Positions 1 through 64,000 of a stretch of 64,000 bases of DNA are shown here, piece by piece (position 1 is the first letter of the stretch; every line of letters starts with the position of its first letter). The notes beneath the pieces are model-generated. The model worked only from the letters and a program-made list of their open reading frames with translations. It was not told the DNA's origin and did not search any database. The stretch spans positions 9,858,001 through 9,922,000 of the forward strand of contig OU015569.1 in assembly GCA_907165135.1 (NCBI GenBank). The letters are read 5' to 3'. The position numbers were made by a program, and so were the translations under genes. Source of the stretch: Oikopleura dioica (Eukaryota > Animalia > Chordata).

Positions 1-967
1 CTCAGGTAAAACGAAATAACTAGCAAAAGAAAGACTCTAAAGAAAAATGAAGGTCCCAAAAAAGTCCAGAAGAAGATCTGGTGGCAATAAATAGAATCTT
101 GCACAACCTTCATATCATTGGCAGTGAGGGCCATTCACCTGTCGATGACATCAAAAAGCATAAGTAAGCTTTCAAGTTGGTATTGTTATTCATTTCGAGT
201 AGGTTTACATCAGAGAAGTCGACGCAAGTGTGTCCCGCTCGGATGAGCGTCAGGAGAGGTTCTCAAAAGTCAAGTGCGAGTATCTCCGAGAGTAGCTCTT
301 TTCGAACCAAGAAAAAGTACACACTGTGATTTTCCGAGTAACTCCGTAATTAAACCGACAAAGGTGGCGCTCAAGAACTCGGCCAAGCTTGTAAAGAAGG
401 AAGCGATTAACCTCTCTCGGTCTGCTTCAACGAAAATATCGCGCGCTTCTACACCAGCGAGCTTCACGAGGTGATATTTATGTTTGAGGTCAACTACATC
501 ATAGCTTTACTAAATCAGAATCTCAAAACAAATGTAAATACTTGTACTTAGCTTGAATTTTCGCAGTTTTCTTTGTGGCCTAAGTGGGCAACCCCAAGAC
601 GTAGAGGTATGAAATAGAGGAGTTCTGCCAATGTAGAAAAAGAAAAATCACTGATTTGACTTGATTGGCAGAAAAGGTGGAACCCTAGTGATTACCATCA
701 AATGTAGAATCCCGGTGGCGTGGATTTGGAACACCAAAACTAGTAATACCCTCCTTTTTGTTCTTATTCTTGCAATTTTTCACCTAAATACCGGAAGTTA
801 ATCGAGACTAAGTTTTCGTATTAAGAAGTGCGACACCCTCCGGAAGCAATCCGAGTGAAGATAGCAAAAGCCGATCAAGCTTCCGTGGAGATTCAAAAAA
901 GCTGCTAAAAGGAGTCAAGAGCTTCACTAAGTCGGTGTACAAAGATGCCAAAACCAAATTTCAATGA
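1..967 (+). CDS. 3' part of a hypothetical Ser/Lys-rich protein entering from the left edge
   Basis: Protein-like segments (EEDLVAINRILHNLH..., ...SEDSKSRSSFRGDSKKLLKGVKSFTKSVYKDAKTKFQ*) separated by GT..AG-like short introns. Exon joins not fully resolved; no family recognised. Confidence 0.3.
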
Positions 968-1580
968 CATGTTCTCGGAGTTCCTCTATTTCTAATTACT
1001 GAAAACTTCTTCAATTTTTCATGAAGCTAATAAACTGGACCTAAATCTTCACCTGCTTTGTTTCTTGACGAGAAAAGCGTAAATAAGAACAAGTAAATCG
1101 GTAACGAATATATATTTTACTGCATTATAGTAATTAAGTTACATAGAAAACGTCAGACCAGAAGATAAACTTTTCCAGAAGGCCTGAAACTGAAAGTAAT
1201 ATTTACAGAAGTGGTAATCAATTACAATTACAGGCGGTTCAAATAGCGGGAGGCCGCACCGGCCCTTCATGGATACACCATTTTAGTAAAGTGATGTTTT
1301 TCAGAGCAGATGCACCGTCTTCGCAAAACGGAACTATAATGTAAGATGGAACTGGATGGAAAAAGTCGGTTCGATTATTATAGAAAGATAATAACAACCT
1401 TTAACAATATATAAATATGTATATAAATTATTTACTTCATAAGTTATATACTTGCACTTGAAGAAAAACTAACCGCGGCCAGTGAGGCGCAAAAACCTGG
1501 CAAAATGTTAAGTTGATGGCTTAGATAATTTAGGGTCGAGGACCTCAAGACGAGGAGAAATGAGATTATGAAATCGTACA

Positions 1581-4500
1581 TTAAACTTTTTCTTCGGAGG
1601 GTGGTGGTGGCGAATTGATTGTGTTCGGTGGTTTGGGATTACAATCGGAGACGATCTCGCGCCAGTTCATGTCCTCGCCCTGCGACACCGCGCTGATGAT
1701 GGAGACGCCACTCGCCGCGCTAGCATTTCGTGAGTGCACTTGGTACGCCTTCCGCGATGTTCCCTTGATCAGATCATCGACCAACTGCGCTTGTCCGTTG
1801 CACACGGGCGTGCTCTCAGACGTTCCATTTTCTACTATTGCTCCAGATGAATTCTCTAAGTCCAGTGTTTTATCGAGTTTGAGTTTATCAAGCTGGATTT
1901 CTTCGTCAACTTCCGCAGCTTGCACTTCTTGGGCACGCTCGTGGGAGTCCTCGATCTCTCGAGCTACAGTTCCTACGAGCTTCTGGTACTGTTCTCGTGC
2001 CTCTCTGACCAGCGTAGACAGGTGTGCGTACTGCTCCTCACATCCGGAAATGTCGAAGATGCCCACGATGCTCACGGGCACAAATTTCCCACACGCTCGG
2101 CCTAATGCACGTCGCCCAAGCGCAAAGATAACTTGTAATGAGTGGTCTTCGCACCATTGCAGAACCTGCGAGAGCATGTCGTCTAGTCCGCCTAAAGTTC
2201 ATGTCAATTTTCATGTCAAATTTTGTTGATTCATGGCACTAGTAATATTGCTCATTCGGAGCACAAACTTGAATAAATTGACCAAATTTTGATAATGGAT
2301 TTGTCATTATGATCAAATCGCGCGATGCGTGAACACCCTTGACACGTTTCGGACGCACCGTCCATAGAGGGAATGTCAAATGCTTACGCTCACAACAAAG
2401 GAAAGAAAGTTAGTAATCAGCCAGTTACCTTTTGATTGAATTTTCTCCAAATTGGGGGACACAATGACACACTTGATTTTGTTGAGTTTGAGGTGCTTGA
2501 AGACCTCGCGAATGCCAAGAACAAAACGCCGCTTTGATTTTGCCTTTGTAGGGTTCTTCTGAAGCTGCCGATTGTAGAAGCGACAGAGCTCGGAGAGCAA
2601 GTTCGCCGTCAGATTGTCAATTTTCTTGTCGATAACTTGATCACAGTACTCGCGGAATCGACGGCTGTGGATGCGGGATGCTTCAACGCAATCCTTGATC
2701 AGGGCCGTTTCGGGGCCTCCGATGCCGTCCAGAATTGGCGGTAGAGGTGGAACGTCGTCACTAAATTTACCAATCAAACATCAATCGATTGTTTCGTTTT
2801 GTATAACGATCGACTTTCGCATGAGTAAGTGTCTAAAATTATTTAATCGTGCCGAATTACTTTTCCAGCGATTATTCCTCAAACAGATAGACAAGACGTT
2901 TTCTCCTCAAAGTTAATTTTTACATGCTTGTTAAACGGTCACAGCTGGCCAAGCCGCCCTCTAGCTTCGAAGAAGCCAGACAACTGATTATATTAAATGG
3001 TGATATAAAAATGGAGTTTTCAAACTGACAAAGAAATTACGCTAATATTATAAATGTTCTAGCGTGTTCAGCCGCTTAGATTTTTGGTGCAGAAAATTTG
3101 AAGATGCCTTGACCTTTAAAACGTGTTTGCCGACTTTCACGTAATTTGAATAATGTGGCGAGGTTTCGAAAATTCCAGGTCAATTTGACACAAGTTTTAC
3201 GCGAGTTGGCTGGTTTACGGGCGGAGCTATTTAATCAATAAGGCCAAGTACACGAACAGTGAGTAATTATCGATTATAAAATCTCAGATATGCAAAGTTC
3301 TAACATGACACGCACCTTTGGTCGGTGGATTCAGTCCTTTCTCTGGCTTCCTTCTTCTCCTGGCGTTCCTTGAGAATCACTCTCTTCAACGCGGTCGGTT
3401 TCTTTTGCTTCGGATTTTCTTTGACTTTTCCTTTTTTCTTGAAGTTATTTTTCGCGTCCATTTTGGGTTGATTTGAGATGTTGGTTTGGCTGATGCGTTT
3501 GACTAGTCTCTCTTGCTCGGCGGCGATTTCGGCGTACTCAAGTTCAGCCTTGCGGAAGGCCCTCTCTGCCTTGCGAGCAGTCCTTCGCGAGTCGCGGACG
3601 AACGAGCCGTGGTCAGCTTCGGTTAGGGTCAATTTTTGGTAAAAAAATATTAGAGCTACGCCGCGAGACTTGCAAGGCTCGAATGACAGTGGCGGATCAG
3701 CGGCAATCCCTCTGCCGAAACCCCCGCTTTAAGTACGACTCAGTAGAGTCAGAATCGCGTCTTGCTAGCTGAGACGATTTTAAATAGAAATCGAAACCGT
3801 TATTGCGACGACAATGAAAAAGGGAAGCAGCTTTTAAGATTTCAGATGATTGCTTATGATCCGATTGACCCTTTCCTGTGTGCGAGACGATCGAGGCGGC
3901 GTGGAGGGGGATCGAAGTCGGCCTCTGGAGCGGCAGCTGACTCTGCCTGTGCTCGTGCTGCGTCTGAAGCGTTTCGGCAACAAGGGTCGGATCCGTGCGT
4001 TGAGCAACGTTGCCAACTCCACGGTTGGCCTGGTTGTTACTGGACGGCGTGCTCGGCGTTGCCTGCGCTTGGTTCACTCCTGCGCTCGCTGGTACCTGAG
4101 TGTAACTGGGCTGATCGGTTTGTGACACAACGGGTGGGGAGGACTCTACGCAACTAGGCTTTTGCTTCGGCGAACAGTAACCGGAGTCAGAATCGGGGTC
4201 CGGCTTGAGGAAGTTCAACCAGAGTCTATTTTTTCTAATTTGAGGATCGAGGCAAACACTCGCCCGGAGCATCATTTGAATAAATAGCTCTATTCACGAT
4301 TGAGCAATGCACAATGAGAGTCACTCTGTTTGTAGATTGAAAATTCTCAAAGGAAAGAAAATCAATGAGCGCTGATTTGAACTTTGCCTGATTGGTGGGG
4401 GTGATGAGGTCGGGGTTAGCGCTGGCTGGCTGCTCCTTCCCAGTGTTAAGGTCGCACTGGAGGGACTTGTCCTGTGTCTGGACGCGACGCGGCTTCCTGT

Positions 4501-5688
4501 ACTTTCGTGCTCTCTGAACCAAATTACTTATTCCTCAAAATTCTCTTGTTTTATTTCTTAGAGGAGCGAGCCCAATGAAACGCTCGCTTCGGACAACGGC
4601 GACCAATCAAACACTTGCAAGTCGAAGGAATGCGGCAATTATGAGAACAATTTCTATTTATCGTTGGGTAGGCACCAGTTTACTCAAAACAACTCAGAAC
4701 GTTAACTCTTGTCTAAAAAGTAAATTATGGACGGACGCACGTTTACCAAGGTTACTCCGAGGTCACAAAAGTCCTGAAAAGAAGCGCCTCGCAATCGGAG
4801 ATTTTAATTGCGCCGAGCAGTGTTATCATTCTATCGTGTTTCTGCTGGAGCGAGTCTAGGGGCGTCTACTTTTCGAAGGTGACTTCCTTCAGCTTGTCAT
4901 AAAATTCTGCACGTCCCCCGAGGGGTCGAAAATTCGCGCGAAAGACATCAGGGTTTACTTCAAAATCACCAAAACACAAATGGGAGAGAGTGCGTAGTAA
5001 ACTCAGGCCCAGATGCTCAGTGACTTTGCCAAAGCTCGTAAAATGCGAGTAAACTCACGGGCCGGGCCTATGCCCTTTACGAGTCCCGGTCCGAATTGTT
5101 GGACTTGGCGTAAATATTAAGATGATTTCTTTTCCAATATTTACAAATAAAAGTTGCCTCTGACGACTGGTGCATCCTCGTGGACAATTAAGTCTAATTC
5201 AGCCGGAAGTTTTCGACTGTGCTGCCCGTAGAAGGGTGCTACTTTTTCACTACGGAAAATAAAAACGGCCAGGCCATTGTTCTTTTCAGTGTTAGCTTTC
5301 TGTGCTCTCTCAGGGCCGTTGTCATAGCGTAGCCATTATTGGAAACCGGCGCCTTGATGTCAAATTGACGGGCAAAAAGATTACGTTACTGCTCTCTACG
5401 GATGATTACCTGATTGTTGTAGGCGCCTAGGTTAGGCCCCGCGTGCGTGTGCTGCAGGGGGTTGAAGTAAACGTGCGGGTGATAGACTTGCTCTTGCACG
5501 AACGGGTAACAACTGGTGACATACTGCGGATAGTGATGATGGGGAGCGTGCGGTGCCGCAGCACTCGCCTGCTGTGCCTGATCTGGCACGGGAGTGCTAC
5601 TTGCACCACCGTTGGGAGCAGCTTCTTGGCCCCCCGTTGTGGGTTGTGGTTGCGGCCCTCCTCCTGACAACTGGTAAGGCGAGTACAT
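1581..5688 (-). CDS. SECISBP2L: SECIS-binding protein 2 family, SECISBP2L-type (multi-exon)
   Basis: L7Ae domain (HSRRFREYCDQ...RRFVLGIREVFKHLKLNKIKCVIVSPNLEKIQSKG; FALGRRALGR..VPVSIVGIF), SID motif KKPTALKRVILKER, and SBP2L-type motifs YVTSCYPFVQE, DSDSGYCSPK and HSRNASAAS...NWRE. Start codon uncertain. Confidence 0.92.
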
Positions 5689-6710
5689 CAACTCGAGAGT
5701 CGCTGAGAAAGTCGCGAATTCATAAGCCACCACAGGCGTGTTTTTCTCTTCTTCCTTCTTCGCGGGTTTCCTCTTTTTGTTGTGTTTTCTCTCTTGTTTC
5801 TGGCGTTCGCTAGCGCGCGCTGGCCCGAGTGAAAGACCTAGCTTGGCTTGTGTGTTTGCCCGGGCGCATTCAACTCGCTCCTGAGCTAGGATCGGCTATC
5901 TGTTTTTACGGCGGCCAGTGGTGCGCAAGGTATTTGCCCTCCGCCGCGTAATTTATCTCTTATAAATGTGATTCTTCTTTCTCTCTCCCTCTGCTTGCTG
6001 AGAAGGGCTAGGGTTTATTCTGAGTGCGCGGCAATGGTGGAGGTGAGGTGGCGGCGGCGTTGGTGGTTAGTGGCGCTGGCGAAGGAAGATAGGAGGGATC
6101 GAATTCGGTGGCGGTGTCGCTGCCGAGAGTAGCAGAAGGGGGAGGCTAATCGTGCGCAGAAAGACGACTCAGATTGGCGGGACACACAACTCGCCACACA
6201 CAACGCAGCAGCAGCACGAGTAGAGAGACACACAAACACACCACAACACAAAATGGCGCTAGTAGGGTGTCCACGCGGCACCATTGTCATGGAGATATCA
6301 ATGAGTCATCACCAAGTGTAAGGAGCACCAAACACCAGGCCAAGTTAAGCACCTGGGGCCCGGGCAGCGCAATCCCCGGCGAATAATGCGCGGACTTGTA
6401 GACGGCCCTCGGGAAAGTCGACGCTCCGAAGGAAAAGAAGAGTTTTAAGTGTCGACCGGTACTGTCAACAGCAGCACCTCCATCGAAATTGATACTTCCT
6501 CAGCCGAGCCTACTAGATTACGACTAGATTATCTGGCTCTTGCCAGCAGAGGCACAACACTGATACCGGTACGGGCTTAACTAGGCGAACTCGAAAAGCT
6601 CACCAAGCGCAACTGCCTCCACCGCCGCTGAAAATTGCGATCTGTAAGCACTACGCAGCTGCTCTCGCGGATCTAATTTGTGTGGAAGGCTAATCCCCCC
6701 GTTACTTGTG

Positions 6711-7200
6711 TCACAAACTTTCCTGAGCTACTTTGCTTCCATTCTTTCGCCTGCGTCTTCGGCGGCTTCGTTTTTTTGAAAACAGTGAGACCACGTTAGC
6801 TGGAAGTTCTTCCAGATGGAACCATGCCGAGACCGCCATTAGCTCGGGAATGATCCCGTCAGGGTACAGATAGCGATTTATCTGATCTTCCACGGAAACG
6901 GGAACTTCAGGACTTGGCGTTGGCTGCGGCGAGATTGACTTTATAAAATTAAGCTGGTGCTCTTTTATCACTCGAAACATTTCGGACTCGTCCGACTTCG
7001 AGGATTTCAGCGAGAGATTCTTCTTCTTTTTGGTTAACAAGCTCGCTCGAGAAACAAGGGGAAATTACTGGAGCACTCGTTTATTGAAGCGAAGCTCGTT
7101 ATCCTTCCTTGTGACCTTTTCGCTTTACCTGCAAGCTATCCGGCCTTTTGTTTTTGATTGCATTTACATACTCGAGCGCCCAGTCGACACTCTTCGAATC
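6711..7200 (-). CDS. hypothetical protein, partial model
   Basis: ORF 6711-7040 is protein-like (Pro-rich linker, basic RRRRRRK tail). An upstream exon-like segment DSKSVDWALEYVNAIKNKRPDSLQ ends in a CAG|GTAAAG donor. No family recognised. Confidence 0.3.
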
Positions 7201-7789
7201 TTCTGCTGATCCTTGCGTCCATTTTTGGTCAATTACCATTGTATGCATAATTCTCTAGTTCTTTCTAGCCGGTCTCCGCGAATCTCGAGACAATTGCTAG
7301 AAAGAGATTTCGAGCAACTCCACGTGGTTCCAAGTCTTTATCGCGAACTGAACAAGAATGCATGGAAGACACCTGCAAGTATCATATTTCTCATTCATTA
7401 AAAGATCAAGCTTCATTGTTTAGAAACTGCCCAAAGAGATGAAATCAATCAACAAAAGCGATTTTAATATCGCAAAATCATGCGAGATTATTTGATGAAA
7501 TCTTATTTTGCAGAAGATCTTCTAATATTCAAATCATCGGAGTAAGCACGCAAGTCATCGTCAAAAGACAATCGGAAGGAGTGTTAAATTTTAAATGAGC
7601 GTTACTTTTGAATTCGTTACACTTTCCCTCATATAAAAGAGAGCTTAAGAAAAAGTGTTCATGAGCGATATAATTCAGTTGGGAAGATCAGTTCGATGGG
7701 AGGATCTAGGAACTCGGGTAACATGTCTATTTTTATCATTCGAACAAAGAAGCGTTATAATTTTTAATTATCCATTGGAAAGATAAACT

Positions 7790-8780
7790 CACAACACTCG
7801 ACACAAGAAGGCATTCACTCTATCATGGGGTTTGTGGTCTTGGCCTATCAATCACGGGAGGAAACCTTTTAACCCTAAAGAGATACTCAATCGGAAGTCT
7901 CACGCTTACCTGTGGCTTGATTCTTATTCTGCTCGCTTTCTTTAATTTCAACTTTGCTGGCATACGCGTCGTCCTTATCAGGTTCAATGCGTAAAACTCA
8001 TGTATCTTACTCATTTAATCTTTTAGTACTTTCATTGTGGTCATCTGTGCCCTTGTTAACTTTGTTGTAATCGCAACAAGACATAGTTTTAAAGGCAGAT
8101 AAAGTAATATCGAAAATTGATGAGTCTGAAACTGAGCGAAGATTTCACAACTTTGAATACGAAGAAGATAAATACAACGGGACACCATCTGAGAGTCGGG
8201 AGATTTGGAATCTCATCGTTTCGGGTATCAAATATTCCCCTTGTGTTTCAGAAAAACAACTCAATTATAGGCGTACTTTTGCTGACCGAGATTATTCTAT
8301 CCTTGGCGACTTACGCAACAATAATTGACTTCGGTGATGACGTGCAGAGAGAGGAGTTAGTAGGTTGGGGTGGATATGTTTAGTTATTATAAGGAAATAT
8401 CTTCTAATCGGCCATATGATCCACCACTAAATTTGTTGTAACGCCAAGTATCAGGCTGGTTCAGAAGAACATTACTGTCGACAAAATACATCGGTCTTGA
8501 ACCATAAAAGACAAACAGAGCAGGGATTTACGAAGGTGACAGGAATTATAGGAGAAAAAAGACACTTGCCAAAAGCAACTTCTCATAACGTAGGACAACT
8601 GCTGATTGAAAAGACTATTTACTTATTCACTTAGTACACGATCATTCCCCAGTCTGCTCTTGGATACATCACTGATAACTACGATCTGATAGAACAAATA
8701 GAGCTCGAGCAAGCTCAGCAGATGGAGCTCGATGACGAAATTATTATGTGCATGGCACAGGAAGCCGACCCGGATGACTG
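7790..8780 (+). CDS. hypothetical multi-pass (probably 4-TM) membrane protein
   Basis: Hand-spliced hydrophobic segments GVCGLGLSITGGNLL, IGSLTLTCGLILILLAFFNF, VVLISTFIVVICALVNFVVIA and SIIGVLLLTEIILSLATYATII. Last exon YTIIPQSALGYITDNYDLIEQ...QEADPDD* follows a 45-nt GT-AG intron; AATAAA ~25 nt after the stop. Confidence 0.4.
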
Positions 8781-8882
8781 AACTTTAGTTCACGCCCTCC
8801 AAGCAATAAAGTTTCGTTGAAATGAGTTATTTGTTTTAATGAAGATGAAGAAATTTTGAAGAAAAATAGACTTGATTTGAAC

Positions 8883-11800
8883 TCAAGAAGTGGTCCAGAT
8901 TTTGATGGCGTGCATGTTCTCGCTGATTCGAGCAGTAACAGATGAAATCGCCTGGTCAGTGACCATTTGGAAGTGTTTGAATGCATCTGTGTCATTCAGG
9001 TCAAGGCGCATCCTTTCGCGCAGCTTTTGAAGAGTCTTGTCCGGCTCGATCGCAATGTCCGGAATCCCAGCATCAAGCATCAGGGCTGAAATTGTTAACA
9101 TTAAAACATGCAAGATAATAACGTTTAACTTTAATTGTTATTCTATCGGAGTGGGAACTGAACTTCGTGTCAAATGGTGATTAGTGAATCTTGAGTCTGA
9201 GAGACCCAGAAAAGTGCTGAAAATTAATAATAAGATCCGGTAAGCGACTCAGCTGACTGTCATGAGATTACTGGTGTATCTGATTATGCTAGCGCAATTG
9301 CTGTTTATTTTTTTTCGAAAGGGCTCACGTTAGGTGTTTCAAAACGCTCTTTGGCGCTAGGCTGGTTCAATTACCGAATAGTGAAAGGATGAACTGCGAG
9401 TGTCGGCGAAGGTTGATGTAAGCCTCGTAGGAATAGTTTCTGAAGTCTTTCCATCCTTCTTCTCCCATGGCTTCCACCATTTCTCTGCTAAGCTATAAAT
9501 ACTATAAAGATAAAGAAAACATACGACTAAAAATACCTTCATATGTGGCTGCATTGGCTTTGGATCACGGCCGAGTATAAAACCGAAGTCAACATGAAAC
9601 AGCTTGCCGTCCCTCGTAATGAGTAGATTGTCGTTGTGGCGATCCCCTACACCGAGAATGTATGTAACGACACAGTAGCCAGCACAGGATCGAACATAAT
9701 TGTCCATGATAACACTTCGTGGACCGCGACATTCTTGTAGGTATTTGCCAATAGAGCCTTCTTTTCGTAAGATGTCTCCAATGCCTTTTGAGTCCGGGAC
9801 GAATTCCATCAGACCGGCATCAATCGAGGTCGCAAGGGTACAATACGGAGTGAGCTTTAGGTCGAGTTTTTCTTCTAGAAGCAGTCGGTTCATAAGCGTG
9901 ATCATCTGGAGGATTAATTGATCTTGACGCAAATCATCTCCAACTTTAATGATTGCACCAACTTCTCCGCCTCCTGCAATAAAATGAGCATTTGTGGAAA
10001 ACAAATCGATTTATACCTTCTAATTTAAAGAAAACTAGAGCTGGCATCATTGCAGACTTGAAAAGATAAGTCTTATCGATGTTAATGCCAACGATTTTCT
10101 TGCGCGGATCAAGCGGATACATCGTCGGCTTAAAATTCGAAAAGGTACCGTACTCTTCACGAGGCGTTTCGTCTTCTAGACGGCTTTTGAATTGCTCTAA
10201 ACGCTCAGGCCTTGAAGAGTATTTTTCACACGCTCTGAGGAATGAAAGTAAAGATGTGGAAAACAACAACAAAAACTTACCTTAGTTCATTAATCAGATC
10301 GGTAATTAATTTTTCCTGGCGAAGTAACTCTGCTCGTTGTTTTTCCCTTCTCGATTTGTAGAAGCTCGAATTAAAGTGTTCGAGGAAACGATTGTAATCA
10401 TAAGAGTGAAGGCTTCGAAAGTCTTCATTTGCCTCGTTCTGCGCTTCGACATTGATGAACCAATACAAGTAGCTCCCGATAGACTGGTCTAGCTGGGCGA
10501 CTTCTAGGAGGAATTGCTCGAGTCCTCCTTGTACCTGATTGTGAGAGATGGAAAGGCTTCCGCTGTCATCGATCATCGATTCTTGCAGAAGTTGTGCTCG
10601 ACTGACGCCATCTCCAGCTTGGCTTTCGTACTTTAAAGCTTGTACTAATTGAAGCAGATAGAGTTCTAGATCTTCTCCTTGAGCTGCACGTAGCCTTGAA
10701 ACGGCGTACTTGCGAACTTCGATTTGTTTTCCGGCAAGAGAGTTTCCAAGAAGACCGAGAGCGGCTTCTGGTTTGATAGGGGCCCAATTATCTAAGGCAC
10801 AGAGGGCTGTTGACTTTTCGTCCGGATCCAACCAACGAATTGAAGTCAAAAAAGGAATAAGGGCATTTGGATAGCTTGATAGGAAATTGCGAAATTTAAA
10901 AACCATCGTTCCGTTTTCAATGTCGTTTTCTGTAAGACCTTCTTGGATGATTTTCATTAGTCTGTCTCTCTCGACAGGCGACGGTTTTTTCGTCTCTGTC
11001 ATCGATCTGCCAATGGATCTCACGACTTTTAGATGCGCCTCTTCAACGATGTTTTCCCTTGCGATGAAATCAGGAACTCTGTAGAGCTTGTGGTCCGTCG
11101 TAACAGTCACATCTTGATCCGCGTTATTCTCCATATAAACACAAGCATAATCTAGTACTCTCTTTTCGGGATGGTATCCTGCTGGTGTACTTCGATTTTG
11201 ACCCTCGCGGAAGGCCAAGGATTCCGTCTCAATAACCAAGTTCATGAAATCACCGACATTCGACTCTTTGTGAGAAAGCTGAGACATCTCCTTTGTTGTC
11301 CAGTTGTTTAGCCATTCAATTTTCGAGTTTTCCTTGAAATTCATATTGTCTTTGAGGGGCTTCAGTCTATGCATCTGATGGTTCTTATCTAAAATTCATT
11401 TATTGAAAGAGAAATGTTCACCAAGTTTAGTTTACCTATTTGGCCTTTGGAAGACGTAGAGCTATTGTGATATCTTGGATCTGGCTCCATCATGGGCCAG
11501 ACCCAAAGGTCTCTAGTTCCTTGAAGGAACTCTCCGATTTCGGAGAAAACTTCACAAACAGACGATCCAAGGCAAACATCAGTACCAAATTCCAGAAGGC
11601 GAAGAGCAAGCACAGAATCTCTCGGTAGCTCGCAAAATTGCACGGGAAGGGTGAGCCATTGATCCCATTTTACTTTTTGGGAAGCGGAACTGTTTGGATT
11701 TTTTCTGGGAACTAAGGAAATATGAAAAAGAAGGAATCTCAACCACAACTTATGAATCAATAAGTTATCATCCACAAGAAATCACCTGGTATAGGATGAG

Positions 11801-12055
11801 ATTGTGCAGGAAGCGAGTAAGGCCGGCCTGATGCATACAACTCGACAGAAATATATACATATCGGTCAGTGACAAAGGAGTGAATTTCGTTATTCAAAAC
11901 ATCTTCTATGGGTTTTTCGGGTATGTGTCCTTCGAGCGAGCCTAAAAGATTGTCAAAAGGAAGCCATCGAAATTGAACTTACCAATTCTGATGTTGAGCC
12001 TTTGCCTGAGATCCGAGCTGTAAACATAATGAAAGTGATCTCTTCTATCTTTCAT
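8883..12055 (-). CDS. PIK3C3: class III phosphatidylinositol 3-kinase Vps34
   Basis: N-terminus [17 protein letters not shown]2 domain ([15 protein letters not shown]), helical domain ([21 protein letters not shown]), kinase motifs [34 protein letters not shown], and C-terminus [16 protein letters not shown]. Confidence 0.97.
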
Positions 12056-12181
12056 TTGATCAATAACATTCTAAGGCGTTTAAGTCAAATATTTATTAAT
12101 AAGGCTATATTAAAATGCACTCGAAAATGATGAACAGATAAAGAAAGAAGTGGTACACAGAAAATATGAAATACGGCAGAG

Positions 12182-12837
12182 TTATACAGAAGATGTTTTG
12201 ACGGGAGGCTCTAACGTTTTCGAAGAGTTTTCATCTTTACAGCATGATTCTTAAGATGTGAATAAGTCTATTCAATTTAGTGAATTTACCTGATAAAGGT
12301 TGAAGTAACGACAAGAATGTTAGTCCGAGGGCAGATAGATGTTGGACCGTTAGAAAAGCAGCAAATATAGCTTCGATTTGATAGAGTCTTTTGATTTCAT
12401 CCGCATGGTGATTTCTCCAGATGTTCATATCAATAAAGCCAAAGTCCAATATAGTAAGGACACCGATAAGGGCGAGGTTGAGTAAATTTGAAGCCAGAGC
12501 CGACCATAACCACGGACGATTGGGGTTGAAACCGAGTCGACAAGAGAACGCGATAGAGAGGAGAGAGAATACTGTTAGAAAAACACCTTGACCAATGGGA
12601 ATATATCCGTCAACGCAGGGAAGCTCGGCCAGCTTAATATTTGTTCAGGAAACTCTCCGAAAGAAGGACACTTACGAGGAAATCGAACGGCTTATAACGA
12701 CACTTTGGATGATGAAATTTCTTGAGCGCAATTATAGCTACTGTCCACACACCAGAAAGTAATAGCGCGTAGACTATGCTATAAACTAAAGCTAACCAGC
12801 CTGCGAATATCCACCCATAAGTCCGAGGTATTTGCAT
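12182..12837 (-). CDS. hypothetical multi-pass membrane protein
   Basis: Three or four hydrophobic segments across short GT-AG introns; ends DENSSKTLEPPVKTSSV*. Confidence 0.5.
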
Positions 12838-12947
12838 GTCAAATTTAACATCTGAAATGAAAACGTTTCTTTGGAGGTCACTATGTTGTATTTTATATGT
12901 CGGACTTTTTTGAACAGAATAAAAATAAATTAAACGTCTCGTTGAAC

Positions 12948-13534
12948 TCAGAGGAGGTGGTACTCTCGAAGTCGGCCAATGCAGGACTCCCAGATGAATC
13001 GGTAGACAGCCACGGAGGCGTGGTCCACGACAAGCTTAACAATTTTAGTAAATTAAATCATTCTTTTTCAAATTACAACAAAATAGATACTTACACCGGG
13101 CTGGTAGAACCACATCTTGATACTGAGGTACCACTGTGGGATTTTGGGGTAGGAAAGGCGACCGATTCTGAATCGATGCATGGCACCTTCGTAATTGACC
13201 ATCTCGATGTCGGGATCTCTGGTTCGCGATGCTAAACGAAAATAGAGTGACCTTGAATAATAATCAAATGGCCATACCGAGAGGGCTTCGAGCAATACCA
13301 CCTTCCATAATGGCGTGATTTCGATGGGCGATTTCACCAAGTGTAACAAACGCGTAGCCCGCAAAGAGCGCATATGCTGGCCATCCGCTAGGCTTGAATC
13401 GAGTAAGTTTTCATTACCCTCCGCAAAAGACTTACCAAAAAGCCAAAAGATTTGCCAGGCTTGTAAGGATGAGCAACAGGCTGCGTCCTCCATTCGGTCC
13501 TAGCCGATCTTGCGAGCACTCTAGTGAATCGCAT
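12948..13534 (-). CDS. small single-TM, probably mitochondrial protein; weak resemblance to NDUFA13/GRIM-19
   Basis: TTTAG|A-ATG start, Arg-rich presequence-like MRFTRVLARSART, spliced TM PSGWPAYALFAGYAFVTLG, then IARSPLASRTRDPDIEMVNYEGAM...PKIPQWYL. The NDUFA13 similarity is loose. Confidence 0.4.
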
Positions 13535-13708
13535 TCTAAAGGGGAAAAGTGACGATTGGAGTAAAGTACGATTCAACAAAATATTAAAGAGTCTAATTGT
13601 ATCAGTAATTGAACATCAAATTCGCAATCTTAAATTTGTCAGATTCGAGCGGTATCTTTCACAATGAATGGAAGTGTGATGATCGCGATTTGCAGTGAGA
13701 GTAAACGC

Positions 13709-15331
13709 TCAGCTTGGCTGCGCGCGAATGCCCTTTGTGTCAGGATGGTCTGAGGGACGAGGCGACTTGGCGCTTGCTGCGCGATCATTTGAAACGTTGC
13801 TTTTTGGCTCTTCGTCAATCTACGTAAGCTATTGATTAAAAGAAAGAAGGTTATTGAGTAGAATCTACCGAGCTGTCGGACTCATCGGATGAGGAATCAT
13901 CATCGGAAGAACTTGAAGAGCTCGAGTCAGAAGAGTCACTAAATTCGGTGTCAGTTGTCGCCCAATGGACTGAATGGGGTCAAATAGGGAAAAACTCAAT
14001 ATATTTAATCATTTGAAATTTAACCCTAGCTAGGAGACCCTGGAAGAGTAACCTTTCATATCCCGTCGGAGCATTGGTGTCAATCTTTTGCGCCATTTGC
14101 CAGACATCGGGCCGCTTTTGCGCAAGAATTCTTATCCATTTTCGCGAGAGCTTTGGACGACCACGGACTGTTTTTGGCCAGACGATGTGGAAATTAGTAA
14201 CAGAGCAGAAGTTCTGAGTCACAGCGATGGTGTTCGTCATGTTTACAACAACATGCCACCATCCACCAGGGACAAACATAGTCTCCCCCGGCTCTTGAAT
14301 ACATTCAATGATTGGATACTCGTTGCGTTCTTTCAACTTAGGAAGCCACTTAAAGAATTTGCTGAGAAGATGTCAGGATTTCAGTAAGTTACCTTCTCAA
14401 ACCAAGTGACTGCTTCATCATTCTGTTTTCCTCCAATAAACTTCGGGACTTTGACGTAGTCTTTTGGAGCGCTCTTGGGTATGAATGCCCATCTCTTGTA
14501 CCCCTGAACTAATATTGAAAGTGAACTCAGAAGAAATTTAAAAACCTGGACGAGTGTGTTCCAGGCAGATGTTCCAAGAGGATCTTGATGAATACCAGTT
14601 CCAGATCGAGCCGGGCCCATAACGAACCAGCGATATGGCGGTCGTCGCTTTTCCCCTGCGTACCGGAAAAGATCGTCTTCGAAATATTTTGGAATGCAGT
14701 AGTCTTCTAGCAGTCGCTTTCGCTTAGAATGCTCGCCATAGTTTGAGTCAAAAATGTACAGCGGGGAATCGTCCTAAATCGAAGCTACTTCACAAAATTT
14801 GCATCTGCTAGTTGAACCTTTGTTTCATTCATATACTGCATGTAGTATTTGACTTTCATCTTGACAGAGTATCTTTGACATGGGATGAGGAGGCTGTTTG
14901 ATAGTGAGGCGCCAACAGGAGTCGCCAAGATTCTCAATCATCCCTTTCCCATCGTCATCCTCGCCGCATTTGAACTTTTGGTTGCGATACTTTTTGAGAA
15001 TACGCGCAAATGTCCATTTTTCTTGCGCCAGCCAGCCTTCAGTAACACCAGTAATCACAACTGGTTTCTCGGTCTTCTCCCACTTGTCGCGAAACTCGTC
15101 AACACTAACTTCGTTGTACGCGATTCTGGAGAGGCCATCGCGCGATTGTACCTTCTTGATCTCTTCGTAGTAGTCGAGGTCTGAGTAGCGCTCCCTGATC
15201 CAGCAGGACCAGTCATCTTTCTTGCACAGCTCAGGGCGAGCAGCTTTCTTCGCTGCACGAATACGTCTCTCAGACTTTCTGTGAACGGGGCGGCGTCGCA
15301 CCCGGTCTCGGTCAGCCCCCATCATCGACAT
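13709..15331 (-). CDS. JMJD6: JmjC-domain protein 6 (lysyl hydroxylase / arginine demethylase)
   Basis: [80 protein letters not shown] and the poly-Ser tail [15 protein letters not shown]. Confidence 0.97.
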
Positions 15332-15589
15332 TCTGGTAGACTTCCGATAAGAACACAACGTTAACCGATGACAAGTTTATTTTTGGAGGCATTTAGAATT
15401 TTGATCTATTTTATTTTGGACATGAGCGTGATGAATTTACTAACTGGTAAACGTAGAAATAATCTGACAGTAAGAATCTTTAGGGTGTTTTGGTCGAATA
15501 GGAAACAGGGGTCGGTTCTTGGCAGTCTTTGTCAAGAACGTCAGAAACATTGTCTGACGTTCAAAATCGACAGCTTTGTCGGCGATTTT

Positions 15590-16230
15590 CTATTTTCGGG
15601 AAGAGCTCTTGGCGCCGGGAAGACCGCCTCGAACGAAGGCCCAGTCGACCTAGTGAACAGATGAGCATCAAGATCGGTTAACGAGGACTTACTTCGATTT
15701 TTTGTTCGAACAGTTCGGATCCATGAAGAGTCTCCATGGCGTTCTGTGCCTCCTTGAACATTTCGTATTCGATGAGGGCGTATCCCTTGAATTGCAAATT
15801 AGAAAACAGGATATCAAAGTGAAGTTACCTTGAGGAAACCGGTTCGGCGATCGAGATTCAAGTTAAGATTCTTGATCTCGCCGAACTCTGAGAACTTGTC
15901 GAAAACCTAAAGTTTAGGTAGAAAAGCCGTCAACTTTTGACGCAATAACCTCGTCTTCCGAAGCTTCCTCGTGGATTCCAGTGACGAAGAGAATCCAGCC
16001 TTCGACGGATCGTTGCGGGCCGGGCTCGTCTCCATCCTGTTCCATAGTCTCGTAGTCAACGTCCTCTCGCTTTACGATATCGTCGATTCCTCGACCCTGA
16101 AAAGGGTCTATTTTCCCAACCTATCATCAGCTCAAAATACCTTCTTTCTCGAAGCTCGCTTCTTGATATCATGGACGACATCCTCGTCAGAGTAATCGTC
16201 CTGACCTCCGTGAACGTCGAGCTCGTCCAT
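15590..16230 (-). CDS. RBM8A: exon-junction-complex subunit Y14
   Basis: [40 protein letters not shown], final exon DWAFVRGG. Confidence 0.96.
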
Positions 16231-16384
16231 AATTCAAGCTACCGGATCTAATAAGACAATGATTGAAACACAGAAATAAAGTTTTTTTCTCAGTGTATTC
16301 AGGCCGCTCAGTTCAAAGTAATACAGAAGCGATGTAGAACAGTAATAGTTTCTGAAGAGCAGCGCTTGAATCCACGTCCACGAT

Positions 16385-17018
<634 letters not shown>

Positions 17019-17692
17019 TTTGAATTGATCCGAAGTTCAAGTCTAAATTCTCAAATAGTTACTTTCTTTTAAAAAGATCTCTGAAGGAGTAGAAAGTCGG
17101 TCTTTTTCGGAGTAAGTAGTGGAATTTCTGAAGATAGAAAAAATAGTGAAAAGTGGTGTCACGCGCCACTGTTGGTTGGACGCGCGTCGTTGCGTGGGCG
17201 CCCTGCTCGCTGAGGACTTTTGCTGGAAGAAATTTACTATTGCTGAAGCCAGCATGCTTGTCTCATTAGTACCCTACAAAACCTAAAATCTTTCGCGTAT
17301 TTCTCAGTTGCCATGTCAACGAAAACACTTCCACGAGAAGCCTGTGTTAATTAATGATGGAAAAACCATGCTTTTCTGATCGGTTTATATTCATTTGTAC
17401 CAAAGCTATTTACAAGGCGAAAGCGGGTCGACAGTAAATTTGAAACGCTGTCTTTGCACTGTGAATTATATTTATTTGCAGCTTATACAACGATTAATTT
17501 AACGATGAGTATAATAACGAGGAGACTGCGTCGAATATGCAGTGAGGTAATGTAAGAATAGTGAAATGATGGATGAAATTGATGAGTTGTATTGGTGTGG
17601 AAGCTGAAATATAAGACTGAGGTGATGAGAAATACGAAATTTACAAATAAAAGAAGTTTTCAATGGGAGAATGTAATTTTTAGCATGTTCTT

Positions 17693-20600
17693 TTAGCAAT
17701 AGAACATGGTCTTGTAGAGTCGGCTGATAGTCTTCTTTTCAGACTGTGGTTGGTCTTCAAATTTGTACTTGCCGTCGAGGATTTCCGGCAGCTGCTCCAA
17801 CTGTTGTCGCTAAAGTGTGATTTGATAGGTTTAAGCATAAGAATGTCATGGCTTACTTTTCGTTCATCGGAAATGTAGTCTTTTGCCACTTTGAAGTAAG
17901 TTCGTGCTCGATCGGTGGCGAGACTAGCGTACATCAAGGCATTCGGTCGGGAAACAGTTCGGTTGCATCGAACGTAGCCATGGCACAGGTAGTAGCACAG
18001 GCCTTCGACGGAATCAGCAGACAAGTTGTTTTCGTCTTTACAGACAATGTACTTAGCCGGAATCGACGTACCTGAAGGTCATTTTTGAAATGGTCCTTTT
18101 TGATAATTGACAACATTACCTTGGATGCCTTGGGAAGACTGAAGATAGAAGTCGAAGCGCTCCCGATCGACAATCGAAGTATCGACAACAGTGCCAGCGG
18201 GAACATTTTGCGACTTGCCGATCTGGTAGGTGGGATCCATAGCCACCATGCGAGTTGCATGGTTTTTTGTCACCATGATGAAGGTGATCTTGGGTTCGTA
18301 GTCGTCCTGCAGCTCTTTACAAGCACTCTTGATCGCATAGTACTCGTGCGCGACAGTTCCATTGATCTGGTGTTCGTTCACAGCTGTGCGAATGAAGATG
18401 ATGGCTTTTGGCTTCTGTCGAGTGATCTTGTAATAGGTGCGCAGCGCATCAACTTCAAGCCTTTCCAAGTCTTTCATGAGATTGGGAGTGTCAGTGGTCT
18501 CAACATGCTCAAAGTAGCTCGTGGCGTTGGGATCAAAAGACGTTGTCAAACCGAGAATTGATTTTTGCCCAGGCATAACGTTAGTCTCGAGTCCTAAAAT
18601 TAAAATTTACTACTTATCGCTGCATTTCTTGATTTTACCTTGCACCATAACAGGAAAGTCGGGAGTGAAAAGAGCTTGCTCGTTGCATGAGTCAAGAAGA
18701 CTGAAGTCAATTGTTGCATTGAAACCACTCAGCTTGGCGTTTATCTTCATCAAGATCATGGAGGCGGACTGGCTGTTGAGTCTCGTCAGTGTTTTCATCA
18801 GAACGCACTGTGTAAGGAGGCCATCCAAGAGTCTTTCTGAGATAAATTTGGTGCGGGCATATTCTAGGCCGTTCTTGTTGTCGAGGACGACCAGGACTAA
18901 CTCGAACTCTTCTTGTCGGCAGAATTTCAAGAATTCTTCGAGCTCGTTGGGACTGATGACGTTTGGCATGTTCTGATAAGCTAGAGGGTGCAGTGTCATG
19001 CCATGCTCATTGGCAGTTCTGTACAAGGTATCCATAGCCCTGTTTACTGTGTCCACCGAGTTTCGTTGGGATCGATGACTGACGATGCAACAGCCCCAAC
19101 GCTTGATCGTAACTGGCTTTATGAATCTGCGAGGGTTCCATGAGCCATTCATGATGTTTTCAACCCTGGAGCATCCGTATTGGAGCGTAGGAGATGGAAG
19201 CACTCGAGCCTCTGCCTTGATCATTGTCTCGCTCACTTTGATGTCAAGATTATCGAACTCTTGTTGGAGCTCGCGCCGTGCTTGTTTCATGCTGTCCTTG
19301 ATCCCATTGAAAGTCTGTGGCGCTGGCTTGGCCGAGACTCTAATCAAGGAGCTGATGGCAGCGGGGTCCAAAACTCCTTATTTTTTTAATAATTGAGTAC
19401 TAATCAGCGTTTTACCTTTAACGGGTTGTTTTGGAATTATTTCGCACATCTCCAACGGAAAGCGCTCTTCATACACTTGACCGTTCGAGTCTGTTCTAGC
19501 TCCGGCAGTCATGCATGGAATACGTGGATACTGAAGTCCTTGTCGATTTGTTGACCGTTTGTAGAAGTAATCTGCGACGTTGGTTTTTGTGCCATCTGCA
19601 AGAGTGAATGTTTCCGACTGGGCACTTCCCCGGGTAATGTCCTTGATCACTTTGATTTTTCCGTTGCTCTTGGTGTTACTGTGGAGCATCACTTTCAGGC
19701 CCTTGAGAACTCTGCACGCTTCTCTTCGTAGGTATTCGTCAGACCAAAAATGCTCGTTGGCAACTTCCTGCTGGAAAATGTCACTGAGGTAGTGAAGAAC
19801 AGGGAGAGACTTGTGAAAGACACCAAGCTTTTCTTTGGGCTGAATAGCGAGGCCGGACTGGACGTGTTTCATCGTGATGTGAAAGCCGGCGAAGACGTCT
19901 TTTCCAGGGATGCGGCAGTCTGCCGGACGAGCTGTCTTGTTTAGAAGATAGAAGCTGTTCTTAACCCGAGTGTAGTCCTAAAAATATAAAATGCAATGCA
20001 ATTCATGATGGATCATTTTACCTTTCTGTAGAGAGAGGCCTTCAAGACGGTTTCAAGCATATGGAGCACCAGTTGGTCATACTGTCCAATATCTTTGTCG
20101 AAAAACAGCGACAAGTCCTTCACCTTCTTGATCCTCACAAGAACATTCTTGTACTTGCAATGATTCGGACGGTCTGGTCTGAAGACAACCATTTCTTGAT
20201 CCTCGATTCTCTCGAGAGTGTAGAAAAGATTGCCGCCGTCGAAGTACATTGGACTTTTTGGAGCCGAAGTCTCAGACTCGGAGGACGAGCTTGAAGAGCT
20301 GCTGGTAGGAGAACCATTAAGATTGTAGACTTGGTTCGCGAACAACTCGAAGAAATTCATGGCTTCTTCATAGTTGAGAATAGGAGGCTTGCCATCAGCA
20401 CGTTCGCAAAGAAGCTCGCTATCAATGCGGTATAGGTAAGCATTTTTCCTGAATTATTTTTTTAACTCGATTTTTAAATACCAGTACACTTACGGCTTCC
20501 CACTCGCAACGTAGAAGTTCGTAGCTACTTGGAATTTTGCGACATTTTTAACCCCGGCGCCAGGTCGCTGAGCCAACTGCATCGTACTGTCCTTCTTGTA

Positions 20601-21098
20601 CTTGTTCTTTTCCAGCTTTGGTAGCGTGGATTGTGAAATGGAAAGCAAGTTTCCTTTCTTACCCAAGATCTTATCATCCGAGGACGATGAGCGTTTTTCA
20701 ACTGGGCATTCGAAGAAACTGTACGCAGACTCGTCGTTCTGGCAAATACTTGAGAGCTTGTCTTCATCAAGAACGCCATGGAACTGTTCAGTTGACTGCG
20801 GTCGACGAGGAGGGACGATTATCCCCCCTCGGCTTCGGGGTCGGCCGCGACCTCGAGATTGAGATCGTCCTCCGGAGCTAGACGAGGTTGAGGTTCCTCC
20901 TGATGTCGGGAGCGATGATTCGCCACTCAGAGGATCGGTGTTGGCGAGAATTCGGGCTCCTCTACCAAGACCTCGTCCAACGCGGGGCCTGTCAGAGAAG
21001 ACTGACCGAACGTCAAGATCGGTGAATGTCGACTCAAGGTCTTCCTCGTCGAAGGGATTGCCGCTAGAGGAGCGCTTCCCACGTCCACGGCCAGCCAT
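17693..21098 (-). CDS. divergent AGO-clade Argonaute (RG-rich N-terminus, PAZ, MID, PIWI; catalytic tetrad substituted)
   Basis: PAZ (NVADYFYKR..LQYPRIPC..FPLEMCEII), MID (YARTK..LTQCV..MKINAKLSGFN), PIWI (PKITFIMVTKNHATRM, VPAGTVVDT, DFYLQSSQGIQG, LCHGYVRCNRTVSRP) and C-terminus KTMFYC*. Confidence 0.93.
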
Positions 21099-21540
21099 AG
21101 TCGTCGTTGTTGTCAGAAAAGAAAAAATCGAAATTTATATTTGGTTCTTAGCAAAAAGTAAGAATGAGCGTTTGCCTCCGCGGCAGCTCTTTATATACTC
21201 GAGATAGATTTATCAAGATTAATATCGAGTTAATATCAACTCAGGAAAATTCAAGCATCTCGATGGAAAGGATCTCCATCGACTCAGATCCGCACGAGCA
21301 TCTTGCAACTATATTTGTTTATTTGGATGTTAATAACTTTTATTGTTCAGCTCGAAATTTCATAAATAAGTTGTTCGTCTCATAACCGAGTTCATCGGGT
21401 TCGCGTCTCCAGCGAGGTAGTGCATGTCTAAAATTGAAACTAATACTCTTCCATGTCTTCAACTCATACCTTTTTCGAAGACCAGATTGAAAGCCTTATT
21501 GATCTTTTTCTCCTGAGTCTGGCTTTATGTTTTCTTGTAT

Positions 21541-23410
21541 TTATGAAGTATTTTTGAAAGATAAGCCATTCCTGAATACTTTCAAAAATCTTTTTCGCGT
21601 CTGTTCACCAGCAAATATGTACAGAATCGGATTTAAAACTGGTGTTAACCATGGAGCCTTTAAACGGATTCATATGTTTTTTGACAATTACTCAATTTCA
21701 TTTGTTTAATTAGACTGTCTGTCAAAAATAATGCTGTCTTGTAACGGTTGCTGTCATTTTTCTGACTTGATGGCCGTCAACTGGTGACCTGAATTCTTCA
21801 CATATTGCAGTGCAAAAATTGCACAAGAAAAGCTTTGAATCCAAACAATGACATCAGTTTATAATATGTTGAACAAGTAGAGTTGTCCATCTCGACGTTA
21901 ATTATATTAAGCAGATGCCAAATTATAACAGGGCACCAGGAAATCTTCTCTTGGCTCAAAAGCACTTTTATCGTCTTGATACATTATTTCATTATTACTG
22001 TCGCATTTGGCCCCTAACAAAATAGCGAACGCAAACAGAAGAACATTTCGTTTGACAGCTTTCTGTGTCTTCTGGAATTGCTGACGCCGTTTGTCAAGGA
22101 AAGGACTCTCGAGGGTGAGTTCGCCCAATGTTGATTGATGCGCTAGACTTGATTTTGACATTGTCTCGAAAGTAAGGATATTACTTTTGAGCTGTCTGAC
22201 GACGCCGATGTTCGCCAAGTAGCTTATTCCGATCGGAAGAATCACGGCCAAGAAAAGCACAATAAGATAATACACTCTCTCGTTTGGTTCCTAGAAAGCA
22301 GATTAATACTAACAAACAATCCATAAGAAAACTTACTTGCTGTCTACATGATTCCACCTCGATCTCGCAGTCTGAATAGGAATCAAGAACGACAGCTTTG
22401 CATTCATCGCGTCCGATTCTTGACCACCGAATTCTACATACTTGACTCGAATGATCATCCGCTTCACCAACAATGAACACATCCGCGTACACAAAGATCG
22501 GCACCGTGAATAATGCAGCAAGAATCTCTTTTGGCTCTACATTTATGCTCTTCATTTAAAATCAAGTTCGATCATTTGATATTTACGAAGCTAGTTATTC
22601 GAATTATCTGGGGAAGTAAATTTTTGACGATAATTGACCGTCCCCCGAGAACTCACTTATCAGAAGCTTACAGTTAATTAGGGCATTGCAGTCATTTCAG
22701 ATATTTGCAGATCCTTCCCCAAGCAAAAAGTCCGATCTTCTTGTAAGTGGAAACGGAGTACGAAGACCAACTTGTCAACGATGAATACCGCACAACAGCT
22801 GTCATTGTCACATTCAACAGCGTTGCTAGCATGCCAAGTTGCTTGACACCGTGATAGTACTTAGGGCAGATTTGAAGTGAACAAAGCAGACATTCAATAC
22901 CTTGCAAAAAATATTCTTGAAGAGGCCGGAGCCAATGTTGAATTTGGAAGTCGAATTCTGGTATTGAAGGTAGATCTTGAATGGTGCATTGATGAGCTTT
23001 CAAAGGGATCAAACTATTCCTTCATTGTTTCAATTAGACTTATTTCGATCCGTGTCAATAAAAGATCAGCTAGAGCAATGTTGATCATTAGAGGTGATGA
23101 GTTAGTTCTTGCATTTAGGGTTCCTGTCATCTAAGAACATCATGCTTAATTCAGTGTGGCATATATTCAACTTACAGTGAGAAGAACATAAATATTAGCG
23201 GTGATTCCAATTACTGTCGCCAATGACAAGCTGACGATACTAACTTGGGACTCGAGGGATAAATCCAAAAACTGAATAGCTCTTCGGAAGTTTTAAGGTT
23301 TTTGGCTTTACCTTTGGGTTGCTTATATTTTCGTAGATACTGTTAAGAAATTCCTGATCAGCCAAATCTGCTTGGGAGAGATTTTGGATCTGCGGATTGA
23401 GCAGATCTCG
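21541..23410 (-). CDS. rhodopsin-like (class A) GPCR, orphan
   Basis: Hand-spliced TM1 ATVIGITANIYVLL, TM2 INIALADLLL, TM3 C..ATLLNVTMTAVVRY, TM4 ILAALFTVPIF, ECL2 Cys (QVCRIRW), TM5 IVLFLAVILPIGISY and TM7 VLNPILYIF (NPxxY). N-terminal NLS/NIS sequons. TM6 exon and 5' end not resolved. Confidence 0.75.
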
Positions 23411-24920
23411 CTAGATTCAAATTAAGTTAATTTGAATGGCAGGACGATGCAGCGTTAATGCGATTAACAAAGCGATTTAGACTTTCTTTCATGTGCACCC
23501 TTACCTGCCCCTTTTGCGTTATTCCATACGTAAAATTGCAAAGACATTTCGCGGCCCACTCTCTAACCATTCTGTTACTAAAATGACCGAAAACTCAAAA
23601 CAAAAACGGCGCGAGGTGGCGTACGTACGCGAACATGCCAGACAGTTCTGAGCCGACTTCGTACGCTTTCTAGGTTCTCATCATCGTATCTGTGCCCTGG
23701 GAAGATTTATGGCTCCATAATGCACAGCTAACAGATTTCTCTCGCGATCCCAGCAGTGTAACTCTCCGCGAGATATACTGATCAGATGGACACAACCATA
23801 TACTAAATTAATTATTTACAAACGAAGCTAAGGTATGCAAGCTAAACTAACAAGGCGGAAAATGTAATTATTATAAGCTTTCCCTTATTGCCTTTGCATT
23901 TAATTTCTAGACAGTCACAAAATGTACTCCGAAAACGCAAGGATGCTCCCTTCTTTGGGGAACTAGAAATACAAAAATGAGACTTGCAAAAACGCGATCC
24001 GTTTTAAAATTGATATCAGACGAACAACTTCGTCAAAACCACTGAAACACTAGCTGGATAATACTAAAGATATCCGCGAATAAGGACAGATTCTGCATAA
24101 AAGATTCCTTGTAGAGTGAACTTAATAACTGCATTCAGAGTTAGATTAATGAATCCAAGAATGAACGACTAACAAGACAAAACAGATAAATTATTCAACA
24201 TTAGTCTTCTTTGTTTTCTAGACAACAGATAATAGTTTGACCCAAGTAATCAGTTTACCTTAGATCTCAGCCAGTCAAAAATGCAAAATATCGAGGAAAA
24301 AACATCAAGACACTGCGAAAATGATCATTTTTTTAAACTGATTTCTCACATCTGCGTCTAAGATTCTTCAGATTGCAAGAATTGACCATTGGATAGCTGT
24401 CGAGAAGCCAAATTTGCCAATGAGTACATTAATTTTAATTAGTTTCCTGAGTCATTTTGTTTCGCATAATTAGGAGGACTGTTCGGACTCGATTCTTCTT
24501 GAAACATAAATGAGATTAAGGCCATGGTTTGATTGTGGACCGTAATTTATGGATCATAGTTGTGATTCATAATTTATAGACAGAAAATTCTTTATGCAAA
24601 TGGTCAAAGTCGATGTTTTCTAGCCAATCAAAATTGAATGGCGAAGATTAATGGTGAATTAATTGCTTTACTAATCATTGTGTTTATTTGTCCCTTTTTA
24701 GATTGCGCCATTGGCAGTTATCCAGCCGGCGCCGACAACGCCCATCACCGCCGGACTTTTTTATTTTTCAATTTTTGAGTTTCTTTTTGGAACAGTTTGT
24801 TTCCGTAATTGAGTTCAAGTATTTTCGCCGCGAGGGCGTGAGAACGTCTATTTGTGAGGCCCACGCTTGGGCACGCCTACTAGTGCTCCTCCCATCTGTT
24901 TCGACTTTTTTTCTTTAGAA

Positions 24921-26904
24921 ATGCTTTCGAGAGTCGCGAGAAAATCATCAAGGGCGGCGGGTGCGATCCCAATTGGTAATTCTTTTATTTACTTTGTAAG
25001 CGAATTGAATTTTCAGCTGTAAATGACCCGATTCTGCCGTACGCGCCGGGCTCTGCAGAGCGAAAAGCGCTCCGAGAGGCGTTGACAAAAGTTGAAAGCA
25101 CCTGCAAAGACATTCCGATCATCGTCGGCGGGGAAGAAATCAGAAATGACAACGTCAAATATCAAGTTTCGCCCTACAACCACTCGCAGAAGATCGCCAA
25201 GTATTACTGGGCGGATAAAGACCTTTTGACGAAGGCGGCCGATGCTGCCGTCGCTGCTCAGGTACAAAGGCCAGCTTACAATTTGCGTGCTAACGAGATG
25301 AACCTAGCATGAATGGGAGCATCGACCACTTCGAGATCGCGTCCAAATCTTCCTCAAAGCTGCCGAAATGATCAAAGGGCCCAAGCGAGCAGATATTTGC
25401 GCGACGACGATGGCCGGCCAGGCCAAAAATGTCATTCAGGTTCGTAATTGAGTATTGAGTTGATGAAACCGCATGTTCACTTCTTCAATCGGCTTTTAGG
25501 CTGAGATCGACGCCGCTTGCGAGCTGATCGATTTCTTCACCTTCAACGCCCAGTCGGCTCTCGAGCTTGAAACCTCTCAGCCGCTCTCGCCCGATGTCGG
25601 AATCACAAACAGAATCTTCTACCGAGGACGAGAGGGCTTCGTCGCTGCCATTTCCCCCTTCAACTTCACTGCCATTGGTGGTAACCTCGCCGGTACCCCT
25701 GCAATGATGGGCAATCCTACTCTCTGGAAGCCAAGTGACACGGCAATCCTTTCCAACTACTTGGTCTACGAAATTCTTCGAGAGTGCGGCCTCCCCGACA
25801 ATATTATTCAATTCGTTCCTGCTGATGGGCCCGTCTTTGGCGAAGCAATTTGCGAGCACCCATACTTGTCTATGGTCAACTTTACGGGATCTGGTAACTT
25901 TCTCAAATCGTAATCATAAACTAGAGTCTCTTAGTTAAAACTTTCCAACATCTGAACATGGAAGTTTCGAAGAACTTGCCCCTTTTCAAGACATTCCCAG
26001 CTATGATTGGCGAGTGTGGCGGCAAGAACTACCACTTCGTCCACAACTCTGCTGATGTGCGTCACGTGGCTGTCGGAACTATTCGATCCGCCTTTGAATA
26101 CTCTGGCCAGAAGTGCTCCGCTTGCTCCAGGTAAAATCCAATATATTTATCTCACTTTGGATAATGAATATTTTAGAGCTTACTTTCCTGCTTCTCGATG
26201 GGCAGAAATTAGAGAGAATCTCTTGTCTATCCATTCGCAGTTGAAGATGGGCACCGTCGATGATTTCTCTATCTTTATGTCTGCAGTCATTGACGAAGCA
26301 TCATTCAACAGAGTATCAGGATATATTGACGCTGCCAAGGCCGATCCCAACTGCGAAATCATCGCTGGCGGCGGATACGACAAATCCAAGGGCTTCTTCG
26401 TCGAACCAACAATCATCCTCACCAACGATCCAAAATGCTTGACAATGCAAGAAGAAATCTTCGGCCCCGTTCTTACTGTATACGTCTACGAAGACGACAA
26501 AATGGACGAAACTATTGAAATCATGAAAGACACTTCTAGTAAGTTTCTCAGTTCCCGACAGTGTTTAATTGACATGTTTAGTTTACGCTCTTACTGGTGC
26601 TATTTATTGCGAAAAAGAATCTCTTGTTCAAGAATTGACGATGAAACTTCGCCAAACTGCCGGAAACTTTTATATCAATGACAAAGTAAGCCAAGATCTT
26701 TTGAAAAGATGCTTTCATAATAATCTTCAGTCTACCGGTTCTGTGGTTGGCCAGCAATGGTTTGGTGGAGCTGCCAAGTCAGGAACCAACGACAAGGCAG
26801 GCGGCCCTCTCTACACCTCTCGCTTCGTCTCTCCACAAGCAATCAAGCGCACTCACTTTCACATCAAGGACTGGGCCTACCCGTCCATGTCCCAGGAAGA
26901 ATAA
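24921..26904 (+). CDS. ALDH4A1: delta-1-pyrroline-5-carboxylate dehydrogenase, mitochondrial
   Basis: EIDAACELIDFF, EGFVAAISPFNFTAIGGNLA, WKPSD, catalytic GECGGKN and SGQKCSACS, EEIFGPV, GNFYINDK, QQWFGG..SGTNDKAGG. Confidence 0.97.
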
Positions 26905-27081
26905 ATTTTCCGAATAGTCAAAATTCATAAAAAAAACAGCAAAAAATACCTACCGTCTGTCAATTCTATATTCAACCCATTCTGTATGTTCCGTTTGTTT
27001 CACAAGCTAAATAATAATAAACCAAGTTGCAGTCGATCTCATCAGTTTTTGTTCAGTATGAAAAAATAGTAATAAAAGACA

Positions 27082-29692
27082 ATGGATAGTTCGAGTTGGG
27101 CATTTGAGCTTGAAAGGGCGGTTAAAAATGCTGTCGATCAGGCAGACTTGTTGACGCGGACGAGGACACAGGTGACCGAAACGGACACGGCAGTTGAGCA
27201 CGCTCGAGCATTGTTGCAAACCTGGACAGTAAAAGCGCCGGAGGCATATCCTCCAAATAGGAGCTCCGCCACACCAGAAACACCCCGCACAAGAGTAAGC
27301 ATTGAGGAAAAAATATTCTCGACAAAGGGAATTTCAGGCTTTGCTCGAGGATCTGGAATATGCCGGCTTGAGCGCGATTACGGAGGTTGACCCAAAAAGC
27401 ATCAACTCCGCCGGCGATTTCGTTTCCAAATACTTGAAAGAGGAAGAAACTTCTGATCACTTGTCTAATGAGGCAATCAACAACACAGATGCTTTTATCC
27501 AACGGCTGATGACGATCGACCTATCAAAGAACCTTCCTAAAGCAGAGCCAAAAGTCAACTTTCGAGCTGCTCAAAGGAAACGCTAGAGACATTCTTACAG
27601 TAATAACCTCATCAAAAATGAATGAAATTGGTCCAATCAAAGTTAATGAATTATAGAAGGGAGTTTTCTAGCCCTGAACTTGACATTAACATCAGCGTTA
27701 CAGAGAACGGGTCAATCTTATAAATGCCAAGAGAGAGCAGCGCAGAAAAGAAAGTCAAATTAGACTGGCGGCGGAAAGGGCTGCCCGCGAAGAAGAACAT
27801 AAAAAGTACCAAGAAGAGAAAGTTCGACGAGAAAAGTCCAGGCTCAAGGAAGATAAAGCAATCACGTCCGAAATTCTCCGGCTCCGGAAAGAACTCGAGG
27901 GCGAGAAGAAAAGGCGAAACAGCAGTCAGATTTACAATCTATGAAGGAGCTGAAGAAGAAACAAGCTGAGGCCGAAGAAATAAAGAAGCTCCAAGAACTG
28001 CGTCGAAAGCAGATGGAGCAGAAGATGAAGCTCGAAGCTAGAAACAAAATCATCATTCAACAGAAGATAGAGAATCACAAAAGAGAGCGCCTGAATCTTC
28101 TTCGTCGTTATTTCAATTCTTGGTCCTTGATTTTGGTAGAAAGGAGGAAACAGAGCGGCATGGCACAAGCTTGCAGGAACGAGCTAAATAAATTGAAATT
28201 TCTCTTTAGAAGGGATGAAATTATAAGCTTCGTAAAAGAGACTGGCATGTAACGCGCAAAGTTTTCAGCGGCTGGAGACGATGGGCCAAGAAAATCCAAA
28301 ACGACAAGATCATGGCGGAGGAAATCCAAAAAGCAAAGACGCTGCGCCTTTTCGAGTCTCGAGTCACAAAGCAAAAGGATGAAATCCTCATCACAAGGGT
28401 ATTCACAGCGTGGCGTCTGTTTGCGAAGCAAGAATGCGAGCGGCGCAAGCTCCTCGAAGCCGAACAAGAAATGAAAAGCAAAATGGAGAGTTTACTCTCG
28501 AAGCTGAAACAGCGGACACACCCACTAGAAGATATTGAAGATACGCCGGAAGTAACTCCGATCATACCATTCTATCCCGCAGACGGAAGTCAAAAAGCGA
28601 CCCCACATGAGGATTATCCTCAGACGGATCAGTCGACTACAGCTTGTGATACCAAGGCTATGATAAAAAATTTCCAGGACGAATTCAAGCTTCTGAAAGC
28701 TCAGCGGACTCGCGATGATCGTTTACGTAAAAAACAAGAATCTTCTCTCATCTCGGAGAGTAAGCCTGAGACGCCATCGAGCAAGAGAGTGGTCTCGAAG
28801 ACAATCGAGTCGCTGGTGAAGCCTCACAAAAGTGTGTTGAGTATGGAAGAGCGAAAACTCGAACGGGAGAAGCGGAAAAACGAAATCATCGCTTTGAAAA
28901 AGAAGAAAGAAGAAGAACTAGAAGCAAAAAAGCGGGAAGAGCGAAGAATCGCAAACGAACAAGCTCTCCAAGAGAGAAAACGAAAGCGAGAAGAGCTCAT
29001 CGCGCAGAAGCAGGCGAAAGAAAACCAAGAAAAACTGAAGCAAGAAGCCAAACAAAAAGCACAAGAAAATATCAAACGAGCAAACGAACATCACAAAAGA
29101 CTACTGAAAAGAAGGTCACTAAACGCTTTGAAAGTTTGGAGCATCGCGGAGAAAGCGAAAAACACTGAAAAGGTCAAAACTGCGCGACTTGAAAAGCTCC
29201 GGCCTCTTTTAACTCGCTGGAGTGAGTTTGTCCAGCAAAAACTAACAGCGAATCAACGGTTTGTTTTTTCGCTTTCTAGCGTTTCGACTTTGTGATTTAG
29301 AACTGCCGACCATTTCCGCTACCAAAAACTTACTTCAAATATAATCACCCACTGGAAATTAATCAAAGAAATTGAACATTTCCAACAAAACCGCGCCGAT
29401 GCTTTTTACAAGGCGAAACTTCCACGAAAGTGCATCGCTCTCTGGAGTCAAGAAGTCATGAACAATAAAGTTGAATTATGGCGCGGAGAAAAGATCGCTG
29501 TTGCTCATCACAATAAATCGTTACTATCCATTTCAATAAAAATGTGGAGAAAGCTAAAGGTCTTCTTTACTATCTCAGAGCAACTAGATTGTTTACTCAT
29601 TCTTTCAGAAATTCAACGAAGAAGAGAAGAAACGCGAAGACCGGCGCAACAAACTCCGACATTTGGTCAAAGAAGTCATCGAAGATTTCTGA
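27082..29692 (+). CDS. CCDC191: coiled-coil domain-containing protein 191 (apparent 1-nt frameshift near 27910)
   Basis: LLRRYFNSWSLIL, VFTAWRLF, PHKSVLSMEERKLEREKRK..KKKKEEE and the C-terminus KREDRRNKLRHLVKEVIEDF* match remembered CCDC191 segments. Confidence 0.82.
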
Positions 29693-29791
29693 TTTTTATT
29701 TTTGTACTTTCAAAGCTTGATTTTTATTTTTTACTTGTACTGAAATATTGAATTGAATTCCATTTTGATGATTGACGCATTTGATGCTAGA

Positions 29792-32065
29792 ATGGCTGAA
29801 AATGAAGATGGTCTGTGTGACATATCGGAGCTGCAGATTTCGCTTGATTCGCTTCGCCCAGATGAAAACGGTAAATTCTGATGGAAAAAGAGTGGAATTT
29901 AACATTTGCTTCTAGTGGAATCGACTCCTGTAGGCTCACCACGGGAGATCTCGCCAAATGCTAAAGTGGTGCGAACTCTACAGTTCACGGATACGGAGAG
30001 TCTTTCACGTGTCAACTCGATCGAGAGCAAGTTATCGTCAGTGCTCGCCCTAGAGCCGTCATCTCTCAAGCAGCAATTCGATGAGCTCGTCTTTGAAATG
30101 CCAGAAAGCAAGGACTCAGAAACACTCGAGAAACTCGCCCATGCCGAGCATAAGATTATCGAACTGCAGCAACAAATACTCAAACTTGAACAGTCGCTTT
30201 TTCTTGTCAATCAGAACTGTGCCAAGAAAAATCAAGTCTTGAAATCGGCCACGAACATGCTTTCGGCCGCCAAGAGTATATTTCTTGACGAGAATGAGAA
30301 AAACCAATCGAAGATTATTCAGGAATGGATTTAGCATTCAATTTTATGAAGAAAATTATGAATCAAAATCTTAAATCTTAAAAAAGCAAGACAATGGCCT
30401 GAAAGAAATGATGGAGATTCTTACCGAGCTTGAAAACGACTACGCGAGTTTGAAGATCGAAAAAGAAAACCTCGAGTTTAAATTAAATGAAGTAACTGTA
30501 GAAAGACAGCATTTGCAGGAGCAGCATGAAGAAGGGAAAACTGAAAGGGCAAATATTGAAAAGGATAACAAAGACCTTACTCAACAGCTCGACACATTGA
30601 GGAAAGAGTCAACAGAAGAGCGAAGTTCTCTCAATCAGAAAATTGCCAATCTCAAGAAATTGCTCGAATCTGAACGATCAAAAGTCGCCAACTTTGAACG
30701 TTGCAATAAAGAAGCGCAGAAGAAAACGGCGGCGGTGCAGCACCAGTTCGAACTTTTAAAATTTCAAACAGATCAGGTAAAAGTCAATAGATATTATTAA
30801 TGTTGACATTTATACTCACAAGGCGAAGTCAGCGCGAGAGCAACACCTCAAAGCTACGCAAATCGAAAAGGAAAAGATATCCAAAGTCAAAGCGGAATTA
30901 GAAGCGAAAGTCAGAGACTTTGAAAACGAGCTTAAAACAGCTCGCAGCGAAAAATGCGAACTGGATCACTCCCTTGACAAGTGCAAAAAAGAGCTTAAAC
31001 AGAGCAACGAACTGAATGAACAGCTGCAGAATAAAATCAAGGAGGAAAAGGTAGGATGGCTGGAATGAGAAAGTTTTCTTTGCCCCGTGAGGATTTCCGT
31101 AGTGGAATTTCAAAATCTTCTTAAGTCGGCGAAAGGAGCGGAACTCCAGAAGCAGGAAGCGTATCATGCGGCTTTAATTCAAAAACGCCTTGCTGAATCG
31201 ACTGCCCGTCATAGCCAAGCTGAAGAAGCTCTACAAAACGAATTCCATGGTAAAGAACTGCAGCTTAGAGCTGAAATCGATGCGTTACGACGAGCTCACA
31301 TACAGGTACGACCCCGAAAAATCGAATAAACTTCCGCTCTATATATATTTTGATAGGAGCTGGAGGATGTAAAGAAATCGATGCGCGAAGCTGTTAACCA
31401 GCAGATGAAGCAGTTCTTACAGAACCATTACACACAAGGCTGGGCGGGAGTATGAGTTTCTCGGCTGTATAGTTTTTATTTTATATCTTTATTGTCCCCT
31501 TTGGAGGATTCCATAGAATTTATTACTCTAGCCTTAATAAGGGCTAAATGCTATAGGAGTGAGTGACCCCAGGATGAATGACGTTAATATGATGGATATT
31601 TCACCCATGCCTTCGATTCCCCAAATGCAGTCGACTCCCGACATAAGACGGCGTAGTTCCAGTCCTCTCATGCGCCCAGGAAATGTTCCAAGCTTACCAG
31701 ACATGTCTAGGATCGATATTCCTCAAGATGATTCTCCTAAAAGTGCGCTCTCTGAACGTGAACTAATGTTACGTAGCATGCTCCAGGTAACTTTCCAGGA
31801 TCCCCCTAAATAAGCATGATCCAACAATAGCCCGACAAAGGTTGCTCGTTTATTACCACGTCTGAGTCTTATTTTTCAGAAAGTCCTAGCGTCACAAGCG
31901 CCAGAAGAGCACGCGAGAAAGCCCGTCGCAGCAGGAGACATGTTGAAAACGAACTCAAATCCAAACCTAAAGAGCCAACTTCACACGCTTTTACGCTCAG
32001 AGACACTCTCGCAGAAAGAAAGAAAATCTGTTGAGAAGTTTTGTAAAATTCTTGATTCTAAATGA
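29792..32065 (+). CDS. long coiled-coil protein, family not recognised
   Basis: CTAG|A-ATG start; successive heptad-rich ORFs 29906-30334, 30408-30800 and 31087-31329 joined by short GT-AG introns; ends VEKFCKILDSK*. Confidence 0.7.
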
Positions 32066-32082
32066 GTCAACGCCCTTTGTAC

Positions 32083-32462
32083 TGACACCGTTTGTTTTAT
32101 ATTATCCACCCGTTTTTTGAACCCCTCTAGAAAAGGGATGAGGACATCCTGAGATTATTTTAACCCCCCTACGCCACAGAATAGACCTTTACCTCTTATT
32201 TTAGCTGCATTGAGGCACTGTATGATGCCTGTACTCCGAGTCCATAGACTCCCCAAAAGGGTTCAAAATGAGCGAAATCGGGTTTTTCCGGCTTAATGAC
32301 GTCATAAGTCAAAGAACATGTGACAATAACTTTTTCTAAGTACCCCTACGCCACAGATCAGACCCTAAGCTACATGCTGGTACTTTAGGGAACCCTCTGT
32401 GATAACTGTGGTCGGAGAGCATAGACTCCCCAGCTTGGGTTAATTTAAAACAAACGGTGTCA
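32083..32462. mobile_element. MITE-like insertion with 17-bp perfect terminal inverted repeats
   Basis: TGACACCGTTTGTTTTA (32083-32099) and its exact reverse complement (32446-32462), with imperfect pairing continuing inward. No ORF; two diverged 177-bp internal units. TSD not clear. Confidence 0.65.
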
Positions 32463-32575
32463 CTGAAAATCGTCCATTCCTGCCTTCTATTTTTTCAAAA
32501 ACCAAAACTATTTTCTAGCCACCGCGTAAGCATGATTCATTTAGTTTGATAATTGGAATCGGCGAGAAAACTTTC

Positions 32576-35468
32576 AAATGAAATGAGTGAACGAAATCCT
32601 TCCACAACAAGCTTTACAGACTTCAGGGAGAGCAAAGGGCTAGACAACCACAAGGGTCAAAATAATTGCTGGCTCAATGCGACAATCCAACTTTTATGGC
32701 ATCAAGACGGCTTCCGTGAAAGTCTTCATCGACTAAAATCGCGAGGACATTACAAATGCAGACGCGAACAATGTGTTTATTGTCAAATTCAAAGATTACT
32801 GAAAAAATACATCTATGAGTAAGTAAACTTACCAATAAGTAGTAACCTAATTTTATCATTTCTTAGAAACAATCAGTCGATTCCACCAGACGAGCTACGA
32901 GAAGCGTTGACACAAGTTAATCAGAGTTTTGTTGCTGGCGAAATGGGTGATCCGATCGAAGCGTATGAAACTGTTCTCAAAGTTCTCCACGTTCACTTAA
33001 CTGGCGAAGACAACTCGAAATCGCCCTGCGAGAAAGAACACTGTCTTGTTCATCAAAAATTTCATCACAATATCGTTGAGGAACGAACTTGCGATAAATG
33101 CTATGACACCCAGTATCAAATAGAGTCAGAGTTGAGTAAATGGGTCTCTGCTCGTGATGTTATAAATCTTCCGAACTATACCCCCTTCATGAAGTTATTC
33201 AAAAACAGTGGCCCTGGAAACGACTGCTCTCGAAATAATTGCATCGGCAAGTACAATCTTATCAAACGCCTGGAAAATGCTGCCGAAAGTTTTGTTATTT
33301 CTGTTGGATGGGACAGCCAGCGGACACCTCTCAACGATATTACAATATTTATCAACAAGGTTCCTTGCAGAATGAAAATCGACGACCTTTATGATCAAAT
33401 TACTGATGATTCGTCGATTGACTCAGAACTTCTTCTAAATGGAATTGTTTGTTACTATGGAATGCACTACACTGCTTATATTTTTCATACGAAAATGAAG
33501 AAATGGGTTTACCTTGATGATAACAACGTTAACGTTATATCCTCCAGCTGGATTAATGTTATGAATCATATGACGAAGAATTATCAACAGCCCTGTATGC
33601 TTCTTTATAGCAAACTTGACAAGTTCAAGAAGCTCAATCTCGAAAATGCTCTTCGGAAAGAAGAAACTACTTATGATAATGATTTCTCTCCTCAAAAAAT
33701 TGCAGTTGCTGATGATTTCACCAATAGGGCAATGAAAGAAAAAGAAGATCAAGAACTAAAAGACGCTGCATTTGCCAAACAGCTTATGGAAGAAGAAGAA
33801 AAACGGTTAAAAGAATTTGAGATGCAACAAAAACTCGAAGCGGAACGAAAACACCAAGAAGCCATCGAGAGGCAAAGAAGACAGCTAGAAATAGAAAGGC
33901 AAGAAGCCGAAAAACTTCGACTAAAACAAGAAGAAGAGAGGATAAAAAAAATCAGAGAGCAAGAGATAGAACTTAAGAGATATGAGCAAGAGAAAAAACG
34001 AAAAGATGAAGCAGAAAGGCAACGTTTAGCGGAGGAAGAGAGGAAGAGACGACTCGTCGAGGAAGAGAACAAGAGACGACTTGCCGAGGTGGAAAGAAGG
34101 GAGAAAGAGAAAAAAGAGGTAGAAGAAATAATGCGCAGAGCAAAACAAAAGGAGGAGGACGACAAGAGACGACAAGAGGCCGAGGACAGAGATCGGAAGG
34201 AAAAATTGAAGAAAGCAGAGTGGGAACGACTAGAATATCAACGACGATTGGGAGTCGCTGGAAGCTATTCAGGGTCACAAAACCGATGGATAATAATCAT
34301 ATAGAAGGACGATTTACTCGAAGCTACAATCCGAAAAAATATCCTGATGAGTGGAATAATATGATAGATAATGAAAGGAGAAACCAAAAAAATGCCGATC
34401 AACTCAATAATCAACTGTATCCAAATTTTAATGATACTTTACCCCCACGAGTTGACCTTGGAGCTTCACATGTCGTTCGAGCTAGTTCTAGAGCCTCTCC
34501 ACGCCATCATGTTCAGTCTCCAACACACTCCGTATCTTCGAGTTATGATGGTCGAAAAGTAGAAGAAACTCTTCTGAGAGACTCAATGACACAAAGTCAG
34601 AGCAAGACCAAAAAATCTGTCGTAGACCGACCAGGACCGTCTTCCCATCACCAAGAGGAAGATTTGATAGGGTTTGGACTAAATCATCTTCAACACGGTA
34701 ATTTGCGCGTTAATTCAATATTTACAAGATATTTAGCTAATGGTACAGCTTCTCTGGGTCATTCTGCTGGAGTTGTAAGCAATCTAAAAAACAAAGGCAA
34801 AAAATTTATCGACGGCATTTTCAATAATTCCAGGGTATGTTTGATTCATACTCGTGCATGAATACTCTTAATTAGCACACTGATAAGCCATCACTCTTCT
34901 CACGTCGAAATTCAAAGCCAAACTTGGATATTCCATAAAAGGTTAATTGGTGCCTATATTTTACCATTTTCGATAAGCAAAGCACAATTGCTTCTCTTAT
35001 CAATACGTGGCGGTGAAATTAGCTTGCGGTGACGCCAATTTCGTTATTCGGTTTATTTAACACTTCGGAATTTGTATTCTCGACGGGAGAATGCATCCGG
35101 TTGATGCAATTATGTCTAGACTCGCCAGGTTTATCAAATAGCGGTATTATGCCGGTAAGATAACCGCCCATAGTAAGACATGCTCAATTCTTTGATTTGA
35201 TTTGGTGATTATGTGATTATCCTAGTCGAAGCATCTCGAGACATTCCCTGATTATAATCCCGACAGACCCGATGCAGTCAGTAGGAAACCTACAGGGTCG
35301 ATGCAACGTAAACAAATGAGCGGAGTTTTACATTTATCTGAAGGAAAGCACAGAACGAATGGAAACGGATTGAGACCGGCCAGTTCAAACTCTTCAATTG
35401 ACTCGGTAATTATTTACGTCTAAGAAGTTTTGTCATCTATTTTCTTGAAGAGACCTCCATGGAAATAA
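32576..35468 (+). CDS. USP54: USP53/USP54-family deubiquitinase with coiled-coil and low-complexity C-terminus
   Basis: KGLDNHKGQNNCWLNATIQLLW, GEMGDPIEAYETVL, CLVHQKF, GIVCYYGMHYTAY..KKWVYLDDNNV. The 3' end is approximate. Confidence 0.85.
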
Positions 35469-35756
35469 TGAAAATTTTCAAACATATCTGCTCACCAATA
35501 TGCCTTGCTCCTCCTTGTTTTCATTCCAGTACGACAGTTCCGCTTACAAGTTCATTGGTTGATTCTTTCCTATCCCTTTCAATTCATGAAGAAAATAAGT
35601 GCATATTTTCTGATTTCTTATTAATAATATTGCAAATAATTGACTTCACTACTTCTAAAAAATAAATCAAACTTCTGATTAAAATATCTCAAAAGAAATG
35701 TCATTTTTCAGAAAATAGCAAAAGAGAATATCGGACGGGCTTGATCGCGCTTTGGC

Positions 35757-37652
35757 ATGAATTCTGTTCAATCCAACTATCCGCCTGAATATACGGGTTT
35801 CTAATAATTTCATCTTATGAAAAAGAGTACCTCAATAAAAATCCGTTTTTACATGATGCGCTGTCAAATTTCGAGATCGGGCGAAAAATTGGAAAGGGCC
35901 AATTCTCCGAGGTCTATCGAGGTTAGAAACTGTTTAGAGCATTCTTACTTGAATGTGTCAATTTTAGCCTTATCCAAATGCGATGGCCAAAAAGTGGCGC
36001 TGAAAAAAGTTCAGTTGGTAAACATGTTGGACGCAAAATCGAGAGCCGACTGCATAAATGAGATTGACCTTCTCAAGCAACTATCTCATAGGGACAGTTT
36101 TGAAAAATTATCAATAATCTTTCGAATGAGACATTCTTAACTTCATACAGCAATGTTATCCAGTACATTTCGTCATTTATTGAAAATAACGAGCTTATTA
36201 TCGTCCTCGAACTTGCAGATGCTGGAGACTTAGGGCGAATGATAAAGGTCTTTAAGAGACAGGAGAAACTTATCCCAGGTGAAAGGATCCTAGGAAATTG
36301 AGAACATAACCATCGAATACAGAAAAGACTATTTGGAGGTACTTCGCTCAACTCTGCTCAGCGTTGGAGCACATGCATTCCAAGTAAGTCATCCTTTTTT
36401 GTCAAATAGCTCAGATAAGACGTCAGGGAGCAAGTGACAGCTCTAGACATTCAAACTGGAGGGAGAAGTTGAATATTCGTTAAGTTCACCTGAATAATTT
36501 AGGCGAATAATGCATCGAGACATTAAGCCGGCGAACGTATTCATCACGCAGCAAGGACTCGTTAAGCTTGGGGATCTCGGACTTGGACGCTTCTTCAGGA
36601 AGGGCTGTCAGAGCAGATCTACGGGCTCTGACGGCGTTCAAACTTCGACCTGTCAGTTAGAGTAGCGTGGGACTAACCTCGTTCTGGCCATTTTATTGAC
36701 TCGTGCTCATCATGCACGTGAATGTTGTGCACCTTCTTGAGCCGCCGATCGGTGCAAATTACGAAAATGTCAGGCTCGTACGTTTCAAAGTTCATTTTTG
36801 ATATTCTTACTATTAGACTTCTCGCCATACACTTTGAAGGGCGTATTTGAGTGCCACATTCTGAGAATAACAGTGACGTAAATGTAAAAATGCGGCGACC
36901 TTCGACGAAAACGTTTTTGACAGATCATTTAATAAGCCGCCATTAATTTTTTAAACACCTGTCGAGGAGAGAATTTGAATTCCGTCAGCGATGCTCTTAG
37001 AACTGCTTTTTCAGGTCTTAAACAAGCGAATGGTTTGCCCACATTTTTTATCTTTGATCAGCCCAATCTCAGTGCAGCCACGGTGGAGGCGCAGTCCCTC
37101 GTCGGAACTCCCTATTACATGTCGCCCGAGCGAATCAACGAGTCCGGCTATAACTTCAAATCTGACATTTGGTCCTTGGGCTGCCTTCTATACGAACTTG
37201 CCGCGCTTCAGGAAAAGTTCAGCATCAAATTAATTAGTGGCGCCTATTTATATTTGTTTTCTTGTTGTTGAGGCTTTGGAAAGAGTCCCTTCTACGGAGA
37301 GGGGATGAACTTGTACTCGCTATGCAAAAGAATAGGCACTGGATTTTGAAAAATGTCACTTTGACGTCAACGAGAAATCACATGCGACTGGGGATCTTTT
37401 AACTAGGTTAAATACCACCCAAATATATTCTGACGCAAAGGGGGCTTATATTTGAAATCCGAGGTATTAGAAAACTGCGACTACCCGCCTCTACCTGGAA
37501 ATATGTACTCGAAAGAATTAAGGGACCTTATCTCCATGTGTATACAGCCGGATCCGAGAAGAAGGCCCGAAATGTCGGACTTGCGTGAACGATGCGAACA
37601 AATGTGCCGCTTGTTAAGGTTCTGGATAATTCCGGAAATTCCGAAACGATGA
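35757..37652 (+). CDS. NEK7: NIMA-related kinase 6/7
   Basis: [95 protein letters not shown]6 versus NEK7 not distinguishable. Confidence 0.95.
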
Positions 37653-38691
37653 CTTATATTTAGCGACTTATGATTCAGCTAAAAAAAGGAAGTCTTTTCG
37701 CTAAGTTTAAATGTGAATCAGCCTTTTAAGGAATTCTCGAGTCATATAAAGTGAAATAAATATCATCGTATGATATCATCATTACTACTAAAATTTACTA
37801 GCACATTTGTTCAAAAGAATTATCCTCGCAAAGATTGATGCCCAGAATGCTTCCCATTGACCTTGAATCTTTCCCTCCCTCGTCCTTTCCGAACTATCAC
37901 TTCCATGCAAATCACTCCATGAATAATAATTTTAATTTTTGTATCTTCTGATTCTAATTTTATAAATAAAACAACGCGATCCAAACTCTTTGTAACAGTA
38001 TGTCCTTGGGAGTGACTCTTTATGAGGGACAAACTCTTTCGATGTTTCATTGTCGAGACTGGGTAAATATTATATAAGGTAATTGAACGGACCCGATCCG
38101 ACCTCCAGAAAAAGTTCATTTAACCATATCGGTATGCAGTCGTCGCCTTGTTTGCTCAGGGCTATCTTGAGCGCGATTCTCCGAAGCAGGCCTTGCAAAA
38201 ATCTACCTTAAAAACATTGTGTGTACTTAAAGTGATTTATGTACTGTCTGGGATCAAAATACGATCAAGGCCTTCTGAGAACGTTGATCTCAAATTTCAA
38301 AATAATGAAAATCAAGGACTCATTTTCGTATTGTTTCACCCAACTACATTTTTCCAAGAAGCGCCTTACAATGTTTCATCTTGCAGGTTTCAAAAGCAAT
38401 TTGTCAACAAGCAAGAACTAATAGCAATAAAATCTTATGCTCAAAATACGCAATTTTCCGTAGAGGTTCATATTCTTTTCATATAATCATCGGAAAGAAG
38501 ACGAACTTTGTAAAAACCTCGGCGCTGGGCTTACAGCGCGCCGCTCGGCGAACTCATGCCTGGGGTGGCGCTGTGGCGAAACGCTGTTGAGAAATATAAA
38601 ATGAACCAGGAAATGCGTGTAATTGTAAAACAAAAATCCGATTGATCCTTTTGTGAGCCTGTGAGTTAAATTATCCGTGCACAGAGACGAC

Positions 38692-38949
38692 ATGCATTTT
38701 TACCGACTTTCGATGATCTTTCTTCCTATAGCTGTGCTTTGCGGCCCGCTAAGTCTAAAAGCATTTACTCAAGAGCATCCGGCGGGCGATACCGACCGCA
38801 GCTACCTCCTCCACAACTATAAGCACCACCACCCCAAAAGTGGACAGAATCGAACTACATTCGGAAGGGCATCCCTCCAAGACATTAGGAGACAATCCTT
38901 GAGACCTTATCTCGGGAGAAGAAGACGATTCAACGGGCTAAGAAATTAG
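38692..38949 (+). CDS. candidate small secreted prepropeptide
   Basis: Single 85-aa ORF with a signal-peptide-like N-terminus and RR/GR/GRRRR sites. No homolog recognised. Confidence 0.25.
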   Translation: MHFYRLSMIFLPIAVLCGPLSLKAFTQEHPAGDTDRSYLLHNYKHHHPKSGQNRTTFGRASLQDIRRQSLRPYLGRRRRFNGLRN

Positions 38950-39629
38950 AAAACTTCAAACTTATGATTATTTGCAACTTTACCTACTATGCTTACTACC
39001 TCACCGCGGATGTTTTTGTGCAAACGAGTGTTGGACCTGACCTATTTATTAACAGTCCGTACTTAAACCTGCTAACAGCTTATCTGTCAATGTTTATATG
39101 TACATGCTTATCTGTGCGCTTCCCACTACCATTCATCGTAAAAACACTGTAAAATTTGCACTTTTTCACGTTAGGATTTAATAATCACATCTCTGTTGTT
39201 ATCGGCATTAACCGTCTTCTTTTACTTTTGTGTAAGAATTTTACTAGTTATATGTTTATTTTTATAAATAAAATTGTACTTAGTAATGTACAAAAATTGA
39301 AATTGGAATATTCTTTCTAACATCAAATTAATTTTGCAGGAATATTTTGATACCACTTTGATGCTAGGAACATTGATAAAGATGAGAATTGAATTCTAAC
39401 GTTGAGAACGTTCATAGAGAATTGACAAATTAAAAAATGATATGAACTAGATATCAAATATAAAAGAGTGGGTTCTCTATCTTAATAAGTTCTACACATA
39501 ATCTACTCATAAGAATATATCATAAGGAGTTCAACCGTCTGCGGGTCACCACGAAGACTGCTCATAAATATACTGGCCTTTTTGATCGGGCAATGTGTCC
39601 TGATGACTAGGACTTGATGGAATTTATTC

Positions 39630-42600
39630 TCAACCTTTCGCGCTAGTCACCGAGATGGCACTCACGGACTTCATCGTGATGGCTCTATAAAAATTGCGTC
39701 AAAATCGAAATACAGTACTCAAATTTTGGCGACAGGTCTCTGCAAAGCGACTCGGGATTGAGTTCACAGGGCGCGATGTTCGTCCTTGAATTTTCGAAAA
39801 TAGAGACTCAGTAGGAAATCTGCTGCAAATGAAGGAAATGTCGCGAGCCATGGACAAACGTCACTATTTGCCCAAAGTTGCGCGTCAGGATATATCAGAA
39901 ATAAAAGTATGTTTATTTGGAAATAAAAATCTCTATTATCTTTGAAGATAGTGGGAACTGATAGAATAGAAAATGAGGTCAGATAATGGCAGAAATCCGG
40001 AAGAATGCACTCGACCAGTTGAACAGACGTATTCTGCCATCAACAACAGAAATATAAGATGCAAATCCAACAAGGTGCTTATTTAGGAAGATTCATAGCG
40101 ATGCGCTCGGCCTCGAGCCGTCTTCTCTTGGGATTCTCTCCGTACTCATCCTCAAACGCAGCAAGAATCACATTGTCGATGCGGGCAGTGTGGAAAAATC
40201 TAAACTCACACGTGAAAAAAGGCTTCCATATTTGGCATCAATCAATAAATTCCTTTTATGATGTTGCTTTTGACGAGCAGTTTACTATGAGACTTTTAGG
40301 CCAGATGTGTCATAAAAAAGTTCGCCGCGGTAATCAGCACAAGAAAGAATGAATAACTTCTACGTAAAAAGGCATTAGCAGATTCTCACGCTAGTTCACC
40401 TATTATTCAAAGCAAAAGTATTCATAACTGACCTTTTGTATTTATCCCAGACGCCTGGCGCTGGTATGAGTCGCTCCAGATCGCCTTTACGCTGCCGTTC
40501 ATATTCGCATTTCAGAATTAGGTGCTTGTGATAGTCGCTCAGGTTGTTGAGCATTGTGAGCCTCGAAGGCGCCTTTGAACTGCACAGCCATCGAGCGAAG
40601 AGTTGACGATCATGAGAACTGAGTGGGGGAGCGCTGACGACTTTGTAAGGAGTAAAACCAGTAGTATTGAAAACATCTGCAATAAGCTTTCCCTGAACGT
40701 CTCCGTAAATAACATTTTTAATTAAGATTATCACTCCAATTCGATGGATTCAATTTAATTCTAAAGAAAGGGAATGTAAAAACGCACGGGTCGAGTATTA
40801 TTTATGATAGCATATCGCACGATTATTTTTAGGCAATTTATGATTATCGTTATAATATTTTTGGAAAGAAGCCACATTTAGTTCATGCTCCCGTGACTGC
40901 TATCGAAGTAAAATCAATCAATCAAACGTACCTTTATAGTTTCATCCAACTTCGAATTAGAATGCAGAGATGGACTGACATTGACTTCAATAAGTATCAC
41001 TTTTCCTTTGCGGTCTAACATCAAGTCGAATCCGTAAAGCTCGAAGCAATTACGTTGCTTGGCGCAGTTCTTGTGAAGTTGCGTCACTATATTTTGTTCT
41101 GAAGCAATGAGTGTCTATCTGCGGTTTGAATAATCCTGGAAATCGACCGAATATCTTCTTTGGTCATTCAAATGGTGAAAAACACATGGACGATTTTAAT
41201 GTTAATTAGCATGACTTTAAATTTGAATCGTGATTAGGCGCGTTGATTTTGTTAAATGTTGTCAATTGCAAACCTATCCTTCAAAACAACATCTTTGATA
41301 TCGGCCCAAACTCTATCTTTCTGGAAGCCCAATTTCTCCAACTCAGGCCAGAGAGTTTTCAGCGACCATTTGTGTCCCGAAGTATCATTGACATCGTCGC
41401 TTGCTTGGAATTTGGCAGACTTCTTATTCACGGAGTAATTCGTAAGATGAACGAAGCGTTTCTAAGAAATAATAGCGAATAATGAGCAGAATTAGCGAGA
41501 TAATATTCATCTGCTCATAACTCCGGTGACGCACCTTTGAGTTCATCGTGTACTGATCTGTCGCGAATCGGACCAACCCGTCATCCGATATGTATGCTAT
41601 TAACGGACAGAAGCTAGAAACGAACACATAAATTCTCAAGTCCCATTTCAGCCCATTGATAAGCAGCGGGTTCTTGATGTATTTTTGGACGATGATTTGA
41701 CGGCGTTGAGGGACGGATTCCATTTTCGTAACGATCTTAAACACATTTGCTGAATTCTAAGTGAAATTAATAAATTACCTTGATTCCGATTCCACGAGCA
41801 GAAGCAGCTGGCTTCACAATAAATGTCTCGTGGCCAAAATTGTCTTTTAACAGTTTTCTATCCTTCGGTAAAATGTATGTAGTGGGGATGAAGCCGTATT
41901 CTAAAAAATATATCTCGCTTGACTAGTTTTCAATATATCTTAACCTCCATGACCAAATCTGGCAATTTGCGTTGACAACGTTCTCCACAGTCTATCTTTC
42001 CTTCCAATCGTAAAGCAACCAGGAAAATGGTTGACTTTTTGCATACTTTTCAATTTGGCATAGTTTCCGGCTTTGAGATGCTTACCCCAGTATCCAATCC
42101 AACTCTTTCCATTCTCGATTAGCTCGAATTTCGAGTTTCGGAGCACTCTTCTGATGACTTTTGGCGTGACAGAAGTATTCTTCCATTGTAATTTTGGCAT
42201 TGTCTAAATCATGTTCTAGGATGTTCTTGATTGAAGATGGAAACTTACATTTGGCGGAATTAGCGTTGGGGCGTCTTCTGATGGAAAGCGAAATCGAATT
42301 GTTGTGTTCAATTGTCTAAAGGGAGCTTTCCTGAAGAGAGGTAGAGAGACTTCCTTCGCTTTGACCGTTAGTCCATCGTAGTTATTTTCGTCGTAGTCAG
42401 AAGCAAGGGTCAAATTGGATGGCGTGGATCCAGCCTGAAGTCGATCCTCGGAGAATGCGGGCTCAGTCATCCCGTCGTTCGTACTAAAATGTCCCAGCAC
42501 TGGCGAAATATTAAAATTGGTACCAGGTTAACTCATCGTCATCATCATCAGTCAGGTCACTCCCACTGTCTGTAGTGATGTAATCGTCGTCTGAGATATT

Positions 42601-43169
42601 AGCATCTGACGGTCTGTTCCGTGATGTTTCGATACGTTCGTTTCGTATTTGTTGGGCACACTTCCATTTTGCGTCAACATTTTTGCTCTGCGTTTTGTTG
42701 ATAGAAGGGAGGTAGTAGGAGGTTGCAGACATGGAAGACGCGGGAACTCGACGGTAAACTCTTTTTGAAGGCTGAATAAATTATGTTACTTCTTTTCCAA
42801 AGCCACTCTCTCTTAAACACTACAATTTGAGGAAACTTTAGAGAACATCGAGGGCCGCTTTATTCATAGCAGTTTACCAGAATTCGCTTTGAAATGATTT
42901 CCATTATTCTGGTGTGATTTCTCGAGCTCAACTAATGTCATTATTCTTTTTATCGCGGGGATCCAATTTCTATAGAAACTCAAATTTGACCTTCCGAAAT
43001 GGGATCGTAACTCATGAATAGCTTACTGCAATCGAAAAAACAGACAACGCGTAGAGTATGATGTACTTACTTTGGTGGGGACGGTGAGAGGCTTGGGCCC
43101 AACTTTCGGAGAACTTGCAAGCAAATCCAGTTCTCTTGTTTGTTGGATAATGGGACTGACTTGAGTCAT
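39630..43169 (-). CDS. TTLL4: tubulin polyglutamylase TTLL4-like
   Basis: LQWKNTSVTP, WIGYWGKH, KVNHFPGCFTIGRKDRLWR, IVKPAASARGI, VQKYIKNPLLING.KWDLRIY, GLVRFAT, ELYGFDLMLD. Both ends approximate. Confidence 0.9.
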
Positions 43170-43588
43170 ATTCCGATGGAGGGTCAGTTTGTCCAACGCA
43201 GCTTGGATATCTAAATAGTTCAAAAATGACAGGTCTATATTTACTGTCCTATTTCCATGATTTCGATCGTATTTATGAACTAAAGAATTCGTGGAGTACT
43301 ATATCGTATTCTTGCTGTAACTATCGTACTTGATTCGCTGCTAGATTCTAATGCTAGTTCTGGATCTTTTGATGAACATTTCCCCATAGAAAAATGCTAA
43401 TGCGCTTCTTAGAACTAAACCTGATTGATGCTAAACTAAATAAATCAACTACTTCTCTAGAAAATCATTTAGAAAAATGAAAAATCATCTTCTATTTGAC
43501 GTACGCGTTCTGATTCTCTTGAAAGCATCAATTTGGCAGTCAAAAGGCGAATATTTTTTGCAATGACTTTGAAGCATAATCAAATGCG

Positions 43589-43608
43589 TTCACTAGAATT
43601 CTAGTGAA
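43589..43608. repeat. perfect 20-bp palindrome TTCACTAGAATTCTAGTGAA
   Basis: Reads identically on both strands. Confidence 0.9.
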
Positions 43609-44439
43609 GGTACTGCACATTGAGGGTCACGTAGTTTTGACAAGAAATTATTAAATGATGACTGTAAAATTCATAGGTACCTGACACTGCGGCTCTTTTG
43701 TGTGCAAGTTTGAGATGTTTCCGCGAGTTCCCTGCTCTCCCATTATGCATTGATTGTATCTGAGTTATTTAGAATGGTTGAATGAAGTTTATTCAGAAAT
43801 ATTCGAATTTTTTGTTGAAAACAGAAAACATCTCACGATCATATCTAGAATGCGATCGAGAGGAAAAAGAAGCGTGCTGGCTTAATCGGGTAAGCATCTG
43901 CGGAAAGCTCGAAATAAGTTCTTCCGGGACTTGAACTTTACGTTTACTGGTAGTCAAGCTGGATTAATATAAGTCGGTTACGCATTCAGAAAATGAAATT
44001 CTTCTTCTTACGGACATATTTCCGTGATCAAACGAAAATCTCAACTACCAGCAACTACACTACCAACTCTCAAACTACACTCTCAGCACTACGAAGCTCA
44101 CCCGATGCAACCTGCATTTGAAAAGAAGGAAGATTTTAGTTGAAAGAAAAGCATTTTTGAAACAGCTGCGCTTTACGAAGGGGAATACTGGACTTGTGTC
44201 ATGAATAGAGATGTGGGGGCAATAGGTAATTAGAGATCTTAAGGCCTTAGTCAAAAATTGCTTCAATTTAGCAGGAAAAGTGAGGAACTCTGTGTTGGAT
44301 AAAGAATAAATTTCCACGTGGAACCGACTTTGGTGGAACAATTGGAAAGATTTTATTGATGCACAAGACAAGGTGGCAAGTGCCATTGAACTCGACTTAA
44401 CGTTCAGAAATAGACGGAGTCTGTTGTACAGTTATACGT

Positions 44440-46300
44440 CTATCGCGAGGTTTTGAGATAGATTGCCGCGATAGATAGGGCAGCAGCACCAGCGAGAAGA
44501 AAGTAGTTTGGTTTTCGCAACTGAGGTTCCTGAGAAAAAATATTATTCAAAGGATCGTACTTGATAAAACTTACCGGGAGGATGATGGATTCTTCTTCCT
44601 TCTTTTTAGCGTCTTCCGCAAGCTTTTTGAGAAGATTAGTAGGTGATGGACGGGGAGTATCACAGAAGCCCTCTGGGAAGTCGAGCTTGCCAATGTTGAT
44701 CTCCCTACGTGCAGGAATGGCGTTGTCTTCGTCATCTGCATCGAGGTTTTCTTCCTTGCTATCGGATTGCAAGGTGATGCCACCTACAGAATCTTCTTCT
44801 TGGGCTTTGACGCGGGCGCAAGCTTCTTCCAAAATGCTGTTTGGAAAAGGACTAAAAATCTCTCATTGAAAATCATCAGAAAAAAAGACTAACCTTCTTT
44901 CGGAATTGCTGAATTCAGCCTCCGAGGATGATTGCATCTTGCCTTTCATGCCAATGGGATCGCTGCTCATGCTGCCTTTGATGGTTTGTTGCGTGTTGCT
45001 TCGGTTAAAAGCGATTTCTTCTTCCTCCTCGTCTTCGGTGGCGCGAGTCGCCTCGCCTTTCAAACTGTCGATCAGTTCGTTGATAAGTGACGCGTCTAAA
45101 AATAATTCCCGTGTTCTAGAAACGATCTTCGAAAATGAAATTTACCCAAAGATGAGTCGTTTGAGTCAAGATCGACAGACTCTGGCTGTGATGCAATATA
45201 AACCGGCGTTTCTGTTCCCACAGGAGAAACTACCACTGGAGAGGCAGATAGACGCTCGCAACTGATAATTTCGCTAATAATTTTATTCGGTAAGGAGGTT
45301 TACCTTGACTGCTCGCTGATCGATTCGGTGTCTGTGTTCGCACTCTGTAGCCGAAAATGATCTGGGTTGATATCAAATTGATGATATTCGGAGTGTCCTT
45401 TTTCTAGCTCTTCCAAAGTAGGAATTCGGTCGGAATAAGATTGCACAGGCGTCTAAATTCGTGTTGGAAACTGGATTTTACGGCCAAAAAGGTACTTTAT
45501 CTGTGTCAATCAGTTCTGAGGGTGGCTGGGTGTTGACGGGGGTGAGATTTTCTTCGAAAATGATTGATTCGGTGGGCATAGAAGATGTTGCAACCTGAAA
45601 TAAGATCTCAAAAGTGAAAAAAGTGATTCGGGACTTGCCTCAAACTGACTGATTGTTATAGATTCCCCAATATTCAAGTCGGGGAGATTTCGGAGATTAG
45701 TCTCTTGAACTGATGTATTTTCTCGCTCAAGGAAGGAATTCCAGCCACTTTCTTTGGCTAAAATTCTTGGTAAAGTTGGGAAAAAGGAAGATACACACCA
45801 ATAGAGGCAAAGCGGCAAGCTGCATACCAAACAGCTAGGTCAACTAAGTCATCAAGTTCATTAGCAGGAACATTTATCGATTCAACAATGGCGAGAAATA
45901 CAGAAAGACCATGCTAGAAAAAAATATGCATATTAGCGGAGGAAAAGAGAATGTACCGCATGAGTGAGCTCTTGAATCACATCATCCATGATATTTTCGA
46001 AGGATTTCCAGGTAAGTTCTTCGGCTTGTTCAAATTTCGACCTCTGCTGGTCGATAAAATCTTCTGAAAAGTCGTACTCGTCCGAAACATGTTGCCCAAC
46101 GCTGCTGATCTCGTCGAAATCATCCAGCTCGTTTGAGGCTTGGAGAGCGGCGTACTCTTTGCTCGCATAGGTAGCTTTATTCGAGTTAGTTAATTGACAG
46201 GAGTAGATTTCTCACCTATATCGTGTGTAACGGAATTAGAGAGATACGAAAGGATGAGTGTTCTCGCAGCTGCAAGTTCGTCTCGGCTCGGTTGCGCCAT
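44440..46300 (-). CDS. BCL2L13 (Bcl-rambo)-like tail-anchored Bcl-2 family protein
   Basis: Hand-spliced BH4-like RTLILSYLS, BH3-like ISSVGQHVSDEY, BH2-like IAKESGWNSFL, long acidic Ser/Pro/Glu region, C-terminal TM YFLLAGAAALSIAAIYL followed by KTSR*. Confidence 0.55.
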
Positions 46301-46937
46301 TGCGCCCGATTGCTAGCTCTCTCTTTCTTTCTACTCCAGGTCTAAAAGGCAGCGGTTAAAAGACGGTAACGGCGTTGGCCCCGCGCCAGCGTCTTTCAAA
46401 ACACAGTCAATCGTTGAAACATGGTGGGAATTGAACAAAAGAATCATTCTCTCGAAAAGGGGATGATGAGAAGGTATCTCGAATTCGGGATAGCAGAAAG
46501 CTTTCTTGGCAAATTATTAACGAGCTATTTATTATAATAACGCATAATAAAAATACCGTGTGCTAAGTGAGTAAAATCTGACCCTGGGGTAGATGGATAA
46601 AGCTCTTGAAAATAATAAAAACATTGAAACAGGGTCAATTGTAATTTGCTAACGTGATGAGTTTTCGTCAGTGCTAAAGGTCAGAAACTAATCCCGCAGC
46701 TGGATTCCCCATTTCGAACCTGACGATTTCGGAAGGCACTCGTTTTCTCTTTTTTGAACGGACAAAATCAAAATATCCTTAGTTTATTGTTTTAGCGGCA
46801 GGAACTTGGTCATGAGATGTAGCGTCTTGAGAGTCATCAAAACAGACTTTTTTGCAAATCTACGACGGGCACATTAAAAAACTCCCGTGGCAAGCACATG
46901 CACACGCGACGAGAAAAGTAGAAACAGAAAAGAAAAG

Positions 46938-49553
46938 TTAGAATTTGTTATCGCGACGGACTACTTTCGGAGAGTGATGTTGGGCACGGGAGCTTTTCTC
47001 CTGTCTTGGAGACTTTGATAGCGGCTAAATTGTTCTTTTAGACATTGTTGATTGAATTGCGCTTGGATTACCTGATTTTCTCTGGCTTCGAGACTGAATA
47101 AGGCTGCAGTTTTCGCTTCCAGGACTGAGACAGTCGTGCTTCCGTAACTCTCATCGGCCTGAATAAACTCTTACTCGAGCATTTCTTTATTTCTGATTAC
47201 GTCGGTCCAGTATCACCAAGAGGAACGACCTGGTCGCCGGAACTTTCTACATATGCTTTCTTGGAGACTTTTTCAACGTCTTTTTTATATCCTTCGAGAA
47301 ACTCTTCTGTCATCCGCAAGCTCCAGCGTTCTTTAGCGTCGGGTCGGAGCAATCCTCGCAGAAGAGAATCAAGACGAACATCGTAGATCGGTTTTGGAAG
47401 TTGGTAACAGAGTTTTTCCATCATCCCCAAATTGACATCAAAGTAGTTGATTCTTTCACCTCTTCGAGGCATCATTGGAAATTCCCCGAGTATCAGATAG
47501 TAAATGATTATTCCCACTTGCCAGGAATCAAGCATATCCGGCAGATAAGCTTCGCGTTTTAGTAATTGTGTGTCCCTTTAATCTTTATGATTCTCAATTA
47601 ATAACAAGAACCAGGTACCTAGACCATCCCCTGAGAACTTGGAGCATGTCTTCGCTGTCTGACATAAACTCATCTTCGTTGCGCATCGCAATAGAATATG
47701 GAGCAGACTTCAGTCGGACAGCAAGAGTAAAATCGCTTATTTTTACTTCATTTAGTGACCCATCTTTGAATTAATTTTAACACGAGGTAAAAATGATTTA
47801 GTCACCTATAAGTACGGAGTGGAGGTTTAGATTTCTATGGGAAATCTTTTGTTGATGGAGAAAAGTAACTGCTTTTGTAATCATAAGCATACATGGAAGC
47901 ATAGCTTTCTTTATTCGAAACGCAGAGTCTTTTCAGGAATCATTAAATGCGAAATAATGTGCGACTGTTTTAAACTATTCAAAAGTCATGTCAGCGAGAG
48001 AAAATTCAACAATCATCTCTTCATTTGGATACTCTGGAAGTTGAAGATTAAAGTCGTCCACGATACTTCGAGGGAGAAATCGTCCGCCAAGAAAATTTCT
48101 ACCTTTGAAATGTCGAATCGAAGGCTTTGGGGCTATTTTATTTAATAATCAACCTTTTTGAAAAAAATGTCCACCTGACAGAGAGATGAGAACTTGCGGA
48201 TTGATAGAATTTTCGTCGATCGGACCGAGATTCACATCCCAGCCAGATGGGGAGTCGACTGACAAGATAGGAGTGTCTGTCCAAGGAGTCTACATTATAT
48301 TCAACAACCAATTATTCGCGAAATATAAAGTCCCTTGCTCTGTTTTCGACAAATCGCTAATAATACGATCAAAAGGGGAACGAATTCCACCACTAGGATC
48401 AAAGCTGAATCCGAAAATAGAGTCCACAATTTGCGAATAGTTCTCGTACGCAGGAGGCTCATCTAGTACTCGAACTCCTGAACGGCTAGCAGCGTGAAAA
48501 AGATCTTGGTAGACTTGTTTCGCTGGTCTAATAAAAGAAAAATAAATGTCTTGGTTTGTCCAGAATATTGTACTGTTTAGGATATAGTAAGTCTGTTTGT
48601 CGTCCCATTTGAACCAAATGTCTAGCAGCAACTAGCCCGTCGCCACCGTTATTTCCAGGCCCAGCTTTCCGAGCTCACATATGGAAGAACCCGTGAATTT
48701 CACACCATCACAGTATGAAATTTACATGAACTCTGCCTATGACAAGAATACGTCCGGGAACGGATGTTCTCACAGCACATATGGCTACAGCCTCGCGACA
48801 CGTATCAACATAAAATATAGATCTATCCGATGACGCAATGAAATCAGCATGATGGACGCGCAAAGAGTTCAAAAAATGAACTTTTAAATTCTCATACTCG
48901 AAGGCTCACAATGTTGATACGCTAACTGACCAGCAAGCTCCATCAGAGCTTCCAGGGAAAATTTATATTCATTAAAGAGGCACTGATCAAGTTTATAGGC
49001 TGCCTCAGCTGTAATGGCTCTTATGAGTTTCCGGGAAGGATTCATTTAAGTCAGTCTGAAAGGGAAAAAAAGAAAATTAAGTGATTCCGATTCCTTTAGG
49101 GTCGTTGAGTCTTTTACAGGTAGATATCAAATTGTAGTATACATCAAGGGTCTTGTACTGTGAAATAGGGCCGAGTTTGTTGCGTGGTAGGTGGATGGCT
49201 TCCAAAACTACGATGAGCTCGTTCTCTTCTTTATAAACTTCGATTAGCCTTTGAAATCTGGAATCACCAAGTGAAAGTGCTATTAAATTAGTTCAACAGC
49301 ATATAGCTGGATTAAGGGGGTCCGAGTGGTTTCTTAAAAAAACTGAAGCACCTATGCCTACAAGCTCCTGCAGTATGGAGGCCTCATTGATAAGTGCCTG
49401 GTTGCCTTTAACCCTTGCATCGGACTTGCCGCTGGTTTTCACTTTTCTGGCTTCGAAGTTTTGATGAGACGTTATTGATCGAACAAAGCATGTCGAGATG
49501 GTAAAATTTTTGAAAACAAGCTCCGACAATTGATCGCTGAACTGATATGTCAT
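46938..49553 (-). CDS. CAMK-like pseudokinase whose second intron contains NAXE
   Basis: Exons 49553-49352 ([20 protein letters not shown]), 49279-49118 ([17 protein letters not shown]), 47928-47806 ([23 protein letters not shown]), 47763-47619 (VKISDFTLA), then [31 protein letters not shown]. Short introns are GT-AG and phase-compatible. Confidence 0.8.
47910..47915 (-). terminator. AATAAA, first poly(A) signal downstream of the NAXE stop; lies inside pseudokinase exon 3
   Basis: No AATAAA in the 46 nt between the NAXE stop (47975) and the kinase acceptor (47929); the first one is at 47915-47910. Confidence 0.45.
47975..49045 (-). CDS. NAXE: NAD(P)H-hydrate epimerase (YjeF_N, AIBP)
   Basis: [86 protein letters not shown]. 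No obvious mitochondrial presequence; exon 2 boundary not resolved. Confidence 0.95.
49056..49077 (-). promoter_or_regulatory. strong 3' acceptor (polypyrimidine tract + CAG) 10 nt upstream of the NAXE ATG; candidate SL trans-splice site
   Basis: TTTTCTTTTTTTCCCTTTCAG|ACTGACTTAAATG on the minus strand. Confidence 0.5.
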
Positions 49554-49673
49554 CTAAAAAAGGCATTTCAAAAAAGAGTCCATATGAATGTAGCAATGAA
49601 TTGTTATCTGTGTTAAAGTAATGAAAAAGAAGAAAATGAATAATGAGACATAAGTTGGACAATAATGAAGATT

Positions 49674-52600
49674 TCAGCGAAGTCGATCCCAGGAAAGCCC
49701 CTTTTTTACTTTCACGTCGAACCTTACTGGAAACTTGCCTTCTAGAGGAAGCATGTTGCAAAGTATCTCTACAATAAACTTTGCAAAACAAAAGATCAAA
49801 TTGAAGTCGATACCTTCTAACACATCCTTATCTTTCTCCTCAACTTCGAACAAAAGCTCATCGTGAATTTGCAACACAAGCTTGGCATCTATACCAGTTT
49901 CTCTTATCTTTCTTGCGGCTTTGACTGTTCCCATTTTGACAATATCGGCAGCTGATCCTTGAATTTTCGTATTCACCGCTAAATTAAATGTAGAATCTTG
50001 CTTTTGAGAGATTTGCTCTTTTACCGACTCGAGCTGCGCGGGAAGAATAGTTTTCGAACGAACGCCTGCGCCCAATCAATGTTTCAGTGTAGAGATTGCT
50101 CTCTGCGTTTTTGTTGACTTGTTCGAGAAAAGCATGCATTACAGGATAGGAACCAAGGAACTCTGATGATAATTTCTCAGCTTCTTCAACGGTGACGCCA
50201 AGTTGTTGACTAAAGAGGAAATTTAGCACGCGTGGCGATGGACTCACTTACCCCAAAGTTTTATTCCCCATTCCATAAATGATGCCGTACACAAGAGCCT
50301 TCACTTGAGTTCGTTGCTCAACTGATATCCTCTCTCTCTTCAACCATTTTCTTCCTATGCTAACAAAGGGATCCTCGTGATCAACGAAGGATGTGCGTAG
50401 TCCTTCGTCTCCGGAAAGCAGTGCCAAGACGCGCAATTCCAGCTGAAGAAAAATAAATTATCATTTTGATTGATAATTCAATCTCATGATACCTGTCTAT
50501 AATCTACTGAGATGAAAATGTAGTTTGGGTTTGTTCTGAAACAGTTTCGAACTTTGATGACCTTCCCACAGCATTCGAATTCGTTTTGGACCATCTGCAA
50601 CGAAGGATTGTCCATTGAGATACGACCAGTTCGATTAATTAGCACGGGAGTAGAATAAATACGGTTATCTTTGCTCGCATTTTTATACGACAAGAGATCA
50701 GAAAATGCTTTTGTCGCTTTGCGGAATTGAATGAGCGGTTTTATACGAGGTTCATCTTCCACCAACACTTCCAGGACTTCCTTACTCACAGAATTAGACA
50801 ACTTTCCTTCTACAGGTTCGCATTTCAAGAAATCGTAGACGTATTGCCGCTGATCTGGAAGATGTTTGAAATTCAGAGAATCCCGTTGCTTTCCTTTTGG
50901 CGCTTCTTTTTTCATTTTATTCGCAAGTCGATCAATTAATGTTGTCAAAGACTTGATCGTTTTCTCTGAAGCAGATTCGGAAAATGGCATTCCATTCTCT
51001 GACATCTGATATATAACTTCGGCGTGCTCCATTTCTATGTTAAATCTTTCAAGAAGATTCCGGTCCTCTAGAAGTTTTTGACTCCGAGATACGATCGTCG
51101 AAGAGCAGAAACAATCAAACCGGGCTCCCCATTGTCGAAGGTGGTTCTTTCCTTCTTCCGAATGTAACCCTTCGACAAAGCATATTCCTTTAGAGTTATA
51201 GGTTCGTCTCCTTTCCCTATCGCCGCTGAAGAGTCTTCAAAGCAAATGGCCTGACGGACATCGAAGAATCTCTTGGTTGGTAATTGTATTATGTTCATTT
51301 GTTTGAGCGCCCTCTTTACTTCAATGAAATTCCAACAAACAATTAGCTTTGCAGCAACAAGAATATTTGATATTGACACTGAATCCAGATTCAACTCATA
51401 CACAAGTCCTGTTGTCGATTCTGGCGTACAGAGATAGAGCTTATTGGCGATAACTTTTATTGCAATGCTCTTATGCTTAGAAATATACTTTCCAAGACGT
51501 ACTGCATCTTCTTCTAATGATGTTGGGCGCAAGCGGGTTAGGGGTTGCTTGGGTTTATTGGTTGTAGTTTGTGTCTCATCTTCATCATCAGATGCTGGTG
51601 GCTAAAAATGAGATCTAACTTGAGTTAGTTAAAAAAATAGCACCTTGGGGGTAATAGGCCATTTCTTTATGAAGCTTGGAGTATCAGTCGGCTCCTCAAA
51701 AAGACGTGTCCTTTTGGGCGTTCTTGGCAGATTGACATTAGTAAGGCCATTTTTATTTCTCGGTGAAAGATTTGTGAGTACAGTGTCCATTCGAATGAGA
51801 GACTTTTGAGGTGTGATCGATTTTTTACTTTTTGATTTTGAATCTGGCGTTGTCGGTAAGACTTGATTCTTATTCTTAGATATTGGCGAGTTTCTTTTGA
51901 TTGCACTTTCATTGGTTTCTGTAATTGGTTCCGTTCTTTCTACTTTGGACTTTGAAGAATGTGGGTTTTCTGTTGGAGGTGACTTTGATTCATTTTTATT
52001 TCCCATAACACTGGTGAAAGCTTCTGACGGAAGTGATTCGCTAAATGTTTCTTCTGAACTTTTTTGATTATCTTTAACTGGGCTTGACTTTGCTATATGT
52101 GTAGAGCTTTCATCTGCTTTTTCGGGAATATGAAATGTTTTAAGTTCTTCGAAGGCGATAGATTCGTCAAAAATTTCTTCTTTTGCAGGAGAACTGGCCT
52201 CTTTTTGGGCAACAGACTCAATCGGAGCTTCTTTTTCCGAACTCTTTATTTCAGTTGATAAACTTGCGTCTTTTTTCCTTCCTACTGGAGATGAACCGGT
52301 TACCATTGGTTCTAGGTCAAGGGTGTCAACAGTAAGTGGCTCGGCAAAGGTCTCATCGCTGTCTGGTGATGATTTCTCAGGGTCTACTGTAGTTTTAATC
52401 AATTGCTTCCCTTCTTCAGCTTTTTTCTCTTCGGGGTCTGGGTTTTGATCGATTTCGGTGATAATAGTTGCTACTTGAGAGTCAATTTGATCCGGAGGTT
52501 TTGTACATGTGTCCCAGACTGAGCTCTTCATAAACTCAGCAATACTTTCATCAACACTGGTGGATGACTCCTGGGATGCACTTGGACTCCTCTTCCCATC

Positions 52601-55600
52601 TTTCACGTTCAAATCAGCATTATCCAAAGATTCTTCGAACGTCGGCTCAACTTCGTGCTCTTCGACAGGCTTATGATCAATTCTCATCTTTTTCGATGTG
52701 GATGGTTCACTGTCAGGGCAGTGTGAATCGAAATCTGCTGATTCTTGACATTCGTCTTCAAACAATGTTTCAGAATGTTGTTCAGAATCGCCACCCGATG
52801 ATCGACGCCTCTTCAAGCGAATGCTTGAAAAAGTACTGATTTCAGTTTGGTCGGATTCTGGACTTTCTCGTCTTTCTTGCTCTGTCTTCTTTTCAACTGG
52901 GAATAGCTCTTGAGACTCATCTTCTTCTGAAGTCATCCCTGCATCTGGTAGAGGTGAATGATCTGATCTCGGCGAGGCGTTGAAGTAAGCAGCAAGAGAA
53001 TCGTTTAGACTTTCCATCATTGAGGCATCATTCGGATCGGGCATGAATTGAGAACTTGCGTGATTGTCGATCTCGGGCAGGTGGCTTTGCGTTTTCGGGC
53101 CTGGTTCATCGATCAAGGACCTCGAATCAGAAAAGGCAGCTTCGATGACAGTATCTGTTTTCGATGTTTCAGTTTTCTTGCTAATAGGTGATAACGTAGC
53201 TTCGCATACAATTGATTTAGCTGTTCCGTCAAGTTTTGTCATATTGTCGAAAGTATTTTGACTGAGAATATGCGAGTCTTCTTCACTTTCTGGCTCGTCC
53301 AAAATAGTTTCAGTCCCGATAATCGAGAAGCTTTCTCTTTTGACCATTTCCGCTGCTTCTTGAAATGGCATAGGCATATTTATTCCTTGAAGAACAACCA
53401 TTCCACGGCTCTCTATGATTTCATTCGAAAGCTCATTTTCGCCTGTTTGAGGCTTAGAGGAGATGAATCGTTCCATTTGTTTGAAGGCTTCTACTATCTC
53501 GGAAGTGTCAGCTTTGACAATATGCTTCAGTCGTTTGAATCCGAGCTTGTAAAACTGGCGCGCTCGTCGGGCAGATATGAATGGGCATCTCACAAGATCA
53601 AGCAGTTCTCTATGAACGCCAGCTTCAATTTGATTCTGAAATGTCGCCAGAAGATTTCGTAAGTGGTGCCATCCGAGCTTTTCGCAGAATATAGTAATCA
53701 TTCCAGCATATTGCGATGCAGAGATTTGGAGCGACTGGAGCGTTCCTCGAGGTACTTGATATCTTTCAGACACAATTTCGATCGGGATCTCGTTGATAAG
53801 GTCGAAGATTCCAAGCGCTCTATAGAATCGCGAGACGATTTGAAGTTTTCTGTATCCTAATTTATCCATTTTTCGAGGCATTCCATGTCTAGCAATTTTT
53901 CGCACAAGGCCAATGTCAACTTGGCATTTACTCGCTACATCGAGTGCAGTAGAATCCAAGTTGTCAAATAATTTGCTTACAGTTGCAAAGTTGAGGCTAG
54001 TTTCTTGGATTGGTGTGCACAAGTAAACTAGATGAAGATCAGTCGTAAGATTCAAAGACCTTGCAGCTGAAGATAAATCGTCAAATACGGATAGAGCTGT
54101 CATCGGAGGCATTCCAGCACCTACAGCTGCTTCTCCAAGCTTTGTTATCTCAATTTCCGATTCTCCGACTATGGTGATGAATTCATTCTCCTTCAGCCAG
54201 CCGTAAGTATCTTTGAGCAGCTTATCTTTTCCGGAAAGGTCTTCAAGTTGATGATTGTATAATGTTGAAGATATGAAATCTTCTATTTCTTTTACCGTAA
54301 CTGTCGTTTTGTCAGTGGTTGCTATCTGCTCCAAGATCGCTCTTTGAATCTGTGTTCGATCGAGTTGAGAGAGAATCATTTCAGCCTTATTTGCAATGAG
54401 TTGTCTGGCATCTTTTTGTGCGCTTGGCGAATTGGGACACATAAGAACTGCGTGACCTGCCTCATCAATTCCTTTTCTTCCTGCTCTCCCGCACATCTGC
54501 TGAAAAACACGCGCTTTGATCAACTGTTTTTGGAAGCCATAGGGACTTCTGATAATAACCATTCGAGCGGGCAGATTGACACCGGCTGAGAGCGTAGTTG
54601 TCGCCATTAGAATTCTCACGACGCCAGCTCGGAAGCCCTCTTCGACAACAGACCTTTCTTCAGTTGTCAATCCAGCATGATGGAAACAGATTCCCGCTTT
54701 CACATTTGAATACATACTGCTGTCGGGCCAAATCCGCGCTTCAATCAGAACTTCCCGAAACTCTTCGAATTTATCCGAATGAAATACGTCCGAACGCTTG
54801 GGAATGAGGGCAGTATGCTCAACAAGAGTCTTCACCATCTTTTCGCACCAATCTTTTGTCGGACAAAAAACCATGGCTTGATGACCTTGCAGAATTGTTT
54901 TCAGCAGAAGAGAAAGTATCGCCTTCTGCTCTTGATCCCTAGGCGGTGCCTGTCCCAAGTCGATAGGAAGATCGACTGAGGATAACCGTTTGAGCCTCGC
55001 GCCAGACACCTCCCAAAGTTGACTTTTGTAGCAAAGATTCACTTCGAGAGGAATTGGACGGAAACTCGTCTCGTACTCGACGGCTCTCAGCCATCGCGCG
55101 ATCTGACTGAGATTAGGAATCGTCGCAGACATACCAACAATTTGAACATTTCCCCAAGTCAAAGCTTTTGTGCAGACAAGTTCAAGAATAAAGCCTCTCC
55201 CGCTTTCCCCAAGTAAGTGAATTTCATCTAGGAAGATTGCGCCAAGGGAATCGATCATCTCATTCAGCTTCAAATAGTTGATAATAGAATTGGCCTTTTC
55301 AATTGTGCACACGAGGATGTCATTTTTTCTATGCCGCCCGTCGGGTTATTACCTCCAGCGAAGAGGCCAATGCGTATTTTTGAGTCTTGAAAAATCTCAC
55401 GGAATGAAAAGTACTTTTCTCTTGCTATCGCGACGAAAGGAAAGACAACAATAACCTTCTTCCTCTCCGCGGTTCTCCGTGCGATAAGTATTTCGGATAC
55501 AAGTGTTTTACCAGAAGAAGTCGGCCCGGAGTAGATGAGATTGCGGCTTCCATTGAGGACTCCCTCGAGACTGAGTACTTCGTTTTGCCATTCGAACAAA

Positions 55601-55662
55601 CTCCCTCTGCTCTGGAAATGCTTGGCCAACTCATTTGGCAATCCATAGAAACTATCATTCAT
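49674..55662 (-). CDS. POLQ: DNA polymerase theta (helicase + A-family polymerase; apparent 1-nt frameshift near 55325)
   Basis: FEWQ..NLIYSGPTSSGKTL, DEIHLLGESGRG, GMSATIPN, FHHAGL, ATTTLSAGVNLPA, QMCGRAGRKG; polymerase motifs VDYRQLELR, KALVYGIIYGMG, QGSAADIVK, QIHDELLFEV. Confidence 0.96.
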
Positions 55663-55844
55663 GAGAAATAGCTACATCATCTAAAAAGTTCCTGGTTGAA
55701 ATACTGTAGTGTTGTTCCCAAAGTTTAACGGCAATTTGAATATTGAGAGAGTTAAATTTGAGTAAGGTGAACTTTAAAGGCAGTCGGGATGTGACTGAAG
55801 AGAGTGATTTGTTAGCTCTTGACGGACATGTTAGATGTAGCAGC

Positions 55845-56121
55845 TCAAAAACCACCGCGGAGGGCGAGGACCAAGTGGAGAACGGAGCCGGCCATGATTT
55901 TATACTCGGAGACCTTTTTATCGTCTGACAGCTGCTTTCCGGAAAAAATAAGTCGCTGCTGGGCGGGGGGAATACCTTCTTTCTCTTCCACGCGCTCTGA
56001 AATTCGATTCAACCTTTAGTAACCTGAAATAGACGGTACCCTTGATTCTCTCGATTTTGTCAGACACTTCGATGTCGATTTCGATTTCTTTTCCAGTGAG
56101 AGTTTTTACTTTGATTTGCAT
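55845..56121 (-). CDS. NEDD8: ubiquitin-like protein NEDD8 (two exons; one-residue tail after GG)
   Basis: [18 protein letters not shown]...[23 protein letters not shown]...[11 protein letters not shown]. Confidence 0.97.
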
Positions 56122-56256
56122 TCTAAAAAAGAGTAATTGGCAACATCTGGTTTGAATAAGTGAAGTTTATCAGGAGATCATGGAAAATTTAGGGAAGATA
56201 AATGAGGTGTCGGTGTTTCGTGAATTGTGTTTCTAACTGAGCAAAACTGATTCAAG

Positions 56257-57630
56257 CTAGAGTCGTCGATGGTATTCCGGGGCAGTTTCGACGTACTCTT
56301 CAATCTTGTGCCAAATTTCAAAATTTTTAGCCAAGTAATTGGCCAGTCGTTGAATTTTCTTGCAGTAAAATTCGAGCTCCTCCTCATCTACTTCGTCGAC
56401 TAGCTCTTTAAACCTTTCGTTGATGGTGACGATCGAGCGCACCATATGATTATATCCGAAAAGATCACACGGCTGTTCTGCGTTTCTTGGTATTTCTTCG
56501 CCGCTTTCATCTTCTTCCCGGACGCTCTTGAGGTAATCTGCATATTGCGGTCGCTTGAAACATTTTAGAGATCCGGAGTAACGATCAGCCGACTTACCTC
56601 GAATTTATAGAGCAAAAAGGCTCCTAAGGCTGTGTTGAAGTAGTCTTCATAGCCTTCCAGTTCTTCGGCATCGAGGTTCTTTTCTTCCTTGTACGAGCGA
56701 AGGATATCGCGGCAGGTGATTTTATGAGGCAGTGGAATCAATTTCCGCTGCCTGTTAATCAACTCGTCATCGTCCTTCAGTGTCCGCACCAAAAGAGGGG
56801 AAAGAAGAATTTCAGTCATAAACCTAAAGAGCCTAATTTATCGTGGAAGAATTCATTTGTATACCTTCGTTTTCGGTTGGGTTTCGGGAGTTCGGCGAGC
56901 TGTCGATCCAACATTCCAAGATATCGCTCTCTTTCTTTCTCTTTATCTAGCCGTCCTTGTTCAAGCGGAGTGAGACTCCTAGTAGGTACATCTTCATGGG
57001 ACTTTGCTTTCCTCGGAGCAGGAGTCTCGTGTTCTGATTTTGTCCTCCTCCTCGTCACCTCTTCTTGGGATCTAGTTTTCTTCGCTGGGTTAACTCTCCT
57101 TCGTGAGTTTGTTCTACTGGGAGCCTTTCTTTTTCTTTCAGAAGGAACAGGAGAAGGCTTCCTCATGAGCTCACTTTGGTTCGAGAAAAAAGTCTCGATT
57201 CTTTCTTGGTCGAGGCGGGGGTCATTATCATCAATCCATTCGTCGTAGATTTTACTCCATCCAGAAAAGTGAATCAAATACATCCACGCATCTCTTAAAA
57301 TAGAGCATAAGAGTTGAGAATAATATAAAGAAACTCACTCTGATTCGCAATGATCGACATCGAGGCACTTTGCCTCATAAAGCTGGTCACCATCAATACA
57401 CTGTAACTTATCGCCTTTCGCGTATCGAGGCTAAACAATCATAGATAATAAACATTCTCTTTAGAAGATAAGAAACTTACACTTCCAGAAATGTGATTTT
57501 CTTTACGTTTCTTCGGCGAGGGAGTTTTTATCGTAGAGCATTGGGAGTCTGTGTCAGTCTGTGTGTAGTCAGTATCTGTTTCTGTTTGAGTGTCTGTTTC
57601 TGTTTGAGTGTCTGTTTCTGAGTCTGACAT
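56257..57630 (-). CDS. MRG15-like chromo + MRG domain protein, copy A
   Basis: LYEAKCL..YLIHFSGWSKIYDEWI; MRG domain KLIPLP, YFNTALGAFLLYKFERPQYADY, FGYNHMVR, YVETAPEYHRRL*. Confidence 0.88.
57575..57620. repeat. 2.5 copies of an 18-bp tandem repeat encoding (TETDTQ)n in MRG copy A
   Basis: TCTGTTTCTGTTTGAGTG at 57575 and 57593, partial copy at 57611. Confidence 0.9.
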
Positions 57631-57930
57631 GCTTTCTAAACTGAGTCAGATTAGATAGCTCGTTCATGTTCAAGTTAGATTGTTACGAAAAAGTTACAGT
57701 GACAAGGTAAGCATGGGACGTACAGAAATTTCGAAGAAGAGTTTCTAGATAAGTCAAAAAATAAGTTAAAAGAGGGAAATAAAAAGCGATAAGAAAATAG
57801 TCTAAATGAGAGTCTGAACTCATTGTAGACACGGAAAAGGAACTTTTAGAGAAGATATCAGTTAAGTGAAGATAAGAATAAAAAACATACGTATAAGGCT
57901 AGATTATTAATTAAAACGTTAGGCCAGACG

Positions 57931-59106
57931 TCACCAAATAACTTGCGCCCGGCGATGATACTCTGGTGGAGTATTTTCGTAGTCTTGAACCGAGTAGAGT
58001 GTTTCAAGCTCGTCGACTAAGTAATCCGCGAGTTTCTGAATTATGTCGACTGATTTCTTGATCGTTTCGAAATCGGCCGGCAACTCGCACATTTCTTCAT
58101 TTAGATAGGCAACATATCGCACAAGATGGATAAAGCCGAATACGCGAACAGGCCGGGCAGCTGCTGCGGGATAATGGAGTCCGTTTTCTTCTGACGTGCG
58201 ATACTTCGATAAGTAGTCAGCAAATGCCGGTCGCTAGTCAGATAGTACTTTAATACTTGCTGCTAAATAAAATGTACCTCAAATTTATACAGCAATTTAC
58301 AGCCCACCAATGTATTAAAGAATGAAATCATTCCTTCTATCAGCTCATTTTCAATAGAATGCGTCTGCTGGAACTTCTTCAGTATACATTCTACTGTTGT
58401 TTCATGCGGCAAAGAAATGAGCTTTCTTTGTCGAATTATAAACTCTTGGTCATCCACAAGCACTTTTGCCAGTTCATGCGGAAAATGAATCTAAATTTTG
58501 TAAAGAATAGAGTTCGAGAAAACATATGACTCATATGATATGAGTTACCTGTAATCTATACCGTCGTTCGTATTCTGATGTGAAGTATACTTTTGCCGCC
58601 GCTTTAGTTTTGGTAGCTTTTGCCTTTCGTTTTTCTCGAGGTTTTCGATCAGTAGATTTAACCTTCTCGGGTCTCTTTGCTTCTGGCAAAGGGCCCGTGT
58701 GTTCGCTGCCTTGGCGGAGCAAGGCCGATTGAATTTTCATCGGGTTCAGTCGAGCATCATCGTCAAACATCCACTCGTCGTAGGTCTTGCTCCAGCCGTT
58801 GTAGTGGATCAGATAACTCCACTGACTCCCGTCGTGATCTATCTCCAAACATTTAGCAGCATAGACTTCCTCGCCGTCCAAGCACTTCAAACTCTCCCCT
58901 TTTTGGAATCTGGGCTAAAAGATAAAAATAATGATTAATCGTCTTACATAATTTAATTAATTTACTTTTAATATGTCTTTAACTGCCGCCTCGGTGGCTT
59001 GACGTTTGTGACCGCCTATTCGCTCAACTAGTGAAGGAACAGGATCTGAAGGTCTTCGAATGTCCATATCATAGCTGTCGTCGATGAGAAACTCTTCGTC
59101 CGACAT
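57931..59106 (-). CDS. MRG15-like chromo + MRG domain protein, copy B
   Basis: VYAAKCL..YLIHYNGWSKTYDEWM; KLISLP, FFNTLVGCKLLYKFE, FGFIHLVR, YENTPPEYHRRAQVIW*. Confidence 0.88.
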
Positions 59107-59165
59107 TCCATTAGTATCGAAACTATTCTAATCTTAACACACGTCTTTAGGTATCTTTGATTTAG

Positions 59166-60332
59166 TTAGTCGCTTTTTAGGTGAGAAAGAACAGCCTCAA
59201 GGCGAATATCGAGTTCAACTCGGCTATCAATATAAATCCGCAACTTTGGAACAAGCATAGAAATAGTCCACAGATCGATACAGTCACTGAACCTAGGCAA
59301 CTCCGCTAAGAAGCAATCTATCTCTACGCAACTTGTCTGCTCGTGTAAGAAATTATTAACTGTCATGCATTTCGTCCGCTTTCCGCTGCCAGAAAAGTTT
59401 TTCTTCAACTCATCCAATTTTTCCTGAACTCTGCGTTTTCAATGAAAATAAATAAATGAAAACCTGAGTGTAGCAAAGAATCACCTTCTCATCAAAACGC
59501 TTTTCCCCTGATGCAACGATGTCTTTCGATAAAGACGACAGCTTGCATATTTCTATGTCTGTGGTAAGCAGGCTCGGTTCTGATTTACTGCGCAAGTCTT
59601 CAAACTTGGGACCAAGAAGGAAATTCAAAGCTTATCGCGGGTTTTTTTTCAATTCTCTCTATCAAACAGTCAAACCTCATCTGAAAACCCTAACCGGATT
59701 CTGAAGTTTCCGATAAACCATCTGAGACAACAACTTTCCGTGCACTTTTTGGTATAATCCTAAACAGCCGTCTCAAATACTGCTCATTCTTTCTCAGCAA
59801 AATACGATCCGTATCAAAGATGTAAACATGTTGGATACTTTCTAGCGGCAACAAGTTTTCTTCAAAGGCTTTTTCAGGATATTTTTATAGCGAGAGATAG
59901 TTTTCGATAATAAAGGATAACCTATCCTTTGTTAATTCTGCTATTATTGGCAAGTTGTGCGACTAAAATGGGTTTGTTCGCAATACTTTGAACAGTACTG
60001 AGAAAAGATTCCCGCTTTCGTCTTTTGCTTTGCTGATCTCTGGCCAACAGCTTCCCTACACCATGCTGATTATTTTCGCTTCTTTCACATATTCTTTCCG
60101 TAATTGAGTTCGCACGCCCGGTCCGACTCACGATAATCAGCTTTTCTACGTCACCAAAAGGGGTCTGGTCACCGACGATTTCGTCGATTATCGCTGTCGT
60201 CTTGCCCGTGCCGGGAAAAGACTCGACGTAAAGATTCTGGCGATGATTTTCGAGACTTTGCAAAATGGCATTTTGAAATTTAGATTTTCCGTAGCCTCTA
60301 ACTAAAGCTCTTTGGAAAGAAGCTCGCAACAT
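59166..60332 (-). CDS. degenerate DEAD-box helicase-like protein with presequence-like N-terminus
   Basis: MLRASFQRALVRGYG; FQNAIL (Q motif); SFPGTGKT (motif I); LIIVSRTGRA (Ia-like); YIFDTDRIL at the motif II position; LFRIIPKSARKVVVS. Motif VI not found. Confidence 0.6.
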
Positions 60333-60594
60333 GGAAATTCTTAAAAAGTAGGGGTGATTGAAAACACGCGCGATTGGAGTCTCTTTCAATTTGATTCTAT
60401 TTATTTTTCTATGAAGAGGAGAAGGAAAAATAATACAAAACAAAAAAAGTAGCCGTTGTGAATGATTCCTATGTGAGTTGGTTCGAGTGGTGACACATGT
60501 ATATTTGCTATTATTAGAGTCAGCAGACTGTTGCACGGATTTCCAGTAAAAGGTGAACTCAGAGGGAAAATGGTGATCGTGATCGTTGAAGAAA

Positions 60595-61830
<1,236 letters not shown>

Positions 61831-61905
61831 TTAATTTAGGGCCATGCCCACCATCTTCTTAATTTATACAAATCACAGTAATCGTAAACCGTCCAAAAAC
61901 AATCG

Positions 61906-62548
61906 TTACGCTGAGCTTTTACTTTTTTTCTTCTTCTTGCGTGGCGTTTCTGCTTCATGAGCTTCTGACTTTTTCGATTTTCTTTTCTTCGCTTTACTGC
62001 TTGATTCACTTTTCGGAGTAGGAAGCATTCCCGTCAGTGCAAGTTGGCTTCGATCTTTGGTTTCCTCGACGTCGGGCCTTGCAGTCACTAAAATTCGTCA
62101 GAATAAAGCCAAATATTAATTAATAATAAGAGTTTGATTGATAAGTTATCTCGGATAACTTGAGTGTTCCCTTACTCGGCTTGTAATCAAAGTCTTTCGG
62201 CTCATGGAGTGTTGGAAAAGCAGAGAGCTCAATTTCGCCAGCGATTGGGACACAGACGCAGTTCTCTCCATCTCCGAGGCCGCTAATCAGAGTCGCATTT
62301 CTATTCGGGTCGTTTTTCATGGAGAGCTCAGTGGTCGTTCCTTCGATCTGGTACTGGACAGAGTCATCGGTTTTAAATATCGTTGTTCCCTAACGAAACA
62401 AATAGCTTCAAGTAAAACTATCAAATAAAACCTTTAGTGAATTTATGTCATATCCGCGGGGAACTCGAAGGCAGTACACTTCTGTCCCTTCCACTTCAAT
62501 TTCCTCCAGTTTGTCGGTCGCATTCGGAATCGTCGTTTTGGACAGCAT
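61906..62548 (-). CDS. POLR1G: RNA polymerase I subunit RPA34/A34.5-like
   Basis: TTTTTAG|A-ATG start; EVYCLRVPRGYDINSLKG resembles the A34.5 domain core; Lys-rich C-terminal tail KAKKRKSKK..KKKKKSKSSA*. Confidence 0.6.
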
Positions 62549-62590
62549 TCTAAAAAACTCCGAGTCAAAGAGTGTAATTTGGAAGTTAAT

Positions 62591-63752
62591 TTAATTAGCG
62601 AAAGGAATGCCAGGAGTAAAGTCTTTCATCCTGTGCAGTTGATCAAAACCTCCTTTCATGGAGTCTTTTTGGGCTAAATAAATAGTTCTTCGACGGTGCT
62701 CGTCCCGCAGCTCCTTCATATCGCCACTGAGGCCGTGCTCGCACTGCCAGAAGTAAGTACTCCAGTGCTCATGGATGACTTTCTGGCTCAGTCGTTTCAC
62801 GAGACGGAAGGTATCCCGCCCGTTCAAACTTTCGGTGATATTATCTTTTGTGATTTCTTCCACGCGCTTTGTTTCTTCAATATGCTACAGAAAATCAACT
62901 CAAAACAAGTTACAATACAGGAACCCACCTTTTTGAAACCTTCTGGACCTGCGTAATATCGACTGTCTTCACCTTTTTCTTGTAGAACTCATAACGATTA
63001 GCGTGGGCTCTTTCAGCTCGCTCGTACTAAAAATGCTTATTAAAAACGCTTAGAATTGTTGTTGTTACTAACCTGGATGGCTCTCAACTTGTAGGTAAAT
63101 AAGTTATCTTCGACGGGTAGATTGTGTGCGCTTCTCTGGGTGAGAGCTTTTCGTTCATCGCGTGTCTGCATGTGTCGCATGTTCACCGAGCAACCGAAAT
63201 GACCTGGTTGTTGACAAAGACATTTTCTGTGCACTCGGTTGATCTAGAAACGGTTCGTGTGAATGAAGAAGCGTAGTCTTCACACTTACATCAGACATGC
63301 AGCATGGCTTTGCAGCTGGATGAAGCCAAGGATTTTGAAGGCGACCTTCTTCGTCAAATTCTCGATTTTCCTCTTCTGCCTTGGTGAGACAAAACGTCCC
63401 TTGTATGTGTGTTGCGATTTCTTCTGCTGATGCGGCACAATTGATCGTTGTTGACCTGCCATCTAACAACGCGCTTATAGATTAGAAGCCTTTCGTTTGT
63501 CTCACCTTTGAAGTAGATCTGCATATACGGCACCGCTGTCATATTCGTTCTGACATCGATTTGGACATTTGGATTTTTGTACCGAAGTTGAGGAACGTAG
63601 AAGGTATTATAAATATGCGCGCCCTTGGAGAGGCCGTACTCATCGACAGAGGGTTTGTTGTACTCCAAGTTGATCGCAGCAATCTCCGAAATTAGGACGG
63701 GCCCTCGCTCTAGCCACCACTTCGTCTTGGTTATTGCATACCGTCCTCGCAT
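62591..63752 (-). CDS. MRPS25: mitochondrial ribosomal protein mS25 with long C-terminal extension
   Basis: MRGRYAI.., FYVPQLRYKNPNVQI..NMTAVPY, and after a GTAAGT intron the C-x-C-x7-C motif KCLCQQPGHFGC. Canonical phase-0 splices continue to DFTPGIPFAN*. 5' end may extend further. Confidence 0.85.
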
Positions 63753-64000
63753 CTTGTGACGGACAGAGGTTGCAGGGGATTTCTCGATGCTCGCGGGACG
63801 ATGAGCATGTTGGATTTTTTGGAGCGTTCCACTTTCAACCAAATAATCGTGCGTTTGACTCGTTCGCGAGCTCAGCTGTGCACTAGAATCAATTTAAAAT
63901 GGGTATTTTTAAACAATCTCAAGAAGCTTGACTTATTTTTCATCAACAATTGCGAGTTAATTCTTAATTTTACGATTTTAGTAGGAAAAACCTTTGAAAC

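What the first reader, a model, noticed from the sequence alone, without database searches (positions are those of the whole stretch)
46938..49553. A whole NAXE gene nested on the same strand inside a kinase gene, splitting N-lobe from C-lobe
Seen: kinase subdomains I-V lie at 49553-49118 and subdomains VIa-XI at 47928-46938. Complete NAXE (49045-47975) sits between them on the same strand. A GT donor at 49117 (ACC T|GTAAAA) joins the AG acceptor at 47929 in frame, giving a 1189-nt intron. The same donor spliced to NAXE's own strong acceptor (49056) gives TAC-TGA, ending an N-lobe-only peptide 5 nt before the NAXE ATG. NAXE's first AATAAA lies inside kinase exon 3. Known: most nested genes are antisense to their host. 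Inference: one operon transcript may be resolved into mutually exclusive products (kinase versus SL-trans-spliced NAXE) by competition between cis-splicing, trans-splicing and polyadenylation.
Basis: partly seen in the sequence, partly recalled or inferred. Interest (0 to 1): 0.85.

Follow-up and report, generated by a model that had tools for sequence, protein, structure and literature searches.

The report
Nested NAXE with circular-exon splicing switch
In the larvacean Oikopleura dioica a whole NAD(P)H-repair gene (NAXE) sits on the same strand inside an intron of a pseudokinase gene; both messenger RNAs are made, the exon just upstream is also found as a small circular RNA, and a short RNA pairing switch probably decides which product is made.

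Summary
The window is O. dioica Okinawa. POLQ > kinase N-lobe > NAXE > kinase C-lobe is conserved in Bergen-type genomes. Two metatranscriptome contigs give a full spliced kinase mRNA (393 aa) that skips NAXE; one carries the SL leader and poly(A). Splicing uses a GA donor (49093), not GT 49117: the intron is GA..AG, 1165 nt. Another contig shows SL trans-splicing at NAXE's acceptor. No N-lobe-only junction was seen. The kinase looks catalytically dead (HRN, DFT).

New: kinase exon 2 is back-spliced into a 164-nt circle (49257-49094) in two independent RNA sets, and its synonymous sites are nearly frozen (6/58 vs 125/261, p 4e-8). A heptamer just after the donor (GGAATCA) can pair with an identical TGATTCC before either the circle acceptor (15-bp stem) or the exon-3 acceptor. 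This suggests a Dscam-like choice: loop out NAXE (kinase) or loop exon 2 (circle, NAXE freed for SL). The switch is inferred: no covariation, few reads, no RNase R test, and an internal NAXE promoter is not excluded. This scan earlier noted same-strand nested genes with intron-closing stems (TOR, NSUN2), but no circle.

The parts
49674..55312 (-). 3' part of DNA polymerase theta gene (upstream neighbour; stop 120 nt before the kinase SL acceptor)
49554..49555 (-). Kinase SL trans-splice acceptor, directly before the ATG
   Evidence: L008: 40-nt SL joined to ATG
49358..49553 (-). Kinase exon 1 (N-lobe: beta3 A-R-K, alphaC Glu; no GxGxxG)
49268..49357 (-). Kinase intron 1, 90 nt, GC..TG; internal conserved GT (49351) and AG (49280) are not used in the reads seen
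   Evidence: (9+3 reads), L007/L008
49094..49267 (-). Kinase exon 2, hyperconserved (0/58 aa and 6/58 synonymous differences)
49253..49267 (-). Arm A (GTGATTCCAGATTTC), spanning the back-splice acceptor AG 49259-49258; selector heptamer 49266-49260
   Evidence: predicted pairing
49094..49257 (-). 164-nt circular RNA (back-splice of donor 49094 to acceptor 49257)
   Evidence: X4 5 reads / 4 starts; X1 closed 194-nt contig, depth 7, no differences to the window
49081..49094 (-). Arm B (GGAATCGGAATCAC) over the GA donor at 49093; docking heptamer 49088-49082
47929..49093 (-). Kinase intron 2, GA..AG, 1165 nt, containing all of NAXE
   Evidence: (4 reads); public model P0121 uses the same joint
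49056..49057 (-). NAXE SL trans-splice acceptor, 38 nt after the GA donor
   Evidence: L016 SL junction
47975..49045 (-). NAXE coding region, 6 exons (about 49045-48923, 48791-48737, 48664-48574, 48527-~48340, ~48276-48175, 48132-47975), about 238 aa
   Evidence: joints; intron 1 and 4 boundaries uncertain
47936..47943 (-). Arm C (ATGATTCC), second selector heptamer 47942-47936, 7 nt before the exon-3 acceptor
   Evidence: kept in four haplotype groups in an otherwise scrambled intron tail
47806..47928 (-). Kinase exon 3 (alphaE, catalytic loop HRNLNLHS)
46961..47763 (-). Kinase exons 4-7 (47763-47619, 47575-47201, 47158-47072, 47024-46961); DFT, DSWQVG, subdomain XI Arg
46783..46788 (-). Kinase AATAAA; poly(A) added about 46770 in L008 and L013

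Best explanation
An SL-processed, operon-like transcript (POLQ > kinase[NAXE] > next gene) is resolved molecule by molecule into either a pseudokinase mRNA or a NAXE mRNA. SHOWN: (a) SL-kinase mRNA spliced across NAXE from the GA donor; (b) SL-NAXE RNA starting 34-38 nt after that donor; (c) a back-splice junction that closes exon 2 into a 164-nt circle. INFERRED: the docking heptamer GGAATCA (+6..+12 of the intron) pairs either with TGATTCC before the exon-3 acceptor, which loops NAXE out and brings donor and acceptor together (kinase), or with TGATTCC before the circle acceptor, which takes the donor away or back-splices it and leaves NAXE's acceptor free for SL trans-splicing (NAXE plus circle). 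The donor is probably too close to NAXE's acceptor for cis-splicing. The circle is then the kept remnant of the NAXE outron, and may have a function of its own, since its whole length is constrained.
For: Joined kinase. SL-NAXE. Circle in two unrelated libraries and two lineages, ending exactly at an AG acceptor and at the donor used by the kinase; not listed in the oligo-dT run. A-B stem of 15 bp, -17.7 to -21 kcal/mol; 0.33% of random 30x30-nt window pairs do as well, other exons of the locus give -4.5 to -13.5; pair probability 0.6-1.0 in short local folds of all five genomic copies. Identical heptamer before both competing acceptors and absent before NAXE's; TGATTCC precedes only 10 of 4055 AG sites; arm C kept in four haplotype groups. 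Exon 2 synonymous freeze p 4e-8. Order kept over about 25 My although operons are usually scrambled (PMC11067885).
Against: Arms A and B are invariant and arm C's core too, so there is no covariation. B-C is weak (-9 to -11 kcal/mol; 4-13% of random AG-ending 32-mers match it). A-B probability falls to near 0 in some longer folding contexts. The stems do not explain constraint in the middle of exon 2. Read numbers are small. No single molecule links circle formation to NAXE trans-splicing. No TSS data, so an internal promoter is open. Circle reads in X4 are mostly antisense-oriented with TSO ends.
Confidence: 0.5

Rival explanations
1. NAXE is an independent nested unit whose promoter or enhancer lies in kinase exon 2. 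DNA-level constraint explains the freeze. The kinase is spliced across it separately, and the circle is a by-product.
For: Constraint covers the whole 200 nt directly upstream of NAXE, beyond the pairing arms. SL trans-splicing also occurs on monocistronic O. dioica genes (own knowledge), so L016 does not prove an operon origin.
Against: The conserved block ends within about 25 nt of the circle and arm limits (49284-49070). It does not explain exact complementarity across both splice sites or conserved arm C. A start site inside exon 2 cannot produce the circle.
Confidence: 0.2
2. Passive alternative operon: the outcome is set by kinetic competition between SL trans-splicing or 3' cleavage and cis-splicing. 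B-C is at most a general intron-shortening stem, and the circle is a stable waste product without regulatory role.
For: All longer introns of the locus have end-to-end duplexes (-8 to -17 kcal/mol) while most 42-47-nt introns do not. Earlier scan notes report such stems at other nested genes (unchecked).
Against: A waste circle would not need nearly frozen synonymous sites or an invariant 15-bp clamp over about 25 My.
Confidence: 0.2
3. The nesting is real but the circle is not: the junction comes from reverse-transcriptase template switching at the stem, or from linear exon repetition by trans-splicing between two pre-mRNAs.
For: Only 5 reads plus one contig. The ends lie close together in the A-B stem. 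X4 reads are largely antisense with TSO loose ends. X4 depth is biased toward conserved sequence.
Against: Same nucleotide-exact junction at splice signals in two library types and lineages, only 2 nt of microhomology. In X1 the closed circle is the only piece of the 3.8-kb stretch. Not listed in oligo-dT RNA, where a repeated-exon mRNA should appear. All genomic copies hold one exon 2.
Confidence: 0.09
4. Two half-kinase remnants around NAXE, or a misassembly.
For: Public annotations call the C-lobe alone or fuse pieces to POLQ.
Against: Full-length SL-to-poly(A) mRNA contig, 87% amino-acid identity across lineages with no stops, same arrangement in independent assemblies.
Confidence: 0.01

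Closest known systems
Same-strand (parallel) nested genes in animals
   Same: A complete gene inside one intron of another on the same strand; a selected-against but known class (75 nested parallel pairs in human, PMC2330155).
   Different: Here the nested gene is released by SL trans-splicing 34-38 nt from the host donor, and the host exon upstream is circularised.
C. elegans 'alternative' operons (own knowledge; the papers were not held)
   Same: One pre-mRNA processed either by cis-splicing as one gene or by internal trans-splicing as an operon.
   Different: As recalled, those split one gene or fuse neighbours. Here an unrelated full gene interrupts one protein domain, in a chordate with a single SL, and a circle is produced.
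Competing RNA pairings: Dscam1 docking site/selector and PGRP-LC (PMC8791459, PMC6191721)
   Same: One docking sequence with mutually exclusive partners that choose the 3' splice site and can mask a 5' splice site.
   Different: The predicted choice here is between forward cis-splicing and back-splicing/trans-splicing, so between two different genes. The core is only 7 nt and untested.
Exonic circRNAs promoted by flanking reverse-complementary matches (own knowledge)
   Same: Back-splice of one exon clamped by complementary flanks.
   Different: The clamp is 15 bp, repeat-free and lies on the splice sites. The donor is GA and the acceptor is not the one used in the linear mRNA. No paper on Oikopleura circRNA was found.
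GA-AG introns of O. dioica (PMC7072748)
   Same: AG|GAA donor consensus matches AAAG|GAATC.
   Different: 1165 nt against a median intron of 49 nt (PMC8008620), and it holds a gene.

Membership tests
Same-strand nested gene | Host exons on both sides are spliced together in mature RNA | tested here: met
Same-strand nested gene | Inner gene lies wholly within one host intron and is itself transcribed and spliced | tested here: met
   CDS 49045-47975 within 49093-47929. Its 3' UTR can run into host exon 3 (L009, L013, L016; contigs, not single molecules)
Alternative operon (cis versus trans processing of one pre-mRNA) | Internal acceptor is SL trans-spliced | tested here: met
   L016, (one contig)
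Alternative operon (cis versus trans processing of one pre-mRNA) | Both products come from the same promoter | not testable with these tools
   needs CAGE or nascent long reads
Exonic circRNA | Back-splice junction at splice signals, single genomic copy | tested here: met
Exonic circRNA | Covalently closed (RNase R resistant, non-polyadenylated) | tested here: inconclusive
   not listed in the oligo-dT run, closed contig in the random-primed run; no RNase R data
Docking-site/selector competing pairing | One site complementary to two mutually exclusive conserved partners | tested here: met
Docking-site/selector competing pairing | Compensatory covariation or mutational rescue | tested here: inconclusive
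   arms invariant in all sequences held; no experiment
Active eukaryotic protein kinase | Kinase domain with N- and C-lobe | tested here: met
   Pfam Pkinase 38-300, E 5.5e-17; aligns with CDPK 3hko over 52-297
Active eukaryotic protein kinase | Catalytic HRD-K-N loop, DFG, Gly-rich loop | tested here: not met
   [11 protein letters not shown], no GxGxxG; beta3 Lys and alphaC Glu kept: predicted pseudokinase
NAXE/AIBP (YjeF_N) | YjeF_N domain with [10 protein letters not shown]-x-x-FGFSF and S-x-D-x-PSGW motifs, best match AIBP | tested here: met
NAXE/AIBP (YjeF_N) | In-frame fully spliced mRNA | tested here: inconclusive
   only an out-of-frame intron-1 joint (4 reads) and intron-retaining contigs were seen

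The most novel reading that the evidence does not exclude
A two-gene RNA switch: a 7-nt docking site next to a GA donor chooses between cis-splicing across a nested gene and back-splicing of the host exon. Circularisation frees the nested gene for SL trans-splicing and yields a conserved, functional 164-nt circular RNA. Intron-closing stems may be the general way O. dioica splices across same-strand nested genes.
Probability: 0.35. Interest if true: 0.88.

Novelty: new variant of a known kind. Interest (0 to 1): 0.74.

Why it matters
It shows cis-, trans- and back-splicing competing for one donor-acceptor pair within 200 nt, with the outcome deciding which of two unrelated proteins is made. 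If the pairing model holds, it answers how an SL-using, short-intron genome avoids trans-splicing at the acceptor of a gene that lies inside a host intron, and gives a circRNA a defined role. The locus is small (2.6 kb) and the arms are 7-15 nt, so it is directly testable with minigenes. The papers searched report no circRNA and no such locus in Oikopleura, and the public annotations miss the gene structure.

Tried and rejected
Misassembly or tandem duplication of exon 2: single copy in all genomic copies. Overlapping reading frame as cause of the freeze: all other frames have 2-9 stops. Rolling-circle translation: stops in every frame, no useful ATG. Structured circle interior: folds worse than shuffles (-12.8 vs -18.8); whole-region fold z about 0. 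Known ncRNA: only chance-level Rfam hits. BHB/tRNA-endonuclease circle: the cuts are 4 bp apart but polarity and bulges do not fit (own knowledge). Orthologues in other appendicularians: none found, so deeper synteny is untested. NAXE homologue search was blank (not informative). Single-sequence structure prediction failed (pLDDT 34). Bacterial promoter scan is irrelevant. X8 proved to be DNA. Arm B also pairs with the SL leader (-15.7 kcal/mol, 1.8% of random 24-mers), but a stretch upstream of the kinase acceptor gives -13.4, so this is only a lead. As the operators asked, my own spliced models and the back-splice junction were not sent to any search tool; exons were searched apart by reference, and joined models were built only inside scripts to check frame and count substitutions. 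The joined proteins searched (P0121 part, P0159) are database entries given by reference.

Full report
Source and anatomy. The long upstream ORF is identical to O. dioica OKI2018_I69 XSR g16204, so the window is the Okinawa genome. On the minus strand, POLQ ends at 49674, the kinase starts at 49553, NAXE occupies 49045-47975 and kinase C-lobe exons follow from 47928 to the stop at 46961. Searched exon by exon, NAXE pieces match YjeF_N and mouse AIBP and the C-lobe pieces match Pkinase. The public annotations do not describe the locus correctly: Okinawa models fuse pieces to POLQ or give the C-lobe alone, and Bergen calls NAXE and the C-lobe as separate genes.

The arrangement is not an assembly error. 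The same order is in GCA_977009715.1 (L001), Bergen OdB3 (L002), metagenome contigs L004 and L005, and the DNA contigs of run X8. Okinawa split from the other lineages about 25 Mya, and operons are usually scrambled between them (PMC11067885).

In bulk oligo-dT run X5 (Bergen type) 4 reads join 49094 to the start of exon 3 (table 5c). Two independent metatranscriptome contigs encode a 393-aa protein (P0159); L008 reads template-switch oligo, 40-nt SL leader, ATG, all seven exons, AATAAA and poly(A). The donor is AAAG|GAATC, so the intron is GA..AG, 49093-47929, 1165 nt. GA-AG introns with this consensus are known in O. dioica (PMC7072748). Intron 1 is spliced GC..TG (49357-49268) in X5, X4, L007 and L008, although conserved in-frame GT and AG sites lie inside it. 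With these joints the Okinawa frame is open for 387 aa and 87% identical to P0159. The protein is a whole kinase domain (E 5.5e-17) that keeps the beta3 lysine and alphaC glutamate but has HRNLNLHS for HRDLKPEN, DFT for DFG and no glycine-rich loop: a predicted pseudokinase with only distant relatives outside O. dioica.

NAXE is released by trans-splicing. RNA contig L016 has the SL leader joined at the acceptor equivalent to 49056. It retains NAXE introns 1, 2 and 4 and runs through the 3' UTR into spliced kinase exons 3-4; L009, L010 and L013 also join the NAXE 3' UTR to spliced C-lobe exons. These are contigs, so a NAXE mRNA that uses the C-lobe as 3' UTR is possible but not shown. No joint from the kinase donor to NAXE's acceptor was listed; it would need a 38- or 34-nt intron, shorter than the 42-47-nt introns of the locus.

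The unexpected product is a circle. The read lay shows a joint that goes back 164 nt, from 49094 to 49257 on the coding strand. It has 5 reads from 4 starts in single-cell run X4 (Bergen type). In the wild metatranscriptome X1 it is a 194-nt contig with a 30-nt terminal overlap, depth 7, identical to the Okinawa window, and the only piece laid on 3.8 kb. It is not listed in the oligo-dT run. The ends are the kinase's GA donor and a CCAG acceptor 10 nt inside exon 2. Caveats: counts are small; most X4 reads there are antisense-oriented with TSO ends at a CCC, which fits TSO priming on the coding-strand RNA but means the strand rests on the splice signals; X4 depth favours conserved sequence. 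I put the circle at about 80% real.

Exon 2 is under RNA- or DNA-level constraint. Against the L007 mRNA it has 0 of 58 amino-acid and 6 of 58 synonymous differences, versus 125 of 261 synonymous differences in the other exons (p 4e-8). A 60-nt perfect run crosses the donor into the intron (49129-49070). No overlapping frame, Rfam family or internal structure explains this.

Pairing arms. Arm A (49267-49253) and arm B (49094-49081) form a 15-bp stem with one bulged A that spans both back-splice sites. It scores -21 kcal/mol in 30x30-nt windows, which 0.33% of random pairs reach; other exons give -4.5 to -13.5. Its probability is 0.6-1.0 in short folds but drops in some longer contexts. Earlier scan notes on stems closing the TOR and NSUN2 introns around nested genes (unchecked) led me to test the intron's far end. 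There TGATTCC (47942-47936) lies 7 nt before the exon-3 acceptor, is kept in four haplotype groups in an otherwise scrambled tail, and pairs with the same GGAATCA of arm B at -9 to -11 kcal/mol, leaving donor and acceptor exposed. The heptamer is identical to the core of arm A and precedes only 10 of 4055 AG sites, but the duplex energy alone is unremarkable (4-13% of random sites).

Mechanism. Shown: three products (kinase mRNA, SL-NAXE RNA, back-splice junction). Inferred: B-C loops NAXE out and gives the kinase; B-A withdraws or back-splices the donor, leaving NAXE's acceptor for the SL and the circle as the kept outron remnant. Confidence 0.5. Rivals: an internal NAXE promoter in exon 2 (0.2), passive kinetic competition with incidental stems (0.2), circle artefact (0.09), half-genes or misassembly (0.01).

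Comparison and verdict. Same-strand nesting (PMC2330155), alternative operons (own knowledge), competing pairings (PMC8791459, PMC6191721) and clamped circRNAs are each known. I found no paper on this locus, on Oikopleura circRNA, or on back-splicing coupled to SL release of a nested gene; the library lacks most subscription journals. It is a new variant of known kinds, with a 35% chance of being a new type of two-gene switch. My own joined models and the back-splice junction were not sent to search tools; that joined step was left out. Interest 0.74.

Noticed in passing
window 48926-48792 (-), NAXE intron 1: The only joint seen (4 reads, GT..AG) is out of frame and stops at codon 42; the in-frame GC donor lies 4 nt downstream inside a 12-bp stem that joins the intron ends. 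Introns 1, 2 and 4 are retained in RNA contigs. NAXE output may be limited by unproductive or delayed splicing.
   Followed up: partly
window ~48340-48276 (-), NAXE intron 4: Spliced in 13-14 reads, yet no canonical donor/acceptor pair gives the frame in any lineage (AG..AG, GA..CA or GC..GA in Okinawa; GA..TG or GC..GG in Bergen).
   Followed up: partly
window 49357-49268 (-), kinase intron 1: GC..TG intron used in four data sets, while conserved in-frame GT (49351) and AG (49280) sites inside it are complementary to each other (7 bp) and unused.
   Followed up: partly
window 49357-47025 (-), all introns of both genes: Introns over about 55 nt have end-to-end duplexes of -8 to -17 kcal/mol; five of six introns of 40-47 nt have almost none. 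Possibly a general way to shorten long introns in this genome.
   Followed up: partly
window 46837-46784 (-), kinase 3' UTR: Conserved 17-codon ORF (MTLKT..LMTKFLPLKQ) with Leu/Pro synonymous changes across four haplotype groups; its stop overlaps the kinase AATAAA.
   Followed up: partly
window 46700-46600: About 95% conserved non-coding block after the kinase poly(A) site (47-nt perfect run); no Rfam match; C-box- and D-box-like words on the + strand.
   Followed up: partly
window 49094-49081 (-): Arm B is also complementary to the SL leader (-15.7 kcal/mol; 1.8% of random 24-mers); could help recruit the SL RNA to NAXE's acceptor, but post hoc.
   Followed up: partly
window ~46300-44440 (-); L009:2019-3479: Downstream gene of 486 aa with no Pfam match, contiguous with spliced kinase exons in RNA contigs L009 and L011 (read-through or operon).
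   Followed up: partly
window 46598-46460: About 110-nt AT-rich insertion in Okinawa relative to Bergen-type copies, directly after the conserved block.
   Followed up: no
L002, NAXE exon 3: The Bergen OdB3 assembly has one extra A that shifts the frame and explains its truncated 173-aa NAXE model; probably a homopolymer error.
   Followed up: partly
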